NCBI GenBank assembly: GCA_964188305.1 | Contig: OZ076887.1 | Source: Podarcis bocagei | Taxonomy: Eukaryota | Length of the DNA stretch: 64,000 nt | Reading direction: 5' to 3' (one strand) | Part shown: positions 1-64,000 of the stretch, one piece after another | Position numbering within the stretch: the stretch's first letter is position 1 | How the letters are laid out: each line of letters opens with the position of its first letter | Position numbers and translations under genes: made by a program | The notes under the pieces: model-generated | Databases searched by the model: none | What the model was told of the DNA's origin: nothing | The model's input: only the letters and a program-made list of their open reading frames with translations

Positions 1-437
1 AAGCCGTGCTGTAATAGCTCCCTTTTGCTACTCTTATTCTTATAGCAGAGAACACTACAGGTTATATGGAACGCTCTTGGTTATATGGAACAGCACCTTC
101 CGCCCTCATATAATAAAGAACAAATAAGTGTAATCTTGATTTTTACATTTTAATTTATGGCCATGGTTTATAGGTGCCATTAAGTTTTATTGGAGGCAAC
201 ATTCACATAATATAGTAAAAGCTTTGTCAGCGTTTCCATTAGAGGCCATGCACTGCAAGAGTTTATTAACCAATTTAGGGAGTTGCACTCTTGAAAGCTG
301 AATATGGATGCTTTATATCCAGCATAAGAGTATTAGAGGAAGAACAGTGCTAGTTGTATTGGTATGAAAAAGGAGGGGGGAAACCGTCCAGAATCAGCTT
401 TAGTTTTTTAGGCTATTTCTTGGGAATTTTAAAATTA

Positions 438-594
438 CCGTATTTTTCCATGTATAAGACTATATTTTTTCCTAATTTTTTGAAGTTTAAAATAAGGGGT
501 CGTCTTATACACGGATAGTGCATTTTCTTAATTTTGGGTTAAAAAAAATAGGGGTCGTCATACATGGAGGCGTCTTATACACAGAAAAATACGG
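438..594. mobile_element. Tc1/mariner (pogo/Tc2-like) MITE
   Basis: Terminal inverted repeats (TIRs) CCGTATTTTTC..GTATAAGAC / GTCTTATAC..GAAAAATACGG; TA on both sides. Confidence 0.8.
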
Positions 595-1642
595 TAATCT
601 GCTTCTTTTAAAATTAAGCTAAACCACTGTAAATCTCAAACGTTCTGTGCTGTTAGAAACAAAGTTCACATTTATACACACACACACACACATATACATA
701 TATATATATATATGCATGCGCTTATCCTTAGGAGTGCTTCGGATGCAACAACATTTGAGGCAAATAGTGCTTTACTGGACGAAGTTCTTTGAAAATAAAA
801 TTCTTCAAGTTTGTCTGACAACCAGTTTCCGACAGCAATTGTCTGAAATCGCACTGTGACAATCGCTGCTGCCACTCTTGCGATTTGTTAACACATTCTG
901 CAGCAATTTGGCATTTTTCTTTAAGCCAAAGTACAGGAGTCAAAAAGATGAGGTTCACATTTCAGCTGTAAGCCTTTACAAGCTGTTATTCTAAAGACCC
1001 AAGACCATCGTTCATGCTTGGCTACCACAATCTGGCCGTACTGGCAATCCTGTCTTCCCTAAATCTTCTGCTGATTTTCCCGCCTGGGGAAAGGAAGAAG
1101 TGGTTAAAGTGAATTTGCTAGGCTCCCCTTTGGGGGAGGGGGGAGAGCACAATCGGAAGAGCTGGTTTTGATCTATAAAACCCGTACAGTGCAATTTTAT
1201 ATATGTCCAGTGAGAAGTAAGTCCCATCAAGCTTAATAGGACTTTTCCATAGGTGTGTGTATAGGACTGCAGCCTTAAAGATTTGAGGCGGCCATTGTAC
1301 CTAGCTATCAAGTGCCCCATCCGAGAACATGTAGGTCACCAAGAAAGGCATTCCTCACAATGAATAAGGAGAGCCAAGGTTCAAACACCTGGAGAAGGCA
1401 GGTCTGTTTGCAGTTAAACCTGCCGTGGTTGTCACATCCATTTTCCCTTTCTACAACGTGCTCTAAGTGGGATTGCTCATGGAAAGAACTCAGAAGCTTT
1501 AGCTGGTGCAAAATGCTGGGGCAGCTTTCCGAAGCATATTGCTCCAGCAGGCTGCAGAGCTTCCAGACAGGAGCAATTTGCATGTATTAACTCATGAATG
1601 CATGCTGGTTTGCATGAGTTAACCCATGAATGGCTTGGTACC

Positions 1643-2207
1643 TGCCATTCTGACTTGGTAGGTGTAATGTCACTCTTCCAATTCATTGCGACCAGAATCC
1701 TGGCTGCAGATGTTGCGTACATAAAGAGTAAGGTGAAAAGAGCAGGTAAAAATGGCAGAATACATCCAATGGCCAATAACGACGGGGAGAGTCAGAGCGT
1801 ACTCAATGCAAAGGGTGAATAAAGAATGGATAGTATTTAAAGAATATTAGAAAAACTACTATGATAGCAAAAATCTCCTGGCAGACCTTGAATGATTCTT
1901 GTAATGTATAGATAATAAACTAAAGAATTTTTCTCTGAAGGAAATTAAGGAAACAAAGTACAATAACATGATACTGTGTGAGAAATAACAAATGAGATTC
2001 AGTTTTTTTAGAACAATCGCAAGTTTATTTTATATTTCTTATCTTTATTCTTTCTTATCTTTATTTTTTCTTTTCTTTTTTCTTCTCCTCTATTTTTTGT
2101 TGTATTTTTCTTTTTTCCATGTAGTGTATGTGCATAAATTGTAACACGGTAAACTGTTGTGTAAAGATGTGTTGAACATTTAATGAAGATTTAAAAAATA
2201 ATAATAA
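1643..2207 (+). mobile_element. 5'-truncated L1-clade LINE with an inverted 5' segment
   Basis: 17-bp TSD ATGAATGGCTTGGTACC (1626-1642, 2208-2224); minus-strand ORF2 C-terminus FMYATSAARILVAMNWK..PTKSEWQ, then plus-strand KEWIVFKEY, 3'UTR and A-rich tail. Confidence 0.8.
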
Positions 2208-2601
2208 ATGAATGGCTTGGTACCAGGACCAACTATTCCCCCCTTAGAGACTGGTTTCACCATTAATCATTGGAGGCTTTGAACATCGTCTCTTTGCCTT
2301 CAGAGGAACCAAGACCTCTGAAGGTGTCAACTCCCTCATTTGGAAAGCCTGGTCAAGTTCACCTAGTCGGCTCCCTCTCTGGCAGTGTGTGAAATTCCCC
2401 TTGCTCTAGGCGCATTTTGGGACAGGGAATTTCCTTAGCGCAAGCAGTTTCTGAGCTCACCTAAGACTTCAGATTAAAACTGCAGAGTGGAAGGAAAGGA
2501 GGACCTTTTTCTGCCTCCCCACTTCCAGCTACTCTCCGAAGACTGGAGAAGAGACCCTCTTAAGAATATTAGGGGGCAGGCGGGCAGCGGAAAGACTAGA
2601 C

Positions 2602-2737
2602 CAGGCATAGGCAAACTCCAGCCATCCAGATGTTTGAGACTACAATTCCCATCATCTCTGACCCTGGTCCTGTTAGCTAGGGGGTGATGGGAATTGTAGT
2701 CCCAAACATCTGGAGGGCTGGAGTTTGCCTATGCCTG
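2602..2737. mobile_element. hAT-type palindromic MITE
   Basis: TIR CAGGCATAGGCAAACT; 8-bp TSD GACTAGAC. Confidence 0.85.
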
Positions 2738-4261
2738 GACTAGACCATGTGAAAAACCGACGTAAGATTTAGCTGCAGTTTGTTCGCTTTTGGCTTTGCA
2801 TACTTGTTGTAAAAAAGACAAGTCTAGACATTCTGTTGTTGCACCCGCAACCTAGGTTTAAGGTGCCATTTAGCTCCTGGCTTTCATATCTCAGTTTCTA
2901 ATGCTGTTCTTTGAGGAACTAGTTGTTTCAATCGTTCTGCTGCTGCTGAGGTTTGTTTTGCTGTTTCTCTCATTTCTTTTAGCTATCTGTAATTAATTAC
3001 ATTTCACTATCCCAATTTTATTGTGCATTGGGGGCGGGGGTTGCTGTAAGCTGCCTTGCTGTTGAACTGCAGGGGATACTATTTCCAAAAAAGAGAGAGA
3101 AAGAAATCATAAATGTGTTTTGTAAATACTGTTAAGACTATTCTATCTCTCTCTCTCTTTCTGAAAGACTGGGGAATGGTGGTAGTAGAGACCCACACAG
3201 CAAGCGGTGGCCCTTAGCCAAGTAGCCATCTTGTGTTCTCTCTCTCTCTCTGACACACACAACATTGCAAACCCAGAGGGGAAAGAGAAAAAGTGCAAGG
3301 AGTGGTTGCTGTAGATTTGTGACTAACTAGCTGGGCAGGGCTGCACGTTCCTTCCTCAAAGTAGACCTCCAGCAGCAATAAAAGAGGGTTCAAGATGTTT
3401 TCCTCTTTGATGATTTAAGAGGATATATTTATGCTGCTTTTATATAAAAACGCTATTATTGCTTCAGGAGGAAGGCAGTCTATAATTAAAATAAATGTTC
3501 TAACAAGCCACCAAGAACAGAATGCAAGGAACACCTAGGTTTTCCTGAGTATTTGCAAGCTGCTGTAGACTTTAATGTGAAGGGCAAGAACATATCCAGC
3601 ATAGCATAATTTAAAGAGCAGAAGCCTAATTAAAGTCTTTGATAGTTATCTAAAGTTTGCAGTGTGCTTCAAACTAACGATCTATTACACTCTCAAGTAT
3701 CCTGTGTGGGAGGTAGGAAGGTATACAAAATAGCTGGATAAGAAATTACACAGAGTTATAGCTGCCCCTCAGGGAGATGCAGTCTTCTAAATGAATTTGT
3801 GTAACAAAGAAATACAGGGATTCAAAGAATCTGAGAACTGAGGCCCATGGTGGTGCATTTTTTACTCATGTCAAAAGTGAACAGATTCAGACGCTGCTGT
3901 GATAAACATTAATGACAAAAAATGGGATTATTCCTACTTATATTATGAAACCAGCAGGACTGATGAACAATGACTCCATGAGGATATGTTTAAAGGCAAA
4001 AACACTGCCTACTATAACCAAAATAAAGTCACTAAGTGATTTGTTTTCTTTTTTTTAGATACAGAATTCAACCAGGATTATTATTACTTAACTCATTCAA
4101 GTAAACCCATGGCTTAAGCTTACTCCGAATGATATTTTTTAAAAAACTAAACCACCTCCCGGCATCCTTAAATCCACCTCACAGATACCTGAGGTAAAAG
4201 TCACATTTTCACTGAGGTTTTTGAAAAGGAAATAAACAGTAAGCGTGTCTCCTAAGCACTA

Positions 4262-4508
4262 GGGTCAGGGCAATATCTGGTTTTCAACACTGTGATATAT
4301 CACCAGCTAAACATCGTGCTATATTCACGATGTCTGAAATATGGATGGAGCTATGTAGAGGCACTGGTGGGCTTCACGTTTTTTCCTGCATCGTGATTTT
4401 TGCACGCACGCACAGACAAGACATCATGATTCACAATATATTGCCAGGCTCAAAATTATGAAACTGATATCGCAATATCGACTTCAAACGATGCATACCA
4501 CCCAGCCA
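4262..4508. mobile_element. Non-autonomous DNA transposon (MITE); same family as the host element at 53537-54320
   Basis: GATAT-rich internal repeats; reverse-complement similarity to the flanks of the LINE at 53708-54219. Confidence 0.55.
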
Positions 4509-4944
4509 CACTGACCACTGAGACTTACTCCCAATCAACACCCTGTGTTGATTTTAATCACATGAGCAAGGCAGCACAGGGGCAGACTGACAACCACTGG
4601 ATTTAGAGACCTGATTTCCCAGGGCTGCAAAAGCAGAGGATGCTCCCCGCTTCAGCAAACTGTCCTTTGAATCATGGAGGGTTGTAAAGATTGGCAAAGG
4701 AGATGTGCTGAAGTGTGATGGCAATCACACGGGCCAGCTTTCCCCGACCTGGTGCCCTCCAGATGTTTTGGACTACAACTCCCATAAGCCGCAGCTAGCA
4801 TGGCCAATGATGAGAAATAGCTGACTGCAGTTCAGAACAGCTGGAGGTTAGGGAAGACTGCCAAAGGCTAATGGTCTGATTTGAACACTACCACCACCAA
4901 CAACCACATGGATTCTCTGTGTTACCTGTTTTAAGCAGCTGGAG

Positions 4945-5071
4945 TCATGCTGGCCACATGACCCAGAAAACTGTCCACTTTCCCTCGGCCTGAAAGTGAG
5001 ATGAACGCCGCAACCCCAGAGTCGCATTTGACTGGATTTAACCATCCAGGGGTCCTTTATCTTTACCTTTA
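4945..5071 (+). mobile_element. Sauria SINE 3' fragment
   Basis: GTCATGCTGGCCACATGACC..GAGATGA.CGCCGCAACCCC..GGGGTCCTTTATCTTTACCTTTA tail. Confidence 0.8.
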
Positions 5072-5280
5072 CAGTGGTACCTCTGGTTACAAACTTAATT
5101 CGTTCTGGAGGTCCATTCTTAACCTGAAACTGTTCTTAACCTGAGGTACCACTTTAGCTAATGGGGCCTCCCGCTGCTACTGTGCCACCGGCACACGATT
5201 TCTGTCCTCATCCTGGGACAAAGTTCTTAACCCAAGGTACTACTTCCAGGATAGCGGAGCCTGTAACCCAAGGTGTTTGT
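5072..5280. mobile_element. Tc1/mariner (Tigger-like) MITE, right end missing
   Basis: Starts TA|CAGTGGTACCTC; body matches 60516-60757. Confidence 0.75.
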
Positions 5281-6500
5281 GCCATTTACTAGTCCAAGAC
5301 AACAAACACAGTGTGAGCTCCACTGTACAGGAACTTGTGTTTTGCTTAAATTACTTGGCAAGGCTCTGTGTACGGTGATAGCAGGGTATCAACAACATTA
5401 TTACATAATAACAGTTTGGCTCTGGAGTTAAGCTGGCCCAAGCTGATTTCCCCGCTCTTTATCTTCACAGCAGCTGTCCCCCCCTTCTCTCCTGAGCTTC
5501 ACAAGCTGCAGTGTACCCACTTCAAAACGTGGCCCCAAACCTCAGCGCAACATTTTCAGGGGACTAGAAAGCTGCCATGGGAAGGAATGTATGGGACTGC
5601 TTGCTTCTGGCAGCCCTAATGCACACACTTAACTCCGGATCTGACCCATGTCATTTTTCAATTCATTTTTGATATGATGATGTGAAAGAACAGGGAAGCG
5701 GAAGATATAGTCAAATCAGCTTCATCCAATTTCTCCAAGTTAAAGTTTGATCAAATATTTACCTTTGCTAGCCAACAAAACAAAACAAAAAACGTAATTT
5801 GATCCAGCATCAGAACCATTGCACAGTGAAGTTGTGGGCAGGATTTGAAATATAAGCAGTGAATTACTGAAAGTACTAATGAGAGTGAAGTTTACATAAT
5901 AAAAACAGATCTATTGCAAAACAGCTAAAAAACAAACATAAAGAAAGGAGGGGTGGAAAGTCAAGAAGAAATAATAATAAATTATTATTATGTTTGGAGA
6001 AAACTATATATGATGATAAATGTCTTGGAATATTTTTTTGAGATTTAACAACAATGATACATATATTTAAAAAGAAGCTTTACACAGTATAGCATCAGTT
6101 CACTAATACGATGCAACAGGATTAAAGATGGACTGCAAGTAAAACCTACGTTTTTTTATAGGATATAGAATACATTTTGTTTGCACAGAAAGGATATCTG
6201 TTTTTTGTATTTGACACGGGTTAAAGTGGGATTTAATACTAACATCTGACTAGGTGGTAACTGTACTCTCGCTGGGGTGTATTCTACTTGTGTTGGAAGG
6301 GCTGTGTGTGAAATCCCAAATTATATCTAAATTGAAATCAATCAATCTGTATTTATCTAGAAAGGAAGGTTGCAATGATGCAATATATGAAGCTTCACTG
6401 AAGACAGGATCTTTGAGTAAAGTCCTTGAAGAAATCCCCCATAAAGCTGGACACCTTCAACATAAAACATGGATAAATTTCATTACAGCTTTTATTTTAC

Positions 6501-6614
6501 CTGCAACCTTCAGCAAATTTGCAAGTCCCAAGAGCTTGGCAGATTGCTTGTAGCTTGTTGGCAGCTGCAGGAGACATTCCTTGATAAGGCTGAGTCGATC
6601 AGAGCACAGGCGCA
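6501..6614 (-). CDS. NBAS: NBAS coding exon (~32, 114 bp); the gene continues beyond the window start
   Basis: tag|RLCSDRLSLIKECLLQLPTSYKQSAKLLGLANLLKVA(G)|gtaaaa. Confidence 0.96.
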
Positions 6615-6799
6615 CTAGTAAGAAAATACATTATATTAAGTGGCAATGTCACAAAAGACGGTGCATTTTTTTATGAAGGCAGGAAAAAGTTAAGTGCACA
6701 TGCAAGCTACATACGCAAATATTACAAACTTCCTGGAAGGGGCGATATCTGGGTTTAAAGGTCCACTGCAACTGAATGCATTCACTCATTGGGGCGGGA

Positions 6800-7155
6800 G
6801 GGAGAGAAGTTTTAAACAGTATCTCCAGTGCTTAAGTTTCTTCAATCAATGGACTGACAATATGAAAACACTCGCAACTCATGACATAGGCTTTATTTGG
6901 ATAAATAAGACAAAATTTGGAATGTTTATACAGAATGTAGTAGGCTTTTAATAGCATCTTTAATAAAAACATTTTTTAAAAAGCCTATGTATTAGGATAA
7001 TAACATCATATATATTTATATAATAATGTATGGGAGTATATTACACTGCTTTTTTGTATACTGTTTCTTTCTGCACACTTTTGTTCTTTTTTCTTTTCGT
7101 TTTTTCTTTGTTACGCTTTATTTTATAATAGAAATTCTTTCAATAAAATATTAAT
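6800..7155 (+). mobile_element. Degenerate L1-like 3' end
   Basis: ORF2-tail-like QWTDNMKTLA.., T-rich 3'UTR and AATAAA near 7142; boundaries approximate. Confidence 0.4.
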
Positions 7156-8108
7156 ACACTTTGAAAGTGTTTTGTTTCTTATGCTGCAGATATGCCCCAA
7201 GAAATATTTTAGCGGGGAAATCTCAATTTAATTAGTTTTTATTAAGGTTGTGTGTGTGTGTGTGTGTTACAAAGCAAACAGAGAATCTCCATTTAGATAG
7301 AGGACATCATCACTGATGTGCAAAGGTTGGTCATTTAACAAGATGGAGAACATTCAAACCTGTGCATGCCTCCACTCTGGGGTGGTACAGCCCAGACACA
7401 GGTCTACCACCTCACTGAGAAAGAGGCCTCTGTGTCTGGGAATGAAAAGCTGGTTCCTTTACCTCCCCTTAGTTCAGATCACTACAAATTCAAATGCAAG
7501 AAGCAGCACAAATTATTCTGTGCACTCTACGAAGAACAACTCATGCTTAAAAGTGGCTTTCCAAGTCAAGAAAGTTTTAGCTTAAAGCATTAGGAACCCA
7601 CAGGCAGCTTTTTCGCCCATTTTAGCTCCTGCGTGGTAGTCTTTAAAGTGTTCAAAACATAATGGATGCAATTATTTGAGAATCAGACCCTGTCCCCTTT
7701 TCGGGACCCACTTCATCCGCCGTTATATAGCCATGTGCTTGTGTGCACATTCATGACATAAAAGGTACTTTTTCTGAAATAAATTGCAGCATTAGTCGTT
7801 CTCAGGTGACAGAAGGATCACGAAGTAACTTGACAGTGCACTTTAATGTCTCAAGGGGGGGGGGGGGAATAGACAGCAGAAAGCTGTACCAGCACTGAAG
7901 AATTCACAGTTGACTGGCATGGTGTGGCAAAGACAAAATGGCAGGTTGCAGGGAATGAACTATGAAGCAGGAAATGGCAAAGTGGAACCAACCCTGATAC
8001 ACCCTCAAGCAAGCATTTAGGATAGCAGTTGTCTGTAATCCATGGACAACATCCAAAATGTAATTTGGCTAATGGAAGAGGCTTGAGTTAGTTTGAAAGG
8101 GGAGGAAG

Positions 8109-8242
8109 NNNNNNNNNNNNNNNNNNNNNNNNNNNNNNNNNNNNNNNNNNNNNNNNNNNNNNNNNNNNNNNNNNNNNNNNNNNNNNNNNNNNNNNNNNNN
8201 NNNNNNNNNNNNNNNNNNNNNNNNNNNNNNNNNNNNNNNNNN
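8109..8242. other. Assembly gap (N run)
   Basis: 134 consecutive N. Confidence 1.
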
Positions 8243-10344
8243 TGACCATTAATTGAAGATTTGCTGGTATTGTCTTCACTCTTTCAGTCCTGCTTATGAG
8301 CTTTGTCTCTGCTAACCTCATGATTTAACTGTACCTCATGCCACTGAATGGCAAACACACAGAAATACTGAAGCTTTTCGGCCGAGGTAAAACCCCAGCA
8401 ATGAGAGCCAAACAAGAAACTAATAAGCCATCAACATCATTTGTATGCCACTTTCCCACAAAATTGTGCCCAAAGTGGCTCACAACATCTCAGGTGATCA
8501 ATTAAGTAAAACGGTTTTTTAAAAAAATGCATATTAGAAACAATTAGAAAGAATAATATAAATCAATTAAAAGATTTAAATAATAATCCATGCACGTTTT
8601 ATTTGAATGCATAATTCAATTTCACACTATCCCTGGCTGCCCTCAGTGCTCAAGAAGCCGTATATGAGACAGGGTTGCTGTGTTCTGGTGAAATATCCCA
8701 GTACCAATGGTTTGGAAAGAGCACAAACTTGCAGTGCGTCATCTTCTATATATCTGATTAGGGTTAAGGCTTTTCTGTGAAGGATTAATCAGAACTGTGC
8801 GAGGAACACGTGCCTCAGGGAGAATCCAGGTTTCAAATGAAAGACCTGATCCATGAAGGCTTTTACTAAAGTGTCTTGCTGAAGGGCATCAGATCAGGGG
8901 TGAAGCTATTGAACATAACAGCTGTCAAATTGAGCATATTAACTCACTGGGTGGTTTTACCTAGTTTTACTTACTTACTTATTTACTTACTAAGTTTTAC
9001 TTAGAGTAGCCCCACTGAAATTAATGCACATAACTTAGTCATGTTCATTAACTTCAATGAGTCTACTTTGCGTAAAACTTAGCTGGAGACCAACCACTGT
9101 GTACTATTTCTTATTCAAGCCCGTTTACAATGTTTGCTTCCAGCGGGCAGAATTAAATATCTAAAAACAGGTTGACTTGATTGAAACAAATAGGTGCACA
9201 TTCAAAACCGAATAAGAGAATACTTTTAAGAAACACCAGACTCAAAATTCAGCACTCGATTCTAGTCCTTTACTTGCATATTCTGAACATGGTTTGGACT
9301 TTTAAAGGGTAGACGTAAAATACCACAAAAGCTTTATGTAATACATAACTGTGTTGTTTTTTTAAAAAATAAAAAATGTGTGGACTATTCATCCAGTTTC
9401 TAGCAGTACAAATCCATTAACACAACAGTGAAGACAGGAGGGTCACAGGAGTTGAATGCAGGATAGCACCTGTGAAATATGTCAGTTGTCATAAGGCTGT
9501 TATGATTTATAAAATAAAAATAGAGTTTTATTGGGCAGTAAAGCATGGGAATAAAAGAGATCAATAAAAGCCCAAGTTCTGGAGGCACCTTCAAACAGCA
9601 GTAAAAGCCTCCTTCCAAACATAACTAAATTGTTACTGCAAAGCCGTGATGTGCAATGGACGTCTTACGGGTTATGATAACTATTTTGAGTTAATCTTCT
9701 TGGCACATGTGCTTTGACAAAATAATAAAATAGAAAGGCCCATTTGTCCACTCCCTAGGCCTAGACTCAAGATGAAGATCAATAAACCTCCCAACCAGGC
9801 TATTGTCAGAATGACCAAGCGTTTCAAAGCACTGTTGCAGAGATTACTAGTAAAGAGATTATGTTAATCATAATAGCACAACAGCAGCACAAGCAGGGGA
9901 TGAGTGAAGAAACTATACATTAAGTGTGCATGTGTGTATTTAAAAGGGAAGCAATTGTGGGTGCAAGCCAACCAAAATGATTTAAACAGGAAAAATTGAT
10001 GCATAACTCTTTAATAAAATCCAATGAGACTTTAAAATGTTTCTCTTGAACTGGATTATACCTGATGCAAGCAATTTATTAAAAAATGCTGTAAGGAAAA
10101 TTGATGATAGAAGATGTTGCATATGTAGAGCTTTTTATAAGCCAGAACTTTCCGGAACTCAGTTCTGGCACCTCTCAGGTGGGCGCCGTTGTCATTTTAA
10201 GAGAACAAAGGAGGTGTTCATGGTGAGTTCTGACACCTTTTTTTCTAGAAAAACAGCATTGTGTACATGGTACATATAAATGTGAAGATTTGAAACTATA
10301 TAACTAGCATTCAAGACATTTCAACAAACCCTATCACACCCTAC

Positions 10345-10457
10345 CTTGTAATGGCAAGATTTTCACACCAAATTCTTCAAGATAGCTAAGAGCACGGATA
10401 AGATCCAACTCCTCTTGGACAACAGGTGGGCAGTCTGTAATAAGCTGTAAGCAGGAT
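10345..10457 (-). CDS. NBAS: NBAS coding exon (~31, 113 bp)
   Basis: aag|SCLQLITDCPPVVQEELDLIRALSYLEEFGVKILPLQ(V)|gtaggg. Confidence 0.96.
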
Positions 10458-11662
10458 CTTAGAAGAAAAAAAATAAATGTTTAATGATTTCAAACAGCTT
10501 TCCCAATTAGTCAAAAAGAAGCATCTTCATTATATAAGGCCAGTGTGATAAACATGCAACACGAAACTATGGTTTGTTGCTATGCACAGAAACCTCAAGA
10601 GCATGCACTGGTGAAGCATTACAATGGGTCCAAAGTGGTGGGTCTATTATAAAGGCTTAAAAATTTGCCACTTGATATAATGTGATCCCCTTTATAACCC
10701 CGTATTTCTTTGCAGATGCATTTTTTTAATTGTAAATAATATCAATTTATCAATGGCCAAAGCTAAGCACTTTACATGCCAAAAGAAAGAAGCTTTGTAC
10801 TTAGCAAGCAATTACTTTGTACATGAATGAAGTAGGAGGAAAAATAAAATTCATTTGGCATAGGTTCATAATTTTCCCCCCTCCAAGTGAAACTCTAGTG
10901 GAATTGCATGACTGCACAGTTCAGCAAATGTAACTCTTCTGCTATAAAGGCAAGAAACATACTAATATTAAGAAAGTGAAGGTTGCTATTAACAGCTGAA
11001 CTATAACACCTAAATTATTCAATTAAAATTGTTTAGGTGCTTTAGATATCTTTCTGGGGCTGATGTGGGGATGTGCTAACTTTTAAAATGTTAAAAATTA
11101 ATCCTTAAATTTTCTACTCCCAGATTTGATTTGATTTTTAAATACGCCTTGTAATTGTGTGCTGATCTTATCAATGAGAAGAAACCATTCTGAAATGATT
11201 GCCACTTAAATGAAAGCATCACTAGAAAATTGTTAATGCTAGATAATGAAGCAGAGAGCTTTCATCTGAGCTAAGGTGGTAACCGTCCCTCCTAACAACA
11301 AAAAACATCAACAGTGAATAACAATTATTTCAATTAAAGCAGCTTTCTCATGGAATCTATGATGGACAGTGAAGGCACATCTTGCTCCAGGAGGTACAAT
11401 TGAAACCTCTGCTGAAACAAAAGGGGGGGAAGGACTTCATTTTAGCCAAGAAAGGTTTGCACAGACACTCCAAACAGGATTCAATACCCTGACCATCAGC
11501 TATCAATTGTGCTTTCATGCATCCACGTCTCGGCCAACTGCACACCTCAAAGGTGGGTATGATTTTGAAGGGAAAGTCTGTTGAGTAAAACAAGGAGGCC
11601 TGGCGGACAAAACTTGGCACATAAGCCAAAGGTCCCTGCTGCCTCCTTCAACAAAACAAACA

Positions 11663-11911
11663 CAGTTGTACCTTGGAAGTTGAACAGAATCCGTTCCGGA
11701 AGTCCGTTCGACTTCCAGAACGTTTGGAAACCAAAGTGCGGCTTCTGATTGCCTGCAGAGAGCTCCTGCAGCCAATCAGAAGCCGCGGAAGCCCCATCGG
11801 ACGTTTGGCTTCCAAAAATAGTCCGCAAACCCAACAGTCACTTTCAGGTTTGCAGCATTCGGGAGCCAAAACGTTTGAGCACTAAGCTGTTCGAAAACCA
11901 AGGTACGACTG
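11663..11911. mobile_element. Tc1/mariner MITE; same family as 25779-26019, opposite orientation
   Basis: TIRs CAGTTGTACCTTGG / CCAAGGTACGACTG, followed by TA. Confidence 0.8.
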
Positions 11912-12266
11912 TATTCATTTTCGTCCCTTGAACTTCTACGGGCCTTACAGCAAACATCTTGGTTTTTCATAGCTGTAATGGTTACATACGTAGAATAATT
12001 TCCACTTCCAAAACCATTCTTTAGTATTTGCAGATTGGTGCTGGTGCCTGCATTTCATGATGAGCCAAGCATAATCTAGGCAAAAGACATATTACCTCAT
12101 TCTAATTGCACCAGGGACTAATTAGTAAGAACAAGTTGCCTTAGAAATGCTTGAACATCGAAGGAAAGCACTCAAGTATGCAAAAGAGTACAAAATCATA
12201 AAAGATCTGCCTTTCTAAGCAAATACCAAAGGCTAAAAGATTGGGGGGGGGGTGAATAAAATGTAC

Positions 12267-12496
12267 CTGGCCAGATCCATGCATGTATCAGTTAGACTGG
12301 TTGAAGAATTGAAGTATTCTCTGCTAGCAGCCAAAACCAATTCAATGCTTTTCTCATAGCAAACTCTGTACTGTGGTTTTCCTTTAGAAGCAACACTGAC
12401 AGGGGGGTCTATTGACCAAACACTGCAGTGCATCATTTGCCCAGCTAAATGGATGTTCTCCAGTCGACTTGAACACAGAAGACTTTCTGTAAAGAT
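12267..12496 (-). CDS. NBAS: NBAS coding exon (~30, 230 bp)
   Basis: aag|IFTESLLCSSRLENIHLAGQMMHCSVWSIDPPVSVASKGKPQYRVCYEKSIELVLAASREYFNSSTSLTDTCMDLA(R)|gtacat; Sec39-domain region. Confidence 0.97.
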
Positions 12497-14515
12497 CTTT
12501 AGAACGACAAGAGCAAATGTCATACAAGCAAATTTTTTATTTGATAAATACCTGAGTATGGCTATCTGCTTGTGGAGGGGAGGATATCTGGAACAGCATT
12601 TGTCTAAATCTAGACCGATATCAATTAGATTTCGACAAATCATGTGCAGAAATGGAAATGCAATCTAATTTGCTGCCCTCAAGAAACCCTTTCCATTCAT
12701 TTGACTACCAAGGCAGCACTAGAGAGTTGACAATGGAATCTCTGCAGGAAACTCTGAGACATATCTGGGGAGCCACTCTTTATGTCGGGGATTATACAGG
12801 ATGATGGGGCAAAAGGGGTTGTGCAGTGAACGTACATACAGTTTAAAAGCCCACACAAACATCTGAACAGAAGTATCCTTCGTGAAAATTATCTGTCAGT
12901 TTTGGACAAGCCAAAAAGCAACACCACCCAATAATGTATATAAGTCAAAATCTTCATCCTTTAGAAGCAACATGAATGCAAGAAAGGGGGACCCATCACC
13001 ATCCCCCAGATGTTGATGGCCTCCAAATTCCATCAGCCCCAGCCAACATGGTCAATTTTAGGGATGACAGATGCTGCAGCTCAACATCTGGAAGGCATCA
13101 AATTCCCTACCCCTATACTAATGAATTGCCAAGCTACTCTGATAGGTTGCTAATATTAAAGTCTATTCATCGCTCCAGTCAAATCTAATATCTTGAAGTA
13201 AGAGCTATAATTATATCACATTTTCCCTGACATGATGTATGTACGTATTGCTATGCATATTTTTTTTAAGAAGCACATTTCAAAGTTAGATTTAAATCCC
13301 AGATGCCATTTTCTTTTTGCAATTTCTTCAGAAGTGTACTGATTTGCTCTCAAAATCTCTCAGGAATCATAGAAATTAGCAGCCATAAGCAATAAAGTCT
13401 ACATGCTATAACAAAAGAAGACTGACAATAATTTGAAATGTTTAAAAGATGTCAAATTTTTGAAGGTAAATTATACAACATGAAGGCTCACTCAAGTACT
13501 ACACTATGAAACAGAAAAGTGCACTTTCAAGTAAACTGCACATATTCAAACACACAGAGCTTCATTGTAATTCACGAATCTTAATAACTAGGTTGCCTCG
13601 AATGCAGATTATTTTCTGCAGAAACCGAACTTTGCATTTCACTTTAAATGCAAACAGGAAAACATCTATCAAAGTTCTATATGCACCCTGAGTGACGTTA
13701 TTAAAAATGAACTTTCAGCTCAGTGAACCATTTAATAAACATAACAGTGAAGCGCCGAGCCATTTGTCTTCCCAATGTTTAGTTAGCAATTTTATGTCAA
13801 GAGTTTCTGTGTATTAAGAAAGTCAAGGTTCCCATCTATACATCTCATGTCTTCTGTAATTCTGCCATAGTTCATAACAGCTCTGTTTGAATGCACGGAA
13901 TTCTGAGTGTTAAAAAAAAAAGTATAACAGAACAAACTCTAGGAATTTGCTCCCCCTGCTCCTTATCTTCAGTGAGCAATAGGATAAGCAGGACCTTTGC
14001 CATTGTTTCCAGCCCCACTGGCAATCCTATATCTTGGAGTTCACTAGGGAGAGGGACCAGAGTAGGTCATCTTTGTCTTCCCTGACCAATCTGGCTGAGA
14101 ACGTTTGATTAATGTGACATATTCCCTCCCTCCCGACAACAGCATCCCTGAGTGCGGTTAGAGAATCTATGCCTTCCCTTCTTGACAATAGCACCCCAGT
14201 TGCATAACACCCTTCTTCCTGGCACCCACTCTTGTTATATTTTTACATTAGTTGAATATTTTCCCCATCCTGCCTTATGCAAGGAAATTCCCCTGCCTTC
14301 TAAGGATTTTATGTACATAGCTGCCTAATCACAGGGGACAGCTGAATAGGTTGTGTTGGTTTGCATTGGGTAATTTTAGCGGTATATTTTCAGTCTTTGT
14401 GTTTTTCCAGAATAAGGCCAGCATATAAATCTTATAAATAATGTAATTTAATGTCATTAATAATGTCATTAAACAACAACAACAAACCACCAAAGCAATT
14501 TACAACAGTTATATA

Positions 14516-14870
14516 GGTAAAGGTACAGGGACCCCTGACCATTAAGTCCAGTCGTGACCAACTCTGGGGTTGCGGCGCTCATCTTGCTTTATTGGCTGAG
14601 GGAGCTGGCGTACAGCTTCCGGGTCATGTGGCCAGTATGACTAAGCCGCTTTTGGTGAAACTAGAGCAGTGCACGGAAACGCCGTTTACCTTCCCGCTGG
14701 AGCGCTACCTATTTATCTACTTGCACTTTGACGTGCTTTCGAACTGCTAGGTTGGCAGGAGCAGGAACTGAGGAACGGGAGCTCACCCCGTTGTGGGGAT
14801 TCGAACCACCGGCCTTCTGATTGGCAAGTCCTAGGCTCTGTGGTTTAACCCACAGCGCCACCCGCGTCCC
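14516..14870 (-). mobile_element. Full-length Sauria SINE
   Basis: Reverse strand starts GGGACGCGGGTGGCGCTGTGGGTTAAACC, contains B-box GGTTCGAATCC and ends in an ACCTTT tail; 16-bp TSD TTACAACAGTTATATA (14500-14515, 14871-14886). Confidence 0.93.
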
Positions 14871-15774
14871 TTACAACAGTTATATACTTTGGGTCATATT
14901 CAACTAATCTCATAAGATCTCCTTGCAGGGATTCCCACTAGTGCAAGAGGGTTTTGTTTCCCCCTCAGCCACCTGTGCACACCCTAAGTCATCTCTGAAT
15001 CTGGCCTGGACAGTTGAGAGGATCCCGCGAACAGATTTAGTGTGCACGTGGGGATATGAGAGGGGAGAAGTTTCCTTTGTGCAAGGAAAATCCCTGAGAT
15101 GATGGAACCTTAGAGTTATGCTGAATATAAGCCATCATCATCATTATTATTATTAATCACCAGTTAATTATTACAGAAATATTTCTACTTAATTTCCTGC
15201 ACAGCCCTGGCACCATAAATAAATTTTTGGCAAACATTTAAAAATTACAACAGAAGATACCTGTTTTCCCCTCCCCCCGATATGGCCTCTACTGTCTACA
15301 CTAGGAGTAACAGGAACTGGTCATTGGTTTGGCCGCAATTTATCAGAAGGTAATGTGGTACCCCAAAGTTCCTTTTCTTTAAAGGAGTAAAGTTGGTAAC
15401 CTGAGTTTGATTCTTATCTAGAAGTGAGCACCAGTCCCGAAGTATGAAGGACTAGAGAGAATTATTTCTATGAAACCCTAGCTATGGAAATCCTTAGAAT
15501 TTAGGTGTCTTGAAACAAAACCGGGCCACTCACCATCAGTGGGATTTCTGGATCTCATAGAAACTACCGCTGTTGTCAATAAAGCATGATAGCAGCATGA
15601 TTTGCATGTTCAAGGAAAGGAAAACTCAGCATATATTTAAACACTTAAACTAGGATTGTACATCTGCTGACATAGATTCTGAATAAAGCAAAATGCTGGT
15701 ATGAAACTGAACTAGCTAGAATTCCACCCACTGTAACTGTATTCAAAAACATACTGAAAAGCAGCAAGATTCAC

Positions 15775-15877
15775 CTCATAGCAAGTATCCGGTTGTATGC
15801 ATGTGTAGACATTCTGCTGCATTTCCAGGATATCTTGCAACAATCCCATCCAGTGTGTCTCATTAACAGGGGGCTGC
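15775..15877 (-). CDS. NBAS: NBAS coding exon (~29, 103 bp)
   Basis: cag|QPPVNETHWMGLLQDILEMQQNVYTCIQPDTCYE|gtgaat. Confidence 0.96.
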
Positions 15878-17230
15878 CTGTAATACACAAAGAAGCGAAC
15901 ATTTACAAGCAGGTTCCAAGAAGTGTGATTACCAGAATTAAATGTTTCCATCTTAAAACTCTTAAAATATCACCCCAAAGGTTAAGAGCACATTCATGTG
16001 TAGAAAAACAACACTGGTGCTTATAACATGTAGACACACAGTAGCTCAGCAGTCCTTATAACATTCAGAGAAGAATGATTATCCCCATTTGAAAGATGGA
16101 GGACTGAGCTTGAGAGAGTAGGTTGCTTAGTGAGTCCGTGACCAAAGGGAGATTTCATCCAGGAACTTAGTGGCTCACAGTTACGTCTCTTATCCAACAG
16201 TTTTGCACAACTTCCCCCAGCCCCAAAGCTTTCACACCAAACCCTCCAGTCACACATACTGGGTGGGATTCAGCTAACTTGTTGCATGCATGGAACAAGG
16301 TCCACTAACACAACAGGACTCCCCCCCCCCTCAAAAAAACACACAAAAAAACACAACTGTAGTGGAAACCCCAGAACCAGGGGCACTGACTTGCTCCCAC
16401 ATTGAGGGGGCATGGTCATGTGACATGTCACATGACGTCACTGCTGTGCACCAGACTGGGACAAACAATCACAGAGATTGCCCTCTGCGATTGTCTCAGA
16501 CGCCGCCTGGCTCTTGGGTTGCCGGTTGGAGGTTAGGGCTGGGGTGCCCGGCGGCAGCAGGGGGTGGTGGTCCCCTCAACATTGGGGGGCTGCCCCCTGC
16601 TAAAAAATACTGGGGGATCTGAAGCCCCCTCCGGCCCATATAACTTGCCCAGAACAGGTTGGGTGGCATGCGGGAGGAAAGAAAGGTCATGTTTTACAAG
16701 CAGACATTTTCCCGTGCACATATTCCACTTAGCGCTACCTAGAATTCTACCCTTTGGGAGATCATCTAACCCAAGGCCTACATTCTGAAAGGATTAAATT
16801 GCTTTGCCATGCCTCCATCAAGAGAGTGGTACCATTCTGCTCTGCACAGCATGGGCAATGGATCCTTGACAATGGGGCAATATTTGTGTTTTGATGAACC
16901 ATGGAGCCAAAGCAGAAGACATGCTCTGGAATCTGCCACTTTTGCTTGTGTCATGAGCAATTATTTTATGTTTGACGAAGGGCATCAAAGGTAATTTTAC
17001 CACCACTAAACCATCTTCCTTGTGAAGCAAACAACTGAGTTGCCTCCTGAGGAGCTAAAGACATGTTTACAAAGAAATCTGTCCTTTGAATTGTCTGTCT
17101 TTCCTGCTTGAGACCACAGCTTCAGCTGTTCATGTTCTGACCTGGAAAAGCCACGCAGAACATTTCATCTGTGAAGGTACCAAACAACCATTAAAGCTCA
17201 TAATTTCGTGTTCCACCATCCGTTACTCAC

Positions 17231-17353
17231 TTGCGGCCTGTGTGCCTGGTCAATCGAATCATCAGCTTCCGTGCTTCTTCCGGGCTGTCCTGTGTGTCTT
17301 TTACAAAGGATACAGGCTTTTGGAGTCCATGCTTCTCCAAGATTTCTGATACG
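17231..17353 (-). CDS. NBAS: NBAS coding exon (~28, 123 bp)
   Basis: cag|VSEILEKHGLQKPVSFVKDTQDSPEEARKLMIRLTRHTGR(K)|gtgagt. Confidence 0.96.
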
Positions 17354-18021
17354 CTGAAATAACAGTAGTTATAAAAGCATCATCAGCCATTCAGCCAAAT
17401 CTTAAATCCTGCCTGTGGCCATTATTGCAAATTATTGTTTATGTGTAAAATTTGAATAAATATATATTTAAGACTGAAACCGAAACCAAGAGGGATGGTG
17501 ATGTTTATCTACTGAACAATGATGACTTGAAGTTATACAAAAAATACATACCCAACCACACATACCATTTGAGAAGTCATTTTGTTTGCAATATTTAGCA
17601 CCATATCATTATATTCCATAAAACAATATAAAACTTGATCCACGCCCCGCCCCCTGAAACCTTATAAGGAGATGCTCCGGGAGGTAGGGGAGTACAATGA
17701 AACAGCCTATATAGCTGAGCATTTAAAAAAAAATAGATGAAGGGCCTTTTCTTTTTCATTCTTCGTGTTAACTATATTGTCACAATGCTACATTACCCTT
17801 CACAATGTTACAGGTTGGGAGGGGGGAACCCCTTTGGATATAAACATGTGTTTATGGAAAAGGTCAAGGTCCAAAAAGTAATTTCCACTAAGCCTGCAGT
17901 AATATTTGACCTACAAGCTCTCTTTTGTAATAATCCTGGCATTTTGAACTGTAAAACCTAGCGCTAGGTTAATAAAGAAAACGTACTGGAAGAGATGAAT
18001 GAAGAAAGGTGCATTTCTTAC

Positions 18022-18084
18022 CTAAGAATTTGTTCCAATTCATCAACTTTGTCGTGAAGGTTATTTGTAATGTCTGTTTCAGGA
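18022..18084 (-). CDS. NBAS: NBAS coding exon (~27, 63 bp)
   Basis: cag|PETDITNNLHDKVDELEQIL(S)|gtaaga; phase consistent. Confidence 0.94.
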
Positions 18085-18181
18085 CTGAAAGGATGTATCA
18101 AAACAAAAAAATAAATTTGTATATTCTGCATACTATGAAAAAAAATGTAATACAAACCAACACTGAGTAATATCCCAAATA

Positions 18182-18349
18182 CCGTGGTTTTTTGTGTATA
18201 ACACGCCTCTGTATATAAGACGCCCCCTTTTGGGGGGGAATAAAAATTGAGAAAATGGGGGGGGGAGATTGCCCTTGTGTAAGATGACTCCAATTATTTT
18301 ATATTATTTTATCGTAAAATAACCTAGTCTTATACTCAGAAAAGTATGG
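18182..18349. mobile_element. Tc1/mariner (pogo/Tc2-like) MITE
   Basis: Degenerate TIRs related to 438-594; TA flanks. Confidence 0.65.
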
Positions 18350-19023
18350 TAAGTCATATTCAGAGTAGATCCACTGAAATCAATGAACATTCACTGATTT
18401 CAATTAGTCTTTTCTGAGTATGACTTATGTGGAGATCACCCATTACACCCTTTCCAATCTACCCTCTGTGAAGGTGGGAGTGATCCTCAGATTGCATGCT
18501 TCCTCCTCACCCAATTCCATTAGTCCCGTTCCATGACCAGTGGATGGGGCTACAGAGACAGGCTGTGTAGCCAAGATTTCTTCTTCCCACAAGGGAAGAG
18601 TAGCCCAGTTATGAGGGGCAATACAACTTGCTTAAACTTTGAGGGCACCCAGAGGGAACTTGACACACGAGCAGTTCAGCAGGATGGAGGAACCAAGGTA
18701 CCAAACTATTTAAAAAAAGGATATGGCATTGCATTCCCTGTTTTCTCAACCTGATTGAAATTTAAGTTCTTATCCAGGCTTTCTACATGTGGGGAGCATT
18801 GCAGCACATAGTAATCTCAGCTGCAGACTGAAGCATGAGGGTCTGTGGGGGGGTCAGCAATTACCACTAGATCGTACGGATTGTGTAAATTAGTGCACAT
18901 CATTCTTTGAATACTGACTGGCATTTTAATTGTTTAAAAGCAGCATTTGTAAAGGATTTCTATTAGCTCAACATTTTTTATTTTTTATTTGAAAAAAAAC
19001 CAATGGGACATGTCAATACTCAC

Positions 19024-19157
19024 CCATAACCTCTCTGGGGGAGACATTCTAAGATATCATAGCAATGAGAAAGCTGGTCATCACGTTGACAGCTGTAGAT
19101 GCAGTCTAACGCAATCGTCATCAACAAGTCTTGATCCGAAATTATTTTTTGCTGACA
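19024..19157 (-). CDS. NBAS: NBAS coding exon (~26, 134 bp)
   Basis: cag|CQQKIISDQDLLMTIALDCIYSCQRDDQLSHCYDILECLPQRGY(G)|gtgagt. Confidence 0.96.
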
Positions 19158-20980
19158 CTGGGAGAACAAGAAAACACTATATTCATTGCTCTACAGTAGA
19201 GTACGGTCTGTGAGTATGTATGCGTCCCCCAGCCCAAAATTTGGAGTTGTTTTCTTCCATATCTCTGTGTGACAGAAAACCGGCTCTTGAACAGCACAAT
19301 TACAACCATAAAGGCAATTTAGTGATTTCTGTTAATTGCAGAGGCCTTCCTGGTTCTTTAATAATTCTCCGTTGAATATCTTTCATAATTACAGAACTGG
19401 CAATGGAAGCTCATTTGAAACCAGTGATCACAGCAGCCGGTTGGAACAGCAAGGTATTTCTAGTTTCGTTTAAAAACACGCACCCACACACAAATCACAA
19501 TATTTTTCATCAGACAATTTATTAAAATAAAAATGCATTTCTAAAGCCGCTCTCTCTCTCCCCCCCCCCAGCTGCATTATGCTATTTCCTTCATTTGCAC
19601 ATAAATAACTTCAATATGCACCAGAACGCTAGCTTCCCATGACTCGTTGTTTACAGCCAATCTACTTCTGTACACAGCCGGAAAAGTAAAGAATTAATGA
19701 ACATCCTATCAAGATGCTATTAGGATGCTGGAATGTGAATTTAGTCTGGATCCGTAGCTATAATACAATGCCCCCGAGAAGATGAAAGTTGCTACAAATT
19801 TATGTAAAGACCAAGTTAATCTCCCTCAAAAAAGCTCCTTCTCCTCTGCCTTTCAACAATGACATCAAGAGCAAATGGCTGGTGTAAAATAAATGAGACA
19901 ATCCAATTCTATACATGTTGACTCAGATGTAAGCCCCAGCGAGCTCAACAGGGCTTACTCTCGGGTAAATGGAACGTGACTGCAGCCTGACTTTCTCAAC
20001 AGATTCCATTGTGCTCTTTAGGAATCAACCGCAAGTTCCCAGTTAACACCAACTGCTGGACCAAGATATGGACATAGGCAAAAAACAACATTCTTGGTTG
20101 GATCCCAGAACTGTGGAATCCTGTGCCCCTGGAGATCTACCAGACCCTAATGCCTTAGAGCGACCTTGGAAGCATTTTGGCTGGTTTTTGATTACTTGGA
20201 CTGAAGTTAGTTGTCAAGACGTATTTGACATCACGAAGTTAGTTGTCAGGAAGGTGGTAGAATGAATCGCACTACTTTATCCTGCAGATCAATTTTTTGA
20301 ATGTTTCACAGCGTAGCAATAAAATCAACGGAACATTCCTGCAGGTAGGAAACTAGCACAGCAGGGGACAGGCTGGTGCTGAATCTCTCTCCTTTTACAT
20401 GCCAGGGGTTTGTTTTAGGCAAGGGATTCAAAAATAGCAACCTCACACAGTTCTGTTCTGAAATAGCCCACTCTGCCACCTGTGAATCCTACTGCCTCAT
20501 TCTTCACCTAGATGTGTACTCAATTTCCCAAATATGTGAAAGAGAAACCAGGCACCTTCAGCACTTCGTTCTCATTTGTGCCTCACTTGGTTCTTCCCCC
20601 AAGTGCTACCCCCCCCCCTATTACGGGACAGGTGTGAAGTTCGGGGGGGTTGGGGGGGAGGAAATTTACGAATGATTTAAAAAGGGACCTCAGGACACTT
20701 AGGTTGTATCCACACAAACAATGTCTACTGCATCTCATTTCAGTGGTTATTCTTGTTCCCCTGCTGCTCGACACAAGAGAGGGGAACAGGGATGCACTGA
20801 GTAGCCCCAGCCAGCAGAATCCACAGCACTATCTGCAGTGATGGGAGCCAATCACACAGGGTTCCAGGGTGGAACAGAAGCCTCTGCATTTATGGCTGTA
20901 TGTATGGGCACTGGGGAGCAGGTCCCACGTGGCAGGTCCCCACGCCTTGCTCCTGCGTTGCACAACATGGGAGCAATAAA

Positions 20981-21529
20981 AAGGTAAAGGTAAATGGCGT
21001 TTCTGTGTGCTGCTCTGGTTTCGCCAGAAGCAGCTTAGTCATGCTGGTCACATGATCCGAAAAAAAACTGTCTGCAGACAAATGTCGGCTCCCTCGGCCA
21101 GTAAAGCAAGATGAGCGTCGCAACCCGAGTCGTTCGCGATTGGACTGAACTGTCAGGGGTCATTTTTATTTTTTTTTTAAGATAAAGGACCCCTGGGCGG
21201 TTAAGTCCAGTCAAAGGCAACTATGAGGTTGTGGCGCTCATGTCGCTTTCACAGACAGCTTTCCGGGTCATGTAGCCAGCATGACTAAACCGCTACTGGT
21301 GCACGGAGGACCGTGACAAGTGCCAGAGTGCACAGAAACACCGTTCACTTTCCCGCTGCAGTGGTACCTATTTATCTACTTGCACTGGCGTGCTTTTGAA
21401 CTGCTAGGTTGGCAGGAGCTAGGGCAGAGCAACGGGAGCTCGCTCTGTCACAAGGATTTGAACCGCCAACCTCCCAATCAGCAAGCTCAAGAGGCTCAGT
21501 GGTTTAGACCACAGCTCCACCCGCGTCCC
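20981..21529. mobile_element. Composite of two Sauria SINEs: + strand 3' part (~20987-21165) and near-full-length - strand copy (~21181-21529)
   Basis: Both carry SINE body motifs in opposite orientation; GGAGCAATAA flanks the composite on both sides. Confidence 0.8.
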
Positions 21530-21560
21530 TACAGGAGCAATAATGCCTTAAAGAGAGCTT

Positions 21561-21657
21561 AAAATAAAAAAAAATTCTTCCAGTAGCACCTTAAAGACCA
21601 ACTAAGTTAGTTCTTGGTATGAGCTTTCGTGTGCATGCACACTTCTTCAGATACCAA
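21561..21657 (-). mobile_element. Penelope-like element terminal-repeat fragment
   Basis: Reverse strand GGTATCTGAAGAAGTGTGCATGCACACGAAAGCTCATACCAAGAACTAACTTAGTTGGTCTTTAAGGTGCTACTGG; flanked by AAAGAGAGCTT. Confidence 0.75.
21616..21655 (-). ncRNA. Minimal type I hammerhead ribozyme motif (Penelope-type)
   Basis: Stem I GGUAU/AUACC, core CUGAAGA, stem II GUGUGC/GCACAC, GAA, palindromic AGCU, C at the cleavage position. Confidence 0.7.
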
Positions 21658-21724
21658 AAAGAGAGCTTGTGACTCTCTCTTAAAGAGAGCTTGTGACTCT
21701 CTCTTAAAGAGAGCTTGTGACTCT
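21658..21724. repeat. 24-bp tandem repeat, about 2.8 copies
   Basis: AAAGAGAGCTTGTGACTCTCTCTT repeated. Confidence 0.9.
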
Positions 21725-22447
21725 TCCAGTGTCAGGTTTTGCATGTGTCCTGAGCAAAGGCGCTTCCTTCTACAGAACGATAGGGCCAGATTAAACTAAT
21801 GAAACCTGCTAGCGGAAGCCTGTGTGACACGCCTCTCTCCCCAGTGCCACTCTACTGTAGAGGCAGGATCATTTCATCTAGCAAGCTGAAATGCTTGCAC
21901 TGGGGGAACAATTGCCATAATGATACATTGAATTCCTCACACAGGCCCCCAATAAAATTCACGGATCTCCCCCACCACAATGCAAGAGAGGAAAAAGCTC
22001 ATAGAGATGCTTAGCAGGGACTTATTAAGGGATGCAGTGCAGGCTAAAACACAGAGATGCTGCATGGCTGGGCAAAGGTATGGAAGATATATTTAGATTT
22101 CACAACAGAGAAGAACAGTGGCTTTCAGTGGAGAGTCTCCCCCTGCTAAAATACCCACTCTGCTGGATAAATGCAGAAATGATTAATGATTAAAGCTATA
22201 TTCTGACATCCCAATACAGATTAGCCGTGTATTAGAAATTCCACTTTAACCTTGTCTGGAGAACAAATGTTTGTATCGACAAGACAAATGTTCAGTTCTG
22301 CCACGCTGTACAGTGACAGCCATCTCCCAAACTGATCAGCGAAACAAGGTGCACTATTAAGTATACTTGCAAATGCAATTCAGGCGGGGTGGAGGAGAGA
22401 TAAACTTTCAGGTACATGCGAATACACAACTAATCATCTGAATTTAC

Positions 22448-22621
22448 CGCTGGCTTTGAATGTTCAAAGATTTTCAGAGGAAACGTCAAGTCTTCTTTCG
22501 CCAGTGTTACCAAATACTCTTTCAAAAGCTCATTAGCGATGCCTGGAGATTCATTTTCACAGCGGTGTAGGAATGGGACCATCCATTGATAGGCATTCTT
22601 CACATACCTTTCTCCCGATGA
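22448..22621 (-). CDS. NBAS: NBAS coding exon (~25, 174 bp)
   Basis: cag|SSGERYVKNAYQWMVPFLHRCENESPGIANELLKEYLVTLAKEDLTFPLKIFEHSKPA|gtaaat. Confidence 0.97.
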
Positions 22622-23423
22622 CTGAAATGGCAAAGGTTTTAAATTAAAGAAAAATATGAACGCACATTAAGAGAAGAGCGAAATGCAAACTAAAACTACA
22701 AAGCAGTTAAAGGAATAGCAGTATATTTTCCCCAATGCTTTTCAAAAGGTTGGTATCATAAATAGCGAGCATAAAGTTATGAACTGTGCTAATGCAAATT
22801 TCTCTATGAAAAACAAACTACGGTAACAAACAGGCTCATCAGTGTGAACCAGTTTCGTTCTATTTTATCCAGAAAGGGCTGTCAGGCCACAATCCCACAC
22901 AAGAATTAAGGCACACGTAAGCTCACCGAAATAAATTAGGATAAAGGCACTTAACGCATTGTAACATTGTGGCACCCGGAACCAGCATCTGGGGGCTTTT
23001 TTGGGAGTGCAGACAGGTGCAAATCCATGCAAGACCGAGCTATTTATTGAAGACACATTGTAAACAAATTAAAACATTAGGGGGACTGATATAAACACAT
23101 GCAGCAAGCGATAAGGGAAAATTTGTAAATATATTTGAATCAGATATGCAGTAATAAAAAGATATGAAATAAGTAACTGCAGAAAGGAGGGGAGGGAAGG
23201 GGAAAGTAAATTAGATTTGTTTTTCTTGTCAAAATATTTGTAAAATCTGAAAATGAAAAGTGAAATTATTATTTTTAAAAAAGCAAAAGAGAAGAAGAGA
23301 AAAGGCTGAGCTGAAGGACATTGGGCAAACAGCTTCATCCTGCTCAGGATGAGATTTTATGCAGCAGAAAAGCCCCCTTCCCAATCCATTCCATCCCACT
23401 GTGACATAAAAAAGAGCACATAC

Positions 23424-23609
23424 ATTTAACATCAGGAGTCTTAGTTTCTCAATATCCTTCATCTGCTGCAGCTCTTTCAAGTTCAGAGTGATGTCACATC
23501 CAGTCTCATAAACCAACGTCTCCAGTGTAACCAGATTGTCACAAAGTGAGTGCAGACCAGGAATATTCCTCTCCATGCCCAGTCGAACCAAGGACAAAGC
23601 ACAATCCAC
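23424..23609 (-). CDS. NBAS: NBAS coding exon (~24, 186 bp)
   Basis: tag|VDCALSLVRLGMERNIPGLHSLCDNLVTLETLVYETGCDITLNLKELQQMKDIEKLRLLMLN|gtatgt. Confidence 0.97.
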
Positions 23610-24433
23610 CTATTATTATTTTTTAAGAGAAAAAAGAAAAATGCACAGCTTGTTACCATTTGCAATTGGTTTTATTCTGGTTAAACTTGGAAGGAGAAGA
23701 GATATGGTTTGACCACCAGCTCAGCAACTTATAACTGGTCCAAATACATTTTATACAGAATGACTAATACAGAATCTTATAACTGCAGCATAACTTCTAT
23801 AAAATGAACACATGGTATTTAATTTGACAGATATATATACGGTATATATATTTATATATATTTAGCATGCAATTTGCATTAAGTAATGCCCCTGTCTCCA
23901 GAACCCTATCAGCCATATATGACAAATGAACGGGCAGAATTATTTTTAGACCCCAGTTATCCTTTCTACATCAACTAGCATAGCAGGAACTTAATTTTAG
24001 CTCATTGGAAACATTTCTAATTTTTTTTTGTGTGTCTCTCCTCGCAGTGAACAGCAGGAAGCAAATATATATATAATGTGTGATGGAACCACATCTAGAG
24101 TACGGTGTAGATTTCCGGTTACCCCATATATCAGAGAGGGTGTTCCAGACCTATCCAGAATATGCTGGATCCAGAATGAAGTGTAACCCCACCAAATAGT
24201 CCACCAAGGAACAGGACCATTGCTGAAAGAGGTGAGCACCCCCAAATTAAGTGGAGCCAACTTCAATGAATACAGATCCTGCTCACACAGATTGCTTTCT
24301 GGGGGAGATGGGGGGATACACCCTTCCTCCTCAACCTCCCTTGGCATTCATCCCCAAATCTCAGCAGAGCATTTTGGAAGGCAGCAAGAAAGCCACCTTC
24401 TCCAACACTGTGACAAGTCTTCAATTCTGGATC

Positions 24434-24856
24434 TAACACTGGTCTTGAAAGACCTACATTGGCTCCCAGTATGTTTCTGAGCACAATTCAAAGTGTTGGT
24501 GTTGACCTTTAAAGCCCTAAACGGCCTCAGTCCAGTATACCTGAAGGAGTGTCTCCACCTCCATCGCTCTGCCCGGACACTGAGGTCCAGTGCCGAGGGC
24601 CTTCTGGCAGTTCCCTCACTGTGAGAAGCTACAGGGAACCAGGCAGAGGGCCTTCTCGACAGTGTTGCCCGCCCTGTGGAATGCCCTCCCATCACATGTC
24701 AAGGAAATAAACAACAATCTGACTTTTAGAAGACATCTGAAGGCAGCCCTGTTTAGGGAAGTTTTTAATGTGTGACATTTTAATGTATTTTTAATCTTTG
24801 TTGGAAGCCGCCCAGAGTGGCTGGGGAAACTCAGCCAGATGGGCTGAGTAATAACA

Positions 24857-24903
<47 letters not shown>
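24434..24903 (+). mobile_element. L2-clade LINE 3' end with (TTA)n tail
   Basis: LKDLHWLPV..QFKVLVLTFKALNGL.PVYLKE..RAFS..P.LWNALP; 3'UTR GGAAGCCGCCCAGAGTGGCTGGGGAAAC. Confidence 0.85.
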
Positions 24904-24926
24904 CTCACTTGTCCTATGTGTAAAAA

Positions 24927-25130
24927 AAGGTAAAAGGTATAGGACCCCTGGACGGTTAAGTCCAGCCAAAGGCGACAATGGGGTGCAGCACTCATCTCGC
25001 TTTGCAGGCCAAGGGAGCCGGTGTTTGTCTGCAGACAGCTTTCAGGGTCGTGTGGCTAGCACGACTAAGCCGTTTTTCGAGCAACAGGGCATCGTGACGG
25101 AAGCCAGAGCGCATGGAAACGCCATTTACC
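24927..25130 (-). mobile_element. Sauria SINE 3' half
   Basis: AAGGTAAAAGGTA..GGACCCCTGGACGGTTAAGTCCAG..GGAAACGCCATTTACC. Confidence 0.8.
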
Positions 25131-25778
25131 TAGGTGTACCTAGCTGCCATTTACTGTTGTCCTACGTGTCAAGCCCACGTTGCTGAACTTCCAAGTTCTC
25201 ATAGAACTGTATTATAAAATGATGAAAACGCCTTCTTTCTGTGAGGAAAATCTTAAGTGCTTGAGGATTTTCAGAAGAAAAAGGTGACTAAGGGGGAGTG
25301 GCGACAGAGAGTCATAAAGGTACATGAAGAAACGGGGGTTTCTTTCTTCTTCTACTCAGTACTAGAAGGGAGGACACCCACCGAGTTGAAGTATTTTCTT
25401 TTGTCAGTCATCTTCATACATTAATTAGCTAACAGGCACCTAGGATGTGGTGCTGCCCACTACTTTAAATCGGCTTTTAAAAAGGTTTAGATCTACTCAC
25501 AACGCAAAACAGGAGATAGACACTTTTCCTGTTTTAATCTTTCTTCTGAGTACCTAAAAAAGTTTGACTCAAAGATGATGGGACACAGAAAGCTGAACTT
25601 GACAGACTTGGGTCTTCTCTAGCAACCCAGTTCTTAAGTCCTTATTTTCACTTTCACTGAGATAAGGTTCCTTGATAAAAGAATCCAGGGAAGAAATGAT
25701 GTGCTTTTGGATCTCCCTTTGGCCAAATGTCTCACTTTCCATAACTTAGAACCTTCTGAAGAACATTTTAAAGTCATA

Positions 25779-26019
25779 CAGTCGTACTACGGAAGTCGAA
25801 CACCTTGCAGGACGAATGTTTTGGCTCCCGAATGCCGCAAACCCAGAAGTGATTGTTCTAGTTTGCAAATGTTCTTTGGAACCTGAACATCCACCGCAGC
25901 TTCTGATTGGCTGCTGGAGCTTCCTGCAGCCAATCGGAAGGCGCACCTTGGTTCCCAAACGTTTCGGAAGCCAAACGGACTTCTGGAACAAATTACATTC
26001 GACTTCCAAGGTACGACTG
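25779..26019. mobile_element. Tc1/mariner MITE
   Basis: TA|CAGTCGTAC ... GTACGACTG|TA. Confidence 0.8.
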
Positions 26020-26610
26020 TAATTTCAATTAGCTAATTTTGGGCTGAAAAAAGTAAGCTGCTGTGGATTATATGCAACTCCCAGGCCTTTATTCCTTTGA
26101 AAGAAACAGTTTGTAGGGGATGAGGCATAAAATAAATGCTGGAAACTAGAATGTTGCCAATGCCAGAACACTTTCTCCTGCTTCTCCATCCTCCACTCCA
26201 ATGGTTATCTGGGGGGAAATAGTCTCTCTAAGATTGAAGGAGATAGAAAAGAGAGCTTCTACTTATTTAAGCATACATTCTTATTCAGTTCCTCATTTGT
26301 GTATTTAGAGTTTGATTCTATTTCAAGGATAAAAAAGAAACACGGTACAAACTTGGGGGAAAATAATGGATTTCTCTCTCCCTGTCCTCCAATCTCTTCC
26401 AAGTTCTGGTTCAACTAAGCAGATTTCTCGCAACCACCTTTTGGGTTAAGGTTCAATTTGATTTCCTGCTCGATACCAAATGTCCATAGCACCAACATCA
26501 ATTTTAGGCAGTCAACCAACTCAGTGCCTGGGATTTTCCAACTAGTTATCCACAATTTTAATGGCAGACACAACAGATAGTAGGAGCCTGTTTCATGTCA
26601 TGGCTTAGTT

Positions 26611-26728
26611 CAGGCATAGGCAAACTCGGCCCTCCAGATGTTTTGGGACTAACCACTGGACCTGATAGCTAGGGATGATGGGAGTTGTAGTCCCAAAACA
26701 TCTGGAGGGCTGAGTTTGGGGATGCCTG
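26611..26728. mobile_element. hAT-type MITE (family of 2602-2737), internally deleted
   Basis: CAGGCATAGGCAAACT...GATGCCTG; near-perfect 8-bp TSD (G/T)CTTAGTT. Confidence 0.8.
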
Positions 26729-28139
26729 TCTTAGTTAACCACAGTTAGCTGGCCATCCAAATGACTGTGACTTAACTATGGTTTATAAACCATGGTTAAA
26801 ATTAATTTGTTAACCTAGTTTTGTTTGGGGTTTATAAGCCTAAGTTATCATTAACCATAGCTTAACGTTATCTTCAAACCCGGACCTCCTCCTCCACTGT
26901 GGTTAAGGAGCCGTGGAAGAGATCTATTATTGTTCCATGAAAAATGAGGGGAAATAATGCTGTGCCACTTCTTTTATAAAAGAAAAGAGAACATCACGTT
27001 TGCCCCACTATAATTAACAGTCAAATTAAGGCTGTCTCCTGATTAAAGAAATCTTAGTCAATTAATCACAGTTTTATTCAATTAAATTTGCATGCATCTG
27101 CATAATAAAGCAATTTCCCTTTTCTTTTCCTTTTTGCTTTAGATGGTGTCTGTGTGCCCTGCAGCAGGTGTCATCTTGGACGTGGCAATTCCTCCTGTGT
27201 GAGGGAGTAGGGGGGGGAATCACTTTTTTAAAAAAGGATGCTTTTACATATATACTTGAATTGAAAACATATGTTCTTTAAAATTACTGCCTAATTAATT
27301 ACGGCACCCTCTGAGCCGTTCAATTTTTTTAAAATTAAAAAATAGGTTAATATAAAGGGCTGCATTTTGCAGTCTTAGTGTAAGTGCCTCACAAGCAGCA
27401 CATTAATTTTTATCCACATGTCAAGGTTATAAATTCATTTGTGCAAGCAAACAGATGTAGGCAAATACCAATTCTGCCCTTCTCAGCTACCTCCTGGTGA
27501 CAGTGCAAAGGTAGAGTGAAACAAAATGAATGAAGCTTAAAAGTAAAATCAGCGATAGCAGAGGATGTTGAAGAAAGAACAGGAAGTGTGGCATATCAGA
27601 GAGGAGTATGAATAGGCAAAAACAGCAGGCCCAGTATCTGCTCTGTAGGAAACAATCTTAATAAAGCGCACTATTTCTATTAAGTCGTGAGTTGCTCCTT
27701 TGATTACACAGCATCACATGAAACACAGAGTACCTTTATAATCAATATTATGTAGGAATAGGAGCCCTGGCTGTGAATGAACATATTTATACAATATAGT
27801 CGTCGTACTGTAAGGCAAAAACACAAAATAAATAAATAAATAAATCCTTTATAGAGCTTCTACATGCTCCTGGCAGTCTCTCCACCAGAGGTTGCCAGCT
27901 CTGCCACTAAGAGAAGACCTTACATTGCGTACAGTTCTTTTTGTCTAAACTAGCATCAGAAGATGAAATGTCCGGTCACATTAGTCCACTTAAGCACGAT
28001 AAGGTACGATATAAGATCCCTCCAGAACTCATTTCTGACTCTCGAGTTGCAACTGCATGACTTGACATTTAACGACATTCAGCGAGGCCAGCTAACAGAC
28101 ACATTCTGAATTCTAATCAACTCAACTTCAGAATTTTAG

Positions 28140-28631
28140 ATGCAGGTAGGTAGCAGTTTGTTCCTGTATCTGAAGAAGTGTACATGCACACGAAAGCTTA
28201 TACCAAGAACAAACTTCGTTGTTCTCTAAGGTAGTAAAGGTAAAGGGACCCCTGACCATTAGGTCCAGTCGTGGCCGACTCTGGGGTTGTGGCGCTCATC
28301 TCGCTTTACTGGCCGAGGGAGCCAGCGTACAGCTTCCAGGTCATGTGGCCAGCATGACTAAGACGCTTCTGGCGAACCAGAGCAGCACACAGAAACGCCG
28401 TTTACCTTCCCGCCGGAGCGGTACCTATTTATCTACTTGCACTTAGGGGTGCTTTTGAACTGTTAGGTTGGCAGGAGCAGGGACTGAACAACGTGAGCTC
28501 ACCCCGTCACGGGGATTCGAACTGCCGACCTTCTGATCGGCAAGTCCTAGGCTCTGTGGTTTAACCCACAGCGCCACCCGCGTCCCTGGTCTCTAAGGTG
28601 CTACTGGACAATTTTTTAATTTTTTTATATA
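28140..28631 (+). mobile_element. Penelope-like terminal-repeat insertion carrying a hammerhead motif (28166-28203), interrupted by a Sauria SINE
   Basis: GTATCTGAAGAAGTGTACATGCACACGAAAGCTTATAC..TCTCTAAGGT[SINE]TCTCTAAGGTGCTACTGGA; outer direct repeat TTCAGAATTTTAG (28127-28139, 28632-28644). Confidence 0.7.
28232..28587 (-). mobile_element. Full-length Sauria SINE nested in the Penelope fragment
   Basis: High similarity to 14516-14870; TSD TCTCTAAGGT. Confidence 0.92.
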
Positions 28632-28954
28632 TTCAGAATTTTAGTTTAGGTTAGGCCTACTCAACTTGTGACACACATGCACAGCCACCCATCAAGCTCA
28701 ATGCACAAAATCAGTCATGTGATATGGTGGCGGTGCCTTCATAAAGCTTGTGGAATTCTATTCTGCATCTTGCTTCAAAGGTGGCCCACTAAGCACCAAG
28801 ATGAGTTCAGTTTAGCAAACCACAATTTTTGCACACCTCGTTTTGATGGAGATTTAGAAGAGCATGAAAAGCTGTGAAAATCTACAGAAGAAACTGTCTG
28901 TATAGACCTCTTTCTGAGGAAACATACATGTTCCCAAATGCAAGGGGTGCATTA

Positions 28955-30895
28955 CCCAACCGGTGAACTTTACATCAATATCAAGATCCTAGAACAGATA
29001 ACTAAGCAGTTGGCCTGTAAGCACTTAGAAAAGGATGCTGTGATTACTAAGACCCAACATGGGTTTCTCAAAAATAAGTCATGCCAGACAAATCTCGCTT
29101 CTTTTTTTCTATTTTGCTTGGTGGATCACAGGAACGCTGTAGACATAGAGTTACAACATTGGTGGACGTAGTGTATCTTGATTTCAGTAAGGCTTTTGAC
29201 AAAGTCCTCCATGACATTCTTGTGGAGAAGCTGGTAAAATATGGGCTGGATGAGATAACTTGTGATGGCCTGGGATTCGGACTCAGATGCTGAACCTGAG
29301 GAATCCCAGCCTGCACAGGAGTCCCTGCCTCCAGAACCAGCTGAGGCCTGAGCCTGAAGGGTCCTCACCTGTGCTGGATCCTCAGGTGCAGGCACCAGCT
29401 GAGTCTGCTCTGGCCCCTGAGGGGATGGAGGACCCATTGCCTGCAGGTGCTCCACTCTCAGCCCCGTCAGGGGAAGCTGAGATTGCCTCTGGGTCCAGTA
29501 ACCCTCCAGCCTCTCCTGAGCTGCAGAGGCGAAGGGCAGAGAGGCGAAGGGAACTAAGTTCCTGCAGAAGGAGTGCTCGCCTCCAGGCCAGGAGAGGCGA
29601 GTCACCTGAGGATCGGGGCTGCCCTATGCCTCGGGGCAGATAAAAGCCAGTCACCCCCCCCCCCAGTCCCAGGTTACTTGGTAGGTTGCCAATTCCTGCC
29701 TGAACCCTGTCCTGCATTCCCGCCTGCACTCCTGACCTCACCTGACTCCCTGCCCTGCCCTGCCCTGCCCTGCCCTGCGGCCAGCTTCAGCTTCTACGGA
29801 CTGCCTCCATACTGCACCTTCGACCACGGACTGGACTCGGACCTCGCCTCTCGGTTAACCCACGGGACCAGCACATAACTGTTAGGTGGTTGTTAATGGC
29901 TGGTTGACAGACCAAACCCAAAGAGTGCTCACTAACGATTCTTCATTATCCTGGGGGAAAAGTGACAAGTGGGGTGCCACAGGTTTCTGTCCTGGGCCCA
30001 CTATTGTTCAACATTTTTATAAACGACTTGGACAAAGGAATTGATGTGATGGTCACCAAATTTGCAGATGACACCAAACTGGGAGCCAGTGCTGCTGAAG
30101 ACAGAATCGGGATTCAAGATGACCATAACAGGTTGGAGAACTGTCAATATTAATGAAATGAATTTCAGTTGGGACAAATGTAAGGTTCTGTGCCTAGGCG
30201 GAGAGAATCAGCTTCACAAACATTAGATGGGGAACACCTAGCTTGCCAGTAGTACACGTGAAAAGGATCTAGGAGTCTTTGTAGACAACAAGTTGAACAT
30301 GAGTCAACAGTGTGATGCAGCAGCAGCAAAAAAAAAGCTAATGCTATTCTAGGCTGCATTAACAGAAGTATGGTGTCCCGATCAAGGGAAGTAATATTTC
30401 CACTCTAGTTTGCTTTAGTCAGATCACACCTGAGGTACAGTGTCCAGTTCTGGGCACCATGATTTAAAAAGGATATTGACAAGCTGGGATGTGTGCAGAG
30501 GAGGGTGACCATGATGATCAAGGGTCTGGAAACCAAGTCTTATAAGGAACAGTTGAGGGAACTGGGTACGTTTAGCCTGGTAAAGAGGAGACAGAGAGGA
30601 GATGTGATAGCCATCTTCTGTTTCCTCCTGCTCCAGAGGCTAGGACCCACAACAATGGCTTCAAGTGACAAGAAAGGAGGTTCTAACTAAACATCAGGAA
30701 GAACCTTCTAACAGTAAGAGCTGTATGACAGTAGAACAGTCCCCTTTGGGAGGTTGTGGACTCTCCTTCATTGGAGATTTTTAAGCAGAGTTTGGGTGGC
30801 GGCCTGTCATGGTTGATCTAGCTGAGATTCCTGCATTGCAGGGGGTTGGACTAGATGACCCTCAGGGTCCCTTCCAACTCTATGATTCTACGATT
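28955..30895 (+). mobile_element. 5'-truncated, decayed CR1 LINE (RT region to 3' end), split by a solo LTR
   Basis: QHGFLKNKSCQTNL, YLDFSKAFDKV, TSGVPQ.SVLGPLLFNIFINDL, KFADDTKLG; 3' tail CCCTTCCAACTCTATGATTCTACGATT; stops and frameshifts present. Confidence 0.93.
29261..29875 (+). mobile_element. Solo LTR (615 bp, probably Gypsy-type) inserted in the CR1
   Basis: TGT...ACA ends; 5-bp TSD TAACT (29256-29260, 29876-29880); TATA-like GATAAAAG at ~29639; the CR1 sequence resumes after it. Confidence 0.85.
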
Positions 30896-31286
30896 ATTTC
30901 AGCAGGCCTTTCGAATAACTGAACTTGATCCATTGCCAAGAGAAATAGAAATACCATGGTAACAGAAACAGCTGGAGACAGCCAGAATAGGGTAGCTGAA
31001 AGGTAACTTCAAGCGTGGATAATGAAAAGCCAGCTCAAGAGATGCCTCATTATAGGCTTGGATTTCCAACCCTAATGATATTAGGAAGTAATTCACATAG
31101 ATTAAAAAAGAGTATGTATGCTTAAAATGAAAGACAGGTCACATGACAAATATGCAATACCTTTATCACAGAGCTACCAACACAGAACAGTTCAATTATT
31201 TCAGAGAATATCAATAAAGTAATGTCACAAAACCTCAGCAGCATATTCTATTCCTATTCCATAAGAACAACTTATCACAGTACAAT

Positions 31287-31621
31287 AAAGGTAAAGGTAG
31301 AGGGACCCCTGACAGACGACTCTGGGGTTGCGGCGCTCATCTCGTTTCATTGGCCAAGGGAGCTGGTGTACAGCTTCCAGGTCATGTGGCCAGCATGATG
31401 AAGCCGTTTCTGGTGAAACCAGAGCAGCGAACGGAAATGCCGTTTACCTTCCCGCCGGAGCGGTACCTATTTATCTACTTGCACTGGCATGCTTTTGAAC
31501 TGCTAGGTTGGCAGGAGCAGGGACTGAGCAACGGGAGCTCATCCCGTCGTGGGGATTCGAACCGCTGACCTTCTGGTCGGCAAGCCCTAGGCTCTGTGGT
31601 TTAACCCACGGCGCCACCCGC
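31287..31621 (-). mobile_element. Sauria SINE
   Basis: Same body as 14516-14870 with a small internal deletion near the tail. Confidence 0.9.
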
Positions 31622-33214
31622 ATACCTCAATATAGGATAATTAATGGTGGAGAAACTGACTGTCCAAAACCAATCAAAATTTGTGTTTGTTCTTTCATAG
31701 GACAACTATGATATCATTTAACAACTGGCAATTTTCAGCGATATTATGCACAGAGTAGCTTGAAATAGCCAAAGTAAAGAACAACTGAGTCCTGTCCCTC
31801 CATTAATTATTTTTATATTCAAGTCTGAGAGCTTCAGAATGGCCAATCCAGCTCTAAAGAAACTCTGTTATTAGGTCTTAAAAATTAATGGAGTTTGATT
31901 TCAACCATCCATTGACTCTTTATTTCTAGTCCCTTATTTTTTCTCTCTCTGTGTACTTCTCTGCAAAACTCAGGACTAGAACTTTACACACGCACACAAA
32001 GACCCCTAATTATTTCTGAATTTGGATATCATTTATGGTGCCCATTTTGCCTGTCTGAATTTACATGATTACAAAGCAACAAAAATTGAATCCAATCATA
32101 TTCTGACATGACGCTTACTTCCAAGTTAAATGTACCCCTAATAATTACCTAAGGAATTAAAAATAGCCTGTAAATTAAGTTTACAATGATGAAAAAGCTT
32201 CAGTAAGCTCGAGAGTTATTTTCATATAAGATTGATTTGCCCGATTGTTAAACATAAGAATGTTGGAAATAAGTAATTAACACACCTGGCCAAATACTAG
32301 TCAACAAATATTTCAGAAAATCTTTTAATAATTCTGTTACATTAGCTGAAAGGTCATCTGGGGGAAAAAATCCAATTTTATTAGAAACATTTAATGGCAA
32401 GTCTATTAATGGCAGCAGAAGTTATGACAACATGCCACTGGGAAAAGTACTACACAAAAACCAGAAGTACACATTCCCAGTTGGCTCCTAATTTTTACCA
32501 GGCTCGGATAAGCCTAAGCATTAGTGAACGTAATTGTTTCTGTCACTCAAAGTGGCAATCCTGCTGAATCTCTGGTTAACCTCTGGAATCGGGAAATGAC
32601 TAGGCAGTTGATGCTCTTGAATGCCAGCTGCCCACATGCGGAGCAAAGCTAAGTCACTGGTGGTCCCAAGAGTTGGCAGCACTGAAAATGAAAAGGCTGC
32701 TGACTAGATTGATGGAGGTGGAAGACTCGTGACAATAGCTTCCTCTTCCTCTTACCATACCCATCCCACGATGGACGGCCTTGTTCCTCCAATCAAAACC
32801 AACACATTTACTCCTCCCATTTCACATCCCATAATGAAATACCATTACCATTCGCTCTTGTTTTCTCTCTGTCTCTCTTTTGAATCATAACCGCTTTTTT
32901 TCAAAGCTGTTGGCACTCCATCTTCTCCTTGTTATGGTTGTATCTGAATACATGCCTATAATCACGTGGTTTATTTTGTACACTTCAACAGTAGCCTGGC
33001 AAGCAGGCACCATCCCAAAACTGGAGCCATCTAGCAGCAAGAGAACATCAACTGACAAAAGAACATTAACTCAGACATAACTTTACACAGAAATGTATTC
33101 TTCTACATATTGCATGCAAATAAAACCCAGTGCAGAATATACAATGCACCAGCCTTCTCCAACTTGGTGCCCTTTGAATGTTTTGGACTACAACTAACAG
33201 CAGCCCCAGGCAGC

Positions 33215-33728
33215 TGTCAGGGCTGGCTCAGATGCAGGTCAGCATTCAAACCCAGAGACGAGCAAAAAGCTTAGTTCTTGATTCAAGAAAGCAGCAAACA
33301 ATGCAGAGAAGCCTCAAGGCAGGACCAGCTTCCATAGCACAGTTGCCAGGACTGACAGTTCCTGCTTCCCCCTAAGACATCTCCTTCTTCTAGAGGCTGT
33401 CCACAAAGACATAAACTACAGTGGGAGGGATCTCTTGCTTGTTGTTCAGCCATATATGCATAGCTCTTTGTGTCCTTGGAGACAAGGGGAAGCGGAACTT
33501 AACACAGTAGGACAGGCAAACTCCTTGGAAGCTGCATGGGCTGAGTCTGAACTGCTTTCTGCCCTTGGCTCTTCTCTCTCACTCAGACCTGTTGCCTCCT
33601 CACCACCTTCATCTTCTGAGCTGTCCTCAGTGTCCTACCACCATTCCCCGTGCTCTGAACCTTCATTCTCTGAGGCTTCCTTAGCTGGTGCCTCCCACCA
33701 CTCCTTGTCATCTAGCCAGTTCCTGACA
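33215..33728. mobile_element. Solo LTR (514 bp)
   Basis: TGTCAGG...CCTGACA inverted ends; 5-bp TSD GCAGC (33210-33214, 33729-33733). Confidence 0.8.
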
Positions 33729-33760
33729 GCAGCACAGCCAATGATCAATGATTATGGAAC

Positions 33761-33893
33761 CCACAGAATTGCAGAGTTGGGACTGTGAAGGTCGTCTAAT
33801 CCAATCCCTGCAATGCAGGAATCTTTCACCCAACGCGAGACTTGAACCCACGACCCTAAGATTAAGAATCTTGTGCTCTACCGACTGAGCTAT
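33761..33893 (-). mobile_element. tRNA-Lys-derived SINE with a CR1 3' tail
   Basis: Reverse strand TAGCTCAGTCGGTAGAGCACAAGATTCTTAATCTTAGGGTCGTGGGTTCAAG.. then GATTCCTGCATTGCAGGGATTGGATTAGACGACC..CCAACTCTGCAATTCTGTG, which matches the CR1 end at 30825-30895. Confidence 0.8.
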
Positions 33894-34038
33894 ATCATCA
33901 TCCAACAAAATCTAGAGGATACCAGGTTGTGGAAGGCTGGGCATACACACACTCAAATAGGTCTGCATAATCGATTCACTTTATAGGACATATATTTGAA
34001 GTCATGGCAGTACACATATGGTAGAATATTGCATTTAC

Positions 34039-34192
34039 CTGCATAGAGAAGTTTTCTATCTCTTCTGCTCGTTTCCAATACCAGTCCGTGACCAGTTTTA
34101 TGGAAAGCTCAGTGGTTCTGTACTTCAGCAACTCAGGTTGAGACTCATATAAAAATTCGCCTTCATCTTGAAGAGCTGGTTCAACCATCAGC
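34039..34192 (-). CDS. NBAS: NBAS coding exon (~23, 154 bp)
   Basis: cag|LMVEPALQDEGEFLYESQPELLKYRTTELSIKLVTDWYWKRAEEIENFSMQ|gtaaat (within ORF 33976..34203). Confidence 0.96.
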
Positions 34193-35380
34193 CTGAGCAT
34201 CACAGATAAACGGCCATTAAATGTAGAAACCTAGGACTTTAAAATGATGCTAACCTGGGAACTGTAGTTTGTTAAATGTGCTGAGAACTGGAGGAGACCC
34301 CTCACAGAGCTACAATTCCTAGGATTCTTAAACTACAGGTCCCAGAATTCTTTGTGGGAAGCCATGGCTGTTGAAGCGGTATAAGAATTATTTCAATGTA
34401 TGGCATGGATGTTAACCTATGTCTTAGGCAGACTCATTAGGATTAATTATCTGTTGAAAAATCATGTTAAATGATAACTAGTTCTGTTCTGAAAAACTAG
34501 CGCCTATAAATAAATATTTTTTTAAAAAAATAATCTAATTTTGGAGGTCACCACTGTTATTTACATAATGGGCATTTGACCTTTATGCAAAAGCCTACAC
34601 AGAGAAAACATATTTACCCCTACTGAATTTCCAGCTATTCCTGGTAATTAACCTTATCACTACATCAACAGGTGTTTACATAATAGAGGCAATTTACTAC
34701 AGTGCTCCAAATGAGTTGACAAGCTTGCCTATTTAAGCAGAAGCAATACTTTAATGTGCAAAAGCCGTTGCAGGCATGAAAACCTGTTGCCACATACAGA
34801 AAGGGCACTGTTACAACGCTGAGCCTGTAAGTTATTACTTGGCTGTCAGGATTTTACCCAAGCAAGAACAGGAGCCACACGGTTCAGCTGTTCACTTCTT
34901 TCTACTCACGGTGATGGGAGCAGGAGAAAGATCCTGTGTGCTTGAGGCCCAATTCTGATCTCACTATGATTAAAATCCTGTGGCTCAAGTAAGGAGGCTT
35001 GCTAAGTAAAGAATCATTCAAATCACTGCGAAAGCCATAAAGGGAAGCGTGCATCACCCCACGGCGCCATGCACATAGCAATTCTTCTGTGTACTTATAC
35101 AGGTTTCACCTCATACAGCATGATCAAAGCTTGGGATTGTATCACGGGACCACAGCCCAGAGCTCTGTGCATTTTGGGACTTCCTGTTTCCGCCAGAAAA
35201 AAAAAGAAGGAAGTAATCCACATGTGTTTTCCTCCCCAATAAGGAAACGGGTAGCTCCTACACTTGAGTCTTCAAAGATAGTAAGGCCAGGTGGGATAGT
35301 TGCTTAATTGCAACTGACTGGTGCTAATGTAAAAATGGACTGATATATTGCACACACACAAGCCAATTCCATACACCTAC

Positions 35381-35464
35381 TTGCACGGTGCCCTCTCGCA
35401 CCAGTCTTCCTCCCTGTGCTTCTGTTCATTCCAGGGAAGAATTTTCAGTGTTCCATCTCTGCGG
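35381..35464 (-). CDS. NBAS: NBAS coding exon (~22, 84 bp)
   Basis: tag|(C)RRDGTLKILPWNEQKHREEDWCERAPC(K)|gtaggt; phase matches both neighbouring exons; PW..KHR..DWCE motif. Confidence 0.93.
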
Positions 35465-35607
35465 CTATTAGAAAACAAAACAAAAATATCAATGGTGTGT
35501 TGAAAACCAGTCTACTAATTAAATGCACAGTAACAGGAATTGGGGCGAGGAATAAATACTGTGAAAGGCAGAAACAGCACTTTATGCTATATTAATATAT
35601 CCACTAA

Positions 35608-35764
35608 CTGTGTCCTTTTATTTAAAATGCATCTCTGGGTTATTTGTGGGGCATAGGAATTCATTCATTCCCCCCCCCAAAAAATATATATATATAGTCC
35701 GGCCCCCGACAAGGTCTGAGGGACAGTTAACCAGCCCCCTGCTGAAAAAGTTTGCTGACCCCTG
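35608..35764. mobile_element. Right-end fragment of the hAT MITE family seen at 56847-57107
   Basis: TGTGTCCTTTTATTTAAAATGCATCTCTGGG..AAGTTTGCTGACCCCTG. Confidence 0.75.
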
Positions 35765-35849
35765 CTGTAAACTGTTGTCATTGTTATTATTATCATTGTT
35801 ATCATTATTATTATTATTGTTGTTGTGTTGTCCTATTGTATAGGATATT

Positions 35850-35965
35850 ATGTTTTTTTTAATGTATGATGCTTTGTTGCATTTTTAAATATGCTGTAAG
35901 CTGCCCAGAGTGGCTGGAGAAACCCAGCCAGATTGGAGGGATATAAATATTATTATTATTATTAT
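35850..35965 (+). mobile_element. L2-type 3' tail fragment
   Basis: GTAAGCTGCCCAGAGTGGCTGGAGAAACCCAGCCAGAT..(ATT)n. Confidence 0.7.
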
Positions 35966-37271
35966 TAGCCTTAGCCTTAGCCTTAGCATTAGTATTAAAA
36001 TACAGCACACACAAAGATGGCACTGTATATGGTTTTCTCAGCTTGAAGCTCAAGCACAGGCAATTTACGCCACCAAACCCATCTTTAAAAAGGCCAGCAG
36101 GGGCACTAAGAAATAGTTCCAACTGAAAGAATAGAAAGGCGGCAGGTTTGTGAGGATACAGAGACCGCTGTCAGTTGCCCGTCCTTGGTCTTTGCCACAA
36201 GTGAACAGCAAATTGCATGGCCGTACCAGAGCTATTTTGACATGTGTTGCATCACATGTTTCTTACATGTATACAACCTCTTCACTTAGAAATAGATGGC
36301 TTTCTCTTGCTTCCACAGCAGGGTCTCAACCTCACTACTGCAAATCTTTTAAATTAATAGCAAGAGAGAAAATGACATCTGTGGATTCTTTGAAGTAATA
36401 GGATTTTGTACCAACTTCTGAGCAAATTATTCTCCTGAGCCAAGATATCCCTGCTGTATTGATTTTCTCAATTAAGTCAGATGTGGCTCTCTTGCTATAG
36501 GCATCTAGGGTGAAATATTTCCTGTGGTAATAAAAAACATCTACAAACAGAATGGGTGCTTGCCAACAAAGATAAAGATTAACAACAAAAAGAGTTATTA
36601 CCAGACCGATCCGTTATGGTTTTAAAAGTATCATTGCCGTGGCATTTCCAGGACTCTCAAAAGCCATAAAAACAACTTGTTAAGAGACAAAACGTAATGA
36701 AAAAGACAAAACGTAATGAAAGGGAAACAGAAAACAAAGCTCCACCATTTTAGCAAGTCTTCGTTTGAAGCAATGGCCATTCTGTTTCTCATTAGCCCAA
36801 CCATTCTGCTATACTATTGATTCCGCCACATATTCCAGAAAGAAAAAATTGTGCCACACGGAAGCCATGATATATCCTACAACTTAAGCAGAGTTTGTCG
36901 GACATCAGGGTAGACTCTAAAACATGTTTGCAATCCAGGACTCGTTTCTGGAGCAGTGGCATTGTTACCTACAAACTATGGGGCCTACATATGGGAAGTT
37001 GCAATGGGGTGGGTGTGGGGAGGTAATGTAATCAGGGGAGGCGTGCAGAAGGATTTAACCCGTTACTCCCCTTATTGCAGTCCTGATGAAAAATCCTCAG
37101 TATTTTATTTGGTTTGGAAGGAAATCCTCCATTGGAAATTCCCCCACCCACTTTGCTCTCGTGCCATCAATTACCACCACAATCCAGCTAATGCAATTTG
37201 TATTTTAAAAAACAACAACCGCATGCTAAATACAAAGACACATGTAGTTTGGCTCTGACAAGAGGAACTTT

Positions 37272-37468
37272 TTAAAAGTTAACTTTTTCTATTGGTTTTA
37301 CAATATTTTATAAATTTTAACTTTAACCATTTCAAACATTAAAATAAAAGGTTGTATTGAACCTTCAGACCTACTTCCCTCCCTCCATGAGTTCCATATT
37401 CAAGATAAAATTTTCTGCATATTTCCCCTTTATCCATCTGTTAAATATCTCTAGTTACCATACTTAAT
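37272..37468 (-). mobile_element. Short 3'UTR-only retroposon insertion (L1-like)
   Basis: 16-bp TSD TGACAAGAGGAACTTT (37256-37271, 37469-37484); T-rich start is an A-rich tail on the minus strand. Confidence 0.7.
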
Positions 37469-38941
37469 TGACAAGAGGAACTTTCAAGTCAGCAAGTGCA
37501 GCTTCCAGGAAGATCTGATCTTTGCCACTATCCCAACAGCAGTCCAGAATGCTTGCTCCACATTTTAATCCAACGAATATAACTTGCATTTAAAATGTGT
37601 CTCAACTCCCTCTGCAGCACGGTACACAGTTAGCTGCGACTAGACCCATTCAAATCAAAAGGGATCTAAATCTGCTCAGCTTTTTATACCCTTGATTTAT
37701 ACTGTTTATTCTCGGGGCTTTGGAATCCTTCTGTGCTTATTATGCACAAGATGCCTGCAGAGCTGTAGTCTGTTCTCAATTATTTATTGTTGGGATTTTC
37801 AGCCGCTCTTTCGCCAAAGCTGCTACACACTGCTGACAGTACTTGAAAACAGAACAATTAAAAAGAACAGCTATTCTCCCATTTGTAGAACTCCGAGACA
37901 AATCTCTAGGTCGTGTATGATCTAATGATGCCTCGATGAATTTTGGTTGAATGGCACAGCTATTTCAGAGCAGTACATAAACTTCATGTTGCCAACTGAA
38001 CTCATTTCTGCAACTGATGAATTCCAACATAAATATGTAATACCGTCCGCCCAGTTAATCCTAGCCATGCAGTTGTAGGAAGAGTTTTAATCCCTTCTAC
38101 AAATTTGTTGTTTTGCACTTATTTTTGGACAGCACTGCCTGACTACAAGAGATAGCAGCAGGCAGTACTTTTAATATCAGCCAGCTAAAAGAATAGTGTT
38201 AAGTGCTTGTCGAAGACTATTATAGAACTGCTCAAGCTGAACAAATCCACTTTGGCTTTTAGAAATTTAAGTTGGCACATCTTCTTTCACTCTTAATATA
38301 CAAACAAATGAGCAGACCTAAGGCTGCTTTCTCAGTGTGAACCTTCACAGTAGGCATAAGAGAAATCAATCTAGTCCCAAGCATGTATCATTACAGTTTT
38401 AAAATGTCAATGGATACTTGCTGGCAAAGTTCCTTTCTTCTAATATTGTGGGAAGTCTAACAAATCCATGCATGCCGACACAAAGGCGTGCCAATATGCA
38501 AGGACGCACGCTGTTTCAATACAGAAAAATCATTGTAGAGAACTCAGTATTGTCACCTTGTGGCTGGATGCTGCACCACTCCCACACACCCCACACCGCG
38601 AAAAGGAAAAACAAACAAAAGCAAAAAAATTTCTCTCTTGCACGTTACTATCCTAAAAATGAAAGGTGGCTTGTTGTAGGAAGAGTCAAGCAAAGCAAAC
38701 CTACTAGAAACTAGACATCGAGACACGTCACAGCTACCACAGTAGAGATTGCAAAGGGGCGTCAATGGGAGACACACGCAAGCATATGGCACTACTGGCT
38801 ACCATCCACTGTAGGTTAAGATCCACTGTGTTTTAGGAATATGAGCTCTTCTTGATGTCCAATGACTAGATTGTGTTGCTGTTTCAACAGCAACAGTGCC
38901 ACACAGCAGGCCTTTTGACAGGAAGGCCTTGGTTGCTTCTT

Positions 38942-39191
38942 GGGAGCCAGTGTGGTGTAGTGGTTAAGAGTGGTGGACTCATAATCTGGTGAACCGGGTT
39001 TGCTTCCCCGCTCCTCCACATGCAGCTGCTGGGTGACCTTGGGCCAGTCACACTTCTCTGAAGTCTCTCAGCCCCACTCACCTCACAGAGTGTTTGTTGT
39101 GGGGGAGGAAGGGAAAGGAAATTGTTAGCCGCTTTGAGACTCCTTAGGGTAGTGATAAAGCGGGATATCAAATCCAAATTCTTCTTCTTCT
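38942..39191 (+). mobile_element. tRNA-derived squamate SINE (Squam3-like) with (TTC)n tail
   Basis: A-box TGGTGTAGTGG, degenerate B-box GGTTTGCTTCCC, CORE-like GGGTGACCTTGGGCCAGTCAC, L2-like tail TTGTTAGCCGCTTTGAGACTCC. Confidence 0.85.
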
Positions 39192-39324
39192 CGTGCATTT
39201 CTTCTTAAGTTGAAAATTCAGACTGCTGCTACATTTTAAGTGTTATTATAACATCACTCTTTAGAATAATTGATCGGTGCTTTGTTCTTCTCATCGGATA
39301 CTGCTTATTTACTGCTCATTTATT

Positions 39325-39685
39325 GATGGGGCTCATCCACCTTGGAAGGGAGCCCATCTAGGAGATGGGTCCTAAACTGCCTTGCGGGACATCTTCGGGA
39401 GAAAAAAAAGGCGTAAAAGAGTAAACCCGAAACAAATCCAGAGTGGAGTCCCTAAAGCGGTTGGATGGCGCCTTCCGGCAACCCCTGCAGCCAAGCTGGT
39501 GCCAAACAAATCGCTCTGCTTTCCTTCAGACCACATCAGCAAGGCTGAGAAAGGGGTCTTGTCGACTGGGCAGCCCAGGACCTCCAGCCACACTGCCCAG
39601 GCTTGCACCCCAGGTGTTCCTAATGCAACAGTTTAACTCCACTCCCGGAGGCGCACTCCATTGTCTCTCAAGGCAACAGGAACTG
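39325..39685 (+). mobile_element. Probable short non-autonomous RTE-related retroposon
   Basis: AGCCCATCTAGGAGA..CTGCCTTGCGGG..GGAGTCCCTAA 5' part and GGAGGCGCACTCCATTGTCTCTC 3' part, recognised from memory only. Confidence 0.4.
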
Positions 39686-40129
39686 TATCTTTATGGTTTT
39701 GCCGTCAAGCCAGCTTGAGTGTTTTATGATAGAAGAGGATGAGAAATCAATGGCTGAATGAATGAAGTGGGACAGCAAAATCACAGGTATCGACTTGCAT
39801 TCTAATTTTCCTTCAACAGTTCATGGAGGAGAAGATACTGGGGTAGGGTAGGTTCCCATATCCTTTTCCCCACTGCAGCTCCCTCTGCCCCAGGGGCTGA
39901 GGGACCCTTGGTAATGGCAATGGCAAAGGCAAAGGCAAAGGTAAAGTGCTCCATAGGTACTGTAGGCCTGGAGACAGCAGCTGCTCACCAGCAGCCCATA
40001 TCTTCCAGCCAATGTTAGAAACTCAGATATGTAAGTTAGGTTCCAAGTGGCTCCTTAAACCAGGGTTGCTGTCACCAAAACGGAATGCCACATTGCCATT
40101 TTGGGGCCAGACAACTTGAAAGTTGACTT

Positions 40130-40545
40130 TTTCTATTTTCCTTTTTTTATACATTTTTATTGGTGTTTTTTACATATCATTTCCAACAATCATTTAACAT
40201 AACTTCTTATCTCATACAGTATTTTAGACTTCCGTCAACAATCTCTGATGATTTTCCGTTCTTTATCACTTATTCTGCATTTCTTAGTTTCTCTATTACT
40301 CTTAATTATCATTAACTAATAAGTCCCTTCGTAGTCTTTTTTGCCATATTTCAAATAGTCCTCCTTACAGAACTTCTTGCAGTCCTACTAGCATAATCTG
40401 TTCATTACAATTGCTTTTCAAACAGTTCAAATATTTACTCCAGTCTTCTAAGAATCTCTGGTCCCACAGGTTTCAAATCCTTCATGTTAATTTATCTAAT
40501 TCTGCACGGTCCATTAATTTCATCCGCCACTCTTCTTTCGAAAGT
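40130..40545 (-). mobile_element. L1-clade LINE 3' end
   Basis: Reverse strand KEEWRMKLMDRAELDKLT..WDQRFLEDWSKYLNCLK..LVGLQEVL*, then 3'UTR, AATAAA and A-rich tail. Confidence 0.8.
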
Positions 40546-42491
40546 CGCCTTTTTCAATATGACTTTTTGGTTCCTGAAATTCATTCTGATTGTGCAGATA
40601 AAATATAATGGCTAGAAAATGCACCTGGCGAATTTTGAACACTGATCTTCCCTAAAGGGAAAGGAAGGGGGAGGGAAGGGGCAAAGCCTCTCAAATTGCC
40701 TTGCAAGCAAATGGCTTTAAAAATGTTGCTTTTTCCATAAAGGAAAGCATGGGAGACAAAGCAGCTGCTGTAACCCAGGAAATCTCACCAAAAGCCCCTG
40801 CTAGGCTAGACAGGGTTCCCCTGATAATGTGTAGCTGGCACTGAAGGTCATAACTAAAGGTTTATTTTTACCAAAAAGAAATAAAAGAACTGAGCAAAAA
40901 CAAATAAAATTGTTTAATTGATGTAGCCAAAAGAAATAGTTGGCTTGTACATTTTCCTGAGGTTGCAATGTCTAATTGAAAGTTGAGCAAGTCATTAGCC
41001 TTCGCAATTATAATCTCAACCTTCTGAATGTTTCAAGGAAACTAGAAAGTCTAACTCATTTCTGAGCCCACTTGAACAATGTGCATTATCCCTTTTAAGT
41101 TCCTAGCTAGTTGCCCTTTCTGTAGTCTTTAGAATGAAGCTGTTAAAGAGTTAGCTTATCTTTTAATGAAGGCAAGGAACCACCAAGCCAAACTGCACCC
41201 ATAATGTAACAGCATATCACGTTTATAAGCCATCGAAGGCCTGGCTCCCGTCTCAACACCCGTAACCCAAGTTCTTTAAAAATGAGCCATTTATAACATT
41301 TCTCCTTGTAAATAGATTATTTTATCGTCTGTCCTTGAGGGGTTTGAAGCTTCAAATCACCAAGGATTCATATCAGTGCTCTGCTAGAAAAAAAGAAAAT
41401 TATGCTGCCTAAAATTAAGCACAATATTCCAAAGTGCCAACTAGGGAGCATAGCAAAGTGTAGATTAAATGCACCTCAGGCACTTGAAAGCCAGAAAAAG
41501 TCTGTCAAACAGCAAAACATCCTTCATCATGACTATTTATTTATTGTTTCCATTAGGTGCTTTGCAAGTCAAAGAAAAATGGCACTGCTGCGCTACTAAA
41601 CTCGCAGGCATTGGGTATCAAATGTTTATAAAGCTGGCTCCCAGGAACTGAAAATATTTTCACCCTAGTGTGCAGACTTCCAAGATGAAATGGTAGCACT
41701 GGGGTATGTGCAATGATTTTTGAGCCCTGAACACACCAGACAAAGCAGTTCTACTATGATTATCAGTTTATACAGAGATCTTTCTTTTAAAAAAACAAAA
41801 CAAAACCAGGCACCACAATTTTCAAATTCGGTGTTCTGTACCTATGCATGAAATGACATGCACACACGTTTTCCACAGATATGGAATGGACAATTCCTTC
41901 CACACACATTTTTTCCTTTGTGTAACCTGGCAAGTGGCTTTGTAAATTACCCAGTTGGGAATCAAAGAAACCCAACTCCAATAGATCTGTTCTTATTCAA
42001 ACAGCAAATCAAAATGCACCCTGCCTCTCTGCGGATATTTTAGTAAACAAACAAATAATTTAAATAAGTAAATTACTGAGGATGGTAGCTTATGGCTCAC
42101 AATTTTAATTCAAAACAACAATATCTTGCAGAGGTAATGGCTTGGATCCAAACAACCTTGAGCGTTCGGAGAAAAACATGCCAATTCACTTTAGGTTGTG
42201 TCAAAAAGACAAAATGCTTCCACCTCTGTGTGTGACACGAAGATAACAGCAATTGTCCAGATACATAAAAGAGGTTTTCCAATATTAATACACAAGTTGA
42301 GCTGCAGATTTTGAAAAGCCGGGGTGGGGGTGGCGACACCCTGAAACGCTTACGACAAAGTTCCCCTTCTCCCTACGTCTGCTCTTTGCATTGCAGTACT
42401 GATATGAAAATTAAATTATGGTGGTCGGCAAAATAAATGCCGGGGTAAACTGAACCGTCATGGCCGAGCATATCCATTTCTCCCTCTACAG

Positions 42492-42627
42492 CAGGCATGG
42501 CCAAACTTGGCCCTCCAGCTGTTTTGGGACTACAATTCCCATCATCCCTGAGCACTGGTCCTGTTAGCTAGGGGTGATGGGAGTTGTAGTCCCCATACAG
42601 CTGGAGGGCCATGTTTGGCCATGCCTG
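42492..42627. mobile_element. hAT-type palindromic MITE
   Basis: TIR CAGGCATGGCCAAAC; perfect 8-bp TSD CTCTACAG. Confidence 0.88.
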
Positions 42628-44469
42628 CTCTACAGGCACCCCGCCACAAACACTTATGTGCATCCCACTTGCGTGTGACCCTGTTTATGTGGGTCAGCAT
42701 GAAATACATAAATAAATAGATTGGCCATCCCTCGCATGGGGCTGCTGCCCGAGCGAGGAAAGGCAGCCTTCAATCAATCAGCGGCAAGGGGGGGGGAACC
42801 TTCTCCCTGCCTCCACAACTCCCTGCTGTGTGATCACAACCCCATTCTGGCACTAGTTCTGCTGGGTGCCCTTCTCAGTCCTCACCCTCCAAGGCCAGTT
42901 TCTGCACACACTGCTTCCCTTCAGGGAGGCAGGCAGGCTCAGGATAGGTCAGGCAGCAGCCTCAAGAGATTTCCAACGTTAGTCTCTATCGCTCTCTCTC
43001 TCCTCCCCACATGCCCTCCCTATCAAAGTGGGGTGCTCCCCACTTTATGTAATTTCACTTACGTGCATGGGGGCCTTGAATACTGCCCTCACATAAGTGG
43101 GGGTGACGCCTATACTAAAACCTATAATTGGGCCAAATTAAGAGAAGGGAGCAAGTAAATATGGCATCATGGGATCAATGCTGAAATTCCACGTAGACAG
43201 ATGTTTCAAGATCCTACAATTTCTATGGTATGCTGCAGTAACAGAGTCACTTTAAATCATGTTTGCTATGGAATCCTGAACATTATAGTTCTATGGAGGA
43301 GGAGGCTGGGGGTTTCTATTAGAGAATTCCTGGCCTTCCCACCAAACTATAATTCCCGGCTCTGATAGAAGCCATGACCTCCCAACAATGACCTGGTTTG
43401 CACATATATGGTATGCCATGATTTATTAAACAATGGTTTATTAAACCATAGTGTCTCTGATCAGGGATGATGGGAACTGTAGTCCAAAATATCTGGAGGG
43501 CAAAAGGTTGGGGATGCCTGTCCAAAAGCATGAAACAAGAGCTAGAAAACAAACCCAGCTTTGGAGAGACAAGCCATGGTTTGTTTCATCACCTATGGAA
43601 TGTGTATAAGCCTGATAAACAAACCATAGCTTACCCCACCCCTGAACTAAACAGAGCCATGTCCAATGTTGTCAATACTGTTGGAATCCCATGGTAGCGC
43701 AGGAGTTTCTAATATTAAGTAACCCTTCTGACAAAACCACAGCAGTTTGTCTTGGTTAACAGGAAGCTCAGCATATTCCTACCCACCCGTGACACAAATC
43801 AATAGCAAACTGGGGTGGTTGTGGGGGGAGGACAAGCCACAATCAATTGAACAGGATAGGATTCTAGCCACAAAGCTTTAGAATTTCTGTTTACTTGGAC
43901 AAATATGTAAAACTAAGAAGAAGAATTCTATGTTTGTGGTTAATTTCCAGCAAGCCCATTTCAAACTGTGGTTTCTGAAGCTGGCTTGCTGGATATAGCG
44001 TTAACCGCAGTTCCTAGATCTGGATGAGATGGTTAACAAAAAGAATCTGAACTCTCCCAGCCACACAGGAGGAAGAGTGTGAGCCTAAAGCTTGCTGCAA
44101 CGCGTCCACATGATGCTAAAAATGGTAAAAAATGGTTTACTGTGGCATGCAAATTCAGCACCTATCTTCCAAAACACCTAGGTCATTTTCAAGAGAAATA
44201 TCAGGTGTGTGCAAGTACCTGGGCCATTCCGTAACATTTGTTTTCAGGCCTTTTTCCAGCCTGCTCTAGGGTTAATGCATCATTTAACACAACTGAAAAT
44301 AAAAATTACCTATTTTCTTTCATTTTTTTTAGAAAAAGCAAAGACTTTCCAAAAAGCCCCGCTATGCAAAACTTTCAAGGCAGGCCCTTTCCGCTTTCAG
44401 GGAAAGAGATATACAAAAGCTAATATACAGTCAAATATGGCATTTAAGAAGAAAGACATCTTTTAATTA

Positions 44470-45620
44470 CGTATTTTTTGCTCTATAGGACGCACTTTTC
44501 CCCCTCCAAAAATGAAGGGGAAATGTGTGTGCGTCCTATGGAGCGAATGCAGGCTCCTTGGCTTCGCGGCGACGCGCCTGTCCTGGAAGTTGGAGGAGGA
44601 ACAGAAGGGTCTCCTTCTGTTCAGCTTCGCTGAAGGGTGCTGCGCCTTTTCCCTCTCTGCGCAGCGCCTCTCCTGTGAAGGAGAGGCGCTGCGCAGAGAG
44701 AGAGAGAGAAGGTGCAGCGCCCCTTGAGCAATGCGCTTATCAAGCGAAGCCCGAGGAGGAACAGAAGGGTCTCCTTCTGTTCCTTCTCCAGCTTCGCTGA
44801 AGGGCGCTGCGCCTTCTCCCTCTCTGCGCAGCGCCTCTCCTGTGAAGCAGAGGCGCTGCGCAGAGAGAGAGAGAGAAGGCGCAGCGCCCCTTGAGCGACT
44901 CGCCTGTCATGCGAAGCCGGAGGAGGAACGGAAGGGACTCCTTCGGTTCCTCCTCCCGCTTCGCAGCGACGTGCCTGTCCAGCGAAGCCCGAGGAGGAAC
45001 AGAAGGGTCTCCTTCTGTTCCTTCTCCAGCGTTGCTGAAGGGGCGCTGCACCCTCTCCCTCTCTGCACAGCGCCTCTCCTGTGAAGGAGAGGCGCTGCGC
45101 AGAGAGAGAGAGAGAGAAGGCGCAGCGCCCCTTGAACGACGCGCCTGCCATGCGAAGCCGGAGGAGGAACAGAAGGGACTCCTTCTGTTCCTCCTCCCGC
45201 TTCGCAGAGATGCGCCTGTCCAGCGAAGCCCGAGGAGGAACAGAAGGGTCTCCTTCTGTTCCTTCTCCAGCTTCGCTGAAGGGTGCTGTGCCTTCTCCCT
45301 CTCTGCGCAGCACCTTTCCTGTGAAGGAGGGGTGCTGCACAGAGAGAGAGAAGGCACAGTGCCCCTTCAGCGACGCGTCTGTCCTGGCTTCTGCTTTAAC
45401 CCTGCGCAGCCTCTTTGGGCAGGGGGAGCCTTCATCCCGCTGCCCTGAAGAGGCTTGGCGGGGTTACCCCAGAAGCCAGAACAGCCACACGGTATCCCAG
45501 AAGCCAGATCCCTCTTGCTGTTCTGGCTTCTGGGGTTCAGAATAATTTTTTCTTGTTTTCCGCCTCCCAAAACTAGGTGCGCCCTATGGTCCGGTGCGCC
45601 CTATGGTGCGAAAAATAGGG
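44470..45620. mobile_element. Tc1/mariner (pogo/Tc2-like) non-autonomous element with an expanded internal array
   Basis: TA|CGTATTTTTTGCTCTATAGGACGCAC ... GTGCGCCCTATGGTGCGAAAAATAGGG|TA. Confidence 0.75.
44560..45385. repeat. GC/CpG-rich tandem array (~240-bp period) built from palindromic hairpin modules
   Basis: Module CAGCGAAGCCCGAGGAGGAACAGAAGG-GTCT-CCTTCTGTTCC..GCTTCGCTG recurs at ~44742, 44980 and 45221, with a degenerate copy at ~44585. Confidence 0.92.
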
Positions 45621-46649
45621 TATAGGGCTGAAGCACTGAACACTTAGAACACCAACAGAGTGGGGGAGTAACAAACACACTCAGCTGAACAGAATGGGAT
45701 TCTGGTCACGGGAATTAGAATTTCATTTCATTTGCATAGACATGTAAATTTCTATACTGGCCACATTTACACATAACCCAAAGCTAAAGAATGGCTAATG
45801 CAAAAACGCTACATCCCAGGAATGAGATTACTGTAGCCTCTAATTGGACTTAACAGAACCAAGTCACTGTAAAGATAAAGAGATATGAAAATGTAAAAGA
45901 GTGGCTTGCGATATCCATCTCCACTGGATTTCATGCAGATTTAACAAAGCAAACACTATTAGGACTGAGATGAAGGCAGTGGAAGCTGGTCTATTTGGCA
46001 AACTAGGGCAATGCCCCACCAAGCTGCTTTGATTCCCCCAACCCCAGCTGCCCTACTTACAACCTTGGCATGGCCTTGGCTATCCCTTGTAGAACCCAGC
46101 AGGAGGAGGGTGGGGACAATTCCAGAATTAGCTGGCCCCGCCTGTCATCTGTTCGATATCCTGCCTTCCACCCAATGGGCACCAGCCGCCATTGGACAAA
46201 ACATGAAATGCTTTTGCCTAAGAGGAAAATCTGATAAAGTTTCACTGAAGACAAAGGACCACGTGCATGGATTTCTGCTTTAAAGTAGCGTTCCTTCCTT
46301 TTTTCTCTTTTTTTACTGCAGCCATAATATGCTCTTCAGCAAAGTTACAGCTGTTAAGGGAGTCGTTTATTTGAATTTCCTGACTTTGGTGATACTAATA
46401 TGTTGACTATAGCACAGCAATATTGTAGTCTAATGCATTACAAACAAAAACAGGAAATTGCAAGGCTTTGGCTATGTGCATTTATAATGCTGGGGAAGGC
46501 CATTATTTTCCAGATGGATTACCTCTTAAATTCAAATGGCAATGATTCTCACAATAAACCAAGACTTCCAACTGTCTAATTTTAAAGGAAAATTGAAAAA
46601 AGAATCTCTCCTGTCTATGCAGCTAAACATTATACACCAATTTTGCCAG

Positions 46650-46650
46650 C

Positions 46651-46691
<41 letters not shown>

Positions 46692-46703
46692 CAGATAGAC
46701 AGA
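46650..46703. repeat. (GATA)/(GACA)n microsatellite
   Basis: Direct reading. Confidence 0.95.
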
Positions 46704-46818
46704 CTATCATCTAACAAAACAAAGTTTAAATTCTCATAGCAAAATGTTTCAACTTCCGCCTTCATTAATTGTTCTGATAAAAAAGAAGCCGTTCCTGTGG
46801 TGACAGGTACACAGTTTT

Positions 46819-47234
46819 TGTTCAGTTTCGGTTTCAGTTTCTGTTAATTGGTTCTCGTGGGAAACTTGCAGATTCTAGCTTCACCAATTAACTCCAGCTG
46901 GTGTCAATTTACTCTTGGCAGAAAGCCCAGGTCTGCTTGACCTAGAAACTACTCACTCTGATTGGTTAACGAGCAGCACTCAACTCTGTTATCTAGGGAT
47001 TGCTAGCACAGTTTGATGTGAGGTGTGTTAGGAGTTAGAAGTGCTGTGTATGGTTATGAGAGAGAAAGAAAGATAGGATTTATTTTTTCCTTTTAATAAA
47101 TCCTGTAAATAGTTATTCTGAGTCTAGCTGACTAGTCATTACTGCCGCAACTAGCTTCTTCGCTGTGCAGGAAAACTCTGCTACGTTTGGGCTAAAGCCA
47201 ATAGGGCTATGCCTGACACTCCAAAGTTCCATGA
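46819..47234 (+). repeat. 5' LTR of the Copia element
   Basis: TGTTCAG...CCATGA; direct repeat of 51477-51892 with mismatches at 47002/51660 and 47074/51732; AATAAA at 47095; reverse CCAAT box near 46960. Confidence 0.97.
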
Positions 47235-47258
47235 GGTTATGGGCATTGTGCTGCCAGC
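47235..47258 (+). promoter_or_regulatory. Primer-binding site for the 5' half of tRNAiMet, interrupted by 9 nt
   Basis: GGTTATGGGC[ATTGTGCTG]CCAGC; removing the bracketed bases gives GGTTATGGGCCCAGC, complementary to the tRNAiMet anticodon arm (Drosophila copia/Ty5-type priming). Confidence 0.85.
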
Positions 47259-47469
47259 CTGAGTTGCGGTGGTGTCAGCATCAACGGCGTTGGTTCCAGT
47301 AGTTCCAGAAGTTGTTGTTCCTGGCTGGTTCCTGACCGTGGTGAGCTGGTGACGCAGCGGACTCAAGGACAACAGCTGCAGCGTGTGAGTGCTGGGTGCT
47401 GTGGTTCCTGTTTTCTCTCTCGGTGGTCGTGAGTAGCTGGTTCCGGGTTCCAGGGACATCGCTCTCAAG

Positions 47470-50400
47470 ATGGCCTCACAACCAGTTCAGATGGCTTTTG
47501 AGCGTCTGAATGACTCCAATTACTTGCTGTGGTCGGAACGCATGCAGGCAGTGCTGCAGAGGGATCGTCTCTGGCAAGTGGTGAGTAAGTTTCCTACGAA
47601 GCCTGATGATGAAGACCTCGATAAAGACCAAAGAGCAAGGGCCACAATTGTCTTGGGGCTGGAAGATTCCCAGTTGCCGTATGTGAGGGGAATCAAGACA
47701 GCTAGAGGTGTGTGGCAAGCACTTAAAGAACTCCATGTGCGTGAGACAGCGGTTTCCAAGCTGTTCATTCGCAAGGCATTGTACAAGGCAATGTTACAGC
47801 CTGGGGTTACAATGCAGGAACACCTACACAGTTTACAGTTAAAGTTTGTTGCGCTACAGGAAAGAGACTGTGCATTAGACCAGCAGGAGAAGGTGGCTAT
47901 TATTTTGAGTTCTCTCCCGGAAAGCTGGGATAATTTAGTTTTGTCTCTAGAAGGCATGCAGGAGCATGATTTATCAGTCAGTTACGTTACTGGGCGTTTG
48001 ATTGAAGAATGGCAGAAGAGGCAAGAAAGGTCGTTGGCTGCAGAGGCTTCTACAGGCGGGCGGTTTGGAAGGAGTTCTCATGCCGTACCAGAGGTGAAGC
48101 AAGAGCAGCGTACCGGTGAGGAGTCAGCGTTTGCTGTTAGGCGTTGTTTCCGATGTGGGTCTTCAGCGCATCTAAAACGACAATGTCCGGAGTTGGTCAA
48201 GTCTCAGTTGCCGGTGCAGGAGCAGAGACGAGATCAGCAGCAGCAGCAGCAGCAGCGTAAAAGGAAATTCTTCAAACAAAAACAGTCGGCTCAGCTGGTG
48301 ACCGGCGAGGTCAAGATTGCTGATGAGAAACAAGCGGTCTGGGTGGTCGATTCGGGAGCGTCTCGCCACATCGTGAATTCAGATGAATTGTTTGTTTCCA
48401 AGAACTCAGCACAGCACAGCCAGGTGGCTCTAGCAGACGGAAGTACATCCGAAGTGATTTCGGGGGGTGCAGTTTTTGTTCCTTGTCTTCGTGAATGCCT
48501 GCAAAATGTACTTTGTGTGCCGTCATTAAGGAGCAATCTGATGTCTGTAGATTGTTTGCTGAAAGCTGGGTTTAAAGTGTATTTTGAAGGAGACAGTTGC
48601 ATTATTAAGAAGGCTGGTGAGATTTTAGGCACTGCTAAGTCAGAGGGAGGCTTGTTTTGGCTTAAAGCAGGATCTCAAGTTGCAGCAGTAGTCAGTAAAT
48701 CTCAGCCTGCAGTGAATAACAAAGCTATACATGACAACTGTGTGCACTTATTGCATAGGAAAATGGGGCATGCTTGCTGGAAAAGTGTACTAAAAATGTC
48801 TGAATTGGCTGATGGGGGTAATTTAAAGAGTTGTAACAAGTACCTTGATTGTAATGTTTGTAAAAAGGTTAAAACCCACAGAGTCTCTTACCCCAGAAGT
48901 GACAGAGTTAGTGAGGCACCGCTACAGCTGGTTCACATGGACGTAATTGGTCCATTTGCTGTAAGCAGGGGTGGATCGCGTTTTTCATTAACAATTGTGG
49001 ATGACGCCACGCGTTACTCCTGGGTTTATCCCATGAAAAATAAGGGTGACGTGTTCACTAAGTTTAAAGGCTGGGTGGCATCTGTGGAAAGATTTCTGTC
49101 CATTAAACTCAAAAGGATTCAGACAGACAGAGGTGGCGAATTTATGTCAAATGCCTTTAAAGATTGGTTACAAAAGCGTGGCATTGGGCATAGAAAAACG
49201 AACGTTTTTTCCCCAGAGGAGAATGGCGTTGCAGAGCGAAAAAACAGATCTTTACAAGATATGATGTTTGCCATGCTTGATGATGCTGATTTACCCATGT
49301 CTTATTGGGGGGAGAGCATGCTCACTGCGTGTTATCTCCAAAATAGGCTCTTTCACCAAACAATAGGTACAACCCCGTACTTTAAATTGTTTCAGAAAAA
49401 ACCTAAAATTGACCATTTGCATGTGTTTGGATCAAAAGCCTGGGTATTAATTCCGAAACAAATGAGAAAGAAGGGAGATCCTAAGACCAAACAGTTAGTG
49501 TTTGTGGGTTACCAGGAGCTGGGAAAAGGTTTCCGCTTTGCTGAAGGGACAAATGGCATTGTGATCTCCAGGAATGCCAGTTTTTGTGAACATAGTGGCT
49601 GGGAGAGACTACATGCCAATACTGAGGTTTGGTTTGAACCTTCCCAGGAGCTTTATGACTCTGAAGGTAGACACAGAGAGTCAGAGTCTGAGGGGGAGGA
49701 AAGTTCAGATAAGAGCTCTCAGGAAAGTGAAGTTGCTAAGCAACAAAAGAGAGGTCGTAGTTCTGAGGAGGAAAGTGGGTCAGAAGAAAAATTTTCTCCC
49801 AGAAGATCTAAAAGACAAAACAAAGGAGTGCCTCCGGTGCGTTTTTCCCCAGATACTGCAAATGTGTTTAGTGTAAGTGCAGAACCCAAGAGTTTTCAGG
49901 AGGTGTTAAAGTTACCAAAAGAGGAGGCAGAGCGCTGGAAACAGGCAATGGAGGAAGAGATGTCCTCTCTGAATGAGCACAAGGTTTTTACACCAGTAGC
50001 AGCGCCTGAGGGGGCAAAGATTGTAGGCTGCAGGTGGGTGTACAAACTTAAACCTCTGGTGACAGGAGAGTACAAATACAAAGCTCGTTTAGTTGCTCAA
50101 GGATATTCTCAGAGGCCTGGAAAAGATTATGACGAGACTTTTTCCCCTACTGCCAAGGGGGACAGTGTAAGGCTGATTCTAACGCTTGGAGCAAAGAGAA
50201 AACTCCTGTTAAACCATTTTGACATTCAGACTGCATATTTACATGCACCAATATCAGAAGACCTGTATCTAGCCGAACCGCCTGGTTATGAGACAGGTTC
50301 CAATAGAGTGTTGAAATTAAACAAAGCTCTATACGGTCTCAAACAGGCTGCAAGATCTTGGAACAAATGTTTCCATGAGGCCTTAGTGTCATTTGGTTTC

Positions 50401-51423
50401 AAGCAGAGTACAGCTGACAATTGTGTTTATGTACGTGGTACAGGCAGTGATCAAGAGTTTTGTCTGATTTATGTAGATGATGTATTGTATGCCTGCAAAA
50501 CAGATAAACAAACTAAAAGATTTGCCAAGCAATTGTCCAGTAAGTTCAAAGTGAAGGACTTAGGCCCGGTTAGGACATATCTAGGGTTGGAAGTGTGCTG
50601 GGCCCAAGATGGCAGCTGCCTAATTAGTCAGCAGAACAAAGTTAAGCAACTACTGACTACATACAGGATGCAGGATTGCAAAGGGGCAGCGGTGCCTATG
50701 GATCCAGGTTTCATAAAAACACTTCATACAGATGAGAGTCCTGAATTTGAACACCCTGATGTATATCACTCTGTAATTGGAAGTTTATTGTATATAGCAC
50801 AGTGGTCCAGACCTGATATTAGCTATGCAGTAGGCATATTAAGTAGATTGGTCTCAAAACCCACACTAAATGCCTGGAAAGGGGTAAAACAAGTTCTGAG
50901 GTATCTCAAACAGACAATTGGCTATATGTTACAATTAAATTCTTCCGAGGACGAAATGTTGAGTTGCTACTGTGATAGTGACTGGGGAAATTTGCCAGAT
51001 AGAAAATCTGTCACAGGACTAGTCATAATGGTCGGTGGAGCTTTAATCAGCTGGCGGTCACGCAAGCAAGACGTTGTAAGTGTGTCATCAACGGAATCAG
51101 AGTACGCCGCATTGAGTGAATTGTGCAACGAGGTGATTTATTTCAAGCATTTGTTAACAGATTTAAATGTAAATTGTGGAGAACCAGTACAAGTTTACAT
51201 TGATAATCAAGCTTGTATAACCTTAAGTAAAACAGAGGGTTTCAAATCGCGTTCAAAACATATCTCTGTAAAATACCAAAATGTACGTTGCTGTGTACAA
51301 GACAATGTAATCACCTGTACTTATGTGTCAAGTGAAGAAAATGTAGCAGATGTGTTAACTAAACCATTGGCAAAGGTAAAGAACAAGCGAATGTGCAAGG
51401 GTTTAGGTTTGCTGGAAAAATGA
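47470..51423 (+). CDS. Copia Gag-Pol polyprotein (1317 aa): Gag, CCHC knuckle, aspartic protease, integrase, reverse transcriptase, RNase H
   Basis: CFRCGSSAHLKRQC knuckle; WVVDSGASRH protease; HRKMGH..CNVC zinc finger; D-D-E in HMD/QTDRGGEF/NGVAER; GKGF (GKGY-like); RT KARLVAQG, LYGLKQA, YVDD; RNase H CDSDW, SSTESEY, ADVLTK; no stops or frameshifts. Confidence 0.98.
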   Translation: MASQPVQMAFERLNDSNYLLWSERMQAVLQRDRLWQVVSKFPTKPDDEDLDKDQRARATIVLGLEDSQLPYVRGIKTARGVWQALKELHVRETAVSKLFIRKALYKAMLQPGVTMQEHLHSLQLKFVALQERDCALDQQEKVAIILSSLPESWDNLVLSLEGMQEHDLSVSYVTGRLIEEWQKRQERSLAAEASTGGRFGRSSHAVPEVKQEQRTGEESAFAVRRCFRCGSSAHLKRQCPELVKSQLPVQEQRRDQQQQQQQRKRKFFKQKQSAQLVTGEVKIADEKQAVWVVDSGASRHIVNSDELFVSKNSAQHSQVALADGSTSEVISGGAVFVPCLRECLQNVLCVPSLRSNLMSVDCLLKAGFKVYFEGDSCIIKKAGEILGTAKSEGGLFWLKAGSQVAAVVSKSQPAVNNKAIHDNCVHLLHRKMGHACWKSVLKMSELADGGNLKSCNKYLDCNVCKKVKTHRVSYPRSDRVSEAPLQLVHMDVIGPFAVSRGGSRFSLTIVDDATRYSWVYPMKNKGDVFTKFKGWVASVERFLSIKLKRIQTDRGGEFMSNAFKDWLQKRGIGHRKTNVFSPEENGVAERKNRSLQDMMFAMLDDADLPMSYWGESMLTACYLQNRLFHQTIGTTPYFKLFQKKPKIDHLHVFGSKAWVLIPKQMRKKGDPKTKQLVFVGYQELGKGFRFAEGTNGIVISRNASFCEHSGWERLHANTEVWFEPSQELYDSEGRHRESESEGEESSDKSSQESEVAKQQKRGRSSEEESGSEEKFSPRRSKRQNKGVPPVRFSPDTANVFSVSAEPKSFQEVLKLPKEEAERWKQAMEEEMSSLNEHKVFTPVAAPEGAKIVGCRWVYKLKPLVTGEYKYKARLVAQGYSQRPGKDYDETFSPTAKGDSVRLILTLGAKRKLLLNHFDIQTAYLHAPISEDLYLAEPPGYETGSNRVLKLNKALYGLKQAARSWNKCFHEALVSFGFKQSTADNCVYVRGTGSDQEFCLIYVDDVLYACKTDKQTKRFAKQLSSKFKVKDLGPVRTYLGLEVCWAQDGSCLISQQNKVKQLLTTYRMQDCKGAAVPMDPGFIKTLHTDESPEFEHPDVYHSVIGSLLYIAQWSRPDISYAVGILSRLVSKPTLNAWKGVKQVLRYLKQTIGYMLQLNSSEDEMLSCYCDSDWGNLPDRKSVTGLVIMVGGALISWRSRKQDVVSVSSTESEYAALSELCNEVIYFKHLLTDLNVNCGEPVQVYIDNQACITLSKTEGFKSRSKHISVKYQNVRCCVQDNVITCTYVSSEENVADVLTKPLAKVKNKRMCKGLGLLEK

Positions 51424-51476
51424 TCTCCTACATAGGTGTATTTGGTGTTAATTGTTCAGCAGAATCTGTGAGGGGG

Positions 51477-51892
51477 TGTTCAGTTTCGGTTTCAGTTTCT
51501 GTTAATTGGTTCTCGTGGGAAACTTGCAGATTCTAGCTTCACCAATTAACTCCAGCTGGTGTCAATTTACTCTTGGCAGAAAGCCCAGGTCTGCTTGACC
51601 TAGAAACTACTCACTCTGATTGGTTAACGAGCAGCACTCAACTCTGTTATCTAGGGATTACTAGCACAGTTTGATGTGAGGTGTGTTAGGAGTTAGAAGT
51701 GCTGTGTATGGTTATGAGAGAGAAAGAAAGAGAGGATTTATTTTTTCCTTTTAATAAATCCTGTAAATAGTTATTCTGAGTCTAGCTGACTAGTCATTAC
51801 TGCCGCAACTAGCTTCTTCGCTGTGCAGGAAAACTCTGCTACGTTTGGGCTAAAGCCAATAGGGCTATGCCTGACACTCCAAAGTTCCATGA
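51477..51892 (+). repeat. 3' LTR of the Copia element
   Basis: Follows the polypurine tract; ends immediately before the GTTTT TSD. Confidence 0.97.
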
Positions 51893-53707
51893 GTTTTGAG
51901 GATAGAAGCTCAAAGTTCTATATCCACCGCCTCAGAAACAGCACCATTTTTATCATAGCAACTGAAGGCGGAAGACGAATCATTTTGCTATAATAATTTA
52001 AAACTTCTGTTTTGTTAGTCATGGTAATAAATTTATGCTTTCAGTGATCAGCTGCATCCCACCAAGATTGAAAACAAACTTGTCCAAAGTTGATGCTTTC
52101 ATTATTCTGTCTCCCCGTGTCTGTGTGCGTTTAAAGGAGGGAAGGGAGAAGGGAGAAGAGGGAGGGCGAGATAAAGAGTTTTAGGGGGAAGGAAGGAAGG
52201 AAGATCGCCATTTAGCTAGATAACAAATTCTGCCTTCTGGCAATGCCAAATAGCTCACAAATATGACTATTATCAGGATGAAAGCGAAGAGGGAGAGAAG
52301 GTGACAACAGTCTGACAGCCAAGAATATAGCAGGACGAGATGTTGCTGGAAATATAGGCTGACCCTGAACTCACATTAAGAGGAAAATACATTTTCAAAA
52401 TGTTAGTGCTTCATCCACTGTCGGCCCTTTTTTCCTGTCCTCCCACTCTCACCTTTGTGATTCGGCCGTGCTGCTCTGTATTATCAGGAAGAAACCTGTC
52501 CTCTGTCAAACCTCCTCGTAAAACACATTCTTTAAAGGTACTTTTGCCAAACTGGCAAAAACCTCCAGAAATTTTGGGCTACAACTCCCATCAGCCCCAG
52601 CCAGCAGTGGTTGGAGGTGATGAGTAGGGCTTGCTAACCTTTTTTGAACCAGTGGACACATTTCAAACTTTGCTGGGGCCACCAGTCACAAAATCGTTGG
52701 ATATTTTCTCTCTCTGTATGAGAATCATTTGTTCCAGAAACAAGGAAGAAGTTTCAGGAAGCAGTAGAAGGCTGAGATTGTGTTGTCTATGCAAGGACGT
52801 TTTCTGTGGGAACTGGTTTTTGGACATGCACAGTGTGACAGGAAGTACCAATAACGGTTCTGTGAAACTTGTTGTAACTTCTTGTGAGTCTCTTGCTTGC
52901 GCCTTGCTATTAGAGAAGCAGAGACAGAGAGTCTTGGACTCTTGTTGGACTCTAAGCATGCCTTGACCATGGCAGTGGTGAATGTCTGTATATATTTGCT
53001 ACCAATTTGCTTTTATGCCTGTCAAGTAAACTTCTATACTTGACTGAATCTTTATGGCGTCCATGAGTGTCTATTGCCTACTGTGTGTACCTTCAACCCC
53101 AAAGACGCTTCCAAGGAAGGAGCTGCGTTGAGATGTAACTCTTCTGAGTATGGATCGTGCACACACGATCAGCAAAAGTGATGTCAGACCCAATCCTTCT
53201 AAATCATCCATAGAGGTTGATGGATTGATCCAACAAAAATGGCTGCAATGGTGTCTGCCATAATACAAAATGGCTGGCATGGAGAGTGCAGCCTAACATA
53301 TAATCAGAGAGACAACCACCCCTAACAGCTTTATGCTTACCATAGGAAGCCAGCAATGTTCAGCTGGTCCTGACGGCAAAGGTAACACAATATTGATTAC
53401 ACACACATGCTGATGCTGTCTAATAACAACAGTACCAGGAAAAATATACAAGCTGGCCACATCAAACTCGCTCTCATTTCACGTAAATCATTTAGAAGGT
53501 ACCTGCACACTTTACTCCATGACTTACTTTCTAGAAGGGCTGGAGTAGGATGATATACCACCCGGAAGTCCATATCATGATATCGGTTTCATAGTTTTTG
53601 AGCTAGCAATATATCGCATATCATGATGTGTGTGCGCGCGCTATGCAAAAATCACAATGTGGGGGAAAACGTGAAACCAGCCAATGCCTCTACATATCTC
53701 CATCCTT

Positions 53708-54219
53708 CAATCAATCAATCAATCTCAATTACGGTCCAGAGACCCAACAAATCATTACAAATCAATACACAATTCATACAGCCTACCTCCAGGTTAATCA
53801 AGCATTTTGTTTAGAATATAGGGCTCATTTGTTCTTGCAACCACCAATAAAAACTTTGCCACTGCTAACATTCTAGCATTTGTCTGGTCTTCCAGTAGGA
53901 ACCTGACATAGTGAGCCTCTGATTTTCCCGGGAAAGGTACCAGCAAGGGTAGTATCAGTTCAGCCCTGGCCTGCTCATATTTTGCACAATGCAACAAAAT
54001 ATGATTTATGGAATCCATGTCTTGAGCACACGAGCAAACTCTGTCCTGGTAGGGAACTCCTCTCAACCTACCATCCAACACTGCAGAGGGAAAGACATTT
54101 AGTCTGGCTTTGGTGAAAAGCCTCCGGTAGTTTGGTACTGTCAGGTTTTTGATGTAAGATGTTAACTTAAAGACATACCCATATTGAACTCCTACTGCCA
54201 GCGGACTACAGACTGCGTG
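53708..54219 (-). mobile_element. 5'-truncated non-LTR retrotransposon 3' end (RTE-X-like, C-terminal Cys/His knuckle) with (GATT)n tail, nested in a MITE
   Basis: Open frame ..YRRLFTKARLNVFPSAVLDGR..RVCSC..SINHILLHC..FLLED..VAKFL; 13-bp TSD TATCTCCATCCTT (53695-53707, 54220-54232); clade assignment tentative. Confidence 0.8.
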
Positions 54220-56566
54220 TATCTCCATCCTTATTTCAGACATTGTGATATCGCAGTATATTGTGATGTTTAGCTAGTGATATATCACAATGTTGAAACC
54301 CAGATATCGCCCAGCATTAGGCTGGAGACTGACTTTTTGTTTGGTTTTATCCAATGATTCGCAAGCAAAGGGCAGCTTTAAAACCTTCCCAGAGGAATGC
54401 CACACAGGTGTGGCTGAAATGAGGAATTGTCTAAATTCAAACGGAGGGTTTTTGTGCTGCAAGGTCCACAAATTCTCCTCTCCCACTACAACCCCATAAT
54501 AGTTCTGTAGGTCGCCCTGATCTTCCAGAGAGATTTTTAGGGTGAAATGCAAAAGCTGCGGGTGTTGGGGGGGGGAAGGAAGTGGAAACATGCAGCTGAG
54601 CAAGCTGCCTTCTGCTTGGCAATATTGAATATATAGTAGGAGCACTTCACCACTACAGATCAAAGTTTGGGGGTGGCGTCATTAAAAGAAAATGCAGTAA
54701 AAGAGAGAACAAAACTGCCACCGAAGTACAAAGCCAAGCGTGTTTTATCTCTGGTGCTACTTTAAAAGCTTCCAAGGAGCAAACCACACATTCATGAGTT
54801 AGATTTTGATTAGGTTGTCTAATCGGCTTTTCACTTTTATAGGGAAAAAAGGAAATCACATTATGCGTTTCGCAAGAGTGACAAAGCCGGATGTAGCGCT
54901 GTAATCTTATTTCTCTATCCACTACGCAGCACACCAGTGCTCTCACATGTGACAATCCTGTCTGCGAGATCTAAAAATACGCTGTTAAAAAGTCCCATAA
55001 ACTTACTTTAAAAGACTCCAACACAATAGAAGGAAGAAGCTATCATGGCCTGAATTAGGTAATATAAAATCTAATAAAAATCCTATAATTTAGACTAGCA
55101 AATGCCATTTTCCCCAGAAGGTTAATAATCCTTTAAAGTGTGTTACCTTTTAAAGACTTCACATTCTTTTGAGGAACTGAGCAAGGAAGTGAGTAGGGGA
55201 ATAAAGGTTTGGAAGTCAGGGTTTTATTTTGAGCTATCAAATGCAATAGAATTATGACACATTCTATCTACACCAGATCACCAGATATATCATTATGAGT
55301 GCATTCCTCTGGTTTAAGAGAGACAGACTGCTTAAGACAGTGTCTAAACTTAGAGCCAATCTAAAAAATCATTTTTGTCTTTTTCATTCATTCTGAGTTT
55401 TGCTCTCAGTAACAAAAATGTGAACTGTTGTTTTTAAGGAACTTCCCGAACTAATTTGTTAAGGCCTATTTAGAGACCCTATGGCCCCAAACAAAAAAAT
55501 ATCAAAATTTTCAAGGGAGCAATGGGAGGAAACTAGTGGGATTTCATAAAATAAAATAAAAAGAGGGGACATATACTTGGCAAAGAACACAGATTAAACT
55601 GTGAAAGCAGTTTTGGCTCAGCTCCTTTGTGAACAGTAGAGATGGTTGGATTTGTGCCAATTCTGGACATGTTCATTCATAAGCCCACATGGGGTGAACT
55701 AGGTCCATTCACATTAAAATGCAGAAGAAATGAAGTCTTCCTCCATCCTTGCTCCCTGGTACTCTCACCTAGAGCTGTGCTCATTACTTTATTTTAACGT
55801 TACAAGATAGCCAAGAATTTCTCCCCTTTTTTTGCTTGAAGAAGCAGCAGCAGCCGCAGGCCATTCAAAGTAGTGGACGACTCTCTTCTCCAACCTATCC
55901 CCTTTCACTCCTGACCAATAGGATCTCATTGCCATTAAGCCCTGAACTGAAACCGCCCTGAGACCTCCGGGTATAGGGAGGTATAAAAACACAATTTTTT
56001 AAAAAACTAGGATGGGATGGGGTGGTGAGGTCCCCCTATTCCAAACACCAATCATATCACTGCCAAGAACAACTCGTATCACACCATGTACCTCCTTGCC
56101 CCATGGGAAGACTTAAGAATACTCACTTTCCCAAATGCTTATAGGCTTTGCTCAACACAAGATTTTTGCCCTCCATTACAGCAAGTAGAGTGGGGTGACG
56201 TTCCCACCTTGGCTTAGCTGAACTCTTATTTACACTGCTGGTGGTTTCTGCAAAACCACTAAACAGTAATGCTTTGTTGCGGGGGGGGGGGGGGGGTACA
56301 AAAAAGTAGACAAATCAAGATTAGGACTTAGCAGTTATCACCATTCTCAAGTGGTTCCCAAACCCATAAGAACTTCCTGGGCTCCTTTTGGAGGAAGGAT
56401 GGGACAGAATACACTGCTGCCTCTTTCTGAGTGAGAAGAGTACATTTATTTTTCATACAAAAGGTCTTGGGTTCCAGGTAGGGTCAGAAAAAAGTCCTGT
56501 CTGAGAACCTTAAAACCCACCTCCAATCAACGTAGACTAAGAATGGAGAACCTGTGGTCATCTATA

Positions 56567-56703
56567 CAGTGGTACCTCAGGTTACATACGCTTCAGGTTA
56601 CAGACTCCGCTAACACAGAAATAGTACCTCGGGTTAAGAACTTTGCTTCAGGTTAAGAAAGGACCTCCGGAACAAATTAAGTACTTAACCCGAGGTACCA
56701 CTA
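56567..56703. mobile_element. Tigger-like MITE, internally deleted
   Basis: CAGTGGTACCTCAGGTTA..TAACCCGAGGTACCACT. Confidence 0.8.
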
Positions 56704-56846
56704 TATGTTGATGACCTCCAGCTTCCATTACATCCAGCCAGCATGGCCCATGATCAGAGATTATAGGAGTTGTAGTACAACAACATCTGGGAGGCCACAG
56801 GTTATCTATCCCCAATATTGCCAATACTAAGCTAGGTGGACTAAGG

Positions 56847-57107
56847 CATGAGTAGGCAAACTAAGGCCCGGGGGCCGGATCCGGCCCAATCGCCTTCTAA
56901 ATCCAGCCCGTGGACAGCCTGGGAATCAGCATGTTTTTACATGTGTAGAATGTGTCCTTTTATTTAAAATGCATCTCTGGGTTATTTGTGGGGCACAGGA
57001 ATTCGCTCATTTTTTTTTAATTTTTTTTCAAAATATAGTCCAGCCCCCCCCACAAGGTCTAAGGGACAGTGGACCGACCCCCTGCTGGAAAAGTTTGCTG
57101 ACCCCTG
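56847..57107. mobile_element. hAT MITE
   Basis: 8-bp TSD GACTAAGG (56839-56846, 57108-57115); GGCCCGGGGGCCGGATCCGGCCC subterminal motif. Confidence 0.85.
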
Positions 57108-58185
57108 GACTAAGGGCTTGACTCAGTATCAAGCAGTTTCCTATGTTCCTGTATCATAGCCAACGGGGTGTCCTCTAGGTGTATAAAGCCTATCGTCTCT
57201 GACCATTGACCATACTGGCTGGGGCTGACAGGAGTCGCAGATGAACAGCAACTGCAGGGCAGCACCACAACAGCTATCTCAGTCCGATAGATAGATAGAT
57301 AGATGATAGAGATATAGGTACATAAATATATAGATACACACACACACACACATATACATACGCGTAACTAAAGATGTATGGGATGCATGAAGTGCTCCCA
57401 AACCTTTAAAAAAACACAGAGCAGCCCCTGCTTGCATAGAACCATAAACACACTTAAGAGTCCCATGGTGTTTTCGGCTGCGTCTCCTGCCTTTTAGTTT
57501 AGGTTCCAGGAAATCTACCCAACATGTCATTTGCTTTCAGTGTTACACATTGTACTAGTAAAATAATTAGGCACCACCAGGTGTTGAATTTGGGACTACT
57601 GAACCAGGTCACATTGAGAGGTGACCCTTCTCATTAGAGATATCACCCATAGTTACTGTTGTGTAGTCTGATAGTGCATTATGCTTTCGTGTCAGACACC
57701 GCAAGCATATTAGTTCTTCGCACTAATCTACAATTAGGAGAGGTCTGTGCAATAACAAGCCTTCTTTCAACCAAACTGTGCTAATGCAACCGTAATCCCT
57801 TTTTTTTTTTTAAGAGAAAGGAAGTGGGAAGGGAATCACTTTGTGGAATCTGCAAGTATCACATTAGTGTTGCACCTCCAGATCATGATGGATACCAAAC
57901 TGTGACAGGTGGAACAATAAGGCCAATCAGTGCATTATTCCACCAAAAGAACCCCAAAAGCAGACAAAAACTACCATCTCATAAGTCTATTGAGGAAGGG
58001 CTGTAACCTAGCAGTTGAGCACATGCTCTGCAAGCAGCAAATCCCGGTTCCTGGCATCTCCAGAAAAGTTTCAGAAAACCCTTGAGCCCCTCTGCCAGTC
58101 TAGTCAATGCCAAATGAGATGGGCTAATGGCCTGATTTGGTCTGAATCAGACTCCTACAGCCCATTTGTCTGGTTCAGACACATA

Positions 58186-58412
58186 CAGTGGTACCTTGGT
58201 TTAAGAACAGCTTAGTTTATGAACAACTTGGATTAAGAACCCAGAAGTAGGTGTTTTGGTTTGTGAACTTTGCCTTGGAAGCAGAAAATGTTTTGCTTCC
58301 TGCTGAGTGTGTTCCATTTGTAAATTGAGTCCCCCGCTGCTATGGGAAAGCAGGCCTTGGTTTAAGAACACACTTCCGAAATGGATTAAGTTCATAAACC
58401 AAGGTACCACTG
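58186..58412. mobile_element. Tigger-like MITE
   Basis: TA|CAGTGGTACCTTGGTTTA ... TAAACCAAGGTACCACTG|TA. Confidence 0.88.
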
Positions 58413-60515
58413 TACTTGGAAGGCGACAGGCTGTGCATGGTGAAGTAGGGGGCCATGCCTTGTTCCCTCAAGGAAGAAGGAGAAGAATGAACAAGTCATT
58501 TGGGTGGCGCTGCTACATCACACACTTCCATAAGAAAGGGGAGAACACCATGTCTGCTCCTTCAGCCACTCCCCAGCATAGCTGCTGAAGCAGGCCACTT
58601 TCATGAGAACATGTAGTTCTTCACAGGGTGCATAATTAATTTATGCAATTCTCTTCCACGAGATATAGCTTGGAGGTGTAGAAGTACATTATGGCTACTA
58701 GTCAGAATGGCTGCAGAGAAGCCCAAGGTGCAGAGCCACAATATGACTCTGCTTGTGGTCAGTTGCTTGAAAGCAGCAAGGAATATGGCTGTTGCTTTCG
58801 TGCCCAGGCCTTCCTGGAAGCATGTGGTTCGCTACTTTGGGATGCTGGCATAGATGGACCTCTGATGCAATCCAGAAAGGCTCTTCTTTTAATAACTGAA
58901 TGCATAGCTGGAAATGTTTCTGAAGGTTCTACTTCAGCATGGCTAAACAAGGAAGTCCCTTTTCAGTTTAGAAATCTGCTTTCTTGATAAACTGCAACAA
59001 TGGTGTAGCAGAAACTTCAGAGACGTGAGCTGTTCCTTCACAAACCCCCTCCTTAAATTTCTAGACCACCTGCCCAACAGTCCTAGGCTGCCTGTGCGTT
59101 TTCATCCTTCACAGAACTCCCAATGAACCATCAAAGAATTTTCACCCTGCATTTAAAGAAGGCAGAAACTCTTGTGGGGAAAATGATCTCAGAAAAAGGA
59201 ACATTTCTAAATTGTTGCTATAATATGGTTTGAAACACAGAAATAACTCTAAATAATTAGTTTGGATGGGGGAAGGATTGCTTGTTGCCATAACAGTCTT
59301 GCCTCTGGTGGGATCTTTGCCAATATCAAGCCAACTTTAATTAGAGACGCACTCAAAGAGCTCTTGCCTTCCTTGGCTCCGTTTCAACCAATTCAAGCAT
59401 GTTAAGCCTGCTCAACACTTCAAATCCTTCAGCATAATGCATGAAATGCTTTCACAGCACTGGATAACCTTTAAGGGCATAGCCATCCCTTGACTGGCAG
59501 GTGTTTTAATCCATCCTAGGGTGGCTGACTCTTGAATCAGCTACTGCAGCTATTATGAAAACCTCTGCCTGGTGATTTCCACTTATCAAACCTATGTTTG
59601 CATGCGTTTTTCGCCTAGTCAGTTGACAACCCTTACTCACTTTCCCTGGGATTGACCCACTGACCCCCCAAAAAATGCAAATTAAAGACAGGTGCTTATG
59701 TAACACATAATTTAGGGCTTGTTTTGATAAAAGGCCCTCATCTTAGAAGACAAGCTTCCCAGTCTATGCTCTGTCACACTCATGGGGGAACCATCTGAGG
59801 ATGAGGAGTGGAAAAGGAAAGGGCAGTGTTTTTCTTTCGCATCCCTGAACGGCACCCACCTTCTGACAGGTGACTGCTGTTTCTCATTATGGCCTGGCCA
59901 TAAATACTTCCAGGTCAGACCTTTGCCTGAGCTACAGTCAGACACTGACCTTTTTGTGTAGCTCCAAACAGGAGACTTCAACCTCCCTGGGACGATCAGT
60001 GCCTTTGCAAACTGGATCAATCACTGTGGGCACCACACATAGCACAAAAAAGGCCTTTGTAGACTCATAGGTAGCTGTGGCACAAAGCAGAAAGTACTAT
60101 AATTCAGCTTCAATACAAAAGCTGCCAAGGTTGGAAGGGTGTTTTTTTATCTAAAAGATGCAAAACTACAAGAGGACTTCACATTTGCCTCATAACCATT
60201 TTTAAAAGGATAAGAGTATCACATTTAGTGATAAGGCAGAAATCTTTGCAATCTATTCAGTTCTGATTCTCACACTTCCAGCAATGTGTGTCAAGTCTAC
60301 TACTATTAACTAATATGTCGAACAGGAAACAGCTTCAGATAAAAAGATAGGGTAATTATAGATCATTTCATGGAAGGAATTCTGTAAATTCTTGAGTTAC
60401 CTGGGAGTAAGCCGCAATGAACTCGACAGTGGCTGAACTTATGAATACACAATAACCTTAACTTCTGAGGATAGCATTTTGCTATAAATATTGCAAAGGA
60501 GTATTTCAGACTGTA

Positions 60516-60757
60516 CAGTGGTACCTCGGGTTAAGAACTTAATTCGTTCTGGAGGTCTGTTCTTAACCTAAAACTGTTCTTAACCTGAAGCACCACTTTA
60601 GCTAATGGGGCCTCCTGCTGCCGCCCCACCGCCGGAGCACAATTTCTGTTCTCATCCTGAAGCAAAGTTCTTAACCCGAGGTACTATTTCTGGGTTAGCG
60701 GAGTCTGTAACCTGAAGCATATGTAACCTGAAGTGCATGTAACCTGAGGTACCACTG
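60516..60757. mobile_element. Tigger-like MITE
   Basis: TA|CAGTGGTACCTCGGGTTA ... TAACCTGAGGTACCACTG|TA. Confidence 0.9.
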
Positions 60758-61003
60758 TATGTTATTAAGAGAAGGGGTTGAGGGAAGGAGCATGAAGTCT
60801 TGAGACTGCTGTCCAATTCCGTGAGTTAGCAACAAACAGAGCATGTTTGGCTGAAAATATATTCATTGGGTTTCCCTCTCTCTTCTCAGCTGCATATGCA
60901 GCTTTTAGTATAACTTTTAAAATAAGGAATACTAATTGTTGTTTTCAATATTAAATAAATAAAGGTGCAGCTTTGCATTGATATTCAGCACATACGCACT
61001 TAC

Positions 61004-61140
61004 CAAGCTTCAGGTAGCAAAAAGGAATATTCATGTGGAGAGGTGGTCTCTGGAAAATTAGAGAGAATTGCCAGCCGATGCGGAAGGAGGTCTGACCCAT
61101 GGTATGTGAACAAAATCTCCAGGGCTCTTACATTGCTTTC
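61004..61140 (-). CDS. NBAS: NBAS coding exon (human-equivalent exon ~21, 137 bp)
   Basis: Reverse strand reads cag|ESNVRALEILFTYHGSDLLPHRLAILSNFPETTSPHEYSFLLPEA(C)|gtaagt; near-identical to vertebrate NBAS as I recall it; not in the ORF track. Confidence 0.96.
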
Positions 61141-61205
61141 CTGCACCAATAATTCAGTTTTAATATTCATGAGACAGCTTATGGACCAGTCTGTTTAAGA
61201 AGTAT

Positions 61206-61206
<1 letters not shown>

Positions 61207-61241
<35 letters not shown>
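61207..61241. repeat. (CA)n microsatellite about 65 bp upstream of the exon ~21 acceptor
   Basis: Direct reading. Confidence 0.95.
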
Positions 61242-61243
<2 letters not shown>

Positions 61244-61877
61244 CAAATTATGGGAGATGGCATAATTCTCATATAAAAAACCCACAGGCCAGAGTATTAG
61301 CTATCCATTCCCTTCTGCCCTGATCATTTTCTTGTGCTGTTCAGAAACTAAACATATATCATGAATGCTCTGAAAGAAAAAAAAATATGCCATTGGTTGT
61401 TTTATTGGACTAAGGACACAGCTACCATATAGTGGGTGAGGACAGGAAATTTACCAATGTCGAGGGAGGAGGCATTGCTTTTTTGGGGAGGGGGGATTAC
61501 AGGAGAAGACAGCAACCGAGTGGACGGAGCGGGAAATCTAGGACAGATGAAAAGAAAACAAACAGCTGGGACAGGGGCAGCCAGACTGCCAGAATGAGGG
61601 GAAAGCAGGAGTAGGGTAAATACAAAAGGGACTCTTAATTTTTTTTACTCCCAAAGGCAAGAAGATACGACTGGATAAATGAAGATAAAGAAGGAGACAG
61701 AAGAAAACACCAATGAAGCGTTCAAAGAAAAAAACCAGAGAGCAGCTACTCCAGAGGTATCCCTCTCGGACAAAGACAGGAAATGGACTGTGGCCAATAG
61801 CAATGAAGCAACCGCTACTTCTTCAGTTTTGGTGAATTCCCTTTCCTCAGCCACTTGATGACAGATGTCTCCCACTT

Positions 61878-62123
61878 GGTTCCCTCGCTGCAAGAAGCCA
61901 AGTTACAGGGAACCAGGCAGAGGGCCTTCCCGGTAGTGGCACCCACCCTGTGGAACGCCCTCCCACCAGATGTCAAAGAGAAAAACAACTACTAGACTTT
62001 TAGAAGACATCTGAAGGCAGCCCTGTTTAGGGAAGCTTTTAATGTTTCATAGACTATTGTATTTTAATATTCTGTTGGAAGCCGCCCAGAGTGTCTGGGG
62101 AAACCCAGCCAGATGGGCGGGGT

Positions 62124-62186
<63 letters not shown>
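61878..62186 (+). mobile_element. L2-clade LINE 3' end with (AAT)n tail
   Basis: Near-identical to 24610-24903 (CAGGGAACCAGGCAGAGGGCCTTC..GGAAGCCGCCCAGAG). Confidence 0.88.
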
Positions 62187-63674
62187 TTGATGGCCTTTCA
62201 TCCAATGAATATATCCATTACTCAAAGGTGGGCAGGGGGAATAATCCCAATCCTTGCTCCAACGTGTTGTGTTCCCAGTCAGTCCTACTGCATCAGTTGA
62301 TGTCACTGGGCCCAACAGCTGGACACAATAACTATGCCAGTTCCATGCTAGTGTAGCCTGAGCTGGCTTTTTCCAGCCCCCACCCACAGCAGCAGGGCTG
62401 CGGATATAATATAGCTCCACTTGGTGCCCAGCTAAGACCGGATTGCTTTGCCCATTACCTAAAGAGTCTCATATATTACCACAGGCGACAGGTATGGGTG
62501 CAAATGGCCTCACTGACAACTTTCCCATATTTCTTCAGACATGACATCTGTTGCCTGGGATAAAACTGTGGGAAAAGTAACCAAAAAAGGCCCTATAATT
62601 CCCTCTCATCAGAGATAAACTACAAATACCTCTATTAATTACGGTGTGTCCTAAATGCAACCCATTTTTTTCTATTGTATAAATAGAAAGGCAAGTCACA
62701 TCTCAAAATTTTGCTTTATGCAAAATACTTTATGAGCAAGCTGTGAAATAATTTATACCCGAGCATATGTTCTTGCAGAAAGAACAATATTCTGATTCCG
62801 GAACTTCTTGAAGAACTCTGCATCATATCTCTGTTCGGCAACGTGTGGCCCACCAAGAATTTCCTGAAGGAAAAATCATCGGAAACATTTTACAAGGCTG
62901 ATTGGTTCCTCAACAGAACACGACACAGTGAACTTCCCGAAACTTTGTTGGCACATGTGGTCCTCTGGAAAGTGAGAAAGATTTACTAGAAACAGGAGGG
63001 GAACACTGGGCTTGGGTTGGAGGAGAGCTCCAGGCTCCCATTATATGCCCCTACCCTCTGCTGGTTATCTGCGATTTTAACAACCCAAAGGTTGACTGTC
63101 CTGCTGCACTCTTAAGCAATGATGCAGTGGTCTGCGCAACTGGGTGCACCACAGGCCAGTAAGTTGGTTGCATATTTTCACTACAGCTTTCACACACATG
63201 CAATGCGCTAAAAACATAAGGACAGGTTTTAAATACCAGGGCCTTAAGTATAGTTTGCTAGGAGAAAGAAGACAGAATGGGGAGGAGAGAGAGAGAGACA
63301 GAATGTGCTGCAATGCAAATTAAGCAACATAACCTATGAGAAGAACATGTTGGAGTGCAATAATGGTCTTGCTTGCCTCGTTATTTATAACCACTGAAAA
63401 TCAGAGCTGAAAGCTAAACTATCAGAGTGAAAGGTCCTGAAGGCGCTATATAGTGAGTTGTACATAACAAATGCAATCCACAGTTTTCCAAACCTCGTAT
63501 GTTGCTAGCCGATCCAAATACGTTAGCAGTTTCAATCTGCTCCGGCAAAGTTCTTTTTGTTCCAATGTTAACCTGTTTTAAAAGGGAGGGGGGAGAGAGA
63601 AAGGCAATATATAAAGAAATACAGAATCGGCAGCACTGAGTATTTCGGGGTTGGTTTTTTTTGGGGGGTGTACA

Positions 63675-63795
63675 ATGCTGGCCACATGACCCGGAAGCTG
63701 TACGCCGGCTCCCTAGGCCAATAAAGTGAGATGAGCGCCGCAACCCCCGAGTCGGCCATGACTGGACCTAATGGTCAGGGGTCCCTTTACCTCTT
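63675..63795 (+). mobile_element. Sauria SINE 3' fragment
   Basis: ATGCTGGCCACATGACCCGGAAGCTGTACGCC..GGTCAGGGGTCCCTTTACC. Confidence 0.85.
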
Positions 63796-64000
63796 TTACG
63801 GTTTTATACAAGCAAACCTCTACTTGTAAAAAAAAACTTGATCATTTACTGTGGCAGCACCTACAATTTGAAACTCTGCCTTTTGCTGTCGAGCAGGTAC
63901 TTCCACTGTACTCTTTTTGGTGCCTGGTAAAAACATAATTGTTTCGCCAAATTTGTGAATTTTAATTTTAACTTTTCGTCTCCTTTGATGCATTGCACAT

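What the first reader, a model, noticed from the sequence alone, without database searches (positions are those of the whole stretch)
47127..47279. Split, circularly permuted primer-binding site that could capture almost the whole 5' half of tRNAiMet
Established: copia/Ty5-type elements prime on the 5' ~39-nt fragment of tRNAiMet, whose complement (vertebrate sequence, from memory) is GGTTATGGGC-CCAGC-AC-GCTTC-CGCTGCGC-C-ACTCTGCT. Seen: downstream of the LTR the PBS reads GGTTATGGGC (47235-44), a 9-nt insert, then CCAGC (47254-58), covering tRNA nt 25-39. The rest of the complement lies upstream in U5: GCTTC (47154-58; nt 18-22), TTCGCTGTGC (47159-68; nt 10-19 with two G.U pairs) and ACTCTGCT (47175-82; nt 1-8). 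A long-range stem pairs ACTGCCGCAACT (47141-52) with AGTTGCGGTGGT (47262-73) and is extended by GCTGAC (47127-32) with GTCAGC (47274-79). It closes exactly between CCAGC and GCTTC, putting the boxes in the right order across a junction. Inference: the RNA folds into a scaffold that replaces the 3' half of the tRNA (ACTCTGCTA mimics the acceptor-stem 3' strand) and may unfold or present the tRNA for anticodon-arm cleavage. Extended or bipartite primer contacts are known for yeast Ty1 and Ty3; I do not know of this architecture in a vertebrate Copia.
Basis: partly seen in the sequence, partly recalled or inferred. Interest (0 to 1): 0.82.

Follow-up and report, generated by a model that had tools for sequence, protein, structure and literature searches.

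The report
Two-part tRNA primer site, lizard Copia
A young jumping gene in a lizard genome seems to hold the first half of the initiator tRNA at two separate places, one inside its terminal repeat; related elements keep this arrangement, which may explain how such elements hold, and perhaps make, their half-tRNA primer.

Summary
Every letter and coordinate in the finding is correct. The element is an intact, young Ty1/copia retrotransposon: LTRs at 46819-47234 and 51477-51892 with 2 differences, a GTTTT target duplication, and a 1317-aa ORF. The primer-binding site (PBS) starts directly after the LTR.

The U5 boxes (47154-47182) are the strongest binding site for tRNAiMet nt 1-24 in the whole element: -31.4 kcal/mol against -24.2 for the next site, and 0 of 120 shuffled queries match it. 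The same holds in deeply diverged relatives: a Podarcis sister family (60% Gag identity), L001/L003 and L005. With the window family, L001 and L005 form a 100/100 clade. Their boxes are collinear, their bulges differ, and their substitutions keep wobble pairing. Three families outside the clade have long contiguous PBSs and no boxes; a fourth, L004, has only a weak match.

The closing stem recurs in the Podarcis sister family with entirely different letters. Changes within the window family mostly keep it paired.

The split PBS is family-wide, but an older subfamily has a contiguous 14-nt PBS.

Binding, priming and tRNA cleavage are untested. Verdict: a real, conserved extended PBS for a half-tRNA primer, a new variant of a known kind.

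The parts
46814..46818 (+). 5' target-site duplication GTTTT (its partner is at 51893-51897)
46819..47234 (+). 5' LTR, 416 bp. It begins TGTTCAG and ends CCATGA, and differs from the 3' LTR at 2 positions.
47096..47101 (+). AATAAA, the only canonical poly(A) signal in the LTR (my reading of the sequence). It places the boxes in U5 by inference; transcript ends were not mapped.
   Evidence: sequence; one search gave too few RNA reads to map ends
47127..47132 (+). Outer 5' arm of the closing stem, GCTGAC
47141..47152 (+). Inner 5' arm of the closing stem, ACTGCCGCAACT. T47143>C is common in other copies and turns a G.U pair into G-C.
47154..47158 (+). U5 box 1, GCTTC, complementary to tRNAiMet nt 18-22. 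T47159 can wobble-pair with G17; relatives have C there.
47161..47168 (+). U5 box 2, CGCTGTGC, complementary to tRNAiMet nt 10-17 with one G.U pair
47169..47174 (+). 6-nt bulge AGGAAA opposite tRNA G9
47175..47183 (+). U5 box 3, ACTCTGCT plus A, complementary to tRNAiMet nt 1-8. ACTCTGCTA is identical in the Podarcis sister family.
47184..47234 (+). 51-nt linker between box 3 and the PBS (the rest of U5)
47235..47244 (+). PBS core GGTTATGGGC, complementary to tRNAiMet nt 30-39
47245..47253 (+). 9-nt interruption ATTGTGCTG. The older subfamily L010 reads CCAGGCTG here.
47254..47258 (+). Second part of the PBS, CCAGC, complementary to tRNAiMet nt 25-29. CCAGCC is kept in L005, E1 and L010.
47262..47279 (+). 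3' arm of the closing stem, AGTTGCGGTGGT plus GTCAGC
47470..51423 (+). Intact Gag-PR-IN-RT ORF of 1317 aa, with domains in copia order
51470..51476 (+). Polypurine tract GAGGGGG, just before the 3' LTR
51477..51892 (+). 3' LTR, which holds a second copy of the boxes at 51812-51840

Best explanation
The 5' leader of this lizard Ty1/copia element carries a two-part binding site for the 5' half of initiator tRNA-Met.

The short, interrupted PBS just after the LTR pairs with tRNA nt 30-39 and nt 25-29. Three collinear boxes in U5, 53-81 nt upstream, pair with nt 1-8, 10-17 and 18-22. A long-range U5-leader stem brings the 5' end of box 1 next to the 3' end of the PBS. The tRNA half then crosses a three-way junction with a 2-nt hinge (G23, U24).

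Shown here: the complementarity, its conservation across a deep clade, the stem, and the thermodynamic plausibility of the junction.

Inferred: the U5 boxes make up for a weak PBS duplex and unfold the acceptor and D stems of the tRNA.

More speculative: sequestering the whole 5' half frees nt 40-75 to refold, so that a host enzyme can cut after nt 39.
For: - The site is the best tRNAiMet(1-24) site in the element in four families: window -31.4 against -24.2 for the next site; Podarcis E2 -34.3 against -25.3; L009 and L010 -32.3; L001/L003 -29.5 against about -23. L005 is marginal: -24.2 against -21.7, or -24.0 against -22.9 with 12 of 120 shuffled queries matching the gap.
- Shuffled queries reach the observed U5 energy in 0 of 120 trials (window, E2, L003) and 4 of 120 (L005).
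- tRNAiMet beats three real control tRNAs in six of the seven families that have any U5 match.
- The pair table shows nt 1-8 and 17/18-22 paired in every box family. Bulges differ in place and length, and the differences are wobble-compatible: C/U opposite G5, G10, G12 and G17, and A/G opposite U8.
- The window family, L001 and L005 form a 100/100 clade with a long stem branch. Path lengths are 1.8-2.3 substitutions per site, so neutral non-coding sequence should have been erased.
- Three families outside the clade (L007, L011, L012) lack boxes. L007 and L011 have stronger PBS duplexes (-30, -34) than the box families (-16 to -26; the older subfamily L010 is -29).
- The closing stem is significant in the window family and in E2, with unrelated letters.
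- A three-strand MFE gives the junction.
- The window's boxes have no partner in their own RNA as good as the tRNA: -27.4 against -31.4.
Against: - No experiment or RNA data. The one RNA run gave 9 reads, so the transcript start and poly(A) site are unmapped.
- All box families descend from one ancestor, so this is long maintenance, not independent origin.
- tRNALys(CTT) nt 1-24 reaches -29.0 in the window's U5.
- The three-strand energy is only z = -2.4 against shuffled tRNA 5' parts, and one shuffle did better.
- A nested cofold does not bind the tRNA at all, because the site lies in a closed loop.
- L010 breaks one stem pair.
- In L003 the boxes pair better with an internal tRNA-like copy (-32.1) than with the tRNA (-29.5).
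Confidence: 0.62

Rival explanations
1. The boxes are kept for another U5 function, such as packaging, dimerisation, 3'-end formation or strand transfer. On this view their complementarity to the tRNA is a relic of sequence once copied from the primer.
For: - U5 as a whole is well conserved within the family: about 4 differences in 115 nt between the window and L010, against 85% identity over the whole LTR and leader (the count is mine).
- tRNA-derived sequence clearly does enter these LTRs. L003 has an exact 18-mer of tRNA nt 7-24 in the sense orientation.
Against: - A relic would decay. Instead, pairing to nt 1-8 and 17/18-22 survives at 1.8-2.3 substitutions per protein site, while the spacers between boxes are unalignable.
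- The local hairpin that the boxes form in the window is not kept in E2.
- No remnant of the nt 25-39 complement was seen by eye upstream of box 1; this was not tested formally.
Confidence: 0.17
2. The boxes act mainly within the RNA. They pair with a tRNA-like 'mimic' elsewhere in U5 or the leader, as a structural lock or switch, and the real tRNA is not their partner.
For: - In L003 the boxes' best partner in their own RNA is an internal sense copy (-32.1).
- The E2 leader has a 12 of 13 sense match to tRNA nt 3-15, right after the PBS.
- E1 has a sense D-arm match with p = 0.0007.
Against: - The window family has no significant sense copy (p = 0.63).
- Its boxes have no internal partner as good as the tRNA.
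- A mimic that copies the tRNA exactly points to competition with the tRNA, which fits the main explanation rather than replacing it.
Confidence: 0.1
3. Chance. A 75-nt, self-complementary, G+C-rich reference will find short matches in any 400-nt LTR.
For: - Single-copy alignment p-values are only 0.005-0.03 and were chosen after the fact.
- Two unrelated sites in the 64-kb window score as well.
- tRNALys reaches -29.0.
Against: - The same collinear site is top of the element in four diverged families, and marginally in a fifth.
- It is absent from three families outside the clade.
- ACTCTGCTA is identical in E2 amid unalignable flanks.
Confidence: 0.05

Closest known systems
Drosophila copia and yeast Ty5 priming on an internal region of tRNAiMet (Kikuchi 1986; Ke 1999; as cited in PMC10886601 and PMC5371799)
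   Same: Same superfamily. The PBS lies directly after the LTR and is complementary to the anticodon arm (GGTTATGGG...), which implies a primer ending at nt 39.
   Different: To my knowledge those elements are described with a single contiguous PBS of about 14-15 nt. Here the PBS core is 8-10 nt, often interrupted, and U5 adds complementarity to nt 1-22.
Ty1 extended PBS, boxes 0, 1 and 2.1 (Friant 1996, cited)
   Same: A short 10-nt PBS plus extra boxes that pair with other arms of tRNAiMet, the D arm among them.
   Different: From memory, the Ty1 boxes lie downstream of the PBS and bind the T and D arms of a full-length tRNA primed from its 3' end. Here the boxes lie upstream in U5 and bind the acceptor 5' strand and the D arm of a 5' half.
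Ty3 bipartite 5'-3' PBS (Gabus 1998; PMC5371799)
   Same: An 8-nt PBS that needs a second, distant segment. The D arm contacts element RNA.
   Different: The second Ty3 segment lies about 4.8 kb away in U3, at the 3' end of the RNA. Here both parts sit within about 130 nt of the 5' leader and are joined by a local stem.
Retroviral U5-leader and U5-IR stems, and U5-tRNA contacts (RSV U5-TpsiC; HIV-1 PAS and A-rich loop; PMC5371799)
   Same: A long-range stem encloses the PBS, and U5 sequences outside the PBS pair with the primer.
   Different: Retroviruses use the 3' 18 nt of a whole tRNA, and their extra contacts are short (about 6-8 nt) to the T arm or anticodon loop. Here about 21 nt of U5 pair with the 5' third of the tRNA.
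RNase P 'hyperprocessing' of tRNAiMet at 39/40 (Kikuchi 1990, 1992; titles seen)
   Same: Cleavage after nt 39 needs an altered tRNA fold. The freed nt 40-75 fold into a minihelix that starts at C40, with a CUACCA tail.
   Different: That work, as far as I recall, did not invoke element RNA as the agent that refolds the tRNA. Here the U5 boxes plus the PBS would sequester all of nt 1-39.

Membership tests
Ty1/copia (Pseudoviridae) LTR retrotransposon | Direct LTRs, a 5-bp target duplication, and a PPT before the 3' LTR | tested here: met
Ty1/copia (Pseudoviridae) LTR retrotransposon | Domain order Gag, protease, integrase, RT (integrase before RT) | tested here: met
   Retrotran_gag_2 at 25-188, Pol_BBD at 291-368, rve at 482-579, RVT_2 at 838-1077
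copia/Ty5-type half-tRNAiMet priming | PBS next to the LTR and complementary to the anticodon arm of tRNAiMet, ending at nt 39 | tested here: met
copia/Ty5-type half-tRNAiMet priming | A 39-nt tRNA fragment is the actual primer of minus-strand DNA | not testable with these tools
   Needs analysis of VLP nucleic acid or of strong-stop DNA
Extended or bipartite PBS (Ty1, Ty3, retroviral U5 contacts) | Complementarity to the primer outside the PBS, conserved among relatives | tested here: met
Extended or bipartite PBS (Ty1, Ty3, retroviral U5 contacts) | The extra contact is needed for efficient initiation of reverse transcription | not testable with these tools
   Needs biochemistry
U5-leader stem enclosing the PBS (retrovirus-like) | A long-range helix between U5 and the leader flanks the PBS and is kept through sequence change | tested here: met
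   for the window family and E2. It is not at the same place in L005 and L003.
RNase P / external-guide-like presentation of the tRNA | The element-tRNA complex makes nt 40-75 a substrate that is cut after nt 39 | tested here: inconclusive
   One search shows only that the free 3' half folds as a minihelix from C40. No cleavage data.

The most novel reading that the evidence does not exclude
The U5 boxes, the PBS and the closing stem form a scaffold that takes up the whole 5' half of a mature tRNAiMet. The displaced 3' half then refolds (CAGAG of nt 40-44 pairs with the freed acceptor 3' strand and stacks on the T arm) into an RNase-P-type minihelix and is cut after nt 39. In other words, the element would direct the making of its own half-tRNA primer.
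Probability: 0.2. Interest if true: 0.85.

Novelty: new variant of a known kind. Interest (0 to 1): 0.66.

Why it matters
It has been known since 1986 that copia-type elements prime on a 5' tRNA fragment. How the fragment is selected, unfolded and cut is still open.

This clade is conserved and evidently very successful. It pairs an 8-10-nt PBS with about 21 nt of U5 complementarity to the rest of the fragment. That gives a concrete model that can be tested by mutation. It also extends the extended/bipartite PBS principle of Ty1, Ty3, RSV and HIV-1 to half-tRNA priming, and to a vertebrate Copia.

The relation found here (weak PBS where boxes are present, strong contiguous PBS where they are absent) suggests that the two solutions can replace each other.

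Tried and rejected
- Exact look-up of the window's polyprotein: not on record.
- Metagenome scan: one irrelevant 27% hit.
- RNA reads (X23): only 9 reads at 90-95% likeness, so no transcript start, end or expression level.
- MAFFT alignment of U5 and leader across families: only the PBS aligns and the boxes are misplaced, so the families were compared through their pairing to the tRNA instead.
- Two-strand cofold: cannot represent binding inside the closed loop and leaves the tRNA unbound.
- Whole-region fold z-score is -0.25, so the region as a whole is not unusually stable.
- tRNA nt 40-75 as query: no preference for U5, so there is no sign of T-arm contacts.
- The 'old PBS absorbed into U5' idea: no remnant of the nt 25-39 complement was seen by eye upstream of box 1 in the window, E2 or L005. 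This was not tested formally.
- Kikuchi 1990 and Ke 1999 are not held in the library. What I say about them rests on titles, on citing reviews and on memory.
- Two look-ups of the scan's earlier findings returned nothing.

Full report
**Observation.** The element is a complete Ty1/copia retrotransposon:
- The LTRs lie at 46819-47234 and 51477-51892 (416 bp, two substitutions).
- A GTTTT target duplication lies at 46814-18 and 51893-97.
- The polypurine tract GAGGGGG lies at 51470-76.
- One ORF of 1317 aa spans 47470-51423, with domains in the order Gag, protease barrel, integrase, RT.

GGTTATGGGC starts at the first base after the LTR. The window holds no other copy of the element and no tRNA gene by ARAGORN.

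**Is it more than chance in this copy?**
- A gapped local alignment of U5 to the complement of tRNA nt 1-24 gives p of 0.005-0.03 against dinucleotide shuffles, depending on gap costs.
- By RNAduplex, the site 47153-47183 binds nt 1-23 at -31.4 kcal/mol. It is the best of about 900 windows in the element (the next is -24.2) and third of 4264 windows on the + strand of the 64-kb window.
- None of 120 shuffled queries reaches it.
- The best register is GCUUC (nt 18-22), a UU bulge, CGCUGUGC (nt 10-17), an AGGAAA bulge, then ACUCUGCU (nt 1-8). Only G9 stays unpaired.
- Caveat: nt 1-24 of a real control, tRNALys(CTT), reaches -29.0 in the same U5. One copy alone would not convince.

**Relatives.** Word and profile searches with the polyprotein and with Gag, followed by contig look-ups, gave these loci:
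- L009 is 92% identical in DNA to the window and belongs to the same family.
- L010, from Podarcis lilfordi, is 85% identical and belongs to the same family.
- L002, also from Podarcis lilfordi, holds two other elements. E2 has 60% Gag identity to the window and is inserted into the gag of E1.
- L001 and L003 are one family at about 42% polyprotein identity.
- L005 is at 40%.
- L004 (36%), L007 (38%), L011 (37%) and L012 (38%) are more distant.

Contigs from sequencing runs of several organisms hold the family at very high summed depth. The only common variant inside 47127-47279 is T47143>C.

**The U5 boxes are conserved as a tRNA-binding site.** With tRNA nt 1-24 as query, the best site of the whole element lies in U5:
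- E2: -34.3 against -25.3 for the next site.
- L009 and L010: -32.3.
- L001/L003: -29.5 against about -23.
- L005: -24.2 against -21.7 in the first scan, but only -24.0 against -22.9 in the second, where 12 of 120 shuffled queries show as large a gap. This family is marginal.
- L004: -23.9 against -18.9, weak.

Shuffled queries match the observed U5 energy in 0 of 120 trials (window, E2, L003), 4 of 120 (L005) and 3 of 120 (L004). tRNAiMet beats elongator Met, Lys and Asp controls in six of the seven families with a U5 match; in E1, tRNALys is slightly better.

In the pair table, every box family pairs nt 1-8 and nt 17/18-22. The boxes are collinear, while the bulges differ in place and size:
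- window: 2 nt and 6 nt
- E2: 6 nt and 1 nt
- L003: one unpaired tRNA nucleotide and a 6-nt bulge

The letter differences are those that keep pairing: C or U opposite G5, G10, G12 and G17, and A or G opposite U8. L009 and L010 read GCTTCC where the window reads GCTTCT, so C-G stands in place of U.G. ACTCTGCTA is identical in E2, although the surrounding U5 cannot be aligned.

A query of tRNA nt 40-75 shows no such preference for U5.

**Phylogeny, and a trade-off.**
- In a maximum-likelihood tree, the window family, L001 and L005 form a 100/100 clade on a long stem. Paths between them are 1.8-2.3 substitutions per site. E2 and E1 were not in the tree.
- L007, L011 and L004 fall in another clade, and L012 stands apart.
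- L007, L011 and L012 have no U5 site. Their PBSs are long: 15 nt, 16-17 nt, and 10+4+5 nt with one-base bulges.
- The PBS duplex with tRNA nt 23-39 is -30 and -34 kcal/mol in L007 and L011. In the box families it is -16 to -26 (window -23.9, of which the 10-nt core gives -18.4). The older subfamily L010 is -29.2.

So the boxes go with a weak PBS.

**The split PBS.** The interruption is not private to this copy. L009 and the deep contig sets share it. CCAGCC recurs at varying distances after GGTTATGGG:
- 2 nt in L005
- 5 nt in E1
- 9-10 nt in the window family

L010, an older subfamily, reads GGTTATGGGCCCAG, then GCTG, then CCAGCC. That is a contiguous 14-nt PBS followed by the same CCAGCC. 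The window's form therefore differs by ATTGT in place of CCAG, and the family went on to multiply with it.

**The closing stem.**
- It is in the MFE and the centroid folds.
- As a duplex of the 32 nt before box 1 with the 32 nt after the PBS, it beats all 1000 shuffles in the window and L009, and 998 of 1000 in L010.
- Within the family, T47143>C (G.U to G-C) and C47267>T (G-C to G.U) keep pairing. G47144>T in L010 breaks one pair.
- E2 has a helix of about 20 bp at the same place, L002:5567-5585 with 5694-5714. Its letters are unrelated, and 0 of 1000 shuffles match it.
- In L005 and L003 no significant helix abuts box 1 and the PBS. Their long-range pairings lie further out.

**Modelling.** Binding inside a stem-closed loop is a pseudoknot for two-strand folding, and a plain cofold leaves the tRNA unbound. 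The linker can be cut so that the 5' part, the tRNA half and the 3' part are three strands. The complex scores -80.8, against -56.2 plus -14.6 for the free partners. Against shuffled tRNA 5' parts, however, the complex is only 2.4 sd better.

**Mechanism.**
- Shown: complementarity, conservation, the stem, and plausibility.
- Inferred: the element binds nt 1-39 of tRNAiMet at two sites joined across a junction. This compensates for a weak PBS and melts the acceptor and D stems.
- Speculative: once nt 1-39 are taken up, nt 40-75 fold on their own into CAGAGG/CCUCUG stacked on the T stem, with a CUACCA tail. That is a minihelix beginning at C40, the kind of substrate invoked for RNase P cleavage after nt 39 in the copia literature (titles; review statement).
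- From memory, G9 is m1G in vertebrate tRNAiMet and cannot pair. It is the one base left free in the window family.

**Rivals.** Three alternatives were weighed: a relic of primer-derived sequence kept for another U5 function; an internal lock with a tRNA-like mimic; and chance. They are set out with their evidence in the rival explanations.

The mimic is real in other families. L003 has an exact 18-mer of tRNA nt 7-24 in the sense orientation in U5. E1 and the E2 leader have significant sense matches. In L003 the boxes pair slightly better with the mimic than with the tRNA. The window family has no such copy.

**Comparison and novelty.** Half-tRNA priming (copia, Ty5), extra primer contacts (Ty1, Ty3, RSV, HIV-1, FIV, gypsy) and U5-leader stems are all known. 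Four literature searches turned up no description of U5 complementarity to the 5' third of the tRNA in a half-tRNA-primed element, nor of this junction. I rate it a new variant of a known kind.

Noticed in passing
L003:1635-1700 and L001:4320-4385: The U5 of this related family holds an exact 18-mer (L003) or 15-mer (L001) identical in sense to tRNAiMet nt 7-24, about 30-47 nt before the PBS. CTGGACCAG follows, which looks like an anticodon stem without its loop. It is the best partner in the element's own RNA for that family's antisense boxes (-32.1), so it may act as an internal tRNA mimic or lock.
   Followed up: partly
L002:4852-4891 (E1) and L002:5690-5702 (E2): E1 has ATACTCTGCAAAG followed by a sense match to tRNA nt 12-29 (p = 0.0007). 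In E2 the leader right after the PBS reads CAGATTGGCGCAG, 12 of 13 identical to tRNA nt 3-15 (p = 0.004), and forms the 3' arm of its closing stem.
   Followed up: partly
L002:4929-5700: Nested insertion in Podarcis lilfordi. Element E2 (LTR from about 5220) is inserted 13 codons into the gag of another Copia, E1 (PBS at 4929, ATG at about 5181). E2 lacks a 3' LTR within the locus.
   Followed up: partly
window 47079 (loose ends in runs X2, X7, X8): Many contigs diverge upstream of 47079 into ...GTATGCAGAAACTCTGCTGGT. This is an LTR subfamily with a different U3 that carries another AAACTCTGCTGG motif.
   Followed up: no
window 44622-45351: G+C-rich tandem array (periods of about 167 and 240 bp) whose units contain long inverted repeats (CTCTCTGCGCAGCGCC...GGCGCTGCGCAGAGAGAG). 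It scores as well as the U5 boxes in the tRNA duplex scan (-32.2 at 44791). I take this to be chance, due to GCGCAGCG-like palindromes.
   Followed up: no
window 46655-46697: A (GACA)n microsatellite about 120 bp upstream of the insertion site.
   Followed up: no
window 33835-33892 (-): Partial Rfam tRNA match (39.9 bits, model positions 8-63) that ARAGORN does not call. Probably a tRNA-derived repeat or pseudogene.
   Followed up: no
L012:202-225 and L011:792-810: Sister families outside the clade extend the PBS downstream instead. L012 reads GGTTATGGGC, G, CCAG, A, CACGC. L011 has 16-17 contiguous nt. Neither has a U5 site.
   Followed up: yes
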